Shown here: positions 1 through 64,000 of the stretch, piece after piece
Layout: each line of letters starts with the position of its first letter
Position numbering within the stretch: position 1 is the first letter of the stretch
Origin: Treponemataceae bacterium
GTDB taxonomy: Bacteria; Spirochaetota; Spirochaetia; Treponematales; Rectinemataceae
Length of the DNA: 64,000 nucleotides
Assembly: GCA_963678065.2 (NCBI GenBank)
Contig: CAXXVZ010000003.1
Span: forward strand, 1,792,001 to 1,856,000
Reading direction: 5' to 3'
Made by a program: the position numbers and the translations under genes
Notes under the pieces: model-generated
Told to the model about the DNA's origin: nothing
Database searches by the model: none
The model's input: the letters and a program-made list of their open reading frames with translations, nothing else

Positions 1-463
1 CCAGTGCCCTCGCTTCTCCCGGCCCGGGATGCAGGCGGCACACGACATCGGCCAGAGAATCGTAGGGCCCGCCTGTTTTCCGTGCGGCGAGGATCCGCGC
101 GACGAGGGTGGACGAGAGATCCCGCACGGCGCCGAGCCCGAGCATCAGTCCCGGCGCCTGCCCCAGCCCCGACTCAGCCGCGCCGTGAAGCACATCGCTC
201 AGATTGACATGGGGCGGGACCGGAACAATGCCGAGTCTTCTTGCCTCACCGAGCCAGGCCTGGGCGCCGCAGATACCGCCGCCGCCGTTGAGTGTCGCGG
301 CGATGAGCCGGGTGGGATCGGCGATCCCTGCGGGAAGGGGTAGATCAGGGAAACACATCCCGGAGCCGGACGCGCTGCGGGACGATTCAAGACCGCAGCC
401 TTTTCCGTCCTGAACGGTGGCATCACCCTTGCCCGAAAACACCAGCATTTTATCATATTCCAT
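1..463 (-). CDS. Partial ORF: DNA polymerase III alpha (DnaE/DnaE2)-like C-terminal helix-hairpin-helix region; runs off the window edge
   Basis: Manual translation from ATG 463 (alternative ATG 448): ...RLIAATLNGGGGICGAQAWLGEARRLGIVPVPPHVNLS...LMLGLGAVRDLSSTLVARILAARKTGGPYDSLADVVCRL..., resembling the DnaE2 'EARRxGIxVLPPDVNxS...LGL..V.GL...RI..AR..GPF.SL.D' segment. In-frame TAG at 470-472 closes the ORF upstream. Not in the supplied ORF track. Confidence 0.7.
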   Translation of the reverse strand, partial: MEYDKMLVFSGKGDATVQDGKGCGLESSRSASGSGMCFPDLPLPAGIADPTRLIAATLNGGGGICGAQAWLGEARRLGIVPVPPHVNLSDVLHGAAESGLGQAPGLMLGLGAVRDLSSTLVARILAARKTGGPYDSLADVVCRLHPGPGEARAL

Positions 464-743
464 ACTATACTAATGTATAGTATATTTCTCCTTTCTGCCA
501 TGTTTCGAGATGTGATCAATTGTTGTTCACACGGCATTGGCCATCTGTGATGGGGCTATGAGATTTCAGGCAGTAGCGGTTGAGGTGTGGCAACAGACAG
601 AGGGGGCTTCCTCAGGGGTACTCTATTTGCACCACTCGACATAGCTTTTTTCGTCACCCCGGCATAGCCGGTGGATTACGTTTTTGTTCAGTACAATGAG
701 AGGGAAGTGGGGCAATATGCCCGCCCCACCTCCCTAATTGGTC

Positions 744-3335
744 TTATTTTGCCGCTGCATAGAAAATCGAGTTGAATAACAACTTGAATGTCCCGTGAGT
801 TTGACCGCGATGCTGCACACGCATACCAATTAGTATTGCACGACCATTGCCATAGCAATACTCAACAAGGTTTGCCTTGCCCTGGATATACTCAGGCCCC
901 ATCAGCCAGCCGGACATCAGGGGATTTCTGTCTGCAGGGTAAGTCGCAAGCACCTTCGCATTAGAGCCCGTAACGTCAAAAGTCGGGCTCTGTACGAAAT
1001 ATGCCCCAAACTTCTCATCCATACCGAAGGTCACAGGGCTCGTTTTGTCTACTATTTTAGCATCAAGAACTGAACCGGGGCAGTAGAATTTACTGCTGTC
1101 TACTCCTGACAGCACATTTTTAACTGGCGCATCCAATATGGTTGTCGCGAAGTCAAAGATGCTGTCGCACAGGATTATCGTGCCGCCGGCATTAACGAAC
1201 TCCTTGAGGTTAGCAAGGCCTTCATCTCCTACACCACCTGTATACTCATCTGGGTATGTACCGGCAGCCAGGCCCTTCTTGAGACTATCCGTCGAAGTAT
1301 CGGGTAAAACAATCGCATCATATTTATCTATTAATTTGCCCTCTTTGATGTCAGCATCGCGCATAAAAGTATAAGGGATTTCGAACTTATCGAATACCAT
1401 CCTCGTCCAGCCTGCGTCTGCATTGCCGCCCCAATTCTCATATATACCTACCCTCGGATTTGAAAGCGTTGTCATCCTGGAGGTCGGAGTATAAGGCATT
1501 GGATAGAAGGTAGTGGAGTATTTGGAGGCAATATCTGCAAGCTTTGCTGTCAAACCATCCTGTGAAAGAACAATTGTTGTTCCTGCAGGAAACTCTATGC
1601 CTCCAATTACTTCGGGATCCATGAGCCATTTTAGCTTAAATCCAGCGGCAAGCAGTTTGCTGCGCACTGTAGCGCTGTTGTTTGCCTCAGGTCTGAATGC
1701 ATAACCATAACCTGCAGATCCTTTAACGATTGCCCCAGGTACTGGCTTGAAAACTTTTACGAGCTCAAGATTTGCATCAAACGGCTTATCGACTTTTATG
1801 CATTCGACGCCCATCTCCATCGGAAGAGTCCAGCCTGCTACATCATATGGAGCCTCAGCAGGGCCCCCAGTATACTGTAACCTGTTGGGATAGACTTGTT
1901 TATCAAGCAAGGCCATTACGTTGGGCCTGTATTGTTGTGCTGCCAGGATAACATACGTTCCTTCCGGGTATGGCTTACCGTCCGCCACGAAGGGCGCAGT
2001 CGCTCTATGGATCTCTGTACCTTGGAAGTTTAAGATCTCCAGCATCCAATTGAGAGTGGCAGGGTCAGATGGGTCGGCAGGCAGGATAAAAGCAGAGGGA
2101 GACTCAGTAAGCCCCTTGCGGATGGCATCCTGGCCCATTTTGACGAAATTACTGACGAAATCCTCTTTAAGCTTGGAAAGGGTTTTAGCATAAGAATATA
2201 TGACGGATTCGGGATATGCCACAACATCCTCAAATGTCCATAGACCACCTTTCCAAGGTTCAGTAAATGTCTGTGTGAATGTCTGGGCATTTTCAAGGCC
2301 TCTAGTTTTGCCAGTAAGCTTCTCAAATGGTATATCTAGTGACGTTGCGATTTTGGCACTCGCGGTTTCAGTAAGAAGACCTACCATATTATGGTAGTAA
2401 GGACCACTCCTCATGCCTCCGTGCCACCACGTATCATACACAGCATCTGTTACGACGCCTGTCATGCCCTTAGCTGAAAGATCTGTTGTCGCTACCCCTC
2501 CCAGAGTCGTTATTTCCCTAAATATTATCGGCGGTATTTCAGGGTTTGGAGGATCAAAGAAAGGAGGCACAAACAACCTTGCGCCATTAGAGCCCATCTG
2601 GTGTATATCATATACGACTTCAGGGAACCACTCTGTATAGAGGACCTCGCCTACGTTCCTGCTCTCCGACAAGTTAAACATAAACCAGTCGCGGTTATCA
2701 TCATGGCCTACATAGTAATGATATAGGTAAGGGGGATTGCTTCCTTCATACTTTGTACCCAGGGTCTGTTTATACCAGTTTACAGTCATCACATGACCAT
2801 CAGGATTCAACGAAGGGACAAACAGCAATATCACATTATCAAGAATTTTTTCTAGATCCTTATCCTCGGTGGAAGCGTAGGTGTAAATGGCATTTAATAC
2901 GGCATGAAGGCCACCTATTTCTGTTGAGTGTATTGAAGCACCTACCAACATGACTGCCTTTGCTTCCGACTTTAGCGCTCTAAGATCCTTTTCAGACAGC
3001 CCCCGAGGATCTGCAAGCTTACTCTGTACCTGTTTGTAATAATCAAGGTTTGCTATATTATCCTCAGAGCTTACGATTGCCATGATCTCGCGGTCGCCAA
3101 GAGTAGTGGAGCCAATATCCTCGTATACTACCCTCTTTGACTCCTTATCAAGCAACTGCAGATAGTTCTTGATATCCGGCCAGGTACACAAGTTCTTACT
3201 AGTGCCAGGCTTGAACCCAAAAAAAGCACTCGGAGATGTTAATTTTACATCCTCCGCGAATACCGCACTGCCGATAAAAGCCTCGGCAATGAGCAGCAAT
3301 CCTAAAAAGACTGCTGATAACCTCTTTCCTTTCAT
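744..3335 (-). CDS. Secreted M14-family zinc carboxypeptidase with C-terminal glutamine-amidotransferase-like domain
   Basis: 863 aa; signal peptide; HSTE zinc motif, NPDG, DDNRD, DIHQMG; RBS AGGAGG upstream; visibly lower GC than flanking genes. Confidence 0.85.
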   Translation of the reverse strand: MKGKRLSAVFLGLLLIAEAFIGSAVFAEDVKLTSPSAFFGFKPGTSKNLCTWPDIKNYLQLLDKESKRVVYEDIGSTTLGDREIMAIVSSEDNIANLDYYKQVQSKLADPRGLSEKDLRALKSEAKAVMLVGASIHSTEIGGLHAVLNAIYTYASTEDKDLEKILDNVILLFVPSLNPDGHVMTVNWYKQTLGTKYEGSNPPYLYHYYVGHDDNRDWFMFNLSESRNVGEVLYTEWFPEVVYDIHQMGSNGARLFVPPFFDPPNPEIPPIIFREITTLGGVATTDLSAKGMTGVVTDAVYDTWWHGGMRSGPYYHNMVGLLTETASAKIATSLDIPFEKLTGKTRGLENAQTFTQTFTEPWKGGLWTFEDVVAYPESVIYSYAKTLSKLKEDFVSNFVKMGQDAIRKGLTESPSAFILPADPSDPATLNWMLEILNFQGTEIHRATAPFVADGKPYPEGTYVILAAQQYRPNVMALLDKQVYPNRLQYTGGPAEAPYDVAGWTLPMEMGVECIKVDKPFDANLELVKVFKPVPGAIVKGSAGYGYAFRPEANNSATVRSKLLAAGFKLKWLMDPEVIGGIEFPAGTTIVLSQDGLTAKLADIASKYSTTFYPMPYTPTSRMTTLSNPRVGIYENWGGNADAGWTRMVFDKFEIPYTFMRDADIKEGKLIDKYDAIVLPDTSTDSLKKGLAAGTYPDEYTGGVGDEGLANLKEFVNAGGTIILCDSIFDFATTILDAPVKNVLSGVDSSKFYCPGSVLDAKIVDKTSPVTFGMDEKFGAYFVQSPTFDVTGSNAKVLATYPADRNPLMSGWLMGPEYIQGKANLVEYCYGNGRAILIGMRVQHRGQTHGTFKLLFNSIFYAAAK

Positions 3336-3353
3336 TAAGATACTCCTCCTATG

Positions 3354-3880
3354 TGAACCGCTCCGGGTTTGCCGGAGTGCCGCTTTATATAAGTCCGGCT
3401 CCTACGGCCAAGACTTTTTTGCTCAGTACAATATGTCTTCTCGAACTTCATTGGTGGAATACTACCCATCAGTTCGAGAAACCACCGATTATCGAACAAG
3501 CCGACGCATTCGAGCGTTGTGTATTCCACGGCATCTAGCCTCCGCCATGGTCCGCGACAATGAATGACCTCGGCATTGAAAAAGCCTATTGATCGCCTCC
3601 GTCAAGGCATTGTCGTAGGCATCACCTGATTATCGTAAACCGAAAGCATCGCCCACGCTCCCGAGTGCTCCCGCGATGCTGGCTTCGGTCAGGCGTTTGC
3701 TATAGCGGATCGACAGGTATTGGCTGCCGCGATCCGAGTAATGGATCAGGATTCCTTGACCCTGCGGGCCCAGAGGGCTTGTTCCAAGGCATCCAGCGTC
3801 AGCTCCGCGCTCATGGCTTTCGTAGCACGCCAGCAGCCGACGACTATCCGGGAGAATACGTCGGCGATGAAGACGAACTA
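3354..3880 (-). pseudogene. IS3-family (IS51/IS629-like) transposase remnant with terminal inverted repeat
   Basis: Frameshifted minus-strand segments FIADVFSRIVVG, LDALEQALWAR, LIHYSDRGSQYLSIRY, GDAYDNALTEAIN, AEVIHCRGPW...GSIPPMKFEKTY; IR TGAACCGCTCCGGGTTTGCCGGAG starts at 3354. Confidence 0.88.
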
Positions 3881-4510
3881 GGCTTATAATTTGGAATACT
3901 TAATAAAAATTATATACAAATTAAGATTATTAAAGCACATTTTTGCATCTGTCAATAGATATATTTTTATTTATGAAAAGGTCAAGCGGCTCGGGAGACT
4001 ATTTCGATCTCGTGAAGAGCACCTCGAAAACCAGCCTCAAAGCCAAATCTGGTCTTCATGCACCCCCATTTCAATGCATTGACGGGAATTCGATGTTCAG
4101 CGCGATTCCCGTCCTTCGAAACAATAATTTACGAGCGATTATCACCGGCTCGAGCTTTTTGCCAGCGACGGAGCTATGAAGTATTGCAGTTCTGTCCTGA
4201 CCCTTGTTTTAAACTGAGATTGTCCCCGATGAACAGATTGTCGCGCGGTATCCAATCCGCGAATATCAGACTATAAAATCGTCGCGTTTGATCTCCCTTT
4301 TCGTTCCACAGCGCAGTGCATGTTTTTAATATTAAAGAAGGAATATAAAGAAATATTGCTATTGACACGAGATCACATCATGTCAGAATTCAGGTTGAAG
4401 CAACACGGATTCCTGTTGCGTTTACATGGAACTGGCTCTACAATGGCAATTGTGGTGGGGAATGTATAAAAAAAGATCCCGACCTTGACCAACATCAGGA
4501 GGCTCGATTT

Positions 4511-5446
4511 ATGAACAAAAGGTTAATTGCCGTCGCGCTCTGTCTCATTGCGTTTACAGGCGCTTTCGCCCAGCAGCAGTTCATCACCCTCGCAACCGGC
4601 GGCACCGCCGGCACCTACTTCCCCCTCGGCGGAGCCATGGCCGAGATCTGGAACAAGAACATTTCCAAGATGAACGCCGCGGCCACATCCACGGGCGCTT
4701 CCGTCGCCAACGTCAATCTCCTCAAGGACGGCAAGGTCGACGTCATTTTCGTCCAGAACGACGTAGCCTTCTATGCCCTCAACGGCGTCGAACTCTTCAA
4801 GGACAAATATTCCGACATCCGCGGTCTCGCCTGCCTCTACAATGAGACTATCCAGATCGTCGCCCTGGCCGATTCCGGCATCAAGTCCGTGGCCGACCTC
4901 AAAGGCAAGAAGGTATCCGTGGGCGCCGCCGGTTCCGGTTCCGAAGCCAACGCACGCCAGATCCTCGAAGCCGCAGGAATCACCTACAAGGACATCAAGC
5001 CCCAGTATCTGTCCTTCGCCGAGTCCGCCAGCAACCTGAAAGACGGCAACATCGACGCCGCCTTCACCACTGGCGGAGTTCCCATCGCCGCCATCCAGGA
5101 TCTCGCGGTCAGCAAGAAGACGATCATGGTTCCCGTGGACAAAGCTCTTGCGGCCAAGCTCATGAAAGAGTGGTCCTTCTACACCACCGCCGTGGTTCCG
5201 GCCAACACCTACCAGGGAATCACCACTGACACCTCCACGGTCGCCGTAAAGTCCATGCTCGCCATCAGCGCCAAGGTCAAGGACGACCTCGTCTACCAGC
5301 TCCTGAAGACGATGTTCGACAACACGCCGCGCCTCATCGCCGCCCATGCTCAGGGCAAGAACATCACCGTCGCCTCCTCGACTGACGGAATGTCCATCCC
5401 CCTGCACGCCGGAGCCGAAAAGTTCTACAAGGAATACAAGAAGTAG
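4511..5446 (+). CDS. TAXI-family TRAP transporter solute-binding protein
   Basis: ATGGTAGTYFPLGG, STGASVANV and IPLHAGA motifs; signal peptide; RBS AGGAGG. Confidence 0.92.
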   Translation: MNKRLIAVALCLIAFTGAFAQQQFITLATGGTAGTYFPLGGAMAEIWNKNISKMNAAATSTGASVANVNLLKDGKVDVIFVQNDVAFYALNGVELFKDKYSDIRGLACLYNETIQIVALADSGIKSVADLKGKKVSVGAAGSGSEANARQILEAAGITYKDIKPQYLSFAESASNLKDGNIDAAFTTGGVPIAAIQDLAVSKKTIMVPVDKALAAKLMKEWSFYTTAVVPANTYQGITTDTSTVAVKSMLAISAKVKDDLVYQLLKTMFDNTPRLIAAHAQGKNITVASSTDGMSIPLHAGAEKFYKEYKK

Positions 5447-5473
5447 GCCTTGCCAGGCTTGTTTCCATTCGTC

Positions 5474-5998
5474 ATGAGTGAACAGCGGACGTCCGGGATG
5501 CCGACAGGCAAGCCCTCGGGCGTTCGCCTTTTTCTTGCCGCCTTCGCAATACTGCTGATAGTCCTCTCCGGCTGCGCGATTCCGTGGCCAGTCCGGGTTC
5601 CCGCACTGGAGATTTTTGATTCGCGGGGCGCGAAACTCGCGTGCATTCCCCTTTCTGACGGAAAGTTCGTCCACAGCTATATCCACTCGATCAACAAAAC
5701 GCGCGTGGATGAGTTTTTGAAAGTCGAAGGGAACAAGTTCGTCCTGTACGAGCTTCGGTACGACAGCTACGGGGTAGGCATGCCCTCGGGCGAGGAAGAG
5801 GGCTTCAGGCTGGAAAACGGCCGCTTTGTGCTTTCGATGCATAGGGAATTCGCGCGCATCGATGTCTGGATTTCGCCTGTGCCGGGACACGGAGTGGTCA
5901 TCGATGGGGAGCTGCATCCTTTCACCGAATGGGCTCCCCGCGAAGAACTTCTGACTCTCAGGCCAGGTTCGGGTTTTTATGTACTTTCCAGGAGGTAG
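5474..5998 (+). CDS. DUF1850-family protein of the TAXI operon
   Basis: YIHSINKT..DE and YDSYGVGMP motifs; sits between the TAXI SBP and permease; start uncertain (5474 or 5498). Confidence 0.75.
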   Translation: MSEQRTSGMPTGKPSGVRLFLAAFAILLIVLSGCAIPWPVRVPALEIFDSRGAKLACIPLSDGKFVHSYIHSINKTRVDEFLKVEGNKFVLYELRYDSYGVGMPSGEEEGFRLENGRFVLSMHREFARIDVWISPVPGHGVVIDGELHPFTEWAPREELLTLRPGSGFYVLSRR

Positions 5999-6006
5999 GT
6001 TCGCAT

Positions 6007-8004
6007 ATGAGCGAAACCACAGTTGCCAACGATGCTCCTGTAGATAGCCAGGAGATCCTTAAAAAATTCGACAAAGAGTCGGATTACCGGACTCTGACCG
6101 GATTCATAGCCAGAGTCATTTCGGCGATCGCGATCACCTTCTCGGTATTTCAGGTCTACACGGCAGTTTTTGGCGTCCTCGACGCCATGATCCAGCGCTC
6201 TGTCCATCTTTCATTCGGTCTCTGTCTCATCTTCCTCCTCTACCCGACCAGTAAAAAGTGGTCGCGCAAGAAGCTCCACCCCCTCGACGCGATTCTCGCC
6301 GTTCTCGGTGTCGCCACGCCGATGTACATCATCGTAGCGTATCAGGAACTCGTAACGCGAGCAGGGCAGACGACAACCCTGGACCTCGTGTTCGGCATCA
6401 TCGGAATCCTCCTCGTCCTGGAGGCAGCCAGGCGCGTTGTCGGCATCCCCATCGTCGTCATCGCCATCGTCTTCATAGCATACGCCTTCCTGGGGCCCTA
6501 TATTCCCGGAAAGCTCGCACACCGTGGCGCCGCCTATGACACCATCGTCGGCCACCTGTTCTACACGACGGAAGGCATCTTCGGCATACCGCTGGGAGTC
6601 TCCAGTACCTTCATATTCCTCTTCATACTATTCGGCGCCTACCTCGAGAGGACAGGCCTGGGTCAGCTCTTCATCGACCTCGCTAACTCCGTCGCCGGCT
6701 GGGCGGCGGGCGGACCGGCAAAAGTCGCCGTCCTCTCCTCGGCCCTGATGGGCACAGTATCGGGCTCCTCGGTCGCCAACGTCGTCGGGACAGGCAGCTT
6801 CACCATCCCCATGATGAAACGACTTGGATACCGCCCGGAATTTGCCGGCGCCGTCGAAGCTACAGCCTCAACCGGCGGGCAGCTCATGCCGCCCATCATG
6901 GGCGCTGCGGCCTTCCTCATGGCGGAGTTCACCGGCATACCCTACGCGCGAGTGATCGCGGCCGCGGCCATCCCCGCACTCCTGTATTATTTCGGCGTCT
7001 GGATGGGAGTCCATTTCGAAGCCAAGAAAGTCGGCCTCAAAGGCATGAAGCGCGAGGATCTTCCGAAATTCAAGAAACTCTTCATGGAACGCGGACACCT
7101 GATGATCCCACTCGTCGCGATCGTCTACCTCCTCGTATCCGGCTTTACCCCGATGAAGGCAGCCCTCTGGGCTATCATCCTCTCGGTAGGCTCCTCCTAC
7201 CTCAGGAAAGCCACGAGAATGAAGCCGATCGAACTCGTCCGCGGCCTCGAGGCGGGAGCGAGAGGCGCCCTCGGCGTCATCGCCGCAACAGCATGCGCCG
7301 GAATCATCATCGGCATCGTCACCCTCACCGGCCTCGGGCTCAAACTCGGCTCGGTCCTCGTCGCGGTGGCCAACGGCAACCTCTTCTTTACCCTCTTCTT
7401 CACAATGATCACGTCGCTGATCCTCGGCATGGGCGTCCCGACGACGGCTAACTACGTCATCACCTCGACGATCGCCGCCCCTGCCATCATCATGATACTG
7501 GCCCAGAAAGCGGGTCTCGATCCCAACCTTGTGGCCCCGGCAAACATCATCCTGCCGGCCCACATGTTCGCCTTCTATTTCGGAATAATTGCGGATGTAA
7601 CCCCACCCGTCGCGCTGGCAGCATTCGCCGGTGCGGGCATAGCCAAGGCCAACCCGATGCGCACGGGCTTCATCGCCTCAAAGCTGGCTATAGCTGCCTT
7701 CCTCGTGCCCTACATCTATGTCTTCAATCCGCAGATGCTGCTGTTCAATGTCGAGCCCATAGGTCTCATCTGGATGATCATCACGAGCCTCGCAGGCATC
7801 ACGGCGGTCGCGGCCTCTGTCGGTGGATGGTTCAAGACCAACATGAGCATCGTAGAACGCGTCCTCGCCTTCGCGGGCGGTCTCCTACTCATCGATCCGG
7901 GCCTCACGACCGATGTCATCGGCCTTGCCATCATCGCGGTTATCGTGTTCTGGCAATATCGCAAATTCAATCTCAAAAAGGGAATGAAGACGGTCAGGGC
8001 CTGA
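6007..8004 (+). CDS. TRAP transporter fused 4TM/12TM permease (TAXI type)
   Basis: GGPAKVAV, SGSSVANV, ASTGGQLMPPIMGAAAF, GMGVPTTANY, DVTPPVALAAF; RBS AGGAGGT. Confidence 0.93.
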   Translation: MSETTVANDAPVDSQEILKKFDKESDYRTLTGFIARVISAIAITFSVFQVYTAVFGVLDAMIQRSVHLSFGLCLIFLLYPTSKKWSRKKLHPLDAILAVLGVATPMYIIVAYQELVTRAGQTTTLDLVFGIIGILLVLEAARRVVGIPIVVIAIVFIAYAFLGPYIPGKLAHRGAAYDTIVGHLFYTTEGIFGIPLGVSSTFIFLFILFGAYLERTGLGQLFIDLANSVAGWAAGGPAKVAVLSSALMGTVSGSSVANVVGTGSFTIPMMKRLGYRPEFAGAVEATASTGGQLMPPIMGAAAFLMAEFTGIPYARVIAAAAIPALLYYFGVWMGVHFEAKKVGLKGMKREDLPKFKKLFMERGHLMIPLVAIVYLLVSGFTPMKAALWAIILSVGSSYLRKATRMKPIELVRGLEAGARGALGVIAATACAGIIIGIVTLTGLGLKLGSVLVAVANGNLFFTLFFTMITSLILGMGVPTTANYVITSTIAAPAIIMILAQKAGLDPNLVAPANIILPAHMFAFYFGIIADVTPPVALAAFAGAGIAKANPMRTGFIASKLAIAAFLVPYIYVFNPQMLLFNVEPIGLIWMIITSLAGITAVAASVGGWFKTNMSIVERVLAFAGGLLLIDPGLTTDVIGLAIIAVIVFWQYRKFNLKKGMKTVRA

Positions 8005-8031
8005 TCCGGCCTCCCTGAAGGAATCATGTCG

Positions 8032-8063
8032 AAAAGGGCTGCCTTGATCGGCAGCCCTTTTTT
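8032..8063 (+). terminator. Intrinsic terminator (possibly bidirectional)
   Basis: AAAAGGGCTGCC-TTGATC-GGCAGCCCTTTTTT. Confidence 0.8.
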
Positions 8064-8183
8064 ATTGCCCGTCGGACAATCGATTTTCCATACCCTTCCG
8101 CGTTGTCACAGAAATCGGCGCCGAATCAACGACTTCGCCGCAGAGCTTTCGGGTATGAAACCCGCCTGCGAATCCGGGCAATC

Positions 8184-8870
8184 TCAACCTTCCAGATCCG
8201 TTCCATGCTTCCCGCGTTCCCGTTCCCGCAAGCTCTGGATGAAGGATTGCATTGCGCTACCGGCCATGTCTTTGCACCCGAGCCCGAAAGCCAGCGCCAG
8301 TCCGAAAGCGATGGCGCCAAGCACCATCTGGAAGAGTGAACTGATGACTGTTTTGCCGAAACCCATCTGTTCGAAGGCTAGCGAGACGACAAGAATGTTC
8401 CCGAGATACTTGATCGCCTTGACGATGATGCCCGTGTTCGGTATCGCCGCGTTCCTCGCGATGGTCATCACGAAATTCGCGAAAAAGGTGACGACGACGA
8501 CACCCGTGATTACGATGAACAGTGCGGCCATCAGACTGGGAATGACCGATAGCATCTGCGCGGACAGGGCGTTCACGACAGCTATATCGAGCATTTTCGC
8601 GATCTGGAACAGGGAGACGACCACTATGAGCCAGAAAACAAGGACGCTGACCAATCGGGAAGGGGAATAGTCCACACTCCCCTTCCGCAGGAACTCCGTG
8701 ATTCCCATCTTTTCGCTCAGCCTGTCGAATCGCAGGATCTTGAGCAGACTGAGGGTAAGAAACCGCAGGAGCGCCGCACCGATCCAGCCCGCGGCGAGGG
8801 CGACCGGCGCCCGCAAAACGATGGGAAGATCCTTCCAGAATCCGGAGAGGGAGTCGATAATTCCATTCAT
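8184..8870 (-). CDS. CmpX-like/MscS TM-helix-repeat membrane protein
   Basis: 228 aa hydrophobic; FDRLSEKMGITEFLRKG and ALAFGLGCKD motifs; no MscS cytoplasmic domain. Confidence 0.75.
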   Translation of the reverse strand: MNGIIDSLSGFWKDLPIVLRAPVALAAGWIGAALLRFLTLSLLKILRFDRLSEKMGITEFLRKGSVDYSPSRLVSVLVFWLIVVVSLFQIAKMLDIAVVNALSAQMLSVIPSLMAALFIVITGVVVVTFFANFVMTIARNAAIPNTGIIVKAIKYLGNILVVSLAFEQMGFGKTVISSLFQMVLGAIAFGLALAFGLGCKDMAGSAMQSFIQSLRERERGKHGTDLEG

Positions 8871-8892
8871 GGTACTACCTCCACTAGAGAGT

Positions 8893-10044
8893 TCAGTCTG
8901 CTTCCGTTACGAGCACATGTATCTGCTTGACCGAGAGACCGGCCAATCCAAGACTTTCGACTGTCCGCCCGCATGCGCGGTAATCCGTCCCGTGCATGAG
9001 AGAACCTAGTTCGATAATCATGTCGATGACGGGAGTCCGCACCCCGAGCATTCCTCCGATGGATGAGATCGGCACGAGACTCATGGGAACATCCTCCGAT
9101 ATGTAGCGGTGGGCTATCGTCTGCGGCGCCTTGATGCCCCGATAACTCTTCGTGGCACGGATCGCCTGGCAGAGATCTTCGCCCGGGGAATCATAGCTGA
9201 GATAGAGCCATTCCCTGGCCGAAACAGAGCGCACACCGAGGGCACGGGCCACTGCCAGGCGCTCCTCGTCGATTTTTTCGAGCACCTTGGCCACCGAGGG
9301 GGTGATGCCCTGAAGGTAGTACTCGAAATTGCCGCCCGTTTCCTCGATCCAACCCGCGTTGAGGATGGTCAGGGCGGGGTGGAATACCGCGCCGATATTC
9401 TCCATGCTCGTCGAAAGGACATTGCCGCCCGCTGAAAATTGCGGGTAGGAATTCTCCAGCACGCCGAGAACGTCGGGCGTGCGGAACGAGGGGAGAGCCG
9501 CAACAGGCACAGCGTTCTTGATCCGGAAGATGTGTCCGGTATGGCGGGAAGTCCGTCGCGACGCGTAGATGAAGGTCTGTGCCTCGGCTATGACGGGCCG
9601 CGCCACACAGCCATTTTCCCGAAGAACCTGCCGCAGCTCCAAGGCACCTCCGGTCCGCCCCGGATTGAGGACGACGATCTGGCCGTCCCGAAGGTGCTTT
9701 GCCATGAGCACGGCGAGCGGCCTGTGGGCCGTCGAAGGCGTTACGACCATTATGACATCGGCCCCCGAAACCGCGGCTCCGATGTCGGAGGTTGCGAGAG
9801 CCACAGGCCCGAAGCCTTTCACCGCCCCATCGACTTCGATACCTCTGTGCCAGCGGATCCCGGCCAGATGCTCGTCCGTGCGGTTGTACAGGTTGACGCG
9901 GAATCCCATAAGCCCCAGGTGCCCCGCCATCGCGACGCCACCGTTGCCCGCGCCGATCACACAGTACACCGCGTCCTTCCCCTTGTCCCGCGTTTCGCGC
10001 AGGATCGATTTCAGCCTTGTGTCGACTACAGATTCCCTTTCCAT
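8893..10044 (-). CDS. NAD/NADP-dependent octopine/nopaline (opine) dehydrogenase family protein
   Basis: GAGNGG Rossmann motif, LNPGRTGGALE, NIGAVFHP, RYISEDVPMSLVP; ATG 10044 after GGAGG. Confidence 0.9.
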   Translation of the reverse strand: MERESVVDTRLKSILRETRDKGKDAVYCVIGAGNGGVAMAGHLGLMGFRVNLYNRTDEHLAGIRWHRGIEVDGAVKGFGPVALATSDIGAAVSGADVIMVVTPSTAHRPLAVLMAKHLRDGQIVVLNPGRTGGALELRQVLRENGCVARPVIAEAQTFIYASRRTSRHTGHIFRIKNAVPVAALPSFRTPDVLGVLENSYPQFSAGGNVLSTSMENIGAVFHPALTILNAGWIEETGGNFEYYLQGITPSVAKVLEKIDEERLAVARALGVRSVSAREWLYLSYDSPGEDLCQAIRATKSYRGIKAPQTIAHRYISEDVPMSLVPISSIGGMLGVRTPVIDMIIELGSLMHGTDYRACGRTVESLGLAGLSVKQIHVLVTEAD

Positions 10045-11903
10045 ATTGGCCCTCCCGCAATTCGGGCGATCCGCTCCGCCGCGCCGATCGGTTGACCGTA
10101 TTCGTCCACGACACGGATCGATCCGGCGATAAGCCGGGTCTTCAGACTGCATGCCCTTCTGAACTCGTCGCGACACTCGGAAAGATATGGCAACGCGAAA
10201 AATCCGCGCGCGAGTATTTCGTACATACCACGCGGGGTGTAGGGATCCGGGATGGTCGACTCGATAGCCCCTATCATCATCGTCGCCTCGGACATGAGGA
10301 ACTCCTGTCGGGTCGCAACTTCCGGATTCGTGGCCATGTCGTCGACGCTGCCGTTTTTCCGCATCCGCCTGTACTCCGACAGAGCATGACGCGTGATTCT
10401 GACGCTCTCCTCCACAACGGAAGGATCGGCCAGTCTGAAGCCCTCCGAGTAACTCACGACGTGGATGATCTGGGGACTCGTGTCGTCATGCGGCTCGATA
10501 TCATCCATCAGGGCGGTGACCTCCGCGAGCTGTATTCTCGCCCTCTCGGGATCCGGCGAGAAATAATCCAAGCCCCCTCGCGGCTGCACAAACACGCGGA
10601 ACGACGCATCCTTGAGGCCTCGCACGAGCCTGAGGAGTACCCGCGCCTTAGCGAGATCCTGCACGCCCCAGGTGCTCTTGGGCGTGTTCAGCATGATCTG
10701 CAGGATGAGCGTCCTGATGCCGGAGAGTTTGGCGGCCTTCGCCGCGATGTAGCCCGAAACGATGTAGCTCACATCGTCGGCGCCGCGGAACGCAAAATGA
10801 TGTGGCACGTTCGGCTCGAGCGGTTTCCCCGTCGAGGCTATATACCGCATTGTCGCAAAATGCTCCTCGAGATTCTGTCGGATGGAATTGTCGCCCCGTC
10901 CGTCGAGTCTGCAGAACCACCAGAACGACAGCGCGTGCCACGCGATGTCCAGGCGCTCTTCGTACATCCGGGCGAGCGCAGGAACATTCTTGGTGCCCGC
11001 GTAGGTCCGTACGAACATTGGCCGCGCCGCTCTCCATACGGCTTCGAACTCGCCGGGATCGTTGATCGGCACGCCACCTCCGTCCGGAGCGTCCCGCCAA
11101 TCCTCGCCGAACCTCGACTGGCTCAGCTGGCTGGTCCCTATCGAAAGAATATCGAGAAGACCGCCCGAAGCGAGCGTCCTGGTCCAGTCGAAAAAAAGAT
11201 CGACAGCTTCCTTCCTGCGGGGCAGATAGGGACCGACATGGGCGCGCATGAGGGGCGGCAATCCGCGCGCGGCACCGTACAGCGCCCTTTTCACTACACT
11301 TTCCCCACGGCATCCGTAGCCGGGGCTTTGCCTCCTGTCCACGGATCCGACACCGAGGTACTCGCGCTTGCGCACCAGCTCGCGGGCGAACTGCCTCCTC
11401 GCCTCATCGTATACGGCGCCGTGAACAAGCGATGATGGCATACACGTCCACGGCACTCCCAGCATTTCCAGCGTCTCAGAGGGCGTCTCGTCTCCGGAGA
11501 AGACCGCGTCGACGACAGGATAGCGCTGCTTTATCACGGCGCAGGCTTCCGGCAGACCCGCAAAATACAGATAGCGTACCGGACCTCCCCGATGCGCCGT
11601 CAGGTTGGCCGTTTCCAGAAAATCGACGAAGGCTCCGAAGAGACGGACAGCGTCGGAAGGATCGAGGCGGTAACTGAATCCGACCGCGCTTATGCCTGTC
11701 CCCGATATCCAGGAGCAAAGCAGTCTTCCGGCCGCCGGATTGCCCGGCTCCTCGGCCATCGTGCAGATTTCGCGGTCGGCGATGCGGCACTCAATACCGC
11801 ACTCGTCGAGAAGCTGTGTGATGGAAACGATTCCCAATGTATGTACATCGTGGACAGGATGAATGAAGCCGAACACCCTGGATTCGCTATGGTCTTTTAT
11901 CAT
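10026..11903 (-). CDS. Cobalamin-binding domain protein with large C-terminal putative catalytic (TIM-barrel-like) domain, function unknown
   Basis: N-terminal DxHxxG (HDVHTLG) and GFSYRL Rossmann elements; C-terminal GGGVP, RTYAGT, LDGR, NVPHHFAFR, IMLNTP, IIHVVSYSE; ATG 11903 after GGAGG. Confidence 0.8.
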   Translation of the reverse strand: MIKDHSESRVFGFIHPVHDVHTLGIVSITQLLDECGIECRIADREICTMAEEPGNPAAGRLLCSWISGTGISAVGFSYRLDPSDAVRLFGAFVDFLETANLTAHRGGPVRYLYFAGLPEACAVIKQRYPVVDAVFSGDETPSETLEMLGVPWTCMPSSLVHGAVYDEARRQFARELVRKREYLGVGSVDRRQSPGYGCRGESVVKRALYGAARGLPPLMRAHVGPYLPRRKEAVDLFFDWTRTLASGGLLDILSIGTSQLSQSRFGEDWRDAPDGGGVPINDPGEFEAVWRAARPMFVRTYAGTKNVPALARMYEERLDIAWHALSFWWFCRLDGRGDNSIRQNLEEHFATMRYIASTGKPLEPNVPHHFAFRGADDVSYIVSGYIAAKAAKLSGIRTLILQIMLNTPKSTWGVQDLAKARVLLRLVRGLKDASFRVFVQPRGGLDYFSPDPERARIQLAEVTALMDDIEPHDDTSPQIIHVVSYSEGFRLADPSVVEESVRITRHALSEYRRMRKNGSVDDMATNPEVATRQEFLMSEATMMIGAIESTIPDPYTPRGMYEILARGFFALPYLSECRDEFRRACSLKTRLIAGSIRVVDEYGQPIGAAERIARIAGGPIWKGNL

Positions 11904-11962
11904 GAGGCCTCCAGTGCCACCACTGACATCCGGACAAGCCACAGTCCGGATAAACCGGAGTA

Positions 11963-13093
11963 TCAGCCGGTGATTGTGTCGTAGAACGGAGAAGGAATGA
12001 CATCGCGCATGCCGTCCGGTATGAACAGCGTTTTGCTTCCCTCCCGGATGCACCGACAGAGGGCCGCGAGGACGATGGCGTTGAGATAGGCTGTCTCGTC
12101 GAGCCCGGCATGTCGGGCGCAGGATTCGAACCAGGGATCGGGAACCATGGGCTGACCATTGATCTCTATGGCCTGGAAGCGGCCTTTGGCGAATGCCATG
12201 TCGCAGCGCGAATAGTCGCGGACCCGGGCAGCCGCGAATGCCCTTCCGGCGAAGGCTACGACCCTCTCACGGGTTTCCGGATCCTCAATCGCTCGTGCGA
12301 GCGTTCTGTTCCCTTCCTTGTCTCCGTTTGTGATCAGGGGCAGTCTCTTCGGGGTCTTGAAAACGAGTTCGGCGGGCATCAGCAGTATCCTTCCGGGCAT
12401 GCCGATCATGGATACCGTATATTCCTGGAAATCGGAATATCCGCCCAGATACTCCTCGACGAGGACTTCATCGAATTCGTCCAGAACCACGCGAATCCTC
12501 TCCGAGAGTTCGTCTGGGGTATACACAACTGACTTGTCACAGATGCCGCGCGAGTTGCCCTCGGCGGCGGGCTTGACGATGCAGGGGAATGGAGGAAAAG
12601 ATGCCGGTTCCGGCATTTCCCGGAATTCTTTCGCCTTCACGCGGAGAAAAGCCGGGGTAGTCACAGCTTCCCGCAGCCATCGCTCTTTCATGTCCGTCTT
12701 GGAGAGAGCGAGGCGGATCGTATCGGACGATGATCCCACAAAGGGTATCTCCATGCCGACGAGAAGGGAATGGACATCGGTCGCTGAAGGATCCGATTTC
12801 CGGAGAGATGGGCCTTCATTGAGATGGCCGGGTGTCGGGGGCGGGGCATACTCTCCAGGCAGGCTGTCAAGCGCGCTGAAGACGATATCGGGCTTATCTG
12901 TTTCAAGAATGGAAAGCAGTTCACATACATTTTTTACCTGGTGATGGATGGCGGAACATCCGCCGCGTACGAGCGCTGAGGTGAAACGCCCGAAGCGTAC
13001 CTCGTCCGCACGGTTACGGACCTCGTCTGTCCACAGAAGACTGATGACCGCTACGTCCGGCGGGTGCATCAGGAAGCAGGTTGACTTCGCCAA
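11963..13093 (-). CDS. ATP-grasp ligase, D-Ala-D-Ala ligase-like
   Basis: PDIVF, IPFVGS, PCIVKPAAEGNSRGI, VLVEEYL, RDYSRCD, IEIN motifs; TTG start after GGAGG. Confidence 0.85.
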   Translation of the reverse strand: MAKSTCFLMHPPDVAVISLLWTDEVRNRADEVRFGRFTSALVRGGCSAIHHQVKNVCELLSILETDKPDIVFSALDSLPGEYAPPPTPGHLNEGPSLRKSDPSATDVHSLLVGMEIPFVGSSSDTIRLALSKTDMKERWLREAVTTPAFLRVKAKEFREMPEPASFPPFPCIVKPAAEGNSRGICDKSVVYTPDELSERIRVVLDEFDEVLVEEYLGGYSDFQEYTVSMIGMPGRILLMPAELVFKTPKRLPLITNGDKEGNRTLARAIEDPETRERVVAFAGRAFAAARVRDYSRCDMAFAKGRFQAIEINGQPMVPDPWFESCARHAGLDETAYLNAIVLAALCRCIREGSKTLFIPDGMRDVIPSPFYDTITG

Positions 13094-13175
13094 TTCCCGG
13101 GTACCTCCAGTTTGAAAGATGACGGCCTTCCGGCCATATTTTCATCCTAAACCATGATCCGGTTTGGCGCAAATC

Positions 13176-13211
13176 AAAAACGCCGACAGGAATTTCTTTC
13201 CCTGTCGGCGG
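13176..13211 (-). terminator. Intrinsic terminator after thrA
   Basis: CGCCGACAGG...CCTGTCGGCG stem with an A-run on the plus strand (U-tract on minus). Confidence 0.65.
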
Positions 13212-13233
13212 GCAAGTCATTGCGGAAAGAGGC

Positions 13234-15675
13234 CTACACTATCGTCTTGGCTATCTTCACTATGTCGGCGAACACGCCGCCGGCGGTCACAGCGGCCCCG
13301 GCCCCCGGCCCCTTCACGACCAGGGGAAGCTCGTTGTAGCGGTCGGTCGTGAAGACGACCATGTTGTCGGTGCCGACGAGGTTGAGGAAGGGATCCTTCT
13401 CGGTCGCGACGCGCAACCGCAGACTGGCCTTCCCGCCCTCGATGACAGCCACATACCGCAGCATGCCGCCCTGCGCGGCGGCCTCGGCCCGCTTTTTCTC
13501 CATGACCGCGTCGAAGCTCGCGAGGATCTCGAAGAATGCGTCGACGGAGGGAGCCTCGAAGCAGGCCTTCGGAAGGATCGGCTCGATGACCATGTCCTCG
13601 AAGTGCATGTCGTAGCCCCACTCCCGCGCGAGGATGAGAGCCTTGCGCGCCGCATCCATGGCCGAGAGATCGTCGCGGGGATCGGGCTCGGTGTAGCCGC
13701 GCTCCTTGGCCTCGCGCACGAGTTCGGAGAATTTTCTCCCCTCGATGAAACTGTTGAGTATGAAGCTGATAGTACCTGAGAGCACGGCCTCGATGCGGTT
13801 GATTCTGTCGCCCGAGGCGACAAGATCCTGCAAAGGCCCGATGATGGGAAGTCCCGCGCCGACGGTCGTCTCATAGCAGTAGGGAATGCCGGTCTCGCGC
13901 GACACTCCGACAAGATCTTTGTAGCGTTTGAGGGGTCCCGCGTTGGCCCTCTTGTTGGGCGTCACGATGGTGACGGCGTTGTTCAGGAGGTCGAGGTAGA
14001 AATCGGGTATGTTCTCCGAGGCGGTGCAGTCGCAGAAGGCCGTGTTGGGCAAGTTGAGCTTCTTCATCCTGTCGACGTAGGCGCCCAGGTCGCAGGTTTC
14101 CCCCGTGTCGAGCGCATCTTTCCAGAGCGCGGGGTCGATGCCCGCGGGATCTATCACCATGCGTCTGGAATTGGCGACGCCGATGAGGTTGATCCTGACC
14201 GAAAGGCTGGATAGGAGCTGTTCCTTCTGGGCGGCGATCTGGGAGAGAAGCGTCTTTCCGATGAGCCCCGTGCCGACGAGGAAGAGATTGACGGAGCGGA
14301 TTCCCGAGAGGAAGAAGGCTCTGTGGACGGCGTTGAGCGCCTTGGCTTCGTCGGCCGCGTTGATGACGGCGGAGATGTTGAGTTCCGAAGACCCTTGGGC
14401 GATGGCGATGATGTTGACTCCGTTGCGTCCGAGCGCGTGGAAGACGCGGCCCGAGATGCCTGTGCGCCGCTTCATTCTCTCGCCGACGACGGCGATGATG
14501 GCGCGGTCCGTCTCCACGAGGGGCGGCTCGATGGCGCCCGCCAGCATCTCGAGCTCGAATTCACTCATCAGGGCCTGGCTCGAGCGCTCGGCGTCGTCGT
14601 GGCTCACGGCGCAGCAGATGGAATGCTGGCTCGAAGCCTGGGTGATGAGGACCACGTTAGCCTTGATGCGCGAGAGGCATCCGAGGACCCGCCCCGCCAT
14701 GCCGGTCGAACCGACCATGCCCGAGCCCTGGACGCGGATGAGGGCGATGTGCTTGATCGAGGCGATGCCGCGCACGGGGTACTCGCTCGGCGCCGCGCTC
14801 GATGTGATGAGGGTTCCGGGGCAGGCAGGATTGAAACTGTTCTTGATGCGGATGGGGATGCCCTGGGCCATGGCCGGCGCGACAGTCGGCGGGTGGAGGA
14901 CTTTGGCGCCGAAGTGCGAGAGCTCGAGGGCTTCCTCGTAGGTGATCTCGTCGATGCGGAATGCCTCGGGCACGAGGCGGGGATCCGAGGTCATGATGCC
15001 GTCGACATCGGTCCATATCTCGATCTCGTCGACCTTGAGGGCTGCGCCGAGGATGGAGGCTGTCAGGTCCGAGCCACCCCGGCCGAGGGTCGTCGTGTCG
15101 CCCTTCTCGCTTGAGGCGATGAAGCCGGTGATGACGTGGATGCTGTCGGGGCCAAAGAGGGCCGCCCTGACGAGCGTGTTGGTCAGATCGTACTTACAGG
15201 CCGCGCATCCGTAGCTCTCGTCCGTCTTCACGATGTCGCGGGCGTCCGTGAACTCGGCCTCGAGCCCCGCGGAGAGGAAGGCGCGGGAGATGATGAAGGC
15301 GGACATCCGTTCGCCGAAGCTCATGATGAGGTCGAGGCTGTGCACGGAGAGTTCGCGCACGAGGGAGATGCCGAGGAGCATGCTTCCGAGTTCGCCGAGG
15401 GTTTCGGAGAGCCAGGCGTCGGTTTCCGTGCCGTAGCCGCCCGTCGTCAGCGTTTCCGCCATCAGTCTGTGGCGTTTGCGCAGGGCCGTGAGGATATCCT
15501 TGAACGTCGCGTCCCCGGTGGCAGCTGCCTTGGCCGCGCGGATAAGGGAATCCGTCACGCCCGAAAATGCCGAGACGACGACGAGTTTCTCTCCCGAATC
15601 CTTCACGATCCCGATGAGCCTCTTTACAGCCTCGGGGCTTCCCACCGAGGTTCCTCCGAACTTCATGACCTTCAT
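13234..15675 (-). CDS. thrA: Bifunctional aspartate kinase/homoserine dehydrogenase I
   Basis: KFGGTSV, TLGRGGSD, WTDVDG, two ACT domains, GTGLIG, YETTVGAGLP, GYTEPDPRDDLS, GPGAGAAVTA. Confidence 0.95.
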   Translation of the reverse strand: MKVMKFGGTSVGSPEAVKRLIGIVKDSGEKLVVVSAFSGVTDSLIRAAKAAATGDATFKDILTALRKRHRLMAETLTTGGYGTETDAWLSETLGELGSMLLGISLVRELSVHSLDLIMSFGERMSAFIISRAFLSAGLEAEFTDARDIVKTDESYGCAACKYDLTNTLVRAALFGPDSIHVITGFIASSEKGDTTTLGRGGSDLTASILGAALKVDEIEIWTDVDGIMTSDPRLVPEAFRIDEITYEEALELSHFGAKVLHPPTVAPAMAQGIPIRIKNSFNPACPGTLITSSAAPSEYPVRGIASIKHIALIRVQGSGMVGSTGMAGRVLGCLSRIKANVVLITQASSQHSICCAVSHDDAERSSQALMSEFELEMLAGAIEPPLVETDRAIIAVVGERMKRRTGISGRVFHALGRNGVNIIAIAQGSSELNISAVINAADEAKALNAVHRAFFLSGIRSVNLFLVGTGLIGKTLLSQIAAQKEQLLSSLSVRINLIGVANSRRMVIDPAGIDPALWKDALDTGETCDLGAYVDRMKKLNLPNTAFCDCTASENIPDFYLDLLNNAVTIVTPNKRANAGPLKRYKDLVGVSRETGIPYCYETTVGAGLPIIGPLQDLVASGDRINRIEAVLSGTISFILNSFIEGRKFSELVREAKERGYTEPDPRDDLSAMDAARKALILAREWGYDMHFEDMVIEPILPKACFEAPSVDAFFEILASFDAVMEKKRAEAAAQGGMLRYVAVIEGGKASLRLRVATEKDPFLNLVGTDNMVVFTTDRYNELPLVVKGPGAGAAVTAGGVFADIVKIAKTIV

Positions 15676-15965
15676 GCATTCTCCTCGCCGGGTACTCCTT
15701 GAGGGTCCGGCGTTCCGGGCACTATATCACGGTGCTCGCGCGGATTTCGAGTATCGATTCTGCATATAGATGCAAAAACAGGACCCTATCCCCTCAAAAA
15801 ACTTGAGACAGTACGGTATCGGTCACAGAACAATCTGTGTCTGACTGTCATTCGATGCATTCCCTTCCGCGACAGTCGCGATCCCCCTAAAAATTCCCTG
15901 GCAATCCATCCCTACCTATTGAGCAGAATCCTTCACATCACTACGTTACCTGAACTGGGGTTTTC

Positions 15966-18113
15966 ATGAACAAAAAGAAATATGCGCTCACTCTTGGGTT
16001 TGTCCTGGTATGCACCTTCGCACTCCACGCTGAAGGGACGGAAGGTAGCACGATAACGGAAGCGATGACAACACTCGTATTCCAGCTCGGAATTGTCATT
16101 TTCGCAGTCAAGGCGGGCGGTTCGCTCGCCAGAGGCGCAGGAATGCCCTCAGTACTCGGCGAATTACTGGCGGGAGTCATCATCGGTCCCTTCGCGCTCG
16201 GATCCATCCCCTTGCCTGGACTTCCAAACGGTTTTTTCCCGATTGCGGGTCCTGATATGGCGATCAGTCCGGTCCTCTATGGATTTTCCACCGTGGCATC
16301 GATCATCCTGCTCTTTTCGTCGGGGCTCGAAACCGACCTCGATATGTTCCTACGTTACTCCGTGGCTGGAGGTATAGTCGGATTAGGAGGCGTCATCTTC
16401 TCCTACTCTCTCGGGGCGGGAATAGCGGCACTCCTTTTGCATACCGGCTTCTTCAGCCCATCCTCCATGTTCCTCGGGATAATGTGCACGGCGACAAGTG
16501 TAGGCATCACGGCCCGCATCCTGTCCGACAGAAAGAAAATGGATTCGCCCGAAGGCGTCACCATACTCGCCGCCGCCGTGTTCGATGATGTTCTCGGTAT
16601 TGTCGCCCTCGCGATCGTAATGGGCGTTGTCGCCGCGATGACCGGACATGCCACAGGGAATCTGACGACCATGGGCATCGCAGGAATAGCCGTCAAGGCT
16701 TTCGGGCTCTGGCTCGGCTTCACGGCGCTCGGCCTTGTCTTCGGCAAGAAAATCGCCACCCTCCTCAAGAGATCGGGAGGCGCATCCAGTTTTACCCTGC
16801 TCGCTTTCGGCCTGGCTCTCCTCCTTGCCGGTTTCTTCGAGACCCAGGGACTCGCGATGATCATCGGCGCCTACATTGTCGGCCTTTCGCTCTCGAAGAC
16901 CGACCTCTCATTCCTCATCCAGGAAAAAATGAAGCCGATGTACGACTTTTTCGTTCCGGTCTTCTTTGCGGTGATGGGAATGCTCGTCGATGTCCGCCAG
17001 ATATTTTCACCCTCCATCCTCGCATTCGGCCTCATCTACACCCTTTTTGCCATTCTCTCCAAGGTTTTCGGGTGCGGCCTGCCCTCTCTCTTCCTGGGTT
17101 TCAACCTTAAGGGTGCGATCAGGATCGGCGTCGGCATGGTTCCGCGCGGGGAAGTGGCGCTGATAATAGCCGGAATCGGGCTGTCCTCCGGCATCCTTGA
17201 ACCCTCGATTTTCGGTGTCGCCATCCTCATGACCATGATCACCACCCTCGTCGCCCCACCGGCTCTGGGCGCTGTCCTCAGCAAGGGCGGACAGGGTACA
17301 CGCCTGACGGTGAAAGGATCCAATACGGAGCAGATATTCTTCGAGTTCCCTTCCAGCGAGATCACGGATCTGGTGACGGATACTCTCCTCAGAGCCTTTG
17401 AGCGCGAAGGATTCCTGGTACAGATCATGAACCTGAGCGAAGGCATCTCGCACATCCGCAAAGACGACATCTCGATCTCTCTGGTCAAGGAAGAGACAAG
17501 GCTGAGTCTGGAAACCGCGCCGGAAGATGTCAGCTTCGCAAAAACCACGGTGCACGAAACCCTGCTCGAACTGGATTCAAGCTTCGACAGGCTCAAGCAC
17601 AGCTACGATCCGGAGAATCTCAGGCAGAACATCGACATTGATTCCGGACGCAGGAATTCGACGTTCCTCGAGAAACTGGATAAGAACTGCCTGACGGCCT
17701 CACTGGTTTCAACCAAAAAGGAAGATGCGATAGCCGAACTTGTCGGACTCCTCGATGTCGCGGGAAAGCTCCTGAATAAAGACATCGTACTCGCGGACGT
17801 TCTCGAACGCGAATCCAAGATGAGCACCGGCATGCAGCATGGGATCGCTCTTCCCCACGCGCGGACTTCCGGCCTCGCAAAACCGGCGATCGCCATCGGT
17901 GTCTCGCACAAGGGTGTCGACTTCACGACGCTCGACGGATCAACAGTACACATCATTGCCCTGATCGTCAGTCCGGCACGGGAAGAGGCGCCGCACATGC
18001 AGATGCTGGCCGGCCTGGGCGCAGCCCTCGGGGATGATCAAGTCCGCGAGCGGATGATGAAAGCGCGTTCCGGAGAAGAGCTCATATCTCTCCTTGAGCC
18101 CCGCAAAGCCTGA
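15966..18113 (+). CDS. CPA2 cation:proton antiporter fused to a C-terminal PTS EIIA domain
   Basis: ATSVGITARIL, AAVFDDVLGI, GMVPRGEVAL; C-terminal RESKMSTGMQHGIALPHA. Confidence 0.88.
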   Translation: MNKKKYALTLGFVLVCTFALHAEGTEGSTITEAMTTLVFQLGIVIFAVKAGGSLARGAGMPSVLGELLAGVIIGPFALGSIPLPGLPNGFFPIAGPDMAISPVLYGFSTVASIILLFSSGLETDLDMFLRYSVAGGIVGLGGVIFSYSLGAGIAALLLHTGFFSPSSMFLGIMCTATSVGITARILSDRKKMDSPEGVTILAAAVFDDVLGIVALAIVMGVVAAMTGHATGNLTTMGIAGIAVKAFGLWLGFTALGLVFGKKIATLLKRSGGASSFTLLAFGLALLLAGFFETQGLAMIIGAYIVGLSLSKTDLSFLIQEKMKPMYDFFVPVFFAVMGMLVDVRQIFSPSILAFGLIYTLFAILSKVFGCGLPSLFLGFNLKGAIRIGVGMVPRGEVALIIAGIGLSSGILEPSIFGVAILMTMITTLVAPPALGAVLSKGGQGTRLTVKGSNTEQIFFEFPSSEITDLVTDTLLRAFEREGFLVQIMNLSEGISHIRKDDISISLVKEETRLSLETAPEDVSFAKTTVHETLLELDSSFDRLKHSYDPENLRQNIDIDSGRRNSTFLEKLDKNCLTASLVSTKKEDAIAELVGLLDVAGKLLNKDIVLADVLERESKMSTGMQHGIALPHARTSGLAKPAIAIGVSHKGVDFTTLDGSTVHIIALIVSPAREEAPHMQMLAGLGAALGDDQVRERMMKARSGEELISLLEPRKA

Positions 18114-18183
18114 GAAAATGCCCTCTCGGACGTCCCCACAAAAGGGGACGAGCCAAAGATCTGTCCAATAATAGTCTGGCTCG

Positions 18184-18226
18184 AAAAAAAAGCTTCAGGA
18201 CCTCCCCACAGGATAGTCCTGAAGCT
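18184..18226 (-). terminator. Intrinsic terminator of the kor-mcm-mmd operon
   Basis: AGCTTCAGGAC...GTCCTGAAGCT stem preceded by an A8 run. Confidence 0.75.
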
Positions 18227-18254
18227 CCGATTCCATGAACCCGTGACGTGAAGA

Positions 18255-19385
18255 TCAGCCGAGTACTGTCAATAGCACTCCGGCCGCCACAGCAGAACCG
18301 ATGACGCCGGCCACGTTTGGTCCCATAGCGTGCATAAGGAGGTAGTTGGTCGGATCAGTTTCCTGACCGACGACCTGAGAGACGCGCGCGGCCATCGGAA
18401 CTGCGGAGACGCCCGCCGATCCGATGAGAGGATTCACCTTGCCGCCCGTGAGCCAATACATGAGTTTGCCGAGCAGGACGCCCGCGGCCGTTCCGCAGGA
18501 GAAGGCGAAGAGCCCGAGGAAGATGATCTTGAGGGTTTCGGGGGCGAGGAACCGTGCCGCGTTGGCTGTCGCGCCCACCGAGGTGCCGAGGAAGATGGTC
18601 AGGATGTTGATGAGGGCGTTCTGTGCCGTGTCGGAGAGGCGTCCCGTGACCCCGGTCTCCCTGAAGAGGTTGCCGAGCATGAGGGATCCGATGAGAGGCA
18701 GGGCTGGGGGAAGCAGCATGCCGACAAACACCGTGACGAGGATCGGAAACACGACCTTTTCGTTCTTGGAGACATTCCTGATCATGCCCATGTTGACCGA
18801 GCGCTCCTTCTTTGTGGTGAGGGCGCGCATGATGGGGGGCTGGATGATGGGAACGAGAGCCATGTAGGAGTATGCCGCGATCGCGATGGGACCGAGGAGT
18901 TCAGGCTTCAGCCTCGTCGTGAGGAAAATGGCTGTCGGGCCGTCCGCTCCGCCGATGATGCCGATGCTGCCTGCCGCCTTGAGGTCAAAGCCGAGATACG
19001 TGGCGAGAACGAAGGGGATGAAGATGCCGAACTGGGCTGCAGCTCCAAGGAGGAGGCTCATGGGGTTGGCGATGAGGGGACCGAAGTCCGTCATCGCGCC
19101 CACACCCAAGAAGATCAGTGGCGGATAGATACCGAGTTTGACTCCCTGGTAGAGGTAATAGATGAGCCCGCCTGGCTGACCGTCCATCGGCCCGTCCGTG
19201 ATACCGGATATGGGCAGGTTGGCGAGCAGCATGCCGAAGGCGATCGGTACCATGAGGAGGGGTTCGATCCCTTTGAACATGCCCAGATAGAGCAGGACAA
19301 AGGAAATTCCCAACATGATGATCTGGCCGCCGGTGATGTTGAGAAATCCCGTAGTGCCGATGAAATTGACTATAGAATCCCACAT
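18255..19385 (-). CDS. mmdB: Na+-translocating decarboxylase beta subunit
   Basis: [50 protein letters not shown]. Confidence 0.93.
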
Positions 19386-19397
19386 GGGGTACGCTCC

Positions 19398-19805
19398 TTA
19401 CACGAGGTCGACGAGGGGGTCTCCCGTGTTGACCGAGGCGCCGGAGTTCGTCCTGAGGGCCGCGACCGTTCCGGCCTGTGTGGCCACGATTTCGTTCTCC
19501 ATCTTCATCGCTTCCAGGATGAGGAGGACGTCTCCCCGCCCGACCTGCTGTCCCACGGAGACTTTGTACGAGAGTACGGTTCCGGGCATGGGGGCCTTGA
19601 CAGTCGTGGCGCCGGCTACGCCGGCGGTGGGGACGGCCTGGGGCGCGACTGGGGCAGGCGCCGCCGCGATGCCCGCTGCTGGCGCTGGTGTGGCAACTGC
19701 TGCGGGCATAACGGCTACGGCCGGAGCGGCACTCACAGCTCCGCCCACTTCCTCGACGGCGACATCGAAACTCTGTCCATTCACGGTCACTTTATAGCGT
19801 TTCAT
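19398..19805 (-). CDS. mmdC: Biotin carboxyl carrier (decarboxylase gamma subunit)
   Basis: Ala/Pro-rich linker, APMPG, LEAMKMENEI. Confidence 0.92.
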   Translation of the reverse strand: MKRYKVTVNGQSFDVAVEEVGGAVSAAPAVAVMPAAVATPAPAAGIAAAPAPVAPQAVPTAGVAGATTVKAPMPGTVLSYKVSVGQQVGRGDVLLILEAMKMENEIVATQAGTVAALRTNSGASVNTGDPLVDLV

Positions 19806-19831
19806 ATCGATCTCTCTCCTTGTATCGGTCG

Positions 19832-20194
19832 TTACCGGGCAAGCCGGTCGATGTGTCCCCATGCCGGGGTATTGAAGCCGCCGGAGCTCTGGGCTGGTGT
19901 TACGGACGCGATCCTGAATGCGCTTGCTCCGGGTCCTCGCGCGGCGACGATCGCGGCAGTTATCGCGGCGACGATCTCGGCCGGAACAACGGCTGTGCCT
20001 GCGGTGTGAGCAGTCCGCGTGGCCGTCTGAGGCGCCGTTGGTTGCGCGGCCGATGACGAAACCTTCTCACTCACCGTGCCAGGAAGTTTGATTCCGAACA
20101 TGAGCGGGAAGAGCTTGAGAACCAGGGCCATGATGATGAGCGCGATAAAAACCGTGCCCATGCCTAGAACAGTGATAAGCCAGGGGTTTGTCAT
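19832..20194 (-). CDS. mmdD: OadG-family membrane anchor (decarboxylase delta subunit)
   Basis: LGMGTVFIALII N-terminal TM; EIVAAITAAI; position between mmdA and mmdC. Confidence 0.82.
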   Translation of the reverse strand: MTNPWLITVLGMGTVFIALIIMALVLKLFPLMFGIKLPGTVSEKVSSSAAQPTAPQTATRTAHTAGTAVVPAEIVAAITAAIVAARGPGASAFRIASVTPAQSSGGFNTPAWGHIDRLAR

Positions 20195-20207
20195 GTTCCC
20201 GCTCCCG

Positions 20208-21752
20208 TCAGACAGGGAAGTTCCCGTGCTTGCGGCTGGGCCGGCTCTGGCGCTTGCCGAGGAGCATGCCGAGCGCGGAGCAGAGCCGGGCCCTGGTGGT
20301 GGCCGGATCGATCACGTCGTCGACGTAACCGCGCACGGCGGCCTTGTAGGGATTCGCGAAACTGGTCTTGTACTCCTGGATCTTCTGAGCGCGCATCGCG
20401 GCGGGATCGGCCGCCTCGTCGATGTCCTTCTTGAAGATGATGTTGGCCGCGCCGTCCGGACCCATAACCGCGATCTCCGCCGAGGGCCAGGCGAGGACCA
20501 TGTCGGCGCCGAGGTGGCGGGAGCACATAGCGATGTAGGCTCCGCCGTATGCCTTGCGCAGGATGACCGTGAGCTTGGGAACGGTCGCCTCGGAGTAGGC
20601 GTACAGGAGCTTGGCTCCGTGACGGATGACGCCGCCGTGCTCCTGCCCGACGCCGGGCAAGTAGCCCGCCGTGTCGGTGAGGGTCACGAGAGGAATATTG
20701 AAGGCGTCGCAGAAGCGGATGAAGCGCGAAGCCTTGTCGGAGGCATTGATGTCGAGGACGCCGGCCATGACCTTGGGCTGGTTGGCGATGACACCGACAG
20801 AGCGGCCATTAAGGCGGGCGAAGCAGGTCACGATGTTCTTCGCGTACATAGCCTGGGTCTCCAGGAAGTCGCCGCCATCGACCACGCGCTTGATCACTTC
20901 GCGCACGTCGTAGGGTTTGTTCGGGGAGTCGGGCATGATCTCGGCGAGCTCGGCGTCAGCGCGGGCAGGATCGTCGCCAGTCGCGACGACAGGCGGGTCT
21001 TCGAGGTTGTTCTGGGGCAGGAAGGAGAGAAGCTTCTTGATCCCCTCGATCGTCGAATCCTCGTCCGGATACATGAAGTGCGCGACACCCGAGACTTCGG
21101 AGTGAACGGTCGCGCCTCCGAGGGCCTCACCCGAGACATCCTCGCCGGTGACGGCCTTGATGACCTGAGGCCCGGTGATGAACATGTTGGCGGTCTTGTC
21201 CGTCATGAAGACGAAGTCGGTGAGTGCGGGCGAATACACGGCGCCGCCCGCGCAGGGCCCCATGATGACGGAAATCTGGGGGATCACGCCCGAGGACAGA
21301 GTGTTGCGGTAGAAGATGTCGCCGTAGCCGGAGAGAGCGTCGACACCTTCCTGGATGCGGGCTCCGCCCGAATCGTTGATGCCGATGCAGGGGCAGCCGA
21401 CCTTGGAGGCCATGTCCATGGCCTTGCATATCTTGGCGGCGTGCATTTCGCCTAAGGAACCGCCGATGACAGTGAAGTCCTGCGCAAAAACGTAGACGGT
21501 CCGGCCGGAAATGCTTCCGTAGCCGATGACGACGCCTTCGCCCGGGGCCTCGACATCGGCCATCCCGAGATCGGAGCAGCGGTGCGCGACGAAGGGATCT
21601 ATCTCCACGAAGCTTCCTTCGTCGAGAAGAGCCTCGATCCTCTCACGGGCCGTCTTCTTGCCCTTCTCATGCTGAGCCGCCACCCTCTTGGGACCGCCGC
21701 CCGCGAGTACTTTTTTGCGGCGCTCTTCCAGTGCCTTTAGCTTCTCTTCCAT
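20208..21752 (-). CDS. mmdA: Methylmalonyl-CoA decarboxylase alpha (acyl-CoA carboxyltransferase)
   Basis: QDFTVIGGSLG, DSGGARIQEG, GPCAGGAVYSPA, RKAYGGAY, KHGNFPV. Confidence 0.92.
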   Translation of the reverse strand: MEEKLKALEERRKKVLAGGGPKRVAAQHEKGKKTARERIEALLDEGSFVEIDPFVAHRCSDLGMADVEAPGEGVVIGYGSISGRTVYVFAQDFTVIGGSLGEMHAAKICKAMDMASKVGCPCIGINDSGGARIQEGVDALSGYGDIFYRNTLSSGVIPQISVIMGPCAGGAVYSPALTDFVFMTDKTANMFITGPQVIKAVTGEDVSGEALGGATVHSEVSGVAHFMYPDEDSTIEGIKKLLSFLPQNNLEDPPVVATGDDPARADAELAEIMPDSPNKPYDVREVIKRVVDGGDFLETQAMYAKNIVTCFARLNGRSVGVIANQPKVMAGVLDINASDKASRFIRFCDAFNIPLVTLTDTAGYLPGVGQEHGGVIRHGAKLLYAYSEATVPKLTVILRKAYGGAYIAMCSRHLGADMVLAWPSAEIAVMGPDGAANIIFKKDIDEAADPAAMRAQKIQEYKTSFANPYKAAVRGYVDDVIDPATTRARLCSALGMLLGKRQSRPSRKHGNFPV

Positions 21753-21882
21753 ATATGAAACCGTCCTTGTTGGATCGATGGGGATCCCGAATTATCTGGT
21801 CCTTCAGTCTCTCTGGCTGCAATTTCGCCGGCGTGCCGTCGGATTCCACCAGACAGTCCCGAAAAGCCAGCCAGCAGCTCCC

Positions 21883-22293
21883 TCAGTCGCCCGCACGCTC
21901 GCAGAGTTCGACGAGAACGCCGCCCGTGGCCTTGGGGTGGATGAAGGCGATCTTTGCGCCGCCGGCGCCGTAGCGGGGCTTCTCGTCGATGAGGCGCACT
22001 CCCTTCTCCTTGAGTTCGGCGAGAGCTTCCTCAATATTGACGACGCGGAAGGCGATGTGCTGGAAGCCCTGCCCCTTCGCGGCGATGAACTTTCCGATAG
22101 GCCCCTCGGGGTCGGTGGATTCGAGGAGCTCGATCTCGGTGCCTCCGACGGGCAGGAAAGAGGTCGAGACCTTCTGTTCAGCCACGGTCTCCGAGCCGTG
22201 AAGGGAGAGCCCGAGAATGCCTTCGTACAGGGCGAGAGCATCGGCGGTTTTCTCGACGGCGATGCCGATGTGGTCAACCTTCAGAATCTTCAT
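21883..22293 (-). CDS. mce: Methylmalonyl-CoA epimerase
   Basis: VDHIGIAV, IELLE, QHIAFRV, FIHPKATGGVLVELCE. Confidence 0.93.
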   Translation of the reverse strand: MKILKVDHIGIAVEKTADALALYEGILGLSLHGSETVAEQKVSTSFLPVGGTEIELLESTDPEGPIGKFIAAKGQGFQHIAFRVVNIEEALAELKEKGVRLIDEKPRYGAGGAKIAFIHPKATGGVLVELCERAGD

Positions 22294-23432
22294 TGTCTTC
22301 CTCCCGGAAAGGCCGCGGCGAACAGTCCGTCCGCGGCATCGTATACATCCATCCGCCTTCCGACAACGGCTTCGACGAGCCGGTCTTCGGCTTCGCGCTC
22401 TTCGGGGCCTTCGAGGGCCGAAAAAAGCCGGCGCGTCAGTATGGCGCGCAGCTCCGCCCTGACCGACTCCGAACGCCGGCGAAGCAGTTCCCCGCTCGCC
22501 TCGATGGCGGCGCGGTGGCGGATGCAGGCATCGACGAGTTCCACGACGCCCTGTCCCATCTCCGCGCTCATCTTGAGGACGGGCGGCAACTCCTCCTGCA
22601 TGGACATACCGGCGGTCGATCTGGCGGGTTCGACCCCATCCATGTCGCCGCTGTCGGGAATACTGTCCTCTGAGGCGGATGCCCCGGAATTGCCGTTCTC
22701 GCGGGAATTTGCGGCTCCATGATGCCCCACGAAGGTACTGTGTGTCGAGAGTGTGTCGGGGAAGGTTTTCGGCGCGCGGCCCGCTCCGAGCATTGCCGCC
22801 GTCTCGAGCATGGCGCGTATCTCGCGCACGACTCTGTCGGCCCCATCCTTGTCGGCCTTGTTCACGGCGAAGATGTCGCCGATCTCCATGATGCCGGCCT
22901 TGATGACCTGGATGTCGTCGCCGAGTCCAGGCACGGAGACGAGGACGACGGTGTCCGCGATCTTCACGATGTCGACCTCGGACTGCCCGACGCCGACGGT
23001 CTCGACGATGATGTAGTCGTAACCAGCCGCGTCCAGAACCTTGCACGCGGCCGTCGTGGCGCGGGATACGCCGCCCAGGGCTCCCCGGGAGGCGAGGCTC
23101 CGGATGAAGACGCCCGGATCGGTCGCGTGGGACTGCATGCGGAGCCTGTCGCCGAGGATGGCCCCGCCGGTGAAAGGACTCGAGGGATCGACGGCGAGGA
23201 CGGCGACCGTGGCTCCGCGCTCCCTCAGTATGCCTATCATCTTGTCGGTGAGCGTGCTTTTGCCGGAGCCCGGCGGCCCGGTGATGCCGATGATGTGGGC
23301 TCCTCCGCCCTCCGTTCCGATGGAGCGAAGTATATCGACGCCGGCGGGCTCCCCGTTCTCGAGCCAGGAAATGACACGGGCGGCGGCGCGGACATCCCCC
23401 GCAAGGAGGCGCCCGCGCAGTGCCGTATCCAA
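22290..23432 (-). CDS. meaB: Methylmalonyl-CoA mutase-associated GTPase
   Basis: GITGPPGSGKST, AVDPSSPFTGGAILGDRLRM, VETVGVGQSE, VNKAD. Confidence 0.93.
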   Translation of the reverse strand: MDTALRGRLLAGDVRAAARVISWLENGEPAGVDILRSIGTEGGGAHIIGITGPPGSGKSTLTDKMIGILRERGATVAVLAVDPSSPFTGGAILGDRLRMQSHATDPGVFIRSLASRGALGGVSRATTAACKVLDAAGYDYIIVETVGVGQSEVDIVKIADTVVLVSVPGLGDDIQVIKAGIMEIGDIFAVNKADKDGADRVVREIRAMLETAAMLGAGRAPKTFPDTLSTHSTFVGHHGAANSRENGNSGASASEDSIPDSGDMDGVEPARSTAGMSMQEELPPVLKMSAEMGQGVVELVDACIRHRAAIEASGELLRRRSESVRAELRAILTRRLFSALEGPEEREAEDRLVEAVVGRRMDVYDAADGLFAAAFPGGRQ

Positions 23433-23443
23433 GGTGCTAATGA

Positions 23444-23842
23444 TCAGCCCCGCTTGAGGTTGTTCTTGATGTAATCGACGATGACCGTCGTCGGGGTGCC
23501 CGGCCCGAAGACCTCGGCTATGCCCTTCGACTTGAGGAAGGGAATGTCGTCCTCGGGGATGACGCCGCCGCCGAAGACAAGGACGTCGTCGACACCCTTC
23601 TCGGCCAGAAGCTCGGTGACTCTCGGAAAGAGGTGATTGTGGGCGCCCGAGAGGATGGACATGCCGATGACGTCGGCGTCCTCCTGGATGGCAGCCGCGA
23701 CGATCTGTTCGGGAGTCTGGCGCAGTCCCGTGTAGATGACTTCCATGCCGGCGTCGCGCAGGGCGCGGGCGATGACCTTGGCGCCCCTGTCGTGACCGTC
23801 GAGCCCCGGTTTGGCTACGATAACGCGTATTTTCCGTTCCAT
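23444..23842 (-). CDS. Methylmalonyl-CoA mutase B12-binding subunit
   Basis: [27 protein letters not shown]. Confidence 0.93.
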
Positions 23843-23854
23843 TGGGTTCTCCTG

Positions 23855-25522
<1,668 letters not shown>

Positions 25523-25541
25523 GATCCTTCCTTTTCGTGCA

Positions 25542-26093
25542 TCAGCCGGCGAAGCCCGCCTGGGCTTTCGCGGACGCGGCGAGGGCTATCCCCGCCTCGA
25601 GGGCCGCGAGGTTCAAGTCCTCCGTCCCCTTGGGGACGCGGCTCTTCACCGCGGCGGCGAGGGAGGCTGGCGTCGCGACACCGGAGTAACCGCCGAGGAC
25701 GCCTAAGGCGACGATGTTCGCCACGACCTTCTTGCCGATCTTCTCTGCCGCCGTGGAGAGGATGGGCAGAGCCAGCGTCCGGGCAGTTATGGCCGGGTCG
25801 AGAGTCACGGAGCTGTCCACGATTATCAATCCCTTGCCCATCAATTTGCCGTAGGTCCTGTAGGAGTCGTTTGTGAGGGCGAGGAGGTAATCGGGGTCGG
25901 TCGCCTTCGGATAGTCGATCTCCTCGTCCGAAATGACGACCTCGGCCTTGCTGGAGCCGCCGCGCGCCTCGGGGCCGTAGCTCTGGGTCTGGACGGCGTT
26001 CTTGCCCTCGAGGATAGAGGCTTCGGCGAGGACGATGCCTGCGAGGAGAAGGCCCTGGCCGCCCGATCCGCTCAGTCTGAATTCGATGCGCAT
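25542..26093 (-). CDS. korC: 2-oxoacid:ferredoxin oxidoreductase gamma subunit
   Basis: [19 protein letters not shown]. Confidence 0.88.
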
Positions 26094-26932
26094 TCGCCTA
26101 CTCCTCCCTGGAAAGTCTCGTATTTCCGCTGGACGCGGTGGATAAGCTCGTCGTAGTCGGCCGTGTATTCGGCCATGGGCTTCGAGTGGAGCTCGCCGAT
26201 CAGGATCTTTCCCGCCACCTTTTCCGGCGGCAACGCAGCCGCGGCCTTGGCGTTGATGGTTGAGTCCTTGATCCAGTTGAGCATTTCCACGGGTCCGCCG
26301 AGCTTGTTCTTGCGTCCGAGGTAGGTCGGACACTGGGTCACGGCCTCCACGACCGAGAATCCCTTGTTTTTCAGGGCTTTCTCGATGAGATCGATGAGCA
26401 TGGGCACATGGTAGGAGGTCGAGCGGGCGACGTAGGATGCCCCGGCCGCCTTCGCGAGTTCGCAGAGGTCGAAGCTGTGCTCCAGATTGCCGTAGGGCGC
26501 CGTCGTCCCGATCATGCCCTTGGGGGTCATCGGGGAGTACTGGCCGCTCGTCATGCCGTAGATGTTGTTGTTCATGACGATGGTGGTGATGTCGATGTTG
26601 CGGCGCGCGGCGTGGATGAAATGGTTGCCGCCGATGGCCGTGCAGTCTCCGTCTCCCGTCATGACGACGACCTTGAGGTCGGGCCGGGCGAGCTTGATGC
26701 CGGTGGCGAAGGCGAGGGCGCGGCCGTGTGCCGTGTGCACCGTGTCAAAATCGAGATAGCCGACGGCGCGCGAGGAGCAGCCGATTCCGGACACGAGGCA
26801 GACCTTGTTTTTGTCGAGGCCCATCCTGTCGATGGCGCGGACGAGGGCGCCCGTGATGGTTCCGTGTCCGCAGCCGGGACACCAGATGTGGGGAAGCCTC
26901 TCTTTGCGGAAGTAACTCAGGAACTCGGACAT
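26072..26932 (-). CDS. korB: 2-oxoacid:ferredoxin oxidoreductase beta subunit
   Basis: WCPGCG, SGIGCSSR, HGRA, TPP motif GDGD...NN, YGMTSGQYSP. Confidence 0.9.
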   Translation of the reverse strand: MSEFLSYFRKERLPHIWCPGCGHGTITGALVRAIDRMGLDKNKVCLVSGIGCSSRAVGYLDFDTVHTAHGRALAFATGIKLARPDLKVVVMTGDGDCTAIGGNHFIHAARRNIDITTIVMNNNIYGMTSGQYSPMTPKGMIGTTAPYGNLEHSFDLCELAKAAGASYVARSTSYHVPMLIDLIEKALKNKGFSVVEAVTQCPTYLGRKNKLGGPVEMLNWIKDSTINAKAAAALPPEKVAGKILIGELHSKPMAEYTADYDELIHRVQRKYETFQGGVGECASNSD

Positions 26933-28065
26933 CAGCGGGCCTCCATGATCGCGGCGTAGATCTCTTCGGGGCGGAAGAGCTCCCCGTTGACCTTGCCGAG
27001 GCGCACGACGGGGGCGCCGCAGCGTGCGGCGCGCTCCACCTCGAGGGCGAGCTGGCCGAGGTTCATCTCGGGGACGATGATTTTTTTCGCATCCAGTGTG
27101 AGCCGGCGGACAACTTCCTCAGGGAAGGGCCAGACTGTCTTGAGCCTCAGCATGCCGGCCTTGACACCCTCTTTCCGGGCGCGTCGGACGGCCGACAGAG
27201 AGGACATGGCCGAAGATCCGAAGGAGATTACCGCGACATCGCAGCCATCCATTCCTTCGGCGAAGTAGTCGGCCAGCTCGTCTGTGTTCTTCTCGATCTT
27301 GCGGGCGAGGCGGCGCATGAGCCTGTCGGCGACTTCGGACTTATTGGAGGGCGCGCCGGTCTCGTCGTGGAAGAGCCCGGTGACGTGCCAGCGGTAGCCT
27401 TCGCCGAAGGGAGCCATGAGAGGCACGCCGCCGTCCTGGTCCGCCGCGTAGGGCTTGTATCCCGCCTGATGTTCGGGGGAAGGGCGGAGGGGCTTTTTAT
27501 AGCTTGCCGGATCGGCGAGGACAACTTTCTCGCGCATGTGGCCTATGACTTCGTCGGTGAGGACGATGACGGGCACGCGGTACTTCTCCGAGAGTTCGAA
27601 GGCGCGGAAGGTGAGCTCGAAGCATTCCTTGACGTTGCCTGGAGCGAGAGCGATGACGGGATGGTCGCCGTGTGTACCCCAGCGGGCCTGCATGAAGTCT
27701 CCCTGCGCCGGGCTCGTGGGCATGCCTGTCGAGGGGCCCATGCGCTGGACATTGACGATGACGAGGGGGATCTCGCACAGGGAGGCATACCCGAGGCACT
27801 CCTGCATGAGGGAGAAGCCGGGGCCGGAGGTGGCTGTCATGACCTTCTTGCCGGTCAGCGAGGCGCCTATGATGGCGGCGATGGAGCCGATCTCATCCTC
27901 CATCTGGATGAATTTGCCGCCCACTTTGGGGAGTTCTTCGGAGCAGAGTTCGGCGATCTCCGTCGAGGGCGTTATCGGATAGCCGGCAAAGAACTCAAGC
28001 CCGGCCGTGAGTGCTCCCAAGGTGCAGGCCTCGTTGCCCTGCATGAGTTTGACGGTTTCAGCCAT
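26932..28065 (-). CDS. korA: 2-oxoacid:ferredoxin oxidoreductase alpha subunit
   Basis: AGYPITPSTE, QMEDE, TATSGPGFSLM, QRMGPSTGMPT. Confidence 0.9.
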   Translation of the reverse strand: MAETVKLMQGNEACTLGALTAGLEFFAGYPITPSTEIAELCSEELPKVGGKFIQMEDEIGSIAAIIGASLTGKKVMTATSGPGFSLMQECLGYASLCEIPLVIVNVQRMGPSTGMPTSPAQGDFMQARWGTHGDHPVIALAPGNVKECFELTFRAFELSEKYRVPVIVLTDEVIGHMREKVVLADPASYKKPLRPSPEHQAGYKPYAADQDGGVPLMAPFGEGYRWHVTGLFHDETGAPSNKSEVADRLMRRLARKIEKNTDELADYFAEGMDGCDVAVISFGSSAMSSLSAVRRARKEGVKAGMLRLKTVWPFPEEVVRRLTLDAKKIIVPEMNLGQLALEVERAARCGAPVVRLGKVNGELFRPEEIYAAIMEAR

Positions 28066-28333
28066 GTTGGGCCTCCGGAGGAACGGCGTAATCGACGCAG
28101 GCGGCGTCGTGCCCCTGCTCCGCTTCGTCGACCTTGTCCACGATCTCTATCGCGTAGTCGGGGCAGCGCAGTTCGCACATCCTGCATCCGATGCACTGCT
28201 CCGGCCGCTCGGGAAAAACCTTGCCATTTTTGAGGACAAGGACCTGCTTGGGACAGAACGAAACACAGATTCCGCATCCCTTGCAGTACCGCTCGCGGAT
28301 CAGATGGAAGTAAGCTTTTTTCTGTTCGCTCAT
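28058..28333 (-). CDS. korD: 2-oxoacid:ferredoxin oxidoreductase delta (2x4Fe-4S) subunit
   Basis: CKGCGICVSFCP and CIGCRMCELRCPD. Confidence 0.88.
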   Translation of the reverse strand: MSEQKKAYFHLIRERYCKGCGICVSFCPKQVLVLKNGKVFPERPEQCIGCRMCELRCPDYAIEIVDKVDEAEQGHDAACVDYAVPPEAQHG

Positions 28334-28480
28334 ATTCTCCGCTCTCGTGAAGTTATACCGCCATCGCGAGTCCATGAGGGACTTTAGGCGATGGCTGGCT
28401 GGATCCTGTTCGCCTCGCATCGAGGTGGGAAAAACACGAATGAGACGGCGCGGCGGAAGACTCGACAGAGGGGAATTTCG

Positions 28481-28509
28481 ATAATACTCCCGCCCGGTCG
28501 AATTGTCAA
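28481..28509 (-). promoter_or_regulatory. Sigma70-type promoter for the kor-mcm-mmd operon
   Basis: Minus strand TTGACA-17 nt-TATTAT. Confidence 0.6.
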
Positions 28510-28556
28510 AAAAAACACGAAACGAGCGGGAAACCGCTGCGCACGAAACCAGTATA

Positions 28557-28825
28557 TTCCGACAGACGGAATTGGAGATTGAAGTTTCCGTCTGATGGAA
28601 TTATTCGCCGATCACATACATCGTCGATAGCCGGAGATGAAGACCGGAAACCGATCGTATTCCTACCCGATTATTACTATAGCATGACTACCGGAGTATG
28701 TTAATACTGTAGTTGCAGAATAAAATACGAATTTCCACCTCGCGATCCGCGCCGAACCGGGATTGACAGACCTGCGCGATTGAGAGAATATGCCACTTGA
28801 CGGATATGTATTCCACTCTATGGAA
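28557..28825. promoter_or_regulatory. Three TTCC-N7-GGAA palindromes, candidate IclR operators
   Basis: Sites at 28557-28571, 28586-28600 and 28811-28825 between divergent korD and iclR. Confidence 0.6.
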
Positions 28826-28931
28826 CTTTCGGTATAATAGCGAGTCGGGGCGCCGGAATGGATTCCCCGGCGGAGAGCGCCCTCTTTCGATGCCGCGCTG
28901 CCGCCCATGAACCGGAAAGAGGAGTATCCAC

Positions 28932-29663
28932 GTGGCGGAACAAGAGACTTCGGTACGGGCTATAGAACGGGCCCTTGACATCCTGGATTGTTTCTCTCCC
29001 GCAGAACTCGAGTTCTCGCTCACCGAGCTCTCGAAGCGCATAAATCTCGCGCTCAGCACGACCTCACGCATCGTCTCGACCCTCGAAAAACGGGGATACC
29101 TGGCGAGGAGCCCTGAAAACCAGCGCTACGCCCTCGGCCCCACTCTCGCCCAGATCGGAGCTCTCGGCTTCGCGAGCGTCGACATCTGCAAGGTTGCCCT
29201 CCCCTTCATGCGCGATCTGAACCGGATATACGACGAGGGAGTCAGCCTCTACGTCGTCAGGGGCAACGAGAGGATCTGCGTGGAGCGAGTCGAAAGCTCG
29301 CGGCCCCTGCGGAGGGTCGTCAACATCGGCGACCGCCATCTTCTCACGAGGGGCGCTGCCGGGCGCGTCCTTCTCGCCTACCTCCCCGAGGAGCAGCGCA
29401 CCGAGCTCCTCCGCGGCGACCCTTTCACGACTGAGGAGGCGCTCGCCGAGCTCCGCAGGAGCCGCCGGGCCGTGAGTCTCGGAGAGAGGGAGGAGGGCGT
29501 CACATCGATAGCCGCTCCGGTGGAAGACGCGCGGCGCGAGATCGTGGCCGCCCTCGCGATGTCCGGTCCGTCGGTCCGCTTCGAAGGCCCCGGATTCGAT
29601 GAAAAAATCGCGAAGGTGGCTCGCTTCGCCGATCTCATCTCCGAAGCCCTCGGACGCCGGTAA
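28932..29663 (+). CDS. IclR-family transcriptional regulator
   Basis: VRAIERALDIL wHTH, GAAGRVLLA, GVTSIAAPV, SGPSVRF. Confidence 0.93.
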   Translation: MAEQETSVRAIERALDILDCFSPAELEFSLTELSKRINLALSTTSRIVSTLEKRGYLARSPENQRYALGPTLAQIGALGFASVDICKVALPFMRDLNRIYDEGVSLYVVRGNERICVERVESSRPLRRVVNIGDRHLLTRGAAGRVLLAYLPEEQRTELLRGDPFTTEEALAELRRSRRAVSLGEREEGVTSIAAPVEDARREIVAALAMSGPSVRFEGPGFDEKIAKVARFADLISEALGRR

Positions 29664-29789
29664 TCCGGGAGGACGCCTCTCACGACAGCTTGTGTGGGGA
29701 CGACATACTTTCAATAAATGTCAAGAGAAGGTATACTGCCACCAAATTCGCCATGCGGGCGGATTACCTCACGGCAGGGAGCACATGCG

Positions 29790-31478
29790 ATGGGCACAAG
29801 CCTCAAAATACGGGATCTGACGCTGCGCGACGGTCAGCAGTCGCAATTCGCGACCAGGATGACCCAAGCCCAGGTTGACCGAGTCCTCCCCCTCTTCAAA
29901 AAAGCCCATTTCTACGCCATGGAGGTCTGGGGCGGAGCCGTTCCCGATTCCGTGATGCGCTACCTGAACGAGAATCCGTGGAAGCGCCTCGAATCCATCA
30001 AAGAGGGGATCGCCGGGTCATCCTTGCTCACCGCGCTCTCCCGGGGACGGAACCTCTTCGGGTACACCCCCTACCCCGACTCGGTCATACGCGGCTTCTG
30101 CACCAACGCAGTGCACAGCGGCATCGACGTCATGCGCATCTTCGACGCGCTCAACGACATCGAGAACATGAAATCCTCCATACGCTTCGTCAAGGAAGCG
30201 GGAGGGTTGGCGGACTGCGCGGTCTGCTACACAGTGGACCCCGTCTTCCCGCGCTCCGAGAGGATCGCGGCCTTTTTAAAGGGAAAAAAGCTCCCCAAAA
30301 ACCTCTTCACGACAAAATACTACGTCGATGCGGCGAAGAAACTCGCAGCCCTCGGCGCCGATATGATCACCATCAAGGATATGGCCGGCCTCGTCGACCC
30401 GCGCACGGGCGCCGAACTCATCCGCGCACTCAAGTCCGAGGTCGGCATCCCTGTCGACCTTCACACCCACTGCACTCCTGGATTCGGTGTGGCCAGCATC
30501 CTCGCAGCCATGATGAACGGAGTCGACATCGTCGATACGGTCGTCCTCTCCTTCTCGGGCGGCCCCGCGGCTCCTGGCTACGAGATTATCAGGGTTTTCG
30601 CCGACAAACTCGGGATGGATACGGGGGTCGACGGAACCGCCGTGGCGGAAATCGACCATGAGTTGCGCGCTATCCGCTCGGAGCTCTCGGCATACGACCA
30701 GTACAAACTTCTTCCGCTCGCCTTCGACGTTTCAAAGGACAGACTCGAACCGGCAACCGAAGCCCTTTTTGACAGGGCGATCGAGGCCGGACGCGCCCGA
30801 AAGTGGGAAGAACTCACGTCCCTCTGCCATAAAATAGAGGCCGCCTTCAACTATCCCGGGCCGGACGACATAGTCCGCCACGCCCAGATCCCCGGCGGCA
30901 TGTACACCAACATGCTGGCCCAGCTCCAGGAGGCCAAGCTCGGGCACCTCGTGGGCGATGTCCTCAAGGCTGTCCCGGAAGTCCGGCTCGACTGCGGCGT
31001 TCCTCCGCTTGTGACTCCCACAAGCCAGATCGTCGGCGTCCAGGCGGTCAACTGCGTCGTTTCCCGCGCAAAAGGCGAGCCCATGTACGCCAATGTCTCC
31101 AAAAATTTCTCCGAGCTGGTCAAGGGTTCCTACGGCACGACTCCTTGGCCGGTCGATCCCGCCTTCCGCGAGAAGATATGCGGCCTGCGCGAAGCCGTCC
31201 CCTACGACACCTCGAAGTACCGGAAGCAGCCCAATCCTGCCCTGCCGGAAGCGGGAGGGATGCTCCTCGCGCGCGACGAGAAGGAGGAGCTCCTCCTCGA
31301 ACTCTTTCCGAGCGTGGCCGACAAATTCCTTCGCGCACAGAAAAAAGCCGAGTGGCTTGCCGCGAATCCCGTGGCCACAAATCCGCCCGTCCCGCCGTCT
31401 CCCCCGCCCGAACCGGAAGTGCCCGAGGTATTCCCCGAAGCCTTCTGGAATCTCGTCACCGCCTTCGCGGGGGCCTGA
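29790..31478 (+). CDS. Pyruvate/oxaloacetate carboxyltransferase (OadA/transcarboxylase 5S-like), no biotinyl domain
   Basis: DLTLRDGQQS, MEVWGGA, RIFDALND, IKDMAG, HTH, QIPGGMYTN, PPLVTPTSQIVG; ends in a Pro-rich tail without MKM. Confidence 0.88.
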   Translation: MGTSLKIRDLTLRDGQQSQFATRMTQAQVDRVLPLFKKAHFYAMEVWGGAVPDSVMRYLNENPWKRLESIKEGIAGSSLLTALSRGRNLFGYTPYPDSVIRGFCTNAVHSGIDVMRIFDALNDIENMKSSIRFVKEAGGLADCAVCYTVDPVFPRSERIAAFLKGKKLPKNLFTTKYYVDAAKKLAALGADMITIKDMAGLVDPRTGAELIRALKSEVGIPVDLHTHCTPGFGVASILAAMMNGVDIVDTVVLSFSGGPAAPGYEIIRVFADKLGMDTGVDGTAVAEIDHELRAIRSELSAYDQYKLLPLAFDVSKDRLEPATEALFDRAIEAGRARKWEELTSLCHKIEAAFNYPGPDDIVRHAQIPGGMYTNMLAQLQEAKLGHLVGDVLKAVPEVRLDCGVPPLVTPTSQIVGVQAVNCVVSRAKGEPMYANVSKNFSELVKGSYGTTPWPVDPAFREKICGLREAVPYDTSKYRKQPNPALPEAGGMLLARDEKEELLLELFPSVADKFLRAQKKAEWLAANPVATNPPVPPSPPPEPEVPEVFPEAFWNLVTAFAGA

Positions 31479-31502
31479 AGACCCCCGCTTTCGCGGCCAG
31501 AC

Positions 31503-33788
31503 TCAGCGCAGATCCTCCAGCCTTTCTTCGAAGGACCCGATCATCACGGTGATGGCGGGACGGATAGCCGCAGTCGTTCCTGCAAATCCGATGCCTCCCA
31601 TGATCCCGAGTTCTCCGGTCAGCTTCAGGCCGGCGCCCAGCGTGCCGGATATCCTGAGGGGCAGGAATCCAAACTCGCTGTCGGAGACCTGGTTCGCAGT
31701 TCCGACGCTCGCGTTGGCGAGGAGGAACACATTGCCGCCGAGGATGGGGTTGATCTGTCCCAGTTTGCGGCGCATCTCGAGACCGAGTCCGGCCACGCTG
31801 TTTCCGACCGCCACCTGCTGCGACGAGGTCAGGCCGTAGAACATCCCCTGTCGAACCAGACTGTAAAAGCGGGTGCCGTCGACGGGTTCGGTTCCCGGGA
31901 TGAATCCGGAAAAATCCGTGCCCGCGAAAGCGGCGACGCCGAGCGTCGACGCGGGGCCCAGGGGAATCGCGGCCTCGAAATCGAGATCGGCCTGCGCGAA
32001 GGTGAATTGGCTCTGGATAAGCGGATCGGACCATACCCCGTAGGCGAGAAGGGAGATGCCGCTTTCCGGGAATACGGTGTTCGACCTGGTATCGATTCTG
32101 AAGGCGCCGCGAAGCGCGACCTGCCTCTTCTCCTCTTTCGGGATCTTCGCGGCATCCAGGACCGATTCGATGGAGGCGCCGATCCGGAAATCCGCGTGCT
32201 GCCCCAGCGTCGTACCGGCCCAGAGCCCGCCGCCGTAGTGACGGTAGATCGAACTGATCGAGAGAAGCAAGTCCGGCACGGAATACTCGTCGATCTCGAA
32301 GGCGTAGCGGGCCCAGGGCATGACGAAGAGGGGTCCCATCGGCTGGAAGAACTCCGTGTAGCCCCTGAATCCGGAGCCAAGCGATGTGTTGACGAAGAGC
32401 GCCGAATCTTTGTTGGTCAGGCCGCGGAACATGAGGCCGGCGGAAATTTCAGAGGCGATGGACGAGGTGGTCGACACGATGGCGTCGAGGTCGAAGTTGA
32501 CGAGGATCGAGTTGCCCGGGTTGAACGTGGGCGTGAGGTATACGATGAGTCCGGCCGTTCCACCCGCCGCGGGCTCGAGGTCGATCTTCACGAGATCGAA
32601 TCTGCCGCTCCCGTATACGGCATCGATGGCGGCGCGCACGGCTTCCCTGGTCGGAGTGGCCCCGACGAGGCCGGAGAATGCCGCGCGAGCGAGCTCCTTG
32701 TCCTGCGCGGTTCCTCCCTCTATCTTGAGCGAGGAGAAAGGCAGCAGATCGTGGAAGGCCGCCCTGTTCGGCTGCTTTTCCGGTGATATGAGGGGTCTCG
32801 ACGCGGCTATCCTGTCGGCGATGGCTTTCAGTTGCGGCAACATGGCGCGGGCGCCCGCCTCTCCCTGCGCGATGATTCCGGCCGCTTCGCCGTAACTCGC
32901 TGTCGTGTAGGCGGAAAGATCGGGAACGATGAGAATGTCGGCGAGTTTCCGGCTCGGTTTCATGTTCTGCTGGATGAAAAGCCCGGCGGTCTGTCCGGTG
33001 ATGGCGAGCGCGTTGTTGAGCGATTCGGGTCCCTTCGGCTCGGAACCCCGGGATTCGACGGCTATGATGATGTCGGCCCCGAGTTCCTTCGCGATGTCAG
33101 TCGGAAGGTTGTCCACGATGCCGCCGTCGACGATGTGGCGTCCATCCAGGACGTAGGGTTTGAAGACGCCGGGGATCGACATCGACGAGCGCATCGCCTC
33201 CGCGAGGGATCCCTTCGAAAACACGATCTTGTCTCCGCTCCAGATATCGGCCGCCACAGCGCGGTACGGAACGGGAAGATCGTCGAAGTTGCGGATGGTC
33301 AGATTGTGCAAGGTCAGCTGGGTAAAAAGCGCGAGCACGTTCTGGCCCTCGAACAATCCTTCCCCGATCGCGAGTCCGTCTGCGCCGAATCCCACTCTGC
33401 CGGCATACCCTGTACGTTTCTGGAATTCGTAGCGGTCATCGGCAGAGGCTTTGCGATCCATGAAGACAGCGTTCCAGTCGATGTTCGTCACGATGTTTTT
33501 CATCTGCTCGGGCGAATAGCCTGCCGCGTAAAGGCCGGAGACGATGGAGCCCATGCTCGTCCCCATGACCATGTCGATGGGAATGCCGGCCTCTTCGAGG
33601 ACCTTGATGACACCGACATGAGCCATGCCGAAGGCTGAGCCTCCCGAGAGCACGAGGGCCACACGGGGTCTGGAGGGCGTTCCGGCGGCTGCCGGACCAG
33701 CGGGAGATTCGGCCCCGACGACGCCGGCGACGAAAATAAGAATGATCGTCAAAAAAGAGCGACGAAGCCTTTTCGAATGTGTGTTCAT
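31503..33788 (-). CDS. Patatin-like phospholipase with POTRA and Omp85-type beta-barrel (PlpD-like)
   Basis: Signal peptide, LSGGSAFGMAHVG, GTSMG, DGG; C-terminal amphipathic beta-strand pattern. Confidence 0.82.
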   Translation of the reverse strand: MNTHSKRLRRSFLTIILIFVAGVVGAESPAGPAAAGTPSRPRVALVLSGGSAFGMAHVGVIKVLEEAGIPIDMVMGTSMGSIVSGLYAAGYSPEQMKNIVTNIDWNAVFMDRKASADDRYEFQKRTGYAGRVGFGADGLAIGEGLFEGQNVLALFTQLTLHNLTIRNFDDLPVPYRAVAADIWSGDKIVFSKGSLAEAMRSSMSIPGVFKPYVLDGRHIVDGGIVDNLPTDIAKELGADIIIAVESRGSEPKGPESLNNALAITGQTAGLFIQQNMKPSRKLADILIVPDLSAYTTASYGEAAGIIAQGEAGARAMLPQLKAIADRIAASRPLISPEKQPNRAAFHDLLPFSSLKIEGGTAQDKELARAAFSGLVGATPTREAVRAAIDAVYGSGRFDLVKIDLEPAAGGTAGLIVYLTPTFNPGNSILVNFDLDAIVSTTSSIASEISAGLMFRGLTNKDSALFVNTSLGSGFRGYTEFFQPMGPLFVMPWARYAFEIDEYSVPDLLLSISSIYRHYGGGLWAGTTLGQHADFRIGASIESVLDAAKIPKEEKRQVALRGAFRIDTRSNTVFPESGISLLAYGVWSDPLIQSQFTFAQADLDFEAAIPLGPASTLGVAAFAGTDFSGFIPGTEPVDGTRFYSLVRQGMFYGLTSSQQVAVGNSVAGLGLEMRRKLGQINPILGGNVFLLANASVGTANQVSDSEFGFLPLRISGTLGAGLKLTGELGIMGGIGFAGTTAAIRPAITVMIGSFEERLEDLR

Positions 33789-34077
33789 CGTGTATCTCCT
33801 GTCCGAGATGCCCCTGCGGCAACTGGCGGGCAGTTCGATACTAGCGGATAGGAAAACGGAATGCAAACCAAAACGCCCCGAGGGAAAACTTTTTTGTCCC
33901 AATATCGCGGATCGTGGGAATTGCGATCGGGCTCTTAAAAAACGAAAACGGAACCCTCGCCACAACCTCCCTCTTGCCGGATCCATCACGGAATCCGTCT
34001 CGAGTTCGGAAACAGGCTTGAGCTCCGTTTTCGGTTGCCCACAATAATTTCATGCACCGCATGAAATCGCAAAACGT

Positions 34078-34129
34078 TGCGGCGAAGAGGACTTGAACCT
34101 CCATGCCTCTCAGCACTAGCACCTCAAGC
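34078..34129 (-). repeat. att site: displaced 3' half of tRNA-Leu
   Basis: 49 of 52 positions identical to 40577-40628; similarity ends just past the anticodon loop. Confidence 0.92.
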
Positions 34130-34371
34130 CGCAAAATAGTCTTTATCCCGAGTTAACACACGTTATCGCGTAATGCTTAAACCTTGATACGGGAAGGACT
34201 AGACTCCCCGTGAAACTAGCCTAAGCTTAGCCCGGTTTAGCGCGCTTTACAAGTGGCGGCGGTAACGTGGCGAGAAACGCATCGACACTAGCCTCAGCTA
34301 GTGACAGTATTCAAAGTATTAAAAGACGTTCCATTTGCTTCACAAGCGATACAGGATAATTTTTGAGGTAA

Positions 34372-34848
34372 CTACCATTCGCTTGATTTCGCTGTTAACA
34401 TTGCATAGAGACTTGCATACAGGTTATCTACTGCCGGCCTCAAGCATTTGTTTATTGCGAAATCACTATCGAGCCTACTCTCACTACTATTCCCCGACAC
34501 TGAAACAAGAATAAAAGCATCCTCAACGCTTGCCCTTATCTTGTTATCTTTTACTTCTATCGTTAGGGTAAAATGTGTATCCATTGGTATGCCCATTCCA
34601 TACTTAACCACCATAATGCCCTTGCCCACTATTTTTCCCGCTTCCTTGTCCTGATACTGAATAACCGCCTTTGCTGATTTGAAGGATTTTACCACCCAAT
34701 CCATACATAGTACATAAAGTTCAGCCTTGGGCTTCTGAACCTCAAAAACCTTCTCGATCACACGCTGATCGACAGGCACTACGGGTGAGGATGAAGCGCA
34801 CCCGGCAAGTAGTATTGTAGTGAGAAAAAAAGGAAAAAGCCTTTTCAT
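34372..34848 (-). CDS. Lipoprotein cargo (DUF4468-like)
   Basis: Lipobox LLAGC; W..KSFKSAKAVIQYQDKEAGKIVGKG; AT-rich. Confidence 0.7.
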   Translation of the reverse strand: MKRLFPFFLTTILLAGCASSSPVVPVDQRVIEKVFEVQKPKAELYVLCMDWVVKSFKSAKAVIQYQDKEAGKIVGKGIMVVKYGMGIPMDTHFTLTIEVKDNKIRASVEDAFILVSVSGNSSESRLDSDFAINKCLRPAVDNLYASLYAMLTAKSSEW

Positions 34849-35185
34849 TAATTATAACCTCCCTAAACCGCTAAAAACAGAATAGCTCCATTTTACCACT
34901 GGCTTAGGAATACACAAGCAGTAAATCTACAGTATTTCATATCCACGTCTTGAGAAAAAATTAGCCGCCGAGTCGGTCTATTATTTTGAACCATGAGCAT
35001 ATCGAAAGTTGAAGTGAACTTACTTCCTCGGACTTTCGACGCTCTCCGGTTTCCTATTACTCATAGCGCTACTGCGGTGGTTTGTGTTTTTGCGACCGCC
35101 TTGCCGATGCTTGATTTAAGGGCCTCTGTACAGAAAAGGGCAAACTCGCAAAATATAACGTTCGTTATTATTCCGTTTTGAGCCC

Positions 35186-35362
35186 TTAGTCAAAAACAAT
35201 AATGATTGGTTCAATCCCAATCCGCTCAGCCTCCGCCTCAAGACGTGCTATCTCCGTTCTTGCTCCTTCATTGCCTATCTTGGCTTTATTAACAAAGAAG
35301 ACTCCAGGGCGCCGGTTGCATTGCTCGAGTCCTTTTATCCGGGCGAGAAGTGCTCTATTCAC
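35186..35362 (-). CDS. Small hypothetical protein (58 aa)
   Basis: GTG start overlaps the previous TGA; MNRALLARIKGLEQ...IIIVFD; below the ORF-track cutoff. Confidence 0.5.
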   Translation of the reverse strand: MNRALLARIKGLEQCNRRPGVFFVNKAKIGNEGARTEIARLEAEAERIGIEPIIIVFD

Positions 35363-35607
35363 TTCCTAGCCTCCTCAAGTTTTTCTAGCCGACGCTCCAT
35401 GTCCTCTAAAGCCTCGTCCCGCCTTACTGTTGCAGCTTGCCCGAGGATGAATGTCAACGCTCGATAGAATTGAACCTTTGCAGGATCCGGCCCGGACTCT
35501 CGGCATTCCGCATAAACGCGGCAAATCTCTTTGCGAATTGCGGATAGCGTGGAAAGGCGCCTGCCCCGGTCGGACTTTTTTTCGTCTTCAATCTGCTCTA
35601 AACCCAT
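35359..35607 (-). CDS. Small helical phage/satellite-type hypothetical protein
   Basis: RRLSTLSAIRKEICRVYAECR...LEDMERRLEKLEE; RBS GGAGAGG. Confidence 0.6.
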   Translation of the reverse strand: MGLEQIEDEKKSDRGRRLSTLSAIRKEICRVYAECRESGPDPAKVQFYRALTFILGQAATVRRDEALEDMERRLEKLEEARK

Positions 35608-35761
35608 ATTTTCAAAGCCTCTCCGTAGTTTCTTGCGTTGCGTTTTGTGGCCTTTACCATGCTGTTTACCTCCGAAAAAGTAACAAGAATTGGCTCAGTG
35701 AATACCGGCCCTCTGTAAGTCGCACTCCTCTAACGAATTACAGAGGGCTGCCACTTGCCTA

Positions 35762-36160
35762 TTATGCTGAGAGCTTAGGATTCCATGGAGATTGTAGGCC
35801 CATTTCGTTAATGAGTAGCCCTTCACTGGGCGAGAGGTCGCCTTCCTCCGCGTCGTATGTTTTCAAGAGTAAGTCCCCGGCAAGCGCGAAAGCTTCCAGT
35901 TGGTCGCCAAGTAAGGCTATACGCGGATCGTCAACGAAAAGCTCGGCCGAGAGAACACGCGCCTCATTTCGCCGCGCCCGAATCCAGGAAACAAGCCCGG
36001 CCCTGTCGCCCCCGAAAAAGTCTGTTGCCCCTGCCATAATCTCCACGAATGTTTTCAGCTGTCGAATATCCGTGTTCTTTTCCTCCCAAATAATCGGCCC
36101 CGAGGGCAGAGCCACAAGGCCACGCCCCCGGTAGCCCTTACCAGATTTCCAGTTCGTCAT
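35762..36160 (-). CDS. Hypothetical protein of the integrative element
   Basis: 132 aa ORF overlapping the end of the DUF3631-type gene. Confidence 0.5.
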   Translation of the reverse strand: MTNWKSGKGYRGRGLVALPSGPIIWEEKNTDIRQLKTFVEIMAGATDFFGGDRAGLVSWIRARRNEARVLSAELFVDDPRIALLGDQLEAFALAGDLLLKTYDAEEGDLSPSEGLLINEMGLQSPWNPKLSA

Positions 36161-37652
36161 CGGCCTTGACGGGTAGCACTTCGCATCTGCTACCGCTACT
36201 TTCTGCTTCCTTGCTTATATCTTTATCAGGTATAACGTTAGGCTCGAATAGGGAGCGGGTAGCAGTTGATTCCAGGTAGCGCGCGAATATTTCCTTGAAG
36301 TCTTCCACGCGGTAAGCCCGCGCGTTCCGCCCCGCCGTCTTCATTTGAACAGATTGAATCCCGAACGGCTTCAAGTACCGTGCAAGGTTGTTTTTAGAGA
36401 ATCCCTTTCCCCCGGCGAATCCAGGCCACGGATGATCTTCAAGTGAAAGTAGATACTCTACAACCTCTTCAGAAGTGAATGCGGTTTTATAGGTAGCCGA
36501 GGAAAAGAGCGCTCGGAGGTCGCGGAGTAGTAGCGTCCTCACGTCGTCGTCGTCGCTATCAGATTGTGCGCATACCGCTATAGCTGCCTCTCGGGCTATC
36601 CTTGACCACTCTCCCCCAGCTACGTCTGCAATACGCAAAAGCTCGCGCCATGCGTCCGCTTGCCTGTCGTTCAATTCAATGGGTATTTGAGGGTCAATGG
36701 CAGCTATCTTTTTTTGACTATCCGTCGTCCATCTAACGATACGACGACGAAGCTCTTCAAAGCCTTGGTCTTGATCGGCGCGAAGGCGTTCGACCGTTTC
36801 CTCTCCCTTTTTCCGCTTCATCGGGATGAGGAGTGCCCTATCGGCCAGCGTTGACGGAAGATGTCCTATAAGCCCGAGAGCCTTCGGGCACCACGTCGAA
36901 AAAATACGCGGTTCTTGATCTTCGCCTGAGCATCGAATGGCATAGGCCGCCGTCCGTGAAAAACTCGCGTTGACAAGTGTCCTTAGGTCTTCATTTTCCT
37001 TGAAGATCGAATCCGCTTCGTCAAGAACAAGAGTAGGCCTAAACTTTTCAACTACCCTAAAGAGTGCAGCGCTTGTAATCGTAGAAGCAGGAAGGGCTTT
37101 CAAGGCAAGGCGTGATACTACTTCAAGAGCTGTTGTCTTTCCGCATCTTTTAGTTGCCGAGAAGAAAACCAAAAGAGGCAAACAAGCGGCATGATCGACT
37201 AGGTAGGACAAGGTAAGCCATAGAGCCATCGATTCAACCGCGTACGGAGGCGCTATCAGGAAGCGCCGAATCTGTTCGACCAATGAATCTAGAAGAGTTG
37301 CGCCATCTACGCGGCTAGGCCATGCCTCAGGCGCTTCTAGCGCGATTTCACGGCCCTGTGTCACCTTCTCGGGTTTCGCTTCCCGACGGATTCGATCGAG
37401 AAAAGACGGGCGGACTACATACTCTTTCGCTAGGGCCTTCCGCTGCGTCTCGTATTCCTCATCGCTCAAGGAAATAATTTTTTCACGAAGCCCGGAAGTA
37501 TCTGCTACCTCGCTACCATTTGCACCTATCTCGTCTTCCGATCTGCAATTAGGTTCGGTAACATTCGGTAGCGGTAACGGATTCAATCTGCTACCCGGTA
37601 TCGGGGCGAGTAAATCGGCGGCGCCGGGGGAAGGTAAGTCTTTATTTCCCAT
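36138..37652 (-). CDS. DUF3631-type replication protein (P-loop NTPase/helicase-like)
   Basis: PEAWPSRVDGATLL, Walker A-like KRCGKTT, Walker B LVLDEAD, NDRQADAW, C-terminal LARYLKPFGI; no primase domain recognised. Confidence 0.78.
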   Translation of the reverse strand: MGNKDLPSPGAADLLAPIPGSRLNPLPLPNVTEPNCRSEDEIGANGSEVADTSGLREKIISLSDEEYETQRKALAKEYVVRPSFLDRIRREAKPEKVTQGREIALEAPEAWPSRVDGATLLDSLVEQIRRFLIAPPYAVESMALWLTLSYLVDHAACLPLLVFFSATKRCGKTTALEVVSRLALKALPASTITSAALFRVVEKFRPTLVLDEADSIFKENEDLRTLVNASFSRTAAYAIRCSGEDQEPRIFSTWCPKALGLIGHLPSTLADRALLIPMKRKKGEETVERLRADQDQGFEELRRRIVRWTTDSQKKIAAIDPQIPIELNDRQADAWRELLRIADVAGGEWSRIAREAAIAVCAQSDSDDDDVRTLLLRDLRALFSSATYKTAFTSEEVVEYLLSLEDHPWPGFAGGKGFSKNNLARYLKPFGIQSVQMKTAGRNARAYRVEDFKEIFARYLESTATRSLFEPNVIPDKDISKEAESSGSRCEVLPVKADDELEIW

Positions 37653-37923
37653 AGACGTACCCCCGGTATGCCCTCAGCCCAGGAAGCAAGTGGCGCTTGC
37701 CCTTTCCCTCTCGTATGATTGAGAGAACCCAGTTTTCCCATTCGGACTCGGCTATGTCGGCGAGGTAATAGGCAAGTTGGTCACGGCTTATCGTCGGGCA
37801 AAGTAAGAAGGATTCTTCCCTAACTAGGAACAATTCGTCATGCCTGTTCAACCCTATTTTTGTCCGTGGGGTTGAGAGAACGCGACGTATCGCGGCCATG
37901 TTCGGCGTTTCAGCGGTGCTCAT
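37642..37923 (-). CDS. Hypothetical protein of the integrative element
   Basis: 93 aa; overlaps both neighbours. Confidence 0.55.
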   Translation of the reverse strand: MSTAETPNMAAIRRVLSTPRTKIGLNRHDELFLVREESFLLCPTISRDQLAYYLADIAESEWENWVLSIIREGKGKRHLLPGLRAYRGYVYGK

Positions 37924-38102
37924 TTTGCACCTGCCTTGCGCTGTACTGACGCGGACACGTCTACGCGCGATATTTCCCCTTGGTGGAAAATCAAGGTAAT
38001 ACCAGCGCTTCCAAATTGAGGGGCGTTTCCTAAAAGCTCTTTCAGGTAAGGGGCGGCAACTTCAAAAAGCTCGGCCGCTCGGGTGCTGTTCGCGGCGGCC
38101 AT
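37920..38102 (-). CDS. Small hypothetical protein (weak DUF2292/YezD-like resemblance)
   Basis: 60 aa; FGSAGITLIFHQGEISRVDV; ATG directly after the xis-like stop. Confidence 0.5.
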   Translation of the reverse strand: MAAANSTRAAELFEVAAPYLKELLGNAPQFGSAGITLIFHQGEISRVDVSASVQRKAGAK

Positions 38103-38103
38103 G

Positions 38104-38286
38104 CTAGCGCACCTCGCCCGCGAGAGCCTGAGCAAGTAGGGAGTCAATCGCACTTACAGGAACAAGACGCCTTCCACCAAGGCGAAGCGAGGGGAGCTTA
38201 CCAGATTCGCACCAGCGATAGGCAGTAATTTCGTGAATTCCAAGGATAGTCGCAACTTCCGCGACTGATAAGAATTTCTTTTCCAT
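38104..38286 (-). CDS. Excisionase/AlpA-like HTH protein
   Basis: LSVAEVATILGIHEITAYRWCESGKLPSLRLGGRRLVP. Confidence 0.85.
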   Translation of the reverse strand: MEKKFLSVAEVATILGIHEITAYRWCESGKLPSLRLGGRRLVPVSAIDSLLAQALAGEVR

Positions 38287-38336
38287 AGCGTTTACCCGTG
38301 CAAGTAGGCTTAGCGCGCCCATAAGAGCGGCTTTCC

Positions 38337-38413
38337 CCCGGATTAGGCCGGGCCACTTGCAAGCGGATTAGGGCCGCTAGCGCCACCTACCCCGGATTAA
38401 GGCCGGGCCACTT
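38337..38413. repeat. Three tandem hairpin units upstream of the xis-like gene
   Basis: CCCGG-ATTAGG-CCGGG-CCACTT; AGCGG-ATTAGGG-CCGCT-AGCG-CCACCT; CCCGG-ATTAAGG-CCGGG-CCACTT. Confidence 0.8.
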
Positions 38414-38627
38414 CTTAACGATATTATAGTTTTGCTATCATTCTAATTATATTTGCTACCTTTTTAGAATATACTCTCTTTAGTTAATATTAGCAAGTGT
38501 ATATCCCTAAAAATGGAGCTGAGGTAACACGCAAGGTATTCACTCCCGGCCCCTCCGTCCTAACTCACGCCCCGCCGTGGTTTATCACGTGGATACCCTC
38601 CGCCTTATACGCGGGTGACAAAAGGCA

Positions 38628-38924
38628 TTAAGCCTCTTTGCGCCGTGGCATTGCTTGAAGTTTGAGACCGAGGGCCGCGATGATCTTCACAATTGTGTCG
38701 AAAGTAGGATTCCCATCGGGAGAGAGCGCTTTATACAGACTCTCCCGGCCTAAACCTGTGTCGCGGGCAATTTGAGTCATACCCTTTGCGCGTGCGATAT
38801 CCCCAAGCGCAGCAGCGACTAGGCTGGCATCATCCTCTTCAAGTGCAGCCTCCAAATAGAGGGACATTTTTTCTTCGCTGTCGAGAAACTCAATGGGGTC
38901 CCATTCTCGGGTTTTTATTGCCAT
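38628..38924 (-). CDS. Addiction-module antitoxin (HI1420-type HTH)
   Basis: ALGDIARAKGMTQIARDTGLGRESLYKALSPDGNPTFDT. Confidence 0.92.
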   Translation of the reverse strand: MAIKTREWDPIEFLDSEEKMSLYLEAALEEDDASLVAAALGDIARAKGMTQIARDTGLGRESLYKALSPDGNPTFDTIVKIIAALGLKLQAMPRRKEA

Positions 38925-38926
38925 AG

Positions 38927-39220
38927 TCAATCCTCCAATCCATGCGCGAGACTCTTCGCGCGCTCGATGTCTCTATCCTGCGTAGATTTATCTCCTCCCG
39001 CAAGAAGAACGACAACTTCGGTCCCTCGAAAAACGTAATAGACGCGGTATCCAGGGCCATAGTCTATTCGCATTTCCTCTATACCCTCGCCGACAGAGCG
39101 CCAATCTCCTCGATTGCCTAGCGAAAGGCGACGGATTCGCGCATTGACTCGGGCCTGTGCCCGTTCATCTCTCAAGCCTTTAATCCACTCGTGGAATTCA
39201 TCGGTTTCACGAACCGTCAT
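38927..39220 (-). CDS. RelE/ParE-superfamily toxin (addiction-module killer)
   Basis: ARIRRLSLGNRGD..SVGEGIEEMRIDYGPGYRVYY, LLAGGDKSTQ. Confidence 0.92.
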   Translation of the reverse strand: MTVRETDEFHEWIKGLRDERAQARVNARIRRLSLGNRGDWRSVGEGIEEMRIDYGPGYRVYYVFRGTEVVVLLAGGDKSTQDRDIERAKSLAHGLED

Positions 39221-39225
39221 ATCTA

Positions 39226-39254
39226 TATTGTATCCCATAGGATACAATAGTCAA
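39226..39254 (-). promoter_or_regulatory. TA promoter with overlapping palindromic operator
   Basis: TTGACT-16 nt-TACAAT; perfect IR TATTGTATCC-CATA-GGATACAATA (39226-39249). Confidence 0.75.
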
Positions 39255-39302
39255 GTGTTTTCGCATAATTTCCATACTTGATGTCAGGGATATTGTGCAC
39301 GG

Positions 39303-40472
39303 TCATTTCCCGGCCGCCTTCGCGATGCTGTCGGATATTGCGCCATTGAGGGCAAGGCGAGCCGCTGCGAAGTCGACGACGTTCTCGGCATGACTGTAAC
39401 GCTCCATCATTCCGGCGGACTTATGCCCGGCGAGGCGTTGTACAGCGAAGTCAGGAACCCCGGCGGCACGAGTCATTGAAACATAGGTATGACGGAGACC
39501 ATGAAAGACCAGATTGCGTTCCTTGCGAGCATCTTCATTGATACCGATTAACCCGAGGACTCTACGAAAGCCGCGCTCGATCACGTTTTTATCTGCGGGC
39601 CGCGTCGAGTCCCTGTCATTCCATAGAACGAAGGGCGAGGCCTCGGGAGCACAAGCCCGGCACAGCTTCACGGCTTCGAGGACGGCGGCGGGAAGTGGTA
39701 CATCGCGACGGCTCCCGCATTTCGGCGCCTTCACGCCCTCGCCCGCTTGCCAGTTGTGGACGATATGGAGCATTCCCGCCACTTCGTCCACGTCCTCCCA
39801 TTGGAGCCCTACGGCTTCGCCGAGACGGAGCCCGCAGAGAGCGCCGAGGAGAATCGCGCAACGGAGGCGCGGCGATTCCTCGCGAAGCTCTATGATTCTC
39901 GCAAGTTCGTCAACCGAGAGCGTCCCGCGTTCCTTCGGTGTCTCGGCGACATGTGCGAGATATTGGAGCGGATCGGCAACGCGATTTCGGCGCGCCCAGT
40001 CGGAAACCGGCACGCGGACAGCTTGAATCAGACTATTGATCGATCGCGGCCCTACACCTGCCGCAGAGAGCCCGAGGACGATTTTTTCCATGAGAGACTC
40101 ATTGAGCTGATGAAGACGGATGCTCTTCAAAGGAACGCCGAAATGTTTTTTGATTATCATGGCGTTGATTTCGACATAGTGGAGCGAGAGCGGACGGCCG
40201 CGAAGCCGCTTCATCTTGGCATAATCGGAATCGACGCGCCAAAAGTCGGCAAGGAAGTCGAGGATAAAGGGATCGCACTTCGCCCGCCCCTCTCCACGAT
40301 CGTACAAGGCCTTCGCTTCGCATACCGCGGCCGTCTTGGCTGTCGCCTTCAAGGTCTTCGTTAAGACGATGTTTCCATCTTCATCGAAGAATCGGGCGCA
40401 GTAACGAATGACTGATTTTCCAGTAGCACGATCTCGGGAAGTGCGCTTGAAAATAGAAAACGGAGCCCGCAT
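39303..40472 (-). CDS. Tyrosine recombinase/integrase
   Basis: GLRLGE, K, FHGLRH, LAGH, Y catalytic residues; adjacent to the tRNA. Confidence 0.93.
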   Translation of the reverse strand: MRAPFSIFKRTSRDRATGKSVIRYCARFFDEDGNIVLTKTLKATAKTAAVCEAKALYDRGEGRAKCDPFILDFLADFWRVDSDYAKMKRLRGRPLSLHYVEINAMIIKKHFGVPLKSIRLHQLNESLMEKIVLGLSAAGVGPRSINSLIQAVRVPVSDWARRNRVADPLQYLAHVAETPKERGTLSVDELARIIELREESPRLRCAILLGALCGLRLGEAVGLQWEDVDEVAGMLHIVHNWQAGEGVKAPKCGSRRDVPLPAAVLEAVKLCRACAPEASPFVLWNDRDSTRPADKNVIERGFRRVLGLIGINEDARKERNLVFHGLRHTYVSMTRAAGVPDFAVQRLAGHKSAGMMERYSHAENVVDFAAARLALNGAISDSIAKAAGK

Positions 40473-40576
40473 AGACCCTTCTTTGCATCGCCTAGTAACG
40501 TAGGCGGTAACTCGGGTTTTGCGTGCTCCGTTTTTAGGTCGCACTCAAGGACGCATGTCCTTGTCTTTCAACTATC

Positions 40577-40658
40577 TGCGGCGAAGAAGACTTGAACTTC
40601 CATGCCTCTCGGCACTAGCACCTCAAGCTAGCGTGTCTACCAATTCCACCATCGCCGC
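40577..40658 (-). tRNA. tRNA-Leu (anticodon GAG)
   Basis: GCGGCGATGGTGGAATTGGTAGACACGCTAGCTTGAGGTGCTAGTGCCGAGAGGCATGGAAGTTCAAGTCTTCTTCGCCGCA: cloverleaf with long variable arm, CCA not encoded. Confidence 0.95.
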
Positions 40659-40789
40659 GTTTCAATGGCTAAATGTATATCAAAACCTCCGAATGCATGT
40701 CAATATACCGGTGGAGAAAAACGATCGGCCTCGCGGCGAGCTTCGGTACGCCCCTCCGGAGAAACGCCGGAATCGGCCATGGGACCCGA

Positions 40790-41560
40790 TCATTCCTTTT
40801 CGGGAAGCCTGCCGAGAAGGGCCAAAAGGCCATTCAGGATAGTCATCGGATGCGGCGGACAGCCGGGAATAAAAAGGTCGATGGGGATTATGCCGGTCGC
40901 GCCGTCGCTGGTGTCGGGAAGCCCCCGGTAGATGCCGCCTGAGATGGCGCAGGCTCCAATCGCTATGGCTATTTTCGGCGAGGGCATGGCTTCCCAGGTT
41001 TTTTTCAGCGCTTCTTCCATGTTCTTGCTGACAGGGCCGATGATTATGAGTCCATCAGCGTGACGCGGGGAAGCGGCATAGCTCAGGCCGAACCTGCTTA
41101 GGTCGAAGCCGATCGTTTCGAGAACATTTACGTCGGCCTCGCAGGCATTGCATCCTCCGGCGCTCACCACGCGGAATTTCATGGAGTGGCCGAATTTGGC
41201 GAGCATGTCCCGGCCCAGTTTTTCGATTCCCGCTTCAGAGGGGCCGCCGACCAGAAGATCTTCGCTTTTCCGGGCACCCATGCGAAACGAACCCGAAAAA
41301 ACTATGACCTTTTCAGGGCAGACCCTCGCGCATCCGCCGCAAAAAATACAGCGCCCGAGATCGAGGATGGGCTTCGGTGCAGTGGGCGGAATCGAAATGG
41401 CCGCGGTGGGGCATGCGCTTTCGCACAACCCGCAGGATGTACATTTTTCGGGGAATACTTCAGGCAGGCCGCGATAGCGGGGCGAGAGCATGGGATCCGC
41501 GGCCGGGAACCTGTTCGTCCTATAGCCCTGATGGAGTCGGGCGACAAAAGCGCGTATCAT
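40790..41560 (-). CDS. Ehr small subunit: 2x4Fe-4S domain fused to NuoB/HyfI-like domain
   Basis: CTSCGLCESACP, CIFCGGCARVCP, GGCNACE, SPRHAD, GACAISGG, IPGCPP. Confidence 0.88.
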   Translation of the reverse strand: MIRAFVARLHQGYRTNRFPAADPMLSPRYRGLPEVFPEKCTSCGLCESACPTAAISIPPTAPKPILDLGRCIFCGGCARVCPEKVIVFSGSFRMGARKSEDLLVGGPSEAGIEKLGRDMLAKFGHSMKFRVVSAGGCNACEADVNVLETIGFDLSRFGLSYAASPRHADGLIIIGPVSKNMEEALKKTWEAMPSPKIAIAIGACAISGGIYRGLPDTSDGATGIIPIDLFIPGCPPHPMTILNGLLALLGRLPEKE

Positions 41561-41569
41561 TGTCGAACC

Positions 41570-43105
41570 TCACAAATCGTGCCCGCAGTACGAGAGGTTG
41601 AAACTCTTGTTGCAAAGCGGGAAATCGGAAATTTGCTGGCCGCGGAGCGCGTAGGCGAGGCCGGACCAATTGTGAAACGAAGGATCGGTGATCTTGTAGG
41701 CGCTGAACCTGCCCTCCGACCCTGTCAGGGCGCAGTGACAGATTTCGCCACGCCAACCTTCGGTGAGGGCGACGGCGAAGGATTCGGGCATGTAGTCAGT
41801 CGGCGCACCTGGGCGCATGTCCGATCGGGCGCCGGACTGCCCAGGCGCCGCAGCTTTCATGACGGGGCCTTCCGGAAGGCTTCCGAGCGTATCGATGACA
41901 AAGCGGGCCGAGCGTTGGTATTCGAGCTGACGGACCATGGCGCGAGCCATCACGTCGCCTGTAGGATACGTGGAAATCGGCACATGGCTGTACTGGAAAA
42001 TACCCGTCGGAAAATCGCTCCGCACATCGGCGGAAAGCCCGCAGGCGCGGGCCGCCGGGCCTACAAGCCCAAGGCCAAAGACGTTCTCCTTTGTCAGCCG
42101 GCCTGTATCCTCAAAGCGTGCGAGGACGGAGGAGTTGTCCCAAAGGAGGTTCACCGCCTCGTCGGTCTGATCGAGCAGCGCCCGGGTCTTTCCGGAAAGC
42201 CCGGCCGCGAGATCGGCTTCCACATCGAACAGGGTTCCGCCGGGGCGCAGCAGATTTCGCCCGAAGCGATTGCCGCACAGTTCGGCCGTCAGGTTGAGAA
42301 AATCGCCGCGGAGCCGACCGCAGAACGATTTTGTCGGAAGATAGCCGACATCGCCAGAGAGGGCGCCCAGATCGCCCACATGGTTCGCCATACGCTCAAA
42401 TTCGAGAGCGATCGCCCTGATCGCTTCGGCGCGGGCCGGGGCTTTGGTAGCCGCAAGCGCCTCGCACAGGAGGGAATGGGCATAGCTGTGGCCAATGGTC
42501 GTGTCGCCCGCGGCAGTTTCCACAAAGGCTGCGGTCCTCCTGTCCGGCCCGCCCCGGAGGGCTTTTTCAAGGCCGCGATGCTGATAGCCGAGGACGATTT
42601 CCAGATGCATGACCGTTTCGCCGTTGCATTGGAAGCGGAAATGCCCCGGCTCGATGACTCCGGCGTGGACCGGCCCGACGGCGACCTCGTGGGCTTCGCC
42701 GCCGGATAATCGGTAGAAGCTTGTCGTAAAAGGATTTCTGACGGGCTTGAGCCAGGGATGCCCCTCGGGCATGACTCCTGTCTGCTCGTACAGCTCGCGC
42801 TCGAAAAGATGAACGTGCGGGCAATCGGGCGTGAGCGAAGGATATCGACCCCGCACTTCGGTCGAGACAGGATACAGTTCGCCTTTCCCTGAGTCGGCCA
42901 ACACGGCAAAAACGCGAACGCTCCCTTCGCTTTCACCTCCCTGTGCGGTCGGCGGAACGCACAGAGCAGTCGCCGGGACACCGAAAAACGCCGCTACATG
43001 TCCCCCCGAGCCGACGAGCCGGAGCAGCGCCGACCTGAATTCCTCAAACGATTGCAGGGGAATGTCGCTGAGCGGACAGGCCTCTCCGTTGTGAAGCGCC
43101 TTCAT
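41570..43105 (-). CDS. Ehr large subunit (HycE/HyfG-like, NiFe cysteines absent)
   Basis: VGPVHAGVIEPGHFRF, GYQHRG, EGWRG, DPSFHNW, DFPLCNKSFNLSY; ETAAGDT at the L1 position. Confidence 0.88.
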   Translation of the reverse strand: MKALHNGEACPLSDIPLQSFEEFRSALLRLVGSGGHVAAFFGVPATALCVPPTAQGGESEGSVRVFAVLADSGKGELYPVSTEVRGRYPSLTPDCPHVHLFERELYEQTGVMPEGHPWLKPVRNPFTTSFYRLSGGEAHEVAVGPVHAGVIEPGHFRFQCNGETVMHLEIVLGYQHRGLEKALRGGPDRRTAAFVETAAGDTTIGHSYAHSLLCEALAATKAPARAEAIRAIALEFERMANHVGDLGALSGDVGYLPTKSFCGRLRGDFLNLTAELCGNRFGRNLLRPGGTLFDVEADLAAGLSGKTRALLDQTDEAVNLLWDNSSVLARFEDTGRLTKENVFGLGLVGPAARACGLSADVRSDFPTGIFQYSHVPISTYPTGDVMARAMVRQLEYQRSARFVIDTLGSLPEGPVMKAAAPGQSGARSDMRPGAPTDYMPESFAVALTEGWRGEICHCALTGSEGRFSAYKITDPSFHNWSGLAYALRGQQISDFPLCNKSFNLSYCGHDL

Positions 43106-44643
43106 TTCACGCTCCAAAGAGATTCCGATGCCCTGGCGATGAGAGTGTGAAGCGTTTCGGGCATCCACAATCCGAGCACGAAGAGGATGGCGAGAGGCAG
43201 GATGACAACGATTTTTTCGGTCCATGTGGAGCCGCTCGTGGCCACAGCATCGGAGACGGGCGGCTTTTTCCACGCCACATCGATGGAATGCCGCAACATG
43301 ACAAGGAACACAAGGCTCGCGGCCGCGAGGACAAGGCCTAGCCCAACGTACGCTTTCATATCGACGGCCGCTTTTATAAGGAGAAACTCGCTCATGAATA
43401 CTCCGGACGGCGCGAGGCCGATGAGAACGAGGAGGCTCGCGACAAAACCCAGCCCCCAAAGCGGCCAGATTTTTGCCGCGCCGTCAAAGGCGGAAAAATC
43501 GTTGCTGTGGAGCCGCTTGCCCAGGGTGCCCGCCGTGTAGAACCCTACAGTCTTGGCAAGCGAATGATTGAGCGTGTGGAAGAGAGCCGCGAAAGTGCCG
43601 ACAGGTCCCAGCGAATAGCCGAACGCGATGATCCCCATGTGCTCGACAGAGCAGTAGGCGAGCATTCTTTTCGCGTCTTTCTGGAAAAATATGAAAATCG
43701 CTGAGAGCACGACCGAAAAGACGCCGATCACCATGAGAATTCCGAGAGGCCGACTCGCCGCCCAGGAAATGCCCGCCGCAGCGGAAGCTGAAACGTCGCC
43801 AATCTGACCCGCGCCCGCCGCTATCGGCAGAAAACGCAAGATGCAGTAGAGGGCCGTATTCAGGATGAAACCGGAGAACATGGCCGACACGGGGCCGGGC
43901 GCCTGGCTGTGCGCATCGGGAAGCCAGTTGTGCATCGGCGCGAGTCCGGCTTTTGTCCCATAACCTATCAGGATGAACACGAAGCCGGCCAGAACCAGCG
44001 TCGGTTCGAGCTTTTCTCTCACGCCGTATATGCGCACGAGAAGAAGGCTCTCGTTCCCCCCGAGACCCGCCTTCTGCGCGGCCGCCGCGGTCAGGAGCGT
44101 GCCTATGAACGCAAAGGCCACGCCCACCGAGCACATGATGATGTATTTCCACATGGCCTCTATCGATGCGGGATTTCCTTCCCGCATGATGAGGAAGGCG
44201 CTCAAGAGAGTGGAAGCCTCTATCCCCACCCACATGATCCCGATATTGCCTGAAATGAGCGCCAGGCTCATCGACGCGAGCGAGCCGAGCCAGAGCATGC
44301 CGAACCGTCTCGCCTTTCCGATGTCCATCGCCTTCCCCGAATCGAAATAGGAAATCGAGAAAAACGAGGCCGGCGTGAAGACCGCGAGAGTGAGTATCAT
44401 GAGGTGCCAGACAGAAAACATATCGATTCTCAAGATACCGGACGCGGCTGAAATGCTTCCCTCGCTCCATACAAGCGCGGCCGATCCGAGGCTCAGCGCA
44501 GCCGACAAGGCCGAAAAGGCCGCCATCAGGACGAGCACCGTTTTAGCCTTCCTCGCCAGAAGCATGAGGAGGATGCCCGCCGCCGGAATTGCGAGGAAAC
44601 TGGTCAGAACAAACGAATTCAGCAATCCAGAATCATGCATCAC
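43102..44643 (-). CDS. Antiporter-like membrane subunit (HyfF-like)
   Basis: WVGIEAST, EAMWKY, GYGTKAGLAPMHNWLPDAHSQAP, KRMLAYCSVEHMG. Confidence 0.88.
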   Translation of the reverse strand: MMHDSGLLNSFVLTSFLAIPAAGILLMLLARKAKTVLVLMAAFSALSAALSLGSAALVWSEGSISAASGILRIDMFSVWHLMILTLAVFTPASFFSISYFDSGKAMDIGKARRFGMLWLGSLASMSLALISGNIGIMWVGIEASTLLSAFLIMREGNPASIEAMWKYIIMCSVGVAFAFIGTLLTAAAAQKAGLGGNESLLLVRIYGVREKLEPTLVLAGFVFILIGYGTKAGLAPMHNWLPDAHSQAPGPVSAMFSGFILNTALYCILRFLPIAAGAGQIGDVSASAAAGISWAASRPLGILMVIGVFSVVLSAIFIFFQKDAKRMLAYCSVEHMGIIAFGYSLGPVGTFAALFHTLNHSLAKTVGFYTAGTLGKRLHSNDFSAFDGAAKIWPLWGLGFVASLLVLIGLAPSGVFMSEFLLIKAAVDMKAYVGLGLVLAAASLVFLVMLRHSIDVAWKKPPVSDAVATSGSTWTEKIVVILPLAILFVLGLWMPETLHTLIARASESLWSVK

Positions 44644-44644
44644 A

Positions 44645-45289
44645 TCATCCTTTCAGCGAGTCGAGCTTCTGGACATCCAGGTGCTCGAATTCCTCGTGTA
44701 TCTTGTTGGTGGCGACCGACATGACGAAAACTGCCACAATCGCATCGAAGAGGACCCCGAGTTCGACGAGAAGGGGGATTTCCCGCACAAGAGTCAAGCC
44801 CAGACAGTAAATTCCGTTTTCAAGGAGTATGTAGCCGATTATCTGCATGACAGCGAGCCGCCTGCCCACGATCAGGAATGTTCCCGCGAAGATGGTCGTG
44901 AGGGCGACTGTCGAAATGAGGAGTGACTCAGGATCGAGGAAGGCCATCCTCGAGCTCAGCCAGAGAGAAAGCGCGAACAGGACAAGCGTGATAAGCGTCG
45001 AACTGAAGTAGCCGACGAAGGGCTTGAGTTCCCTGTCCGTCCCCGACCCGAGAATGGACTTGTGGAGCAGGCGCGGGAACAGAATACCCCGCAGGATTAT
45101 TCCCGCGGCGGCGATTACGAGGAGTTCCGCGGACATTCCGAGCTCGAACCCGATGATGGCCGGCAAAAGGCCCAGCGCAAAGCCCTGTATGCTCACGACA
45201 TGTATGCACGTGCCAAGGCGGCTGTTGGCCGATAACACCAAGTCCGTGACAAGGATGGCCACAAGGAGCACTTCGATAAGCGTTGTCAT
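44645..45289 (-). CDS. HyfE-like membrane subunit
   Basis: GYILLENGI, PLLVELGVLFD; operon position. Confidence 0.85.
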   Translation of the reverse strand: MTTLIEVLLVAILVTDLVLSANSRLGTCIHVVSIQGFALGLLPAIIGFELGMSAELLVIAAAGIILRGILFPRLLHKSILGSGTDRELKPFVGYFSSTLITLVLFALSLWLSSRMAFLDPESLLISTVALTTIFAGTFLIVGRRLAVMQIIGYILLENGIYCLGLTLVREIPLLVELGVLFDAIVAVFVMSVATNKIHEEFEHLDVQKLDSLKG

Positions 45290-46206
45290 AGAATCCCCTT
45301 CAAAAGCAGAGCCACGAAGGAAAGTGCCATGGCCGAACCGAGGAGCTGCGGCACCTTCATCATACGGAGTCTCGCCATCGCCGACTCTATCGCTCCCGTC
45401 GCCACGGAGAGCGCGACAACCATGACAAGCATGAGGCCAGTCCTCAAAAGCAGGCCCTGTCCAAACAGCGGAAGGACGGTATCGGCAACCAGCACAAAAA
45501 AGAACCAGAGCTTGAGTCCGGAAGCGTATTCGATGAATGCCAAGTCCGGGCCGCTGTTGTCCAGAATCATCACTTCATGGATCATGGTAAGTTCGAGATG
45601 GGTTGTGGGGTCATCCACGGGTATGCGCGAGTTTTCTGAAAGGGCGAGGATGAAAAAGGCCGTCGCCGTCAGTGAAAGCACGACGCCGTTATCGGCGTAG
45701 GAGCCAGCCGAAAGGGCCGAAAGGGCGGACCAAAGCGATCTGCCGCCCGGAATTCCTGAAACCGCGGCGAAACCTACAAGCACGGCCGGCTCGGCGAAGA
45801 CGGCGAAAAAAGCTTCCCTGTTCGCACCCATCCCCTCGAAGGGCGAGGCGGTATCGAGGGCGGCAAGGATGGTGAGAAACCGGGCCAGCCCCAGAAGATA
45901 TACGATCACGACAAAGTCTCCCCTGAACGCCACAAGTCCAGGGAAACTTCCGAATGGCAGCCATGCACAGGCGAGTAAGGCCACGGCCAACGAAACGAGG
46001 GGCGCAAGCTTGAATAGCCATGTGGATGAAGAGCTATAGACTGTCCCTTTCCCGAGCAGTTTCCAGAGGTCGCGATACATCTGGAGAATCGGAAACCCCT
46101 TCCTTCCTGCGAAAAAAGCCTTTGTCCTGCGAATTATCCCTACAATCAGCGGAGAAAACAGAAGGGCGAGCAGAATTGGCAGAAACGATTCGATGGTGAG
46201 TTTCAT
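45286..46206 (-). CDS. HyfC/NuoH-like membrane subunit
   Basis: DTASPFEGMGANRE, ENSRIPVDDPTTHLELTMIHE. Confidence 0.88.
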   Translation of the reverse strand: MKLTIESFLPILLALLFSPLIVGIIRRTKAFFAGRKGFPILQMYRDLWKLLGKGTVYSSSSTWLFKLAPLVSLAVALLACAWLPFGSFPGLVAFRGDFVVIVYLLGLARFLTILAALDTASPFEGMGANREAFFAVFAEPAVLVGFAAVSGIPGGRSLWSALSALSAGSYADNGVVLSLTATAFFILALSENSRIPVDDPTTHLELTMIHEVMILDNSGPDLAFIEYASGLKLWFFFVLVADTVLPLFGQGLLLRTGLMLVMVVALSVATGAIESAMARLRMMKVPQLLGSAMALSFVALLLKGIL

Positions 46207-48188
46207 AGGCCAAGACTCCACACGAGAGCCGCGAACAGGGCGGCGACTATATATAGAACATAAAGATGTATGTTGCCGTGCTGAATCACCGTCACGCGCG
46301 CGAACATATCCTGGAGCCGTCGGTAGCCGGAAACGATCCTTCGCATGACGGGGTCCGAGGTTTCTGTCCTGAATTCCGCTTCCGCCGGGAAAAATCCGCG
46401 ATCGACAGGATTCGGCGCCTTGGTCTTTGTCAGCGGCCGGGTGAACGACAAAATCGGCTCGGCAAAAGAGCTGGCCGTGTACTGCATCCTCGAGTCGGGT
46501 CTGTCGTACCCGCAGCCCCAGGTTTCACGCACGGACACTTCCTTGCCCGCAAGCGCGCGCTTTCGCACAAAATAGAGGATACCGACAAGAGCGAGCAGGG
46601 CAAAGGCGATGATCTGGATTGAGGACAGCGTAGTGCGTATGGCCGAAATCGAAGCGTCGAGGGAATAAATCTGGAGATCCGCGAGGACATTTTCCATTCC
46701 GCCCAAGGCGGCGCCCGGGAAAAGGCCGACCGCGACGCACAGGAGTCCTAGCGCCACCATGGGCCAATACATGGAAGGCGACACCTCATGAGCGTGCTCC
46801 GCTTCACGGCTCCGTGGCTCGCCCAGGAGGGCGATACCGACAAGCTTCGCGAACGCGTACACGGCGAGCGCGCCAATCAGACTCAAACCCGCGATGACAA
46901 GGATGGAAAAGGCCGCGGTCGCGAACTGAGTCGGAAATGAGACGCCTACCGCGCTTGAATAGATCAGAAACTCGCTCGCGAAGCCGCCCAGCGGCGGCAA
47001 ACCGGAAATGGCGACCGCTCCCAAAACCATCGTCGCGCCCGTGCGCGGCAGGCGCTTCAAGAGTCCGCCCATCCGGTTAAGGTCGAGCGTTTCCGCGCTT
47101 GTCTGCAAGGATCCCGCTCCGAGGAAAAGGAGGCTTTTGAAAAGCGAGTGGTTCAGAACATGCAAAAGCGCTCCCGCGAATCCAAGGAACATGAGCGTCG
47201 TATTTCCGCACGCTTCTCCCAATATCCCGATTCCGAGCGCCATGCCGATGATGCCGATATTCTCCACGCTGGAATAGGCGAGCATCCCCTTCATGTTTTG
47301 CCGCGAGATTGCCATGACTATCCCCGCAAGCCCCGATACGACACCCAGTATGAGGATGAGCCAGCCTTCCCATGGACGAATTTCGCCCATAAACGAGAGG
47401 ACAAGGAGAATCCCGTAGATGGCGGTCTTGATCATGACTCCCGACATGATCGCTGAAACGTGGCTCGGGGCGGCAGGATGCGCCTCGGGAAGCCAGACAT
47501 GAGCGGGAAAGAAGCCGGCCTTCATCCCAAATCCGATAAGAGCGCATACAAACAGGATGGCGGACAGATCCGGCGCTATGTGCGAGGCGTGGGACCTGAA
47601 CGCTTCGAAGTCGAAGGAACCGCTTTCCCGCGCGAGGAGTGAGAACATGACGAGGAGAAAAGCCGCCCCCACATGGGTAAACACGAGATATATCCACCCT
47701 GCCCTTCTTGTTTCGGGCCTCTCGTTCGAAAATTCCACAAGAAAATAGCTCGAAAGCGACATGAGTTCCCACGAAATCATGAAAAATACGGCATTTTCGG
47801 CAGTCACCACGCACATCATGCTGACGACGAGCGCGTTGAAAAGGAACCAATGCTGCTTAAGACGGCCAGGAATCTCGCCGTAATGCCGCAGATATCCCGG
47901 GGCGTACACAGAAGCGAGGCCAGACACGAGCGAAATGAGCAAGAGGAAAAAAGACGAGAGTGGTTTGAGGGAAAAAAGCGCCTGTCCGGCCGGCAGCCGC
48001 CAGAAAACAAGGTAAATCTCGTGCCCCGGGTTCCCAGACACGCCCAGAATGCCCGCAATGAATACAAAGACACATCCTGTCACACCCGCTATCATCCCGG
48101 CGCGGTTGACCCGCTCAGCCGTTTTCTGAAAGACGGGGAAAAGCCATCCCGCCAGCAGAACCGCAATGCCTACACCGTAGAATATCAT
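46203..48188 (-). CDS. Antiporter-like membrane subunit (HyfB-like)
   Basis: WELMSLSS, HVWLPEAHPAAPSHVSA, LAYSSVENIG, NHSLFKSLLF, TWGCGY, RMQYTASSF. Confidence 0.88.
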   Translation of the reverse strand: MIFYGVGIAVLLAGWLFPVFQKTAERVNRAGMIAGVTGCVFVFIAGILGVSGNPGHEIYLVFWRLPAGQALFSLKPLSSFFLLLISLVSGLASVYAPGYLRHYGEIPGRLKQHWFLFNALVVSMMCVVTAENAVFFMISWELMSLSSYFLVEFSNERPETRRAGWIYLVFTHVGAAFLLVMFSLLARESGSFDFEAFRSHASHIAPDLSAILFVCALIGFGMKAGFFPAHVWLPEAHPAAPSHVSAIMSGVMIKTAIYGILLVLSFMGEIRPWEGWLILILGVVSGLAGIVMAISRQNMKGMLAYSSVENIGIIGMALGIGILGEACGNTTLMFLGFAGALLHVLNHSLFKSLLFLGAGSLQTSAETLDLNRMGGLLKRLPRTGATMVLGAVAISGLPPLGGFASEFLIYSSAVGVSFPTQFATAAFSILVIAGLSLIGALAVYAFAKLVGIALLGEPRSREAEHAHEVSPSMYWPMVALGLLCVAVGLFPGAALGGMENVLADLQIYSLDASISAIRTTLSSIQIIAFALLALVGILYFVRKRALAGKEVSVRETWGCGYDRPDSRMQYTASSFAEPILSFTRPLTKTKAPNPVDRGFFPAEAEFRTETSDPVMRRIVSGYRRLQDMFARVTVIQHGNIHLYVLYIVAALFAALVWSLGL

Positions 48189-48261
48189 CGTTCCCTCTTC
48201 ATATCCGAAATGCGCGACGAAGACCGCCGATGACGGGCACACTTCGCGCTGGCCCCGCCTC

Positions 48262-48954
48262 TCATGCCGGTTTTTCTCCGCCGCCCGTTTTCTGCTCGAT
48301 GGCGTGAACAGCATCGAGAATTCTATCTCTGGACGCTCCGGAATCAAGAAGTTGCCTGAATCCCTCGTCCCGCAGGACGAACATGAGCATGGAAAGGAGG
48401 CGAAGGTGACATTTTATGCTGGGCGACACCATGGAAAAAACGATTCTCACCGGTTGGCCGTCCATGGCGCCAAAGTCCACGGGCTCTTCCAGGAAACACA
48501 GGGCGACCGAGGGCGTTTCCGCCCGAACGACCACAGGATTGCGCACGTGGGGTATCGCTATTCCCTCGCCTATGGCTGTCGTCCCGAGCTTTTCGCGGGC
48601 GAGGAGAAACTGATAGAACAGTTCCCTGTCGGTTCCTTCCGGAAGTTTGATGTAATTGGCCACGGATCGGACAACCTCATCCCGGATCTTTCCCTCTACA
48701 CGGTAAAAAATTCCCCCATTCTCCAAGGCCTGCGACAAGGTAAAATCGCAAACCGGATCCTTTTCTTCGTCAGTTTCGAAATGAGGATCTATCCGGACCT
48801 TGTGCGAAGCCGACCACTCGAGCAGTTCCTCATGGCTGAAGCGATATTGGCCGTTTATGCGATAGTGCGGCAGATTGTCGCTCGCTATCCAGCGATAGAC
48901 CGATTTTTCGGAAATATCGAAAAGGCGGGCGACATCCTTGACCGAAAGCTTCAT
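48262..48954 (-). CDS. HTH (excisionase-like)-PTS EIIA fusion protein
   Basis: LSVKDVARLFDISEKSVYRW N-terminus; REKLGTTAIGEGIAIPHVR. Confidence 0.87.
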   Translation of the reverse strand: MKLSVKDVARLFDISEKSVYRWIASDNLPHYRINGQYRFSHEELLEWSASHKVRIDPHFETDEEKDPVCDFTLSQALENGGIFYRVEGKIRDEVVRSVANYIKLPEGTDRELFYQFLLAREKLGTTAIGEGIAIPHVRNPVVVRAETPSVALCFLEEPVDFGAMDGQPVRIVFSMVSPSIKCHLRLLSMLMFVLRDEGFRQLLDSGASRDRILDAVHAIEQKTGGGEKPA

Positions 48955-49096
48955 GTAGCTTCCTCCAAAACTGACTTCTGCTTTGATACCGACAGGCGCC
49001 AAGGCGCAGACGCATCCGGAAAGCGGACACAGACGCGACAATTGTCTCGTTCGCGAGAAAATTGACCAAACGAGAATGTCTAACAGTACACCACAT

Positions 49097-49134
49097 AAAA
49101 AAGGCCTGTCCAGACTTATTGCTGGACAGGCCCT
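49097..49134 (-). terminator. Intrinsic terminator after hcp
   Basis: AAAAAA-GGCCTGTCCAG...CTGGACAGGCC. Confidence 0.72.
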
Positions 49135-49210
49135 CTGCCGGGTAGGCCTGAAATGCCGACTGATTCTGTTATGCGCCCGTCATCATCGCTCTCGATGATG
49201 GCAGATTCTG

Positions 49211-50860
49211 TTATGCGCCCGCCATCATCGAGGCGACGTCGTCCGCCGGATTCGCGATGCCCTTGATGTCGAAGGTCTTCACGAGAATATCGGCGACTGC
49301 GGGCGAGAGGAAGGCGGGGAGGCTCGGCCCGAGTCTGATGTTCTTGAATCCGAGGTGCAAGAGGGCGAGGAGGACGAGGACAGCTTTCTGTTCGTACCAT
49401 GCGATGTCGAAGGAGAGTGGCAGCTCGTTCACGTCGTCGAGGCCGAAAACTTCCTTCAGCTTGAGGGCGATGAGGGCCAGGGAGTAGGAATCGTTGCACT
49501 GGCCGGCGTCGAGGACACGGGGAATTCCGCCGATGTCGCCCAGAGCGAGCTTGTTGTAGCGGTACTTGGCGCAGCCCGCAGTCAGGATGACGGCGTCATT
49601 CGGGAGTTCCTTGGCCACATCCGTGTAGTAACCGCGGCTCTTCTGGCGGCCGTCGCAGCCGGCCATGACGACGAAGCGCTTGATGGCCCCGGATTTGACC
49701 GCGTCGACGATGGGTCCCGCGAGGGCGAAGACTTGGTCGTGGGCGAATCCTCCGACGATCTCGCCGTCCTCGATCTGGACGGGAGGCGGGCAGGTTTTCG
49801 CGAGCCCGACGATGGCCGAGAAGTCCTTCATGCCGCCCGCAAGGCGATCAGGGATGAAGGCGCAGCCGTCGAATCCGACGACGCCGGTCGTGAAGACACG
49901 CGCCTTGTAGCTGTCCTTGGGAGGGACGAGACAGTTGGACGTGAGGAGGACGGGGCCGTTGAAGGTCTCGAAGTCGCTCGTCTGGGTGTACCAGGCGCCG
50001 CCGTAGTTGCCGTAGAGGTTGTCGTACTTCTCGAAGAAGGGATAGTAGTGCGCGGGGAGCATCTCGCCGTGGGTGTAGACGTCGACGCCCGTGCCCTTTG
50101 TCTGCTCGAGAAGGTCATGCAGGTCGCGAAGGTCGTGCCCGGAGATGAGGATGCCGGGGCGGCTGCGGGTGCCCGTCTTGACCTTGGTGATCCTGGGCGA
50201 GCCATAGCTGCCGGTGTTGGCGGAATCGAGGAGAGCCATGGCGTCGACGCCGAACTTGCCGGTCTCGAGGACGAGGGCGGTCAGCGCCTTCGCGGAGAGG
50301 CTCGTGTCGGTCAGGGCGGAAAGCGCGCGGAGCATAAAGAGGAAAACATCGCGCGAAGACTTTCCGATGGCGTAGGCGTGCTCGATGTATGCCGCCATGC
50401 CCTTGAGGCCGTAGAGGACGAGGGACTGAAGGCTGCGGACATCTTCATTTTCGACAGCCATCCAGCCGCCGAGTCCGCTCTCGGCCGCGACCTTGATCGC
50501 TTCGTCGGAGAGGGCGGACCAGAGGGCCGCCGCCGGCGCGGCTGCGCCTGGAGCGAGGTCGGCGACGGCGCCGCGGAGTTCGTCCCTGCGGACAAGTCCT
50601 TCCTTGATCCAGCGCAGGAAATCGGATTCGGAGAAGTTGGCGTTGGTGATCGTCGCAAAGAGCGACTTGGTAACGAACATGCACGTTCCTTCATTATATA
50701 CACCCGCTTGTGCGGCGGCCGTCCCCCAATAGCCGATGCCCTCGCAGACAAAGATCAGAAGGTCCTGAAGGTTCGATACATTGCCGGTCTTGCCGCATAC
50801 GCCCCTGGCTGCGTCGCAGCCGGTGTTCCTCATGGTCTCCTGGCACTGATGACAGAACAT
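49211..50860 (-). CDS. hcp: Hybrid cluster protein (hydroxylamine/NO reductase)
   Basis: MFCHQCQET...[43 protein letters not shown]. Confidence 0.95.
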
Positions 50861-50958
50861 GGAATCCTCCTTGTCGTTTCGGGATCCCGAAGACCCCGTT
50901 CCTATCATGATTTCTGACGTACTCCGACGTCATTGCGTCCACAACGCGACTGCGGCAT

Positions 50959-51366
50959 TCAGAAACTGCGCGCGAGATCGGCGATGCTTGTGTTCCGGAA
51001 GACCGAAATCACCTGTCCGGTAACCTCGCGGCAGAGCGCTCCGAGCTGGCACGTTCCCGTCGCGCAGACGGCAGTCTCGAAGAGACAGTGCCTGTCGGCG
51101 AGTTTTCCGTCCAGAAGCTCCATGACTTCGAGGCAGCTCAGAGTGGCGGCTTCCCTCGCCAGAACGAAGCCGCCAGTCGGTCCGCGCGTAGAAGCGAGTA
51201 TCCCCGCCTTGGCCAGGGGCTGAAGCGCCTTGGCGAGATAGGTCGGCGAGACACCGAGCCTTTTGGCCGCCGCCTGAGCGGTGATGTTTCCCTGCGAAAC
51301 GGCCACCAGGGCCAGAGCGTGGAGGACCGCGTTTGTCTTGTCGGATACGTTCAGAATCTTTTCCAT
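50959..51366 (-). CDS. Rrf2-family transcriptional regulator with Cys cluster
   Basis: SPTYLAKALQPLAKAGILASTRGPTGGF; C-x6-C-x4-C. Confidence 0.9.
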   Translation of the reverse strand: MEKILNVSDKTNAVLHALALVAVSQGNITAQAAAKRLGVSPTYLAKALQPLAKAGILASTRGPTGGFVLAREAATLSCLEVMELLDGKLADRHCLFETAVCATGTCQLGALCREVTGQVISVFRNTSIADLARSF

Positions 51367-51395
51367 CCTGGCTCCAAGCTAAGGTTGAATCTATT

Positions 51396-51448
51396 ACGGA
51401 TTCAAGTGTCCTGAATCCGTTTATATCCTGTGCTCAAGAAAATGTCAA
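51396..51448 (-). promoter_or_regulatory. Rrf2-hcp promoter with palindromic operator
   Basis: TTGACA-17 nt-TATAAA; IR ACGGATTCA-N7-TGAATCCGT (51396-51420) over the predicted start site. Confidence 0.7.
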
Positions 51449-51481
51449 CACGGACATCCGGCTTTCAAGTATATTCCTGTC

Positions 51482-52204
51482 ATGGACTTTTACGAGACCT
51501 TGGCCCCTCATTACGATTTTTTCTTTCCGCCGAACCCCGCGACCATGGAATTCATCAAGCGGACAAAACCGGAGGGTTCCAGACGGGCATACGACGCCGG
51601 CTGCGCGACGGGAAGCGCTGCGCTGGATCTGGCCCGCGCCGGATGGTCGGTTCTTGGCGTCGACCTCTGCGCTCCCATGATCGATCTGGCGAGAAAAAAA
51701 GCCGACAGTCTCCGCCTGGACACAGTCCGCTTCGAGTGCGGAGACATGACCGAAGAGAGGTTCATCGGGGAGGGAAATCCCTGGTCCCTCGTCCTCTGCC
51801 TCGGCAACACCCTGCCCCACCTCGGGGCGGACTCCATGCTGCGATTCTTTCAGTCGATAAAAAGGAGGATGGAGCCGGAGGGGCTTTTCGTCATCCAGAC
51901 CCTGAACTACGCCCATCCGGAGATCGTGGCCGGATTCGTTTTTCCCGAACTGGAGGCGGATCAGGCTATTCTCCGCAGAACGTACACCGCCCGTTCCGAT
52001 GGAGGCCTGTGGTTCGACACGGAGATACTCGAGGGTGGCAGGATACATGAGGACAGGACAGTCCTGACTCCCGTCACGCCGGGCACACAGAGGCTTTTCC
52101 TCGAGCGGGCGGGATTTTCGGATATCGGCTTTGCCGGAAGTTGGACCAGCCCCGCCTTCGATCAGGAAAAGGACCGCTACCTCATCACGACCGCCCGGGT
52201 CTGA
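51482..52204 (+). CDS. Class I SAM-dependent methyltransferase
   Basis: YDAGCATG, GVDL, GDM, CLGNTLPHL. Confidence 0.85.
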   Translation: MDFYETLAPHYDFFFPPNPATMEFIKRTKPEGSRRAYDAGCATGSAALDLARAGWSVLGVDLCAPMIDLARKKADSLRLDTVRFECGDMTEERFIGEGNPWSLVLCLGNTLPHLGADSMLRFFQSIKRRMEPEGLFVIQTLNYAHPEIVAGFVFPELEADQAILRRTYTARSDGGLWFDTEILEGGRIHEDRTVLTPVTPGTQRLFLERAGFSDIGFAGSWTSPAFDQEKDRYLITTARV

Positions 52205-52394
52205 AGCGCCGGAAATCGACGACCTCGCAGCGAGCAAAGAGGCATGACGCCCGCATGCGAATGAACGAACCCCGGAGCAGAGCTCCGAGGTATCGTTCGT
52301 TCTGTAAGGAATGGATTGTATGCGGGTCCATACCTGATAGCCACTTCACAAGAAAGAGCGAAGCAGAGCTTCGGGGTATGGACCCGCATGCGAA

Positions 52395-53180
52395 TCAGAT
52401 TCGCTCGATCGCGAGGCACTTTCCCGAGGCCGCGTCGAGCGTGAATACGGCGCCGTGTATCGTCGCCTCGCCCTCCGCGGTCTCCATCTTGATAGGGATC
52501 TGGGTCATGCTTCTCTGGAGACATATCTCGCTTTTCACGCCGATGACGGAGTCAGCGGGGCCGGTCATGCCGAGGTCCGTGAGGTACCCCGTGCCCTTGG
52601 GAAGTATCCTCTCGTCGGCCGTCTGCACGTGTGTGTGAGTTCCGGCCAAGGCGGAAATTTCGCCGTCCAGATGCCAGGCGAGCGCTTCCTTCTCCTCTGC
52701 CGACTCCGCGTGAAAGTCGACGACCACGAAGGCGCGGGGATGTTCCCGCTTCGCGCGCCTGATGATATCGGAGGAGATTCTGAAAGGACAATCTATGGAA
52801 TACATTCCTTCGCGTCCCTGGACGTTGATGACGAGCCATTCGGAGTCGCCGGCCGTGATGACATGCCTGCTGCCGGAGCCAGGCGCGCCAGAAGGATAAT
52901 TGGCGGGGCGGAGGAGGCGGGGCTCGGACTCGAGCAACTCCGCGACGGCCGGACGCTCCCAGACATGGTTCCCGGATGTTATGACGTCGACCCCCGCATC
53001 GAACATGTGGGCGGCGTCCTCCGCCGTGATTCCATAGCCACCTTGGGCGTTTTCGCCGTTGGCGACAACGAGATCGGCCTGGACTTTTTTGACCAGCCCC
53101 TTGAGTCCGGCAAAGAGAGCCCGCATACCGGGCGCCCCGATGACGTCGCCGATCATGAGGACCTTCACGGTCTTCTGCAT
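52395..53180 (-). CDS. ymdB: YmdB/TIGR00282 metallophosphoesterase
   Basis: IGDVIG, NGEN, TSGNH, DFHAE, GTHTHVQTADE, TDLGMTGP; follows rny. Confidence 0.9.
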   Translation of the reverse strand: MQKTVKVLMIGDVIGAPGMRALFAGLKGLVKKVQADLVVANGENAQGGYGITAEDAAHMFDAGVDVITSGNHVWERPAVAELLESEPRLLRPANYPSGAPGSGSRHVITAGDSEWLVINVQGREGMYSIDCPFRISSDIIRRAKREHPRAFVVVDFHAESAEEKEALAWHLDGEISALAGTHTHVQTADERILPKGTGYLTDLGMTGPADSVIGVKSEICLQRSMTQIPIKMETAEGEATIHGAVFTLDAASGKCLAIERI

Positions 53181-53349
53181 CTCTCCCCCTCTAAACGGAA
53201 CCGCCCGGAGACCGGCCAGCCGTCTTCCTTCCGGAAAGCGGTCAACGGATCCCCGGGCGGTTCTCCCGCGGTGGAACGGGAAACACCGTCATATCGATCT
53301 GAAAGGCGCCGGAACCGCCGCCTCCCGGACAGCGCTTCTCTGTTCCGGT

Positions 53350-54879
53350 CTAGCGCGCGTACTCGACTATGCGCGTCTCGCGTATGATGGTGACCTTGAT
53401 CCGTCCCGGATACCTGAGGTCACTCTCGATCTTCTTGGCTATGCTCTTGCAGAGATCCTTGGCCTGATCGTCCGAAACCTGCTCGTAGTTGACGAGGATG
53501 CGGAGTTCGCGGCCGGCCTGGATCGCGTAGGCTTTCTCGACGCCGGAGAAGCTCTCGGCGATGTTCTCGAGATTCTCGAGGCGTTTGACGTAGTTGTCGA
53601 GCGTCTCGCGGCGTGCGCCGGGCCTGGCTGCCGAAATCGCATCGGCGATCTGGACGATGATGCTCTCGGGGCAGATCGGCTCGACATCGTTGTGGTGTGC
53701 CCCGACGGCGTTGACGATGCGCGGGTCTTCGCCGAGCTTGCGCACGAGTTCCATGCCCATTTCGGCGTGGTTCTGGTCCCCGTCCGTCTCGATGCCCTTT
53801 CCGATATCGTGCAGGAGAGCGCCGCGCTTGGCGATATCCCTGTTGACGCCGATCTCCGCGGCGAGCATCCCGGCGATGACGGCGACTTCCTTGGAGTGGG
53901 CGAGGACGTTCTGTCCGTAGCTCGTCCGGAAGTGCAGCCTTCCGAGCGCCTTGATGAGCTCGGGCGCCATGTTGTGCAGCCCGAGATCGAATACGACCTT
54001 CTCGCCTTCCTCGAAGATCTTCTGGGCTATCTCGCGGGTGACCTTCTGGACGACTTCCTCGATCCTGGCGGGGTGGATGCGCCCGTCCGTGATGAGGCGT
54101 TCCAAGGAGACCCTGGCGATCTCGCGCCTGACCGGGTCGAAGCAGGAGATGACGACGGCCTCGGGCGTGTCGTCGATGATGACGTCGACGCCGGTGAGGG
54201 TCTCGAGGGTCCTGATGTTGCGCCCCTCGCGGCCGATGATCCTGCCCTTCATCTCGTCGGAGGGCAGGCTGACCGAGGTGACCGTCGCTTCGGCGGTGAC
54301 ATCGGTGGCGAGCCTCTGGACAGTCCCGATGAGGATGTCCTTGGCTTTCTTGTCGGCGGAGAGCTGGGCTTCCTGCTCGATCTTGTTGACGATGACCTGC
54401 GCGTCGCGACGGGCCTCGTTCTCGAGCCCCTGGATGATGAGTTTCTTGGCTTCATCGGCGGTGAGGCCGGATATGCGCTCAAGTTCCTTGCGGTAGCGCT
54501 CTTCCTGGCCCGAAAGGAAATCTTCGCGCTCGAGCGCGGCTTTTTCCCGGGACTTCAGCGCCTGTTCCTGCCTCTCGATGGCGTCGATCTTGTTGTCGAG
54601 ATTCTCTTCTTTCTGTATGAGACGACGTTCGAGCTTCTGAAGCTCGACACGGCGTTCGCGGTTCTCGCGCTCCTGCTGGTTTCTTTCCCGAATGAGCTGA
54701 TCTTTCGCCTCTACCAGGATCTCTTTCTTCTGCGCCTCGGCCTCTCTGACCGCGTCCTGCTTGACCCGCTCCGCCATCTGCTCGGCTGCGGTGAGTTGAA
54801 ATCTGGCGTACAGCCAGCGAATCGTCCATCCAAGAACCAAACCGGCAAGAGGCAAGGCAGCATACCATAAGGCTGTCAT
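53350..54879 (-). CDS. rny: Ribonuclease Y
   Basis: N-terminal TM, coiled coil, KH (KGRIIGREGRNIR), HD (LLHDIGK), SAARPGAR. Confidence 0.96.
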   Translation of the reverse strand: MTALWYAALPLAGLVLGWTIRWLYARFQLTAAEQMAERVKQDAVREAEAQKKEILVEAKDQLIRERNQQERENRERRVELQKLERRLIQKEENLDNKIDAIERQEQALKSREKAALEREDFLSGQEERYRKELERISGLTADEAKKLIIQGLENEARRDAQVIVNKIEQEAQLSADKKAKDILIGTVQRLATDVTAEATVTSVSLPSDEMKGRIIGREGRNIRTLETLTGVDVIIDDTPEAVVISCFDPVRREIARVSLERLITDGRIHPARIEEVVQKVTREIAQKIFEEGEKVVFDLGLHNMAPELIKALGRLHFRTSYGQNVLAHSKEVAVIAGMLAAEIGVNRDIAKRGALLHDIGKGIETDGDQNHAEMGMELVRKLGEDPRIVNAVGAHHNDVEPICPESIIVQIADAISAARPGARRETLDNYVKRLENLENIAESFSGVEKAYAIQAGRELRILVNYEQVSDDQAKDLCKSIAKKIESDLRYPGRIKVTIIRETRIVEYAR

Positions 54880-54976
54880 GATACCTCCGACCTGCAATAC
54901 TATTCGTTCCGATTATACGGAAGGAGCATTCTTTGTCAAGGTTACATGAAAATCAATATTTTCCTGTGATTCGCGA

Positions 54977-55005
54977 TTGACGAACCCCATCTCCGAGACT
55001 ATAAT
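54977..55005 (+). promoter_or_regulatory. Sigma70 promoter upstream of the RRM gene
   Basis: TTGACG-17 nt-TATAAT. Confidence 0.72.
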
Positions 55006-55342
55006 GTATTGATGGAGCCTTGAAATGGCTTCATGTACTTTCGGAGGGAAGAGTTCGCCCTTTCCGTTTTTTTAAGGTTGAAAACAGGTTCGCATGAGCA
55101 TTGTCAAATCGGTCGCATCCGCTCGTAACCCGGCGGTCGGGTTCCAGCCTTCCAGCGCACCTCACATCGCAGGTAAAGAAAGAAAAAATCTCTCTTCGAC
55201 CTCACCCGTTTTACACTCCTTCAAAATCTCGGACACCCTGAACAGCCCCTTCCGGAAAGCATCAGTACGTTCGCCCTGGGCGAACGGATCCGGTATCGGC
55301 ATGGTTAATTCCATGCCGGGCCTTAGTTGAGGGTTTTCCCGC

Positions 55343-55627
55343 ATGTCCAAGAAGGTTTACGTCGGCAACATGAATTATGGCACCGCAGAGAATCAGCTCC
55401 GCGATTTGTTCGCCCAGTACGGCGAGGTTCTCTCGGTCAACATCATCGTCGACCGCTACACCGGCAAGGCGAAAGGTTTCGGCTTTGTTGAAATGACCAA
55501 CGACGAAGAAGCCCGCGCCGCGATCGAAGCCCTCAACGGCTTCGAGTTTATGGGCCGCCAGCTCCGTGTGAACGAAGCGGAAGACAAGCCGCGCCGCGAC
55601 AGCAATTTCCGCCCGCGCCGCTACTGA
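55343..55627 (+). CDS. RRM-domain RNA-binding protein
   Basis: RNP2 VYVGNM, RNP1 KGFGFVEM, LRVNEA. Confidence 0.93.
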   Translation: MSKKVYVGNMNYGTAENQLRDLFAQYGEVLSVNIIVDRYTGKAKGFGFVEMTNDEEARAAIEALNGFEFMGRQLRVNEAEDKPRRDSNFRPRRY

Positions 55628-55705
55628 TCAGAGAGATCCCGTCCCGACGGCCTGAAGTCGTCGGACTCGGGTAGGACACGCGAGGCGAAAGTCGAGCGTG
55701 AATAG

Positions 55706-55739
55706 CCGTCCGGAGGCCGCCCGGACGGTTTTTTATTTT
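55706..55739 (+). terminator. Intrinsic terminator
   Basis: CCGTCCGG-AGGCCGC-CCGGACGG-TTTTTT. Confidence 0.78.
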
Positions 55740-55771
55740 CGCCGCCTGCTTGCTGCCAGTCTGTCTTCCCT

Positions 55772-56863
55772 CTAGACCAGTTTCCCTCTCTGGACGCGCT
55801 CGAGGACGGCGACGAGCCTGCGGAAACGGGCCGGCACCGGGGCTCTGAAGGTATCCGGTTCCCTGTGCCCGGGAAGCAGTATTCTGAGCTTCTGCGCGTG
55901 GAGCATGAGGGTCGCCTCGGGGAAGATCGCGTCCGCTTTTCCGTAGACGGGATCGCCCAGGATGGGGCATCCAAGATACTGCATGTGGACCCTGAGCTGG
56001 TGTGTCCGGCCCGTGCGGGGACGCAGGGCGACCAGCGCGTACTTCGTTCCGCCTCCGCCGCCTCTTCCTTCGATCCTTCCCGAGACCGAATCCCACGCCG
56101 CGAGGACCCTGTAGTCCGTGACCGAAAGTCTGCCCTCCGTCTCCGACACACAGAAACGCTTTCTTTCTTTCCTGTCCCGGGTGAGGCGATTTTCGATCCG
56201 CCCCGAGAGTTCCGGCGGAATTCCTCTCGTTATCGCGATATACTCCTTCCGCACGCTTCTGTCCCTGAATTGCTGCGCGAGAAAGGCCTGGGCTTCGGCC
56301 CCTTTTGCGGCGACGATGACGCCCGACGTGTCTTTGTCCAACCGGTGGACTATGAAGCCGCGCAGGGCGGCATAGGGGTCCTGTGCGGTGGAGGGCGGCG
56401 AGACTCCGGCGGCGCGGGAGGCCACGCCGAATCGCCCGGCGAGGGCGTTGGCGAGAGTTCCGCGCCTGTTTCCGTGTCCGGGATGGGTGACCATGCCTTG
56501 TGGCTTGTTCACCACGACGACAGCCTCGTCCTCGTAGAGGATGTCGAGGGGGATGTCTTCAGGTACGAGCCCGGGCGCGGGCTCTTCGGTCCAGTCGACG
56601 GAGAGCCGGTCTCCGGGAGACAGCTCACGGGAAACCTTGATCTCCTTGCCGGCGAGGCGGATCACCGCTCCGCGCGCCTTGATCTGGGAACGGGTGAGGA
56701 TTCCGAGGACCTCCGCCACATAACGGTCGGCGCGATCCGCCCCTTCCGGACCGACTATGCCTTCCCAATGCCGCGGTATGCCGCTCTTGGCTGGGCCTTC
56801 GGGCTCCTTCCGGCGTGAACTTCCAGGCAGGTTCTTGCGAGGAATGGATTTGTGCGCTGCCAT
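55772..56863 (-). CDS. RluA/RluD-family pseudouridine synthase
   Basis: VNKPQGM, IVHRLDKDTSG, TGRTHQLRVH, PILGDPVYG; start uncertain. Confidence 0.9.
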   Translation of the reverse strand: MAAHKSIPRKNLPGSSRRKEPEGPAKSGIPRHWEGIVGPEGADRADRYVAEVLGILTRSQIKARGAVIRLAGKEIKVSRELSPGDRLSVDWTEEPAPGLVPEDIPLDILYEDEAVVVVNKPQGMVTHPGHGNRRGTLANALAGRFGVASRAAGVSPPSTAQDPYAALRGFIVHRLDKDTSGVIVAAKGAEAQAFLAQQFRDRSVRKEYIAITRGIPPELSGRIENRLTRDRKERKRFCVSETEGRLSVTDYRVLAAWDSVSGRIEGRGGGGGTKYALVALRPRTGRTHQLRVHMQYLGCPILGDPVYGKADAIFPEATLMLHAQKLRILLPGHREPDTFRAPVPARFRRLVAVLERVQRGKLV

Positions 56864-57098
56864 CCGTAGCTCCTTGAAAAATGGCGGTCGGAAACTGCGC
56901 AAGGATCGCGGCTGCCGGACCATGCACAGCCTACAGCGTGGATACATGGCAGAATGATTCAGAGCGCTGGGTTTCCGGCATCCTGGACAGATACTAGATG
57001 CGATGGGGATGCCGCATCAAGCCGGGAGGGGCTCGAGTCTTCGCTTGACGGTACAATCATGGTGCCGTACTCTTTCCGGACAAACAAATGGAGGAACC

Positions 57099-57548
57099 AT
57101 GGACAGGGAAAAGGAACTTTCGCGCGTCGGGCTCTTCGAAAAACTCGACAGGCGGCATCTCAGGAACCTCGCGAGCATCTGCGTGGAAAAGAACTTCGAA
57201 GCGGGAACCCTTCTGGTAAAGCAGGGTGAAAACGGCGTGGGACTCTTCATCATCCTGTCAGGCAGGGTCGGCATCTCCAAGACGGACTCAGACAGTGTAG
57301 AGACAAAGGTTGCGGAATGCGGTCCCGGCGACATCCTCGGCGAGATGTCGGTATTCGACGGTGCGCCCCGCTCCGCCAGCGCCGTCGCGCTCGAGCCGAC
57401 GCACTGCCTCGTCCTCGCGGCCTGGGAATTCAACGCATTCCTCAAGTCGCATCCGGAGGCTATGCTCGAACTCCTGCACATCGTCGTCGCGCGATACCGC
57501 CAGACGAACGAGGCACTGCTCGGGCTGGGCGCCGCGCGCCACGATTAA
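57099..57548 (+). CDS. Stand-alone cyclic nucleotide-binding domain protein
   Basis: GEMSVFDGAPRSASA; RBS GGAGG; no HTH domain. Confidence 0.85.
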   Translation: MDREKELSRVGLFEKLDRRHLRNLASICVEKNFEAGTLLVKQGENGVGLFIILSGRVGISKTDSDSVETKVAECGPGDILGEMSVFDGAPRSASAVALEPTHCLVLAAWEFNAFLKSHPEAMLELLHIVVARYRQTNEALLGLGAARHD

Positions 57549-57619
57549 AGAGGTGTCGGTACAGCCCGGGCCGAGGCCCGGGCAGTCGTTCCGGCGCCCG
57601 AGGGCATTCTTCGCGGCGA

Positions 57620-58432
57620 TTATTCTGAATCGGCGAGTGCGGCGATATCGCGCGTTCCGGGCGTCTTGTAGTATTCGACATTCCACAGGAAAAGCCCCTT
57701 CGCGGGAGCGGTCGTTCCAGCCAGGCGCCTGTCCCTGGCCGAAAGGACGGCTCCCATCCTTTCGGCCGCCTCCTGCGGACCGGAAGTCTCCCTCTCGAAC
57801 TGCAGCATCGACCCAACAAGAGATCTGACCATCCTGAGCAGGAAGGCATTGGCCGCCACCTGGTAGAGGAGCGTGTCGCCCTCCCAATGGAAGGAGGATT
57901 CGAAGACGAACCTGTGCCGCGAAAGGCTCGGGTCGCGCGCCGAGGCAAAAGAGGTAAAATCCTTCTCGCCGAGTATGAGGCCGGCCATGGCGTTGAGGGA
58001 GCGGATATCGGGAGTGTGGAAAATCCTGTGCGCGTACCTGAGCCTGTACGGTTCGGATTCGCTGCCACAGATGATGAAGTATCGGTACCGCCTGAGGCGC
58101 GCGTCGAACCGTACATGGAAGTCGGGCTGCGCCTCCTCCGACCGGAGTATCCGAAGGTCGGAAGGCAGGAAGCTGTTGAGTGCCGGAGTGAATTTTGCCG
58201 CGGGGATCCCCGCGATGTCGGTCTTGAAGCCGGCGACCTGTCCTCTGGCGTGAACTCCCGCATCGGTGCGACCCGCTCCCGCGACGCCGAGTTCATGGCC
58301 GTGAAGCGCGGTCAGGGCGGTTTCGAGCTCTTCCTGGACCGAACGGGCGTTTTTCTGCCTCTGCCACCCGGAAAAATCCGTGCCGTCGTAGGAGAGGACG
58401 AGTTTGATGTTCCTGTCTTCCATCCCGCTCAA
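57620..58432 (-). CDS. truA: tRNA pseudouridine(38-40) synthase
   Basis: YDGTDFSGWQ, AGRTDAGVHARGQ, FLLRMVR, TAPAKGL. Confidence 0.95.
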   Translation of the reverse strand: MSGMEDRNIKLVLSYDGTDFSGWQRQKNARSVQEELETALTALHGHELGVAGAGRTDAGVHARGQVAGFKTDIAGIPAAKFTPALNSFLPSDLRILRSEEAQPDFHVRFDARLRRYRYFIICGSESEPYRLRYAHRIFHTPDIRSLNAMAGLILGEKDFTSFASARDPSLSRHRFVFESSFHWEGDTLLYQVAANAFLLRMVRSLVGSMLQFERETSGPQEAAERMGAVLSARDRRLAGTTAPAKGLFLWNVEYYKTPGTRDIAALADSE

Positions 58433-58806
58433 TCCCGTTTTTCTATGACGACCATCGCGATGGCGTTTTCGCGCTCGTGGGTCATGGAAAGGTGGAGCAC
58501 CGTACCCCCTGTGCGCCGGAAACGTTCGAGGGCGGTTCCGTGGAGCACCATGTCGGGCTTTCCGTTGTGGTTGTTGATGACCTGTATGTCCTTGAGCTTC
58601 ATCCCGGCGAGCCCCGTCCCGATCGCCTTGCCGAAAGCTTCTTTGGCGGCGAACCGGGCGGCGAGCGAGAGAGGTGCCGCGCTGCCCCGTTCCCTCGAGG
58701 CAACTATCTCATCCGGATGGAAGAACCTGTCCACGAGTCCGGGAACCGAAAGCCAGTGCTCTATCCTGCCGACGTGGACGACGTCGATGCCTATTCCGGT
58801 GATCAC
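58429..58806 (-). CDS. acpS: Holo-ACP synthase
   Basis: GIGIDVV, AARFAAKEAFGKA, LSMTH. Confidence 0.93.
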   Translation of the reverse strand: MITGIGIDVVHVGRIEHWLSVPGLVDRFFHPDEIVASRERGSAAPLSLAARFAAKEAFGKAIGTGLAGMKLKDIQVINNHNGKPDMVLHGTALERFRRTGGTVLHLSMTHERENAIAMVVIEKRD

Positions 58807-59768
58807 GGGGTTCCTTCTTTTTTCTGGATGACCCGCAGGCTGACAGTCGCGGGTTCATAGCTCTCCACCGCGATGCCCTCCGGGGACTTCGCGGAAACCG
58901 GGAGAGTGTAGACCCCCGCCTTGTGGATTTCGGAAGCATCGACAAGGAGGGTACCCGTCGGATTCTGCGCAGTCTCTGTGCTTCCTCTCGGAGTCCTGAG
59001 GCGCATGGAACCCAGGGGCGGGGCCTCGGCCAGAGTGAACTGTTCAGAAAGGTCGGAAACCTTTATTTCGACGTTGGTGAGGACTTTTGCGGGGAGGGAT
59101 TTCTGTATGATGGCCCTGAACTCCACCGAATCCTGCCCGTTCACGACGTTGAGACCTTCTTTTTTGAGGAGGTTGACCCGGGCGGTAAAATCGCCGTTCC
59201 GGCCGGCGAGTTCGATGAAATCGGTGGGGATATCGGTCGTACGCGCGACGGCGCCGGCGGGGCCGCTGATCTGGATTTGAGCGGGGTCGAGGGCATAGGA
59301 GATGAGTTCGTAGCCCGACTCCAGGAAGCCACGGAACGAGGGCGTGACGGGAACCGTCTTGCGGGCTTTCTTCTCTATACCGACCGCGATCTCGGAGGGC
59401 TCGACCTGGATCTCGAGCGGATCGATGCCGGCGGCCTCTCCTCTCCTCTCGATGCGGACATTGACGCGGTGGATGCCTTCGCTCCGGAAAGACGTCAGGT
59501 CGAGGCTGGCAGTGATGTCGTCCTCCCTGATCGAGACAAGGCTCTCCGCCTCGCCGCGCAGGATGACGCGCACGGAGCGCGGGAACTGGTTGGAGGGGAG
59601 GTATTCTTCGTTGAGCGAGATGGCGAGGGGCACAAAGAGGTATCGCTCCCCGAGGCGGTTCAGGCTGAAAAAGAAGAAGAGGAGGAGCGCCGCGGCGAGC
59701 GAGAGGATCTTGGCGGGCCAGTCGTTCATCACCCGCTCGAGAAGGGGTTTATGCTTCGACAGAGGCAT
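58803..59768 (-). CDS. CdaR/YbbR-like protein
   Basis: NDWPAKILSLAAALLLF TM followed by YbbR-like beta repeats; follows cdaA. Confidence 0.8.
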   Translation of the reverse strand: MPLSKHKPLLERVMNDWPAKILSLAAALLLFFFFSLNRLGERYLFVPLAISLNEEYLPSNQFPRSVRVILRGEAESLVSIREDDITASLDLTSFRSEGIHRVNVRIERRGEAAGIDPLEIQVEPSEIAVGIEKKARKTVPVTPSFRGFLESGYELISYALDPAQIQISGPAGAVARTTDIPTDFIELAGRNGDFTARVNLLKKEGLNVVNGQDSVEFRAIIQKSLPAKVLTNVEIKVSDLSEQFTLAEAPPLGSMRLRTPRGSTETAQNPTGTLLVDASEIHKAGVYTLPVSAKSPEGIAVESYEPATVSLRVIQKKEGTP

Positions 59769-60555
59769 CGTCGGAGCCCTCCTTCGCCTCGCTGTAGCTG
59801 TCAAGAAGATCGTGGAGTCTCGCCCGGATGCCGGAGGCCGGCAGTCCGTAGTAGAGCTTCGAGTCGTAGGCGAGCGAGATGGCCCCCGTCTCCTCCGAGA
59901 CCACGAGGACGACCGAGTCCGTGTCCTCGGTTACACCGAGAGCGGCGCGGTGGCGTGTGCCGAAACTTTTCCGTATGTCCTGCTGCTCGGAGAGCGGAAG
60001 GAAACAGCCCGCCGAGGCGATGCGGCCATTCTGGATGATGAGGGCCCCATCGTGCAGGGGGGTGTCGTACTCGAAGATGCTGACTATGAGGCTCGTGGAG
60101 ATGAGGGCGTCGAGCCGCGTTCCTGCGTCGACGATGCTCTTGAGACCGACATCGCGCACGAACACGACGAGGGCTCCGCGCCGCTTGGCCGAGAGCATTT
60201 CCGCCGCGGCTATGACGGCCTCGAATTGGGTGTTCCTCGCCCTGCCCACGCCCTTGAAGAGCGAGCCCTGGCCGAGACGCATGAATATTTTGCGGAGTTC
60301 AGGCTGAAAAACGATGGCGAGGGCGATGACGAGGCCGGGAGCGAGGATGCCGAGGAGCCAGGTGACGGTCGCGAGCTTGAGGAAGAAGGCGGCCGTGTAG
60401 ATTCCGGCGAGGATGAGAATCCCCTTGACGAGCTGGATGGCCTGGGTCCGCACGAGTATCTCGTATGTCTTGTATATGAGGAAGGCGAGGAGGAGTATGT
60501 CCGCGGCGGGGCGCAGGTATTCCGTGATGAGCTTCCCGAACGGCTGCAGGTTCAC
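59749..60555 (-). CDS. cdaA: Diadenylate cyclase
   Basis: 3 TM, IVFQPELR, TPLHDGA, FGTRHRAA, VVSEETG. Confidence 0.94.
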   Translation of the reverse strand: MNLQPFGKLITEYLRPAADILLLAFLIYKTYEILVRTQAIQLVKGILILAGIYTAAFFLKLATVTWLLGILAPGLVIALAIVFQPELRKIFMRLGQGSLFKGVGRARNTQFEAVIAAAEMLSAKRRGALVVFVRDVGLKSIVDAGTRLDALISTSLIVSIFEYDTPLHDGALIIQNGRIASAGCFLPLSEQQDIRKSFGTRHRAALGVTEDTDSVVLVVSEETGAISLAYDSKLYYGLPASGIRARLHDLLDSYSEAKEGSDDASVEA

Positions 60556-61415
60556 TGTCCCCCTCCTCCCGGCAAGGCTCCATTATAGCACGAGGAAAGG
60601 CAGAGCAGGGCATCCACCGTTTCGGCGACGTCGTGAACGCGGAAAATAGCGGCTCCCCGCATCCAGGCCGCGCAGGCGGCGCCGATGCTTCCGGCGAGCC
60701 TTTCGGCGACAGGTTTCCCCGTGATCTCTCCGATGATGCGCTTGCGGGAGATTCCCACGAGCACGGGATAGCCGAGAGAAACGATGTCCTCGAGCCCCGC
60801 GAGGAGGGCGAGGTTGTCGCATGTCCGCTTTCCGAATCCGATGCCGGGATCGAGTATGATCCGTTCCCGCCGCACGCCGGCCGCCGCGGCGCGGGAAACG
60901 CTCAGGGCCAGGGAGGACCGCACCTCCGCGAGGCAGTCGACGTAGGAAGGATCGTCCTGCATGGTTCCGGGACTGCCCTGCATGTGCATGAGGATGACAG
61001 GCGCCTCCGTTTCTGCGGCGAGCGAACACATGTCCATTCCGGAGAGCGCCGTTATGTCGTTGATGATGTCCGCGCCCGCATCGAGGGCCGCGCGCGCGAC
61101 TTCGGCCTTGCGCGTATCGACGGAGAGCGGTATGTCCGAAACGGCCCGGATGGCCTCTATGGCGGGAATAACCCGCTCCAGCTCTTCCCCGACCCCGACA
61201 GGCTCCGCGCCGGGCCTCGTCGACTCCCCTCCGATGTCGACGATGGAAGCGCCCGCCGCCTGCATGGCGAGAACGGTATCCTGAACTCCGGCCGCGGTGA
61301 GATGGCGCGATCCGGCATGGAATGAGTCCGGGGTGGCGTTCACGATCCCCATCACGGCGAATCCCCTGGCGAAGGACAGAACCCGTCCGCGCCCGAGCGC
61401 TATGTCGCGCATCAT
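60552..61415 (-). CDS. folP: Dihydropteroate synthase
   Basis: MGIVNATPDSF, DIGGESTRPGA, DPGIGFGK, SRKR, RVHDV. Confidence 0.94.
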   Translation of the reverse strand: MMRDIALGRGRVLSFARGFAVMGIVNATPDSFHAGSRHLTAAGVQDTVLAMQAAGASIVDIGGESTRPGAEPVGVGEELERVIPAIEAIRAVSDIPLSVDTRKAEVARAALDAGADIINDITALSGMDMCSLAAETEAPVILMHMQGSPGTMQDDPSYVDCLAEVRSSLALSVSRAAAAGVRRERIILDPGIGFGKRTCDNLALLAGLEDIVSLGYPVLVGISRKRIIGEITGKPVAERLAGSIGAACAAWMRGAAIFRVHDVAETVDALLCLSSCYNGALPGGGGQ

Positions 61416-63340
61416 GCGGCGCCACCCTGAGCGGCGCGGCAACACTCCCGCATCGCCGAGAGAAGGTCCGCGGGGGCAAGGCCCGACATCGCGAGGAGCT
61501 CGTCGCGTGTCCCCTGGGGCAGCGGGCTCGATGGCACAGATTTCATGCTGAACGCGATGCCGCCCCTGCCCGGCCGCATGATGATCGAGGCGAGCGATTC
61601 GCCGACGCCGCCGGTCCCGATGTTTTCCTCGATCGCGAGAAAACCCGAATACGGAGCGACGATCTCCGAAAGATACGCCTCATCGATGGGGGCGACAAAG
61701 CGGAGGGAGTAGACGTCAGCCATCAGACCCTCGGCCTCGAGAAGGACGGCCGCGTCGAGGGCCGACGAGACAAGGACTCCGGCTGTCATGACAAGCACAT
61801 CGGAACTCCCTGTCCGCCTGAGGAAAACGCCGCGTCCTGGTACGAGGGGCTGGGAAAAGGCAGGATTCTCGGGCGGAAGGGCTGTCTTTGGATAGCGAAC
61901 CATCACCGGTCCGGAGGATTCCACGGCCCAGCGGAGGCAGAGATCAAGATCGACGCCGCTCGCGGGCGCCAGCATAGTCAAGCCAGGCATGGATCTGAAC
62001 ATGGAGAGATCGTAGATTCCCTGGTGAGTTTCTCCGTCATCGGGCACCAGTCCAGTCCTGTCTACGGCAAAAACGACGTGAAGTCCCTGCAGGGCCACAT
62101 CGTGGAAAACCTGGTCTACGGCCCTCTGCATGAATGTAGAATAAATGGCCACGACGGGGAGGAGCCCGCCTGATGCCATACCGGCTGCATAGGTGACTGC
62201 ATGCTGCTCGGCTATGCCTACATCGTGGAAACGGGCAGGATAACTCGTCTTGAAGGCATCGAGTCCCGTTCCCTTGGACATCGCCGCCGTGATCGCGACG
62301 AGATCGCAGCGCGCATTCGCAATGTCGACGATGCTGGCCGAAAATACATCGGTGAAGCTGCGTTTCGGAGTGGAGACGGAGGAGATCCGGGAGTCCGGGC
62401 AGGATGCCGGAGCGCCCGGAGCCGCGGCGGGAGGCTTGGCCGGAGCGACTCCGTGAAAGCTGGCCGGATCCTCCTCGGCGTCGCTGTGCCCCCTGCCCTT
62501 GTGAGTGACCATGTGCACGACGCAGGGTCTGTCCAGCTTGCGTACATCGTTCAGGACCTCCGTCATGGCAGGGATGTCGTGGCCGTCGATGGGACCGATA
62601 TACTCGAAGCCGAATTCGGAAAAGAGGTTTTCCTTGTAGAACAAGGCTTTGACGGAACGTTTCCACCGCATCATGAGCGCGAAAAGTTTCGGCCCGTACC
62701 GCGGAATGCTCCTGACTATCCTGTCGACAATCGAACGGAATGTCTGATAGCGGACCGTCGCCGACAGGCGCGACAGGTAGCGCGAGAAAGACCCCACGAC
62801 GGGCGAAATCGACATCTTGTTGTCATTGAGTACGACAATGAGCGGAAGCATGGACTGCCCGGCGTGGTTCAGCGCCTCGAAGGCCATGCCTCCGTTGAGG
62901 GCTCCGTCGCCGATCACCGCCACGACTTTCCCTGCATCGCCGAGGAATTTCCTGGCATCGAGAATGCCAAGGGCCGTGGAGATCGACGTGGAAGCGTGCC
63001 CCGTGTCGAAGGCGTCGTGCACGCTCTCGGAGCGCTTGGGGAATCCCGAGATGCCACCCTTCCTGCGCAGACCCGCGAAACCATCCCGTCTTCCGGTGAT
63101 GAGCTTGTGGGTATAGCACTGGTGGCCGACGTCCCAGATAATCGTGTCCTCGGGAGTCCGGAACACCCTGTGCAGGGCGAGAGTGAGTTCCACCACCCCG
63201 AGGTTGGAGGCGAGGTGACCTCCGTTGCGGCTGACTGTGTCGATGATGAGGTTACGGATTTCCTCGGAGAGGATTTTAAGTTCGTCGAAGCTCATCCGCC
63301 TGATATCATCAGGACTGTTCACTGAATCGAGAAGGGACAT
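61412..63340 (-). CDS. dxs: 1-deoxy-D-xylulose-5-phosphate synthase
   Basis: GGHLASNLG, WDVGHQ, GHASTS, IGDGA, DVGIAEQHAV, YSTFMQRA. Confidence 0.95.
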   Translation of the reverse strand: MSLLDSVNSPDDIRRMSFDELKILSEEIRNLIIDTVSRNGGHLASNLGVVELTLALHRVFRTPEDTIIWDVGHQCYTHKLITGRRDGFAGLRRKGGISGFPKRSESVHDAFDTGHASTSISTALGILDARKFLGDAGKVVAVIGDGALNGGMAFEALNHAGQSMLPLIVVLNDNKMSISPVVGSFSRYLSRLSATVRYQTFRSIVDRIVRSIPRYGPKLFALMMRWKRSVKALFYKENLFSEFGFEYIGPIDGHDIPAMTEVLNDVRKLDRPCVVHMVTHKGRGHSDAEEDPASFHGVAPAKPPAAAPGAPASCPDSRISSVSTPKRSFTDVFSASIVDIANARCDLVAITAAMSKGTGLDAFKTSYPARFHDVGIAEQHAVTYAAGMASGGLLPVVAIYSTFMQRAVDQVFHDVALQGLHVVFAVDRTGLVPDDGETHQGIYDLSMFRSMPGLTMLAPASGVDLDLCLRWAVESSGPVMVRYPKTALPPENPAFSQPLVPGRGVFLRRTGSSDVLVMTAGVLVSSALDAAVLLEAEGLMADVYSLRFVAPIDEAYLSEIVAPYSGFLAIEENIGTGGVGESLASIIMRPGRGGIAFSMKSVPSSPLPQGTRDELLAMSGLAPADLLSAMRECCRAAQGGAA

Positions 63341-63543
63341 TGGGACGAGGATAGCACGGGAGGCCGGCTTCGTTCCACAGGTGGTGAAGCCGATGCAGTC
63401 TGGCCTGTGTCGACGACTGTGCCGGTCCCGGTCCCGCACAGCCGAACGGTTTCAGCGGTGTCGGCCCCCCGTACCCTGATCCCGCGCAGTCGCGGCGCGG
63501 CCGCCTCTTGCGCGAAAGGCCTCCGGCCGGGCAGAGTGTGCCC

Positions 63544-64000
63544 ATGGCCGGATACACGCTTCTGACGCTGAAACTCGCCTCAGCCCTCTCCTACCGCAGA
63601 GTGGACTTCGAGGCGGAAAAGTTCCGGGATTTTGCCGCAGTGTCGGCAGAGGGCATTCCTTCCGCCGAGGGAGGAGAAACCGTTCTCTTCTACTCCCCCG
63701 ACTCCCTCGTCCGTTTCGACGAAGCTGAAGGGCCCCGCATCCTTGCGCTGCCGGGAAAACCCGAACGCTTCGGGGTCTCGCGGGAAAACCGCCACGAGGC
63801 GGGAGAAGACAAGGCGGGAGAAGACAAGGCGGGAGAAGACAAGGCGGGAGAAGGCAAAGAGGAAGAAGGCCTCACTCTCGAACCAGGGCTGTACGGATTC
63901 ATGCAGTGGAGGGTGGCAGATGCCGCGGGATTGGCCGAGGGAATCGAATACTTCGCCCGCGAGACCTGGTGGGAGAAGCTGGGCTGCCGCGGTCCCTGGA
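63544..64000 (+). CDS. Hypothetical protein, partial (runs off the window)
   Basis: Open frame from ATG 63544: MAGYTLLTLKL...LEPGLYGFMQWR...EYFARETWWEK. Confidence 0.55.
   Translation, partial: MAGYTLLTLKLASALSYRRVDFEAEKFRDFAAVSAEGIPSAEGGETVLFYSPDSLVRFDEAEGPRILALPGKPERFGVSRENRHEAGEDKAGEDKAGEDKAGEGKEEEGLTLEPGLYGFMQWRVADAAGLAEGIEYFARETWWEKLGCRGPW
63797..63856 (+). repeat. 15-bp tandem repeat x4 (AGGCGGGAGAAGACA), encoding AGEDK
   Basis: Units at 63797, 63812, 63827 and 63842 (last has one mismatch). Confidence 0.9.

Follow-up and report, generated by a model that had tools for sequence, protein, structure and literature searches.

We analyzed a 64-kb stretch of DNA (the window) that contains four ORFs (genes A to D) co-oriented on the minus strand, and we give slightly less than an even chance to the reading that this cluster makes an undescribed acidic compatible solute, in which gene C would join the precursors, gene B would rearrange the product, gene A would amidate it, and gene D might couple the pool to membrane tension or release. 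The gene layout, protein families, fold class, residue patterns, co-occurrence, and riboswitches of distant relatives are shown by the analysis, and we infer the substrate, step order, product, and physiological role of the cluster. The features are as follows.

11963..13093, minus strand: gene A, Ddl-fold ATP-grasp ligase (376 aa; start codon TTG at 13093)
10026..11903, minus strand: gene B, predicted adenosylcobalamin radical mutase (625 aa; start codon ATG)
8893..10044, minus strand: gene C, opine dehydrogenase (383 aa)
8184..8870, minus strand: gene D, all-helical membrane protein (228 aa)
13181..13210, minus strand: intrinsic-terminator-like hairpin with a T-run, from a terminator scan (fold of -22.3 kcal/mol)
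about 8033..8062, strand not given: hairpin of 12-13 bp in the interval between gene D and a convergent TRAP permease gene, from the sequence (fold of -23.3 kcal/mol)

Genes A and B are separated by 59 nt, genes B and C overlap by 19 nt, genes C and D are separated by 22 nt, and GGAGG precedes each of the four start codons, just as an earlier, sequence-only reading had described four packed genes with their own ribosome-binding sites. The start of gene B was placed at 11903, where the alignment with homologues begins; the mechanical ORF, which starts at 12053, extends too far upstream. The hairpin at 13181-13210 ends thrA and sets the cluster apart on its upstream side; the downstream hairpin, which is absent from the terminator-scan listing, is probably a bidirectional terminator, and the earlier placement of terminators at both ends thus holds. 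No convincing promoter was found on the minus strand, the sole promoter-like match being on the plus strand and scoring below the shuffle mean. Short contig pieces from two lake metatranscriptome runs (chosen with this stretch and possibly containing DNA) fell in all four genes, and one piece of 151 nt (9984-10134), from the same runs and with the same possibility of DNA, spans the B/C boundary. Composition gave no clear mark of recent transfer (GC3 of 0.67-0.74 versus 0.75-0.86 for the neighbors). The adjoining thrA and TRAP genes were rejected as cluster members, being present in 0 of 80 related loci. Genes for an Asp/Glu racemase (convergent where it recurs), DAACS, kbl, and argG/H recur in 11-12 of 81 loci, all from one spirochaete clade, and were attributed to synteny.

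In a set of 200 loci (80 close and 120 distant), genes B and C were adjacent in 190, comprising 76 of the close and 114 of the distant loci. This pair is the core of the cluster and genes A and D are accessories; co-conservation, whose absence was to count against the earlier reading, is strong for B and C, and the idea of a fixed four-gene pathway had to be given up. The core pair occurs in many bacterial phyla, with the B family present in 21 of 41 relatives searched and in 79/401 and 20/251 genomes of two other phyla. Judging by its invariant active site, this family appears to be isofunctional; it is mis-annotated as methionine synthase or hypothetical protein, and it is common. The B12 isomerase reactions described to date number no more than a handful. 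Complex prediction for B and C returned a score of 0.00 in two runs, which weighs neither for nor against contact.

The association itself is already in print. Zhang 2009 (PMC2667541) described a predicted novel B12-dependent family always located beside PF02317 genes, in whose vicinity genes for Ddl-like proteins or asparagine synthase also occur. Gene B resembles that family in its N-terminal B12 domain, its PF02317 neighbor, and the kinds of ligase, the identity being by description only (PMC2667541). The portion of that study available to us covers 11 genomes (Firmicutes, Chloroflexi, and Thermotogae) and proposes no reaction; compared with it, the mutase assignment, riboswitch, GlmL, and membrane gene come from the present analysis. 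Gene D, the active-site mapping, and the uptake/peptidase loci are new here. A search of the open literature (subscription papers lay outside its reach) found no characterization of the association, so the statement that no characterized pathway has this combination stands within that scope, but the combination as such had been described in 2009.

Gene C matched PF02317 (164 bits) and ArODH (1bg6; E of 1.9e-74), which upholds its original assignment as an opine dehydrogenase (ODH), and its sequence is visibly like those of the mODHs and ArODH. It shares with the mODHs (Telek 2024, PMC10787698) and 1bg6 an N-R-T/S cofactor loop and a His-Asp/Trp site, along with the R111/G198 pair; the residues concerned, R130 and G218, correspond to A111R/N198G of ArODH. 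In the portion of that work available, the Arg111/Gly198 pair switches ODHs to Asp or Glu plus pyruvate in vitro (PMC10787698). Among neighboring ODHs, R130 is found in 180/181 and G218 in 180/182, and the pair is retained even by the divergent octopine-type ODH that adjoins GlmL-fused mutases. From these residues, gene C is predicted to belong to the acid-preferring mODH subclass, with a preference for Asp or Glu plus pyruvate, and R55 suggests that NADPH may be accepted. The mODHs turn over Asp with a kcat of 0.1-13 per s versus 861 for ArODH (PMC10787698), a low rate suggesting that the natural substrate may differ. At E<=0.001 the only structures matched were ArODH and octopine dehydrogenase (three sequences), with no CntM-type enzyme, and the analogy first drawn with staphylopine and pseudopaline must yield to the Arthrobacter/mODH class. 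An opine metallophore of the staphylopine kind, for which a tricarboxylic iminodiacid would be a suitable chelator, is accordingly highly unlikely: none of the four cluster genes is a NAS gene, neither nicotianamine synthase nor a metal importer was seen among the recurrent annotated neighbors, a zincophore survey mentions neither B12 nor a mutase (PMC7438024), and the regulation observed is by c-di-AMP.

Gene B encodes a single chain with a B12-binding domain (residues ∼8-150) and a GlmE-like TIM barrel (∼194-614). No Pfam family scored above cut-off; PF06368 (GlmE) did not match the window protein and was barely passed by 2 of 32 distant relatives, while 5 of 32 relatives passed PF02310. A single-sequence search of the PDB returned nothing, and a broad family profile gave matches at the level of the B12 domain only (best E of 1.8e-5 to B12-binding chains). 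The B12 motif is D19-V-H21-T-L-G24 (DxHxxG), and its His is kept in all 75 close rows having a residue there and in 120/120 distant ones. The structure model (pLDDT of 86.6) found 1cb7_B as its best Foldseek match (E of 3.6e-11), and structural comparison gave Z scores of 29.9 for GlmE (rmsd of 3.3, 378 residues aligned), 28.5 for LAM, 26.4 for OAM, and 14.6 for MetH. Gene B is thus like GlmS/GlmE with GlmL in its His-on B12 motif and barrel, and unlike them in being a single chain with 14% identity and an ODH partner; methylaspartase was not among the recurrent annotated neighbors. GlmE E330, the adenosyl-binding Glu (PMC4413051), aligns with E487 of gene B, which is invariant in 200/200 sequences. 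MutL/GlmL is fused to or flanks gene B relatives in 3 of 32 proteins scanned and in 4 of 120 loci, one of these GlmL proteins passing the GlmL cut-off. Apparent tandem mutase copies in loci L203 and L205 proved to be GlmL genes, and the host genome (completeness of 99.9%) has no match to GlmE or GlmL.

On the basis of this model, gene B is predicted to be a glutamate-mutase-like adenosylcobalamin isomerase with a remodeled fold, which agrees with the rearrangement half of the first proposal for the B12 enzyme; its other half, methylation, does not accord with the fold and partners. We consider it exceedingly improbable that gene B is a corrinoid methyltransferase: its N-terminal domain by itself does match corrinoid proteins and MetH, and relatives carry the database label 'methionine synthase', but the barrel scores only about 14 against methyltransferases, and E487 and the GlmL partners speak for a mutase. 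The barrel is also like those of lysine 5,6- and ornithine 4,5-aminomutase, with Z scores near the GlmE level. Their sequences (LAM and OAM) both have an inserted Lys located 11 residues downstream of the B12 His; in gene B this insertion is missing, a four-residue gap takes its place, and the family has Leu/Ala in the PLP-lysine column. A PLP-free aminomutase, in which a pyruvate imine formed at C would replace PLP and B would shift the amino group to give a β-amino acid or N-(2-carboxyethyl) product, would account for the missing loop and for the aromatic residue 330 and Ser/Ala302 at the PLP-stacking and PLP-binding sites (register by eye). We know of no precedent for such an enzyme, Ser302 is unconserved (Ala in 69/80 close loci), and an ODH loaded with NAD(P)H would trap the imine as an opine; this scheme is very unlikely.

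The substrate-binding side differs from glutamate mutase. The arginine claw of GlmE (R66/R100/R149; PMC10947579) is replaced in gene B by H222/Q262/Y301, all nearly invariant (profile alignment, hhalign probability of 83-87%), and five other arginines (R220, R299, R336, R373, and R442) are invariant in 200/200. Together these patterns suggest that the substrate differs from free glutamate and is probably more carboxylated. The alignment is poor around GlmE E171, which contacts the glycyl amine; residues 322-331 hold no conserved acid, and the invariant D334 and E363 lie nearby. Either of these could serve as the base, and the substrate could then be free glutamate. In such a scheme, which would serve the same purpose, B would act first on a free acid, turning L-Glu into 3-methylaspartate or 2-oxoglutarate into 3-methyl-oxaloacetate, and C would cap the product as an opine. 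The closeness of the fold to glutamate mutase and the GlmL partner of relatives favor this order, a missing amine-binding Glu would be in keeping with a 2-oxo acid as substrate, and 3-methylaspartate is an analogue of Asp, which mODHs mostly prefer over Glu. Against it, none of the three claw arginines is retained, a change for which an ordinary glutamate mutase would have no need, and mODHs strongly prefer pyruvate and barely use 2-oxoglutarate (PMC10787698); we regard the B-first order as unlikely.

In the preferred order, gene C would combine pyruvate with L-glutamate or L-aspartate and NAD(P)H to form an N-(1-carboxyethyl) amino acid, whose skeleton gene B would then rearrange by radical chemistry. 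The most economical chemistry would be a glutamate-mutase-like fragmentation and recombination, with an N-alkyl-glycyl radical and acrylate giving N-(1-carboxyethyl)-3-methylaspartate. Gene A would convert one carboxylate to the amide, and gene D might tie the solute pool to membrane tension or release. By our reasoning, the branched skeleton would hold the solute outside central metabolism, like β-lysine and β-glutamate. More tentatively, and with some doubt, we propose a new coenzyme-B12 isomerase acting on an N-alkylated iminodiacid, in which the carboxyethyl arm or a pyruvate imine replaces the catalytic Glu or PLP, and an osmolyte widespread in anaerobes, whose producers would be marked by c-di-AMP switches or by partners resembling MscS, and whose scavengers would carry a matching ABC importer, an amide hydrolase, and a GlmL-fused mutase. 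If correct, the solute reading would add one more compatible solute to anaerobe physiology and offer a physiological context for the recently characterized Asp/Glu-specific ODHs; it narrows a question standing since 2009 to an assay of two enzymes on candidate substrates that can now be named.

Gene A matched PF07478 (43.6 bits) and scored 68 bits against TIGR01205 (cut-off of 245.65), whereas a true Ddl is encoded elsewhere in the host genome (G000:C3:1041440, 319 bits). Gene A is therefore a Ddl-fold ATP-grasp ligase other than the housekeeping Ddl, which settles the concern that it might be an ordinary one, and it is predicted to amidate the solute. Across the 200 loci, 34 have an ATP-grasp ligase, 56 an AsnB-like protein, and 1 both, and one ATP-grasp fusion was found among the 32 gene B relatives scanned; the ligase is an exchangeable accessory, with amide ligases of unrelated folds alternating. 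Of the fully flanked loci, 16 of the 45 close ones and 46 of the 74 distant ones have no ligase within 3.5 kb, which indicates that amidation is optional. The AsnB-like partner scored 149 bits as AsnB, pointing to an aspartyl-type carboxylate, and 102 against the cut-off of 570 for the NAGGN amidotransferase. A β-lactam synthetase identity for this Cys-less partner was rejected, the match being weaker at 70 bits.

N-carboxyethyl amino acids are known from O-antigens, and an opine acid might instead become an envelope building block through ligation to peptidoglycan, a polysaccharide, or an amino sugar. A DegT aminotransferase adjoins the pair in five loci (L069, L080, L141, L168, and L170), and in some of these glycosyltransferases, a flippase, or an ATP-grasp protein of a separate type are also present; alanine racemase-like genes occur in 3/80, gene A has the Ddl fold, and wall genes are also governed by c-di-AMP in the sources consulted. 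Such loci amount to 5-6 of 200, envelope genes are absent from most loci, and the host has its own Ddl, leaving this role improbable, with a slim chance at best.

A solute would likely serve osmotic or K+ balance. The cluster is like AblA/AblB (N-acetyl-β-lysine) and NAGGN clusters in that the solute would be made by radical rearrangement plus amide formation; AblA, unlike the enzyme here, is a radical SAM/PLP enzyme, and we know of neither a mutase nor an ODH in NAGGN clusters. In the literature available, c-di-AMP riboswitches turn off K+ and osmolyte genes, and ablA, a radical aminomutase gene for an osmolyte precursor, occurs under such a switch and provides a precedent (PMC9337991, PMC10636490). 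In 4 of 18 loci, Rfam detected a c-di-AMP riboswitch directly upstream and on the same strand, and a profile built from these four found it in 29 of 120 distant loci, including ligase-first operons. None was found by Rfam in the window or in eight of eight close loci, nor by the profile in 80 close loci; for this clade the osmotic link thus rests on gene D and the relatives. Cell-wall genes too are placed under c-di-AMP switches in the sources consulted.

Mutases and ODHs are reversible enzymes, and the host might run the pathway catabolically, with B rearranging an environmental opine and C cleaving it oxidatively to pyruvate and an amino acid. In three loci, a GlmL-fused mutase and ODH are accompanied by a class-5 binding protein, Opp-type ABC genes, a C26 peptidase, and a GntR regulator, an arrangement that resembles a catabolic counterpart of the pathway. 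Catabolism is nevertheless distinctly unlikely for the host, as the window cluster includes a ligase that consumes ATP and lacks an importer, the convergent TRAP genes occur in 0/80 related loci, and nutrient use is ill-suited to the c-di-AMP control of relatives.

For solute synthesis, gene D would act in release or membrane-tension coupling. Its hydropathy profile marks it as a membrane protein, and its model is all-helical (pLDDT of 78.5, pTM of 0.49). It scored 15 bits against PF05552 (MscS-type TM helices, as in CmpX-like proteins), under the cut-off of 22, yet 30 of 30 Atlas hits carry PF05552 (score of 0.96), and it reached 58 bits against NF033912 (cut-off of 100). PF00924, the MscS cytoplasmic β-domain, had no match in gene D, and the all-helical model sets it apart from MscS channels, which have this domain and a C-terminal one. 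Gene D occurs downstream in 43 of the 80 close loci, and 10 of 200 loci have a complete MscS gene within 3.5 kb; together with the switches of distant relatives, these counts move the osmolyte, one of several roles first suggested, into the leading place.

All four genes of the cluster proposed in the sequence-only reading are present on the minus strand, co-oriented and tightly packed as described, with GGAGG ahead of every start. Genes A and B are separated by a 59-nt gap, B and C overlap by 19 nt, and C and D lie 22 nt apart.

13181-13210, hairpin, about -22 to -23 kcal/mol
13093-11963, minus strand, gene A, ATP-grasp ligase
11903-10026, minus strand, gene B, B12 enzyme
10044-8893, minus strand, gene C, opine dehydrogenase (ODH)
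8870-8184, minus strand, gene D, membrane protein
about 8033-8062, hairpin, about -22 to -23 kcal/mol

The closest homologues come from spirochaetes, which makes a spirochaete the probable host, and the flanking thrA and TRAP genes travelled with the cluster in none of 80 loci. In sequencing run X5, the contigs from a nearly identical organism diverge into other sequence at window positions 8179 and 13233, the two ends of the cluster, which hints at gain or loss of the cluster as one block. An M14 peptidase gene at 744-3335 has a GC content of 46%, compared to 56-64% for neighboring genes.

The module of genes B and C is real and conserved, and their association was already known. The two genes were adjacent in 76 of 80 close and 114 of 120 distant loci, and several of the non-adjacent cases fall at contig ends. 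Co-conservation held for this pair but not for its partners: the ligase is missing in many loci, and gene D accompanies the pair in 43/80 close and 0/120 distant loci (raw counts; related loci are not independent). The gene B family was found in 21 of 41 relatives, as well as in 79/401 and 20/251 genomes of two other phyla. The prediction of this B12 family by Zhang et al. (2009) drew on 11 genomes; in every case it adjoined PF02317, Ddl-like or asparagine synthase genes lay in the vicinity, and the authors asked for experimental work (PMC2667541). Apart from that printed association, the openly accessible literature yielded no characterized version of the module, in line with the earlier statement that no such pathway was known; subscription papers may hold one. 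Two Rikenellaceae loci (L074 and L078) carry the mutase without an ODH, adjoining methyltransferase genes.

Gene B had no match above cut-off in Pfam or NCBIfam, and 2731 homologues were recognized among 8000 candidates scored. Among 32 distant relatives, PF02310 exceeded its cut-off in five and PF06368 matched weakly in two; three carried a MutL/GlmL fusion and one a fused ATP-grasp domain. Foldseek searching with the structure model (pLDDT 86.6) returned glutamate mutase E (GlmE) as the best match (E 3.6e-11), and an independent aligner gave Z 29.9 (rmsd 3.3, 378 residues) for the same protein, followed by lysine 5,6-aminomutase (28.5), ornithine aminomutase (26.4), CoA mutases (17-20), and methionine synthase (14.6). 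Gene B is therefore predicted to be an adenosylcobalamin isomerase, as the suggestion of a B12-dependent rearranging enzyme had anticipated; the accompanying methylation option fares poorly by these Z scores, and a methyltransferase is highly improbable. Alignment of the gene B profile to six GlmE sequences (probability 83-87%) placed H222, Q262, and Y301 opposite GlmE R66, R100, and R149, and E487 opposite E330 (residue roles from PMC10947579 and PMC4413051); the GlmE E171 region aligned poorly. Across 200 family members from the examined loci, R220, Q262, R299, Y301, D334, R336, E363, N365, H368, R373, D377, R442, H481, and E487 were invariant, and H222 was kept in 199. Such conservation, despite only about 25-30% identity between the close and distant clades, argues that the family catalyzes one reaction, different from what an ordinary glutamate mutase does. 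Gene B lacks the PLP-lysine insertion found in the fetched lysine and ornithine aminomutase sequences. As a rival reading, an imine-assisted amino shift is rated very unlikely. The distant clade carries CxHxxG, which has Cys at the position held by Asp in DxHxxG (alignment A3). Another B12-binding domain lies near 23447-23854, within an apparent methylmalonyl-CoA mutase cluster (18255-23854; biotin carboxyltransferase/decarboxylase, epimerase, and B12-binding-domain genes, labeled by inspection); the host is thus likely to handle the B12 cofactor.

Gene C matched PF02317 (164 bits), and its nearest structure was the Arthrobacter ODH 1bg6 (E 1.9e-74), with octopine dehydrogenase the only other match. 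According to Telek et al. (2024), Arg111 and Gly198 shift ODHs to L-Asp/L-Glu with pyruvate (PMC10787698). The gene C counterparts, R130 and G218, occurred in 180/181 and 180/182 mutase-adjacent ODHs, respectively. Because the kcat reported with Asp is modest (0.1-13 per s; PMC10787698), the natural substrate could be a close analogue. A second, divergent ODH-like gene (25% identity; positions 2307586-2308581 of contig C3 in the window's own genome) adjoins GntR regulator, tripartite transporter, and amidohydrolase genes, labeled by inspection.

Our best overall reading, held at somewhat under even confidence, is that gene C would form N-(1-carboxyethyl)-Glu/Asp, which gene B would rearrange through a radical mechanism of fragmentation followed by recombination, with N-(1-carboxyethyl)-3-methylaspartate as the simplest outcome; gene A would convert one carboxylate into an amide, the product would serve osmotic or K+ balance, and gene D may help in its release. 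The reverse order, with gene B acting before gene C, is a clearly less likely alternative. The chemistry of the module is directly testable.

Gene A is not an ordinary Ddl, a point the earlier reading had left to be checked: it scored 68 bits on TIGR01205 (cut-off 245.65), whereas the genome's real Ddl, located elsewhere, scored 319. On the same strand and within 3.5 kb of the pair, ATP-grasp genes of several types were found in 25/80 close and 9/120 distant loci and AsnB-like genes in 21/80 and 35/120, with both together at one locus; neither type lay within 3.5 kb in 16/45 close and 46/74 distant fully flanked loci. This scattered alternation suggests that amide formation is an optional tailoring step, recruited repeatedly. 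The N-terminal Cys was missing in 34 of 50 AsnB-like ORFs (present in 13, unclear in three), and many of these enzymes would therefore take ammonia or an amine; the one protein compared was nearer AsnB than beta-lactam synthetase. At L144 (8715-9776), L146, and L171, a D-glutamate cyclase-like gene (PF14336) between the mutase and AsnB-like genes hints at lactam formation. Elsewhere in the window's genome, a 1150-aa open frame (contig C3, 663369-665543) has two ATP-grasp-like matches.

Gene D is all-helical with about five hydrophobic segments; Atlas matches suggest the PF05552 type, and the MscS beta-domain is missing. Loci bearing it show two gene orders and belong to spirochaetes, PVC-group bacteria, and Holophaga; full MscS genes were nearby in 10/200 loci (a raw count over related, non-independent loci). 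The c-di-AMP riboswitch RF00379 (Rfam) was detected in 4/18 distant loci, and a profile built from those four identified it in 29/120 (the four counted by construction; L226 weak). All matches were upstream of the operon on the same strand, including ligase-first operons; none was found in the window or in the 80 close loci. A metallophore as the product, rather than a compound for osmotic or K+ balance, appears very unlikely. The longest riboswitch-led operon seen (L205, 981-8003) encodes an ODH, an ATP-grasp protein, a hotdog thioesterase, GlmL, a second ODH, and the mutase.

At L218/L233, L219/L234, and L232, a GlmL-fused mutase and a divergent octopine-type ODH occur with a class-5 binding protein, Opp-type ABC genes, a GntR/UTRA regulator, and a C26 peptidase; the Arg/Gly pair is retained by the divergent ODHs at three fused-mutase loci. 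This gene set reads as uptake and breakdown of an amidated form and is probably a catabolic version. A catabolic function in the window's own genome is improbable. An envelope substituent as the product is rated slightly lower still. A DegT gene adjoins the pair at five loci (L069, L080, L141, L168, and L170), among glycosyltransferase, flippase, and other ATP-grasp genes and in some cases within polysaccharide clusters, and there the pair has possibly been recruited to surface polysaccharide.
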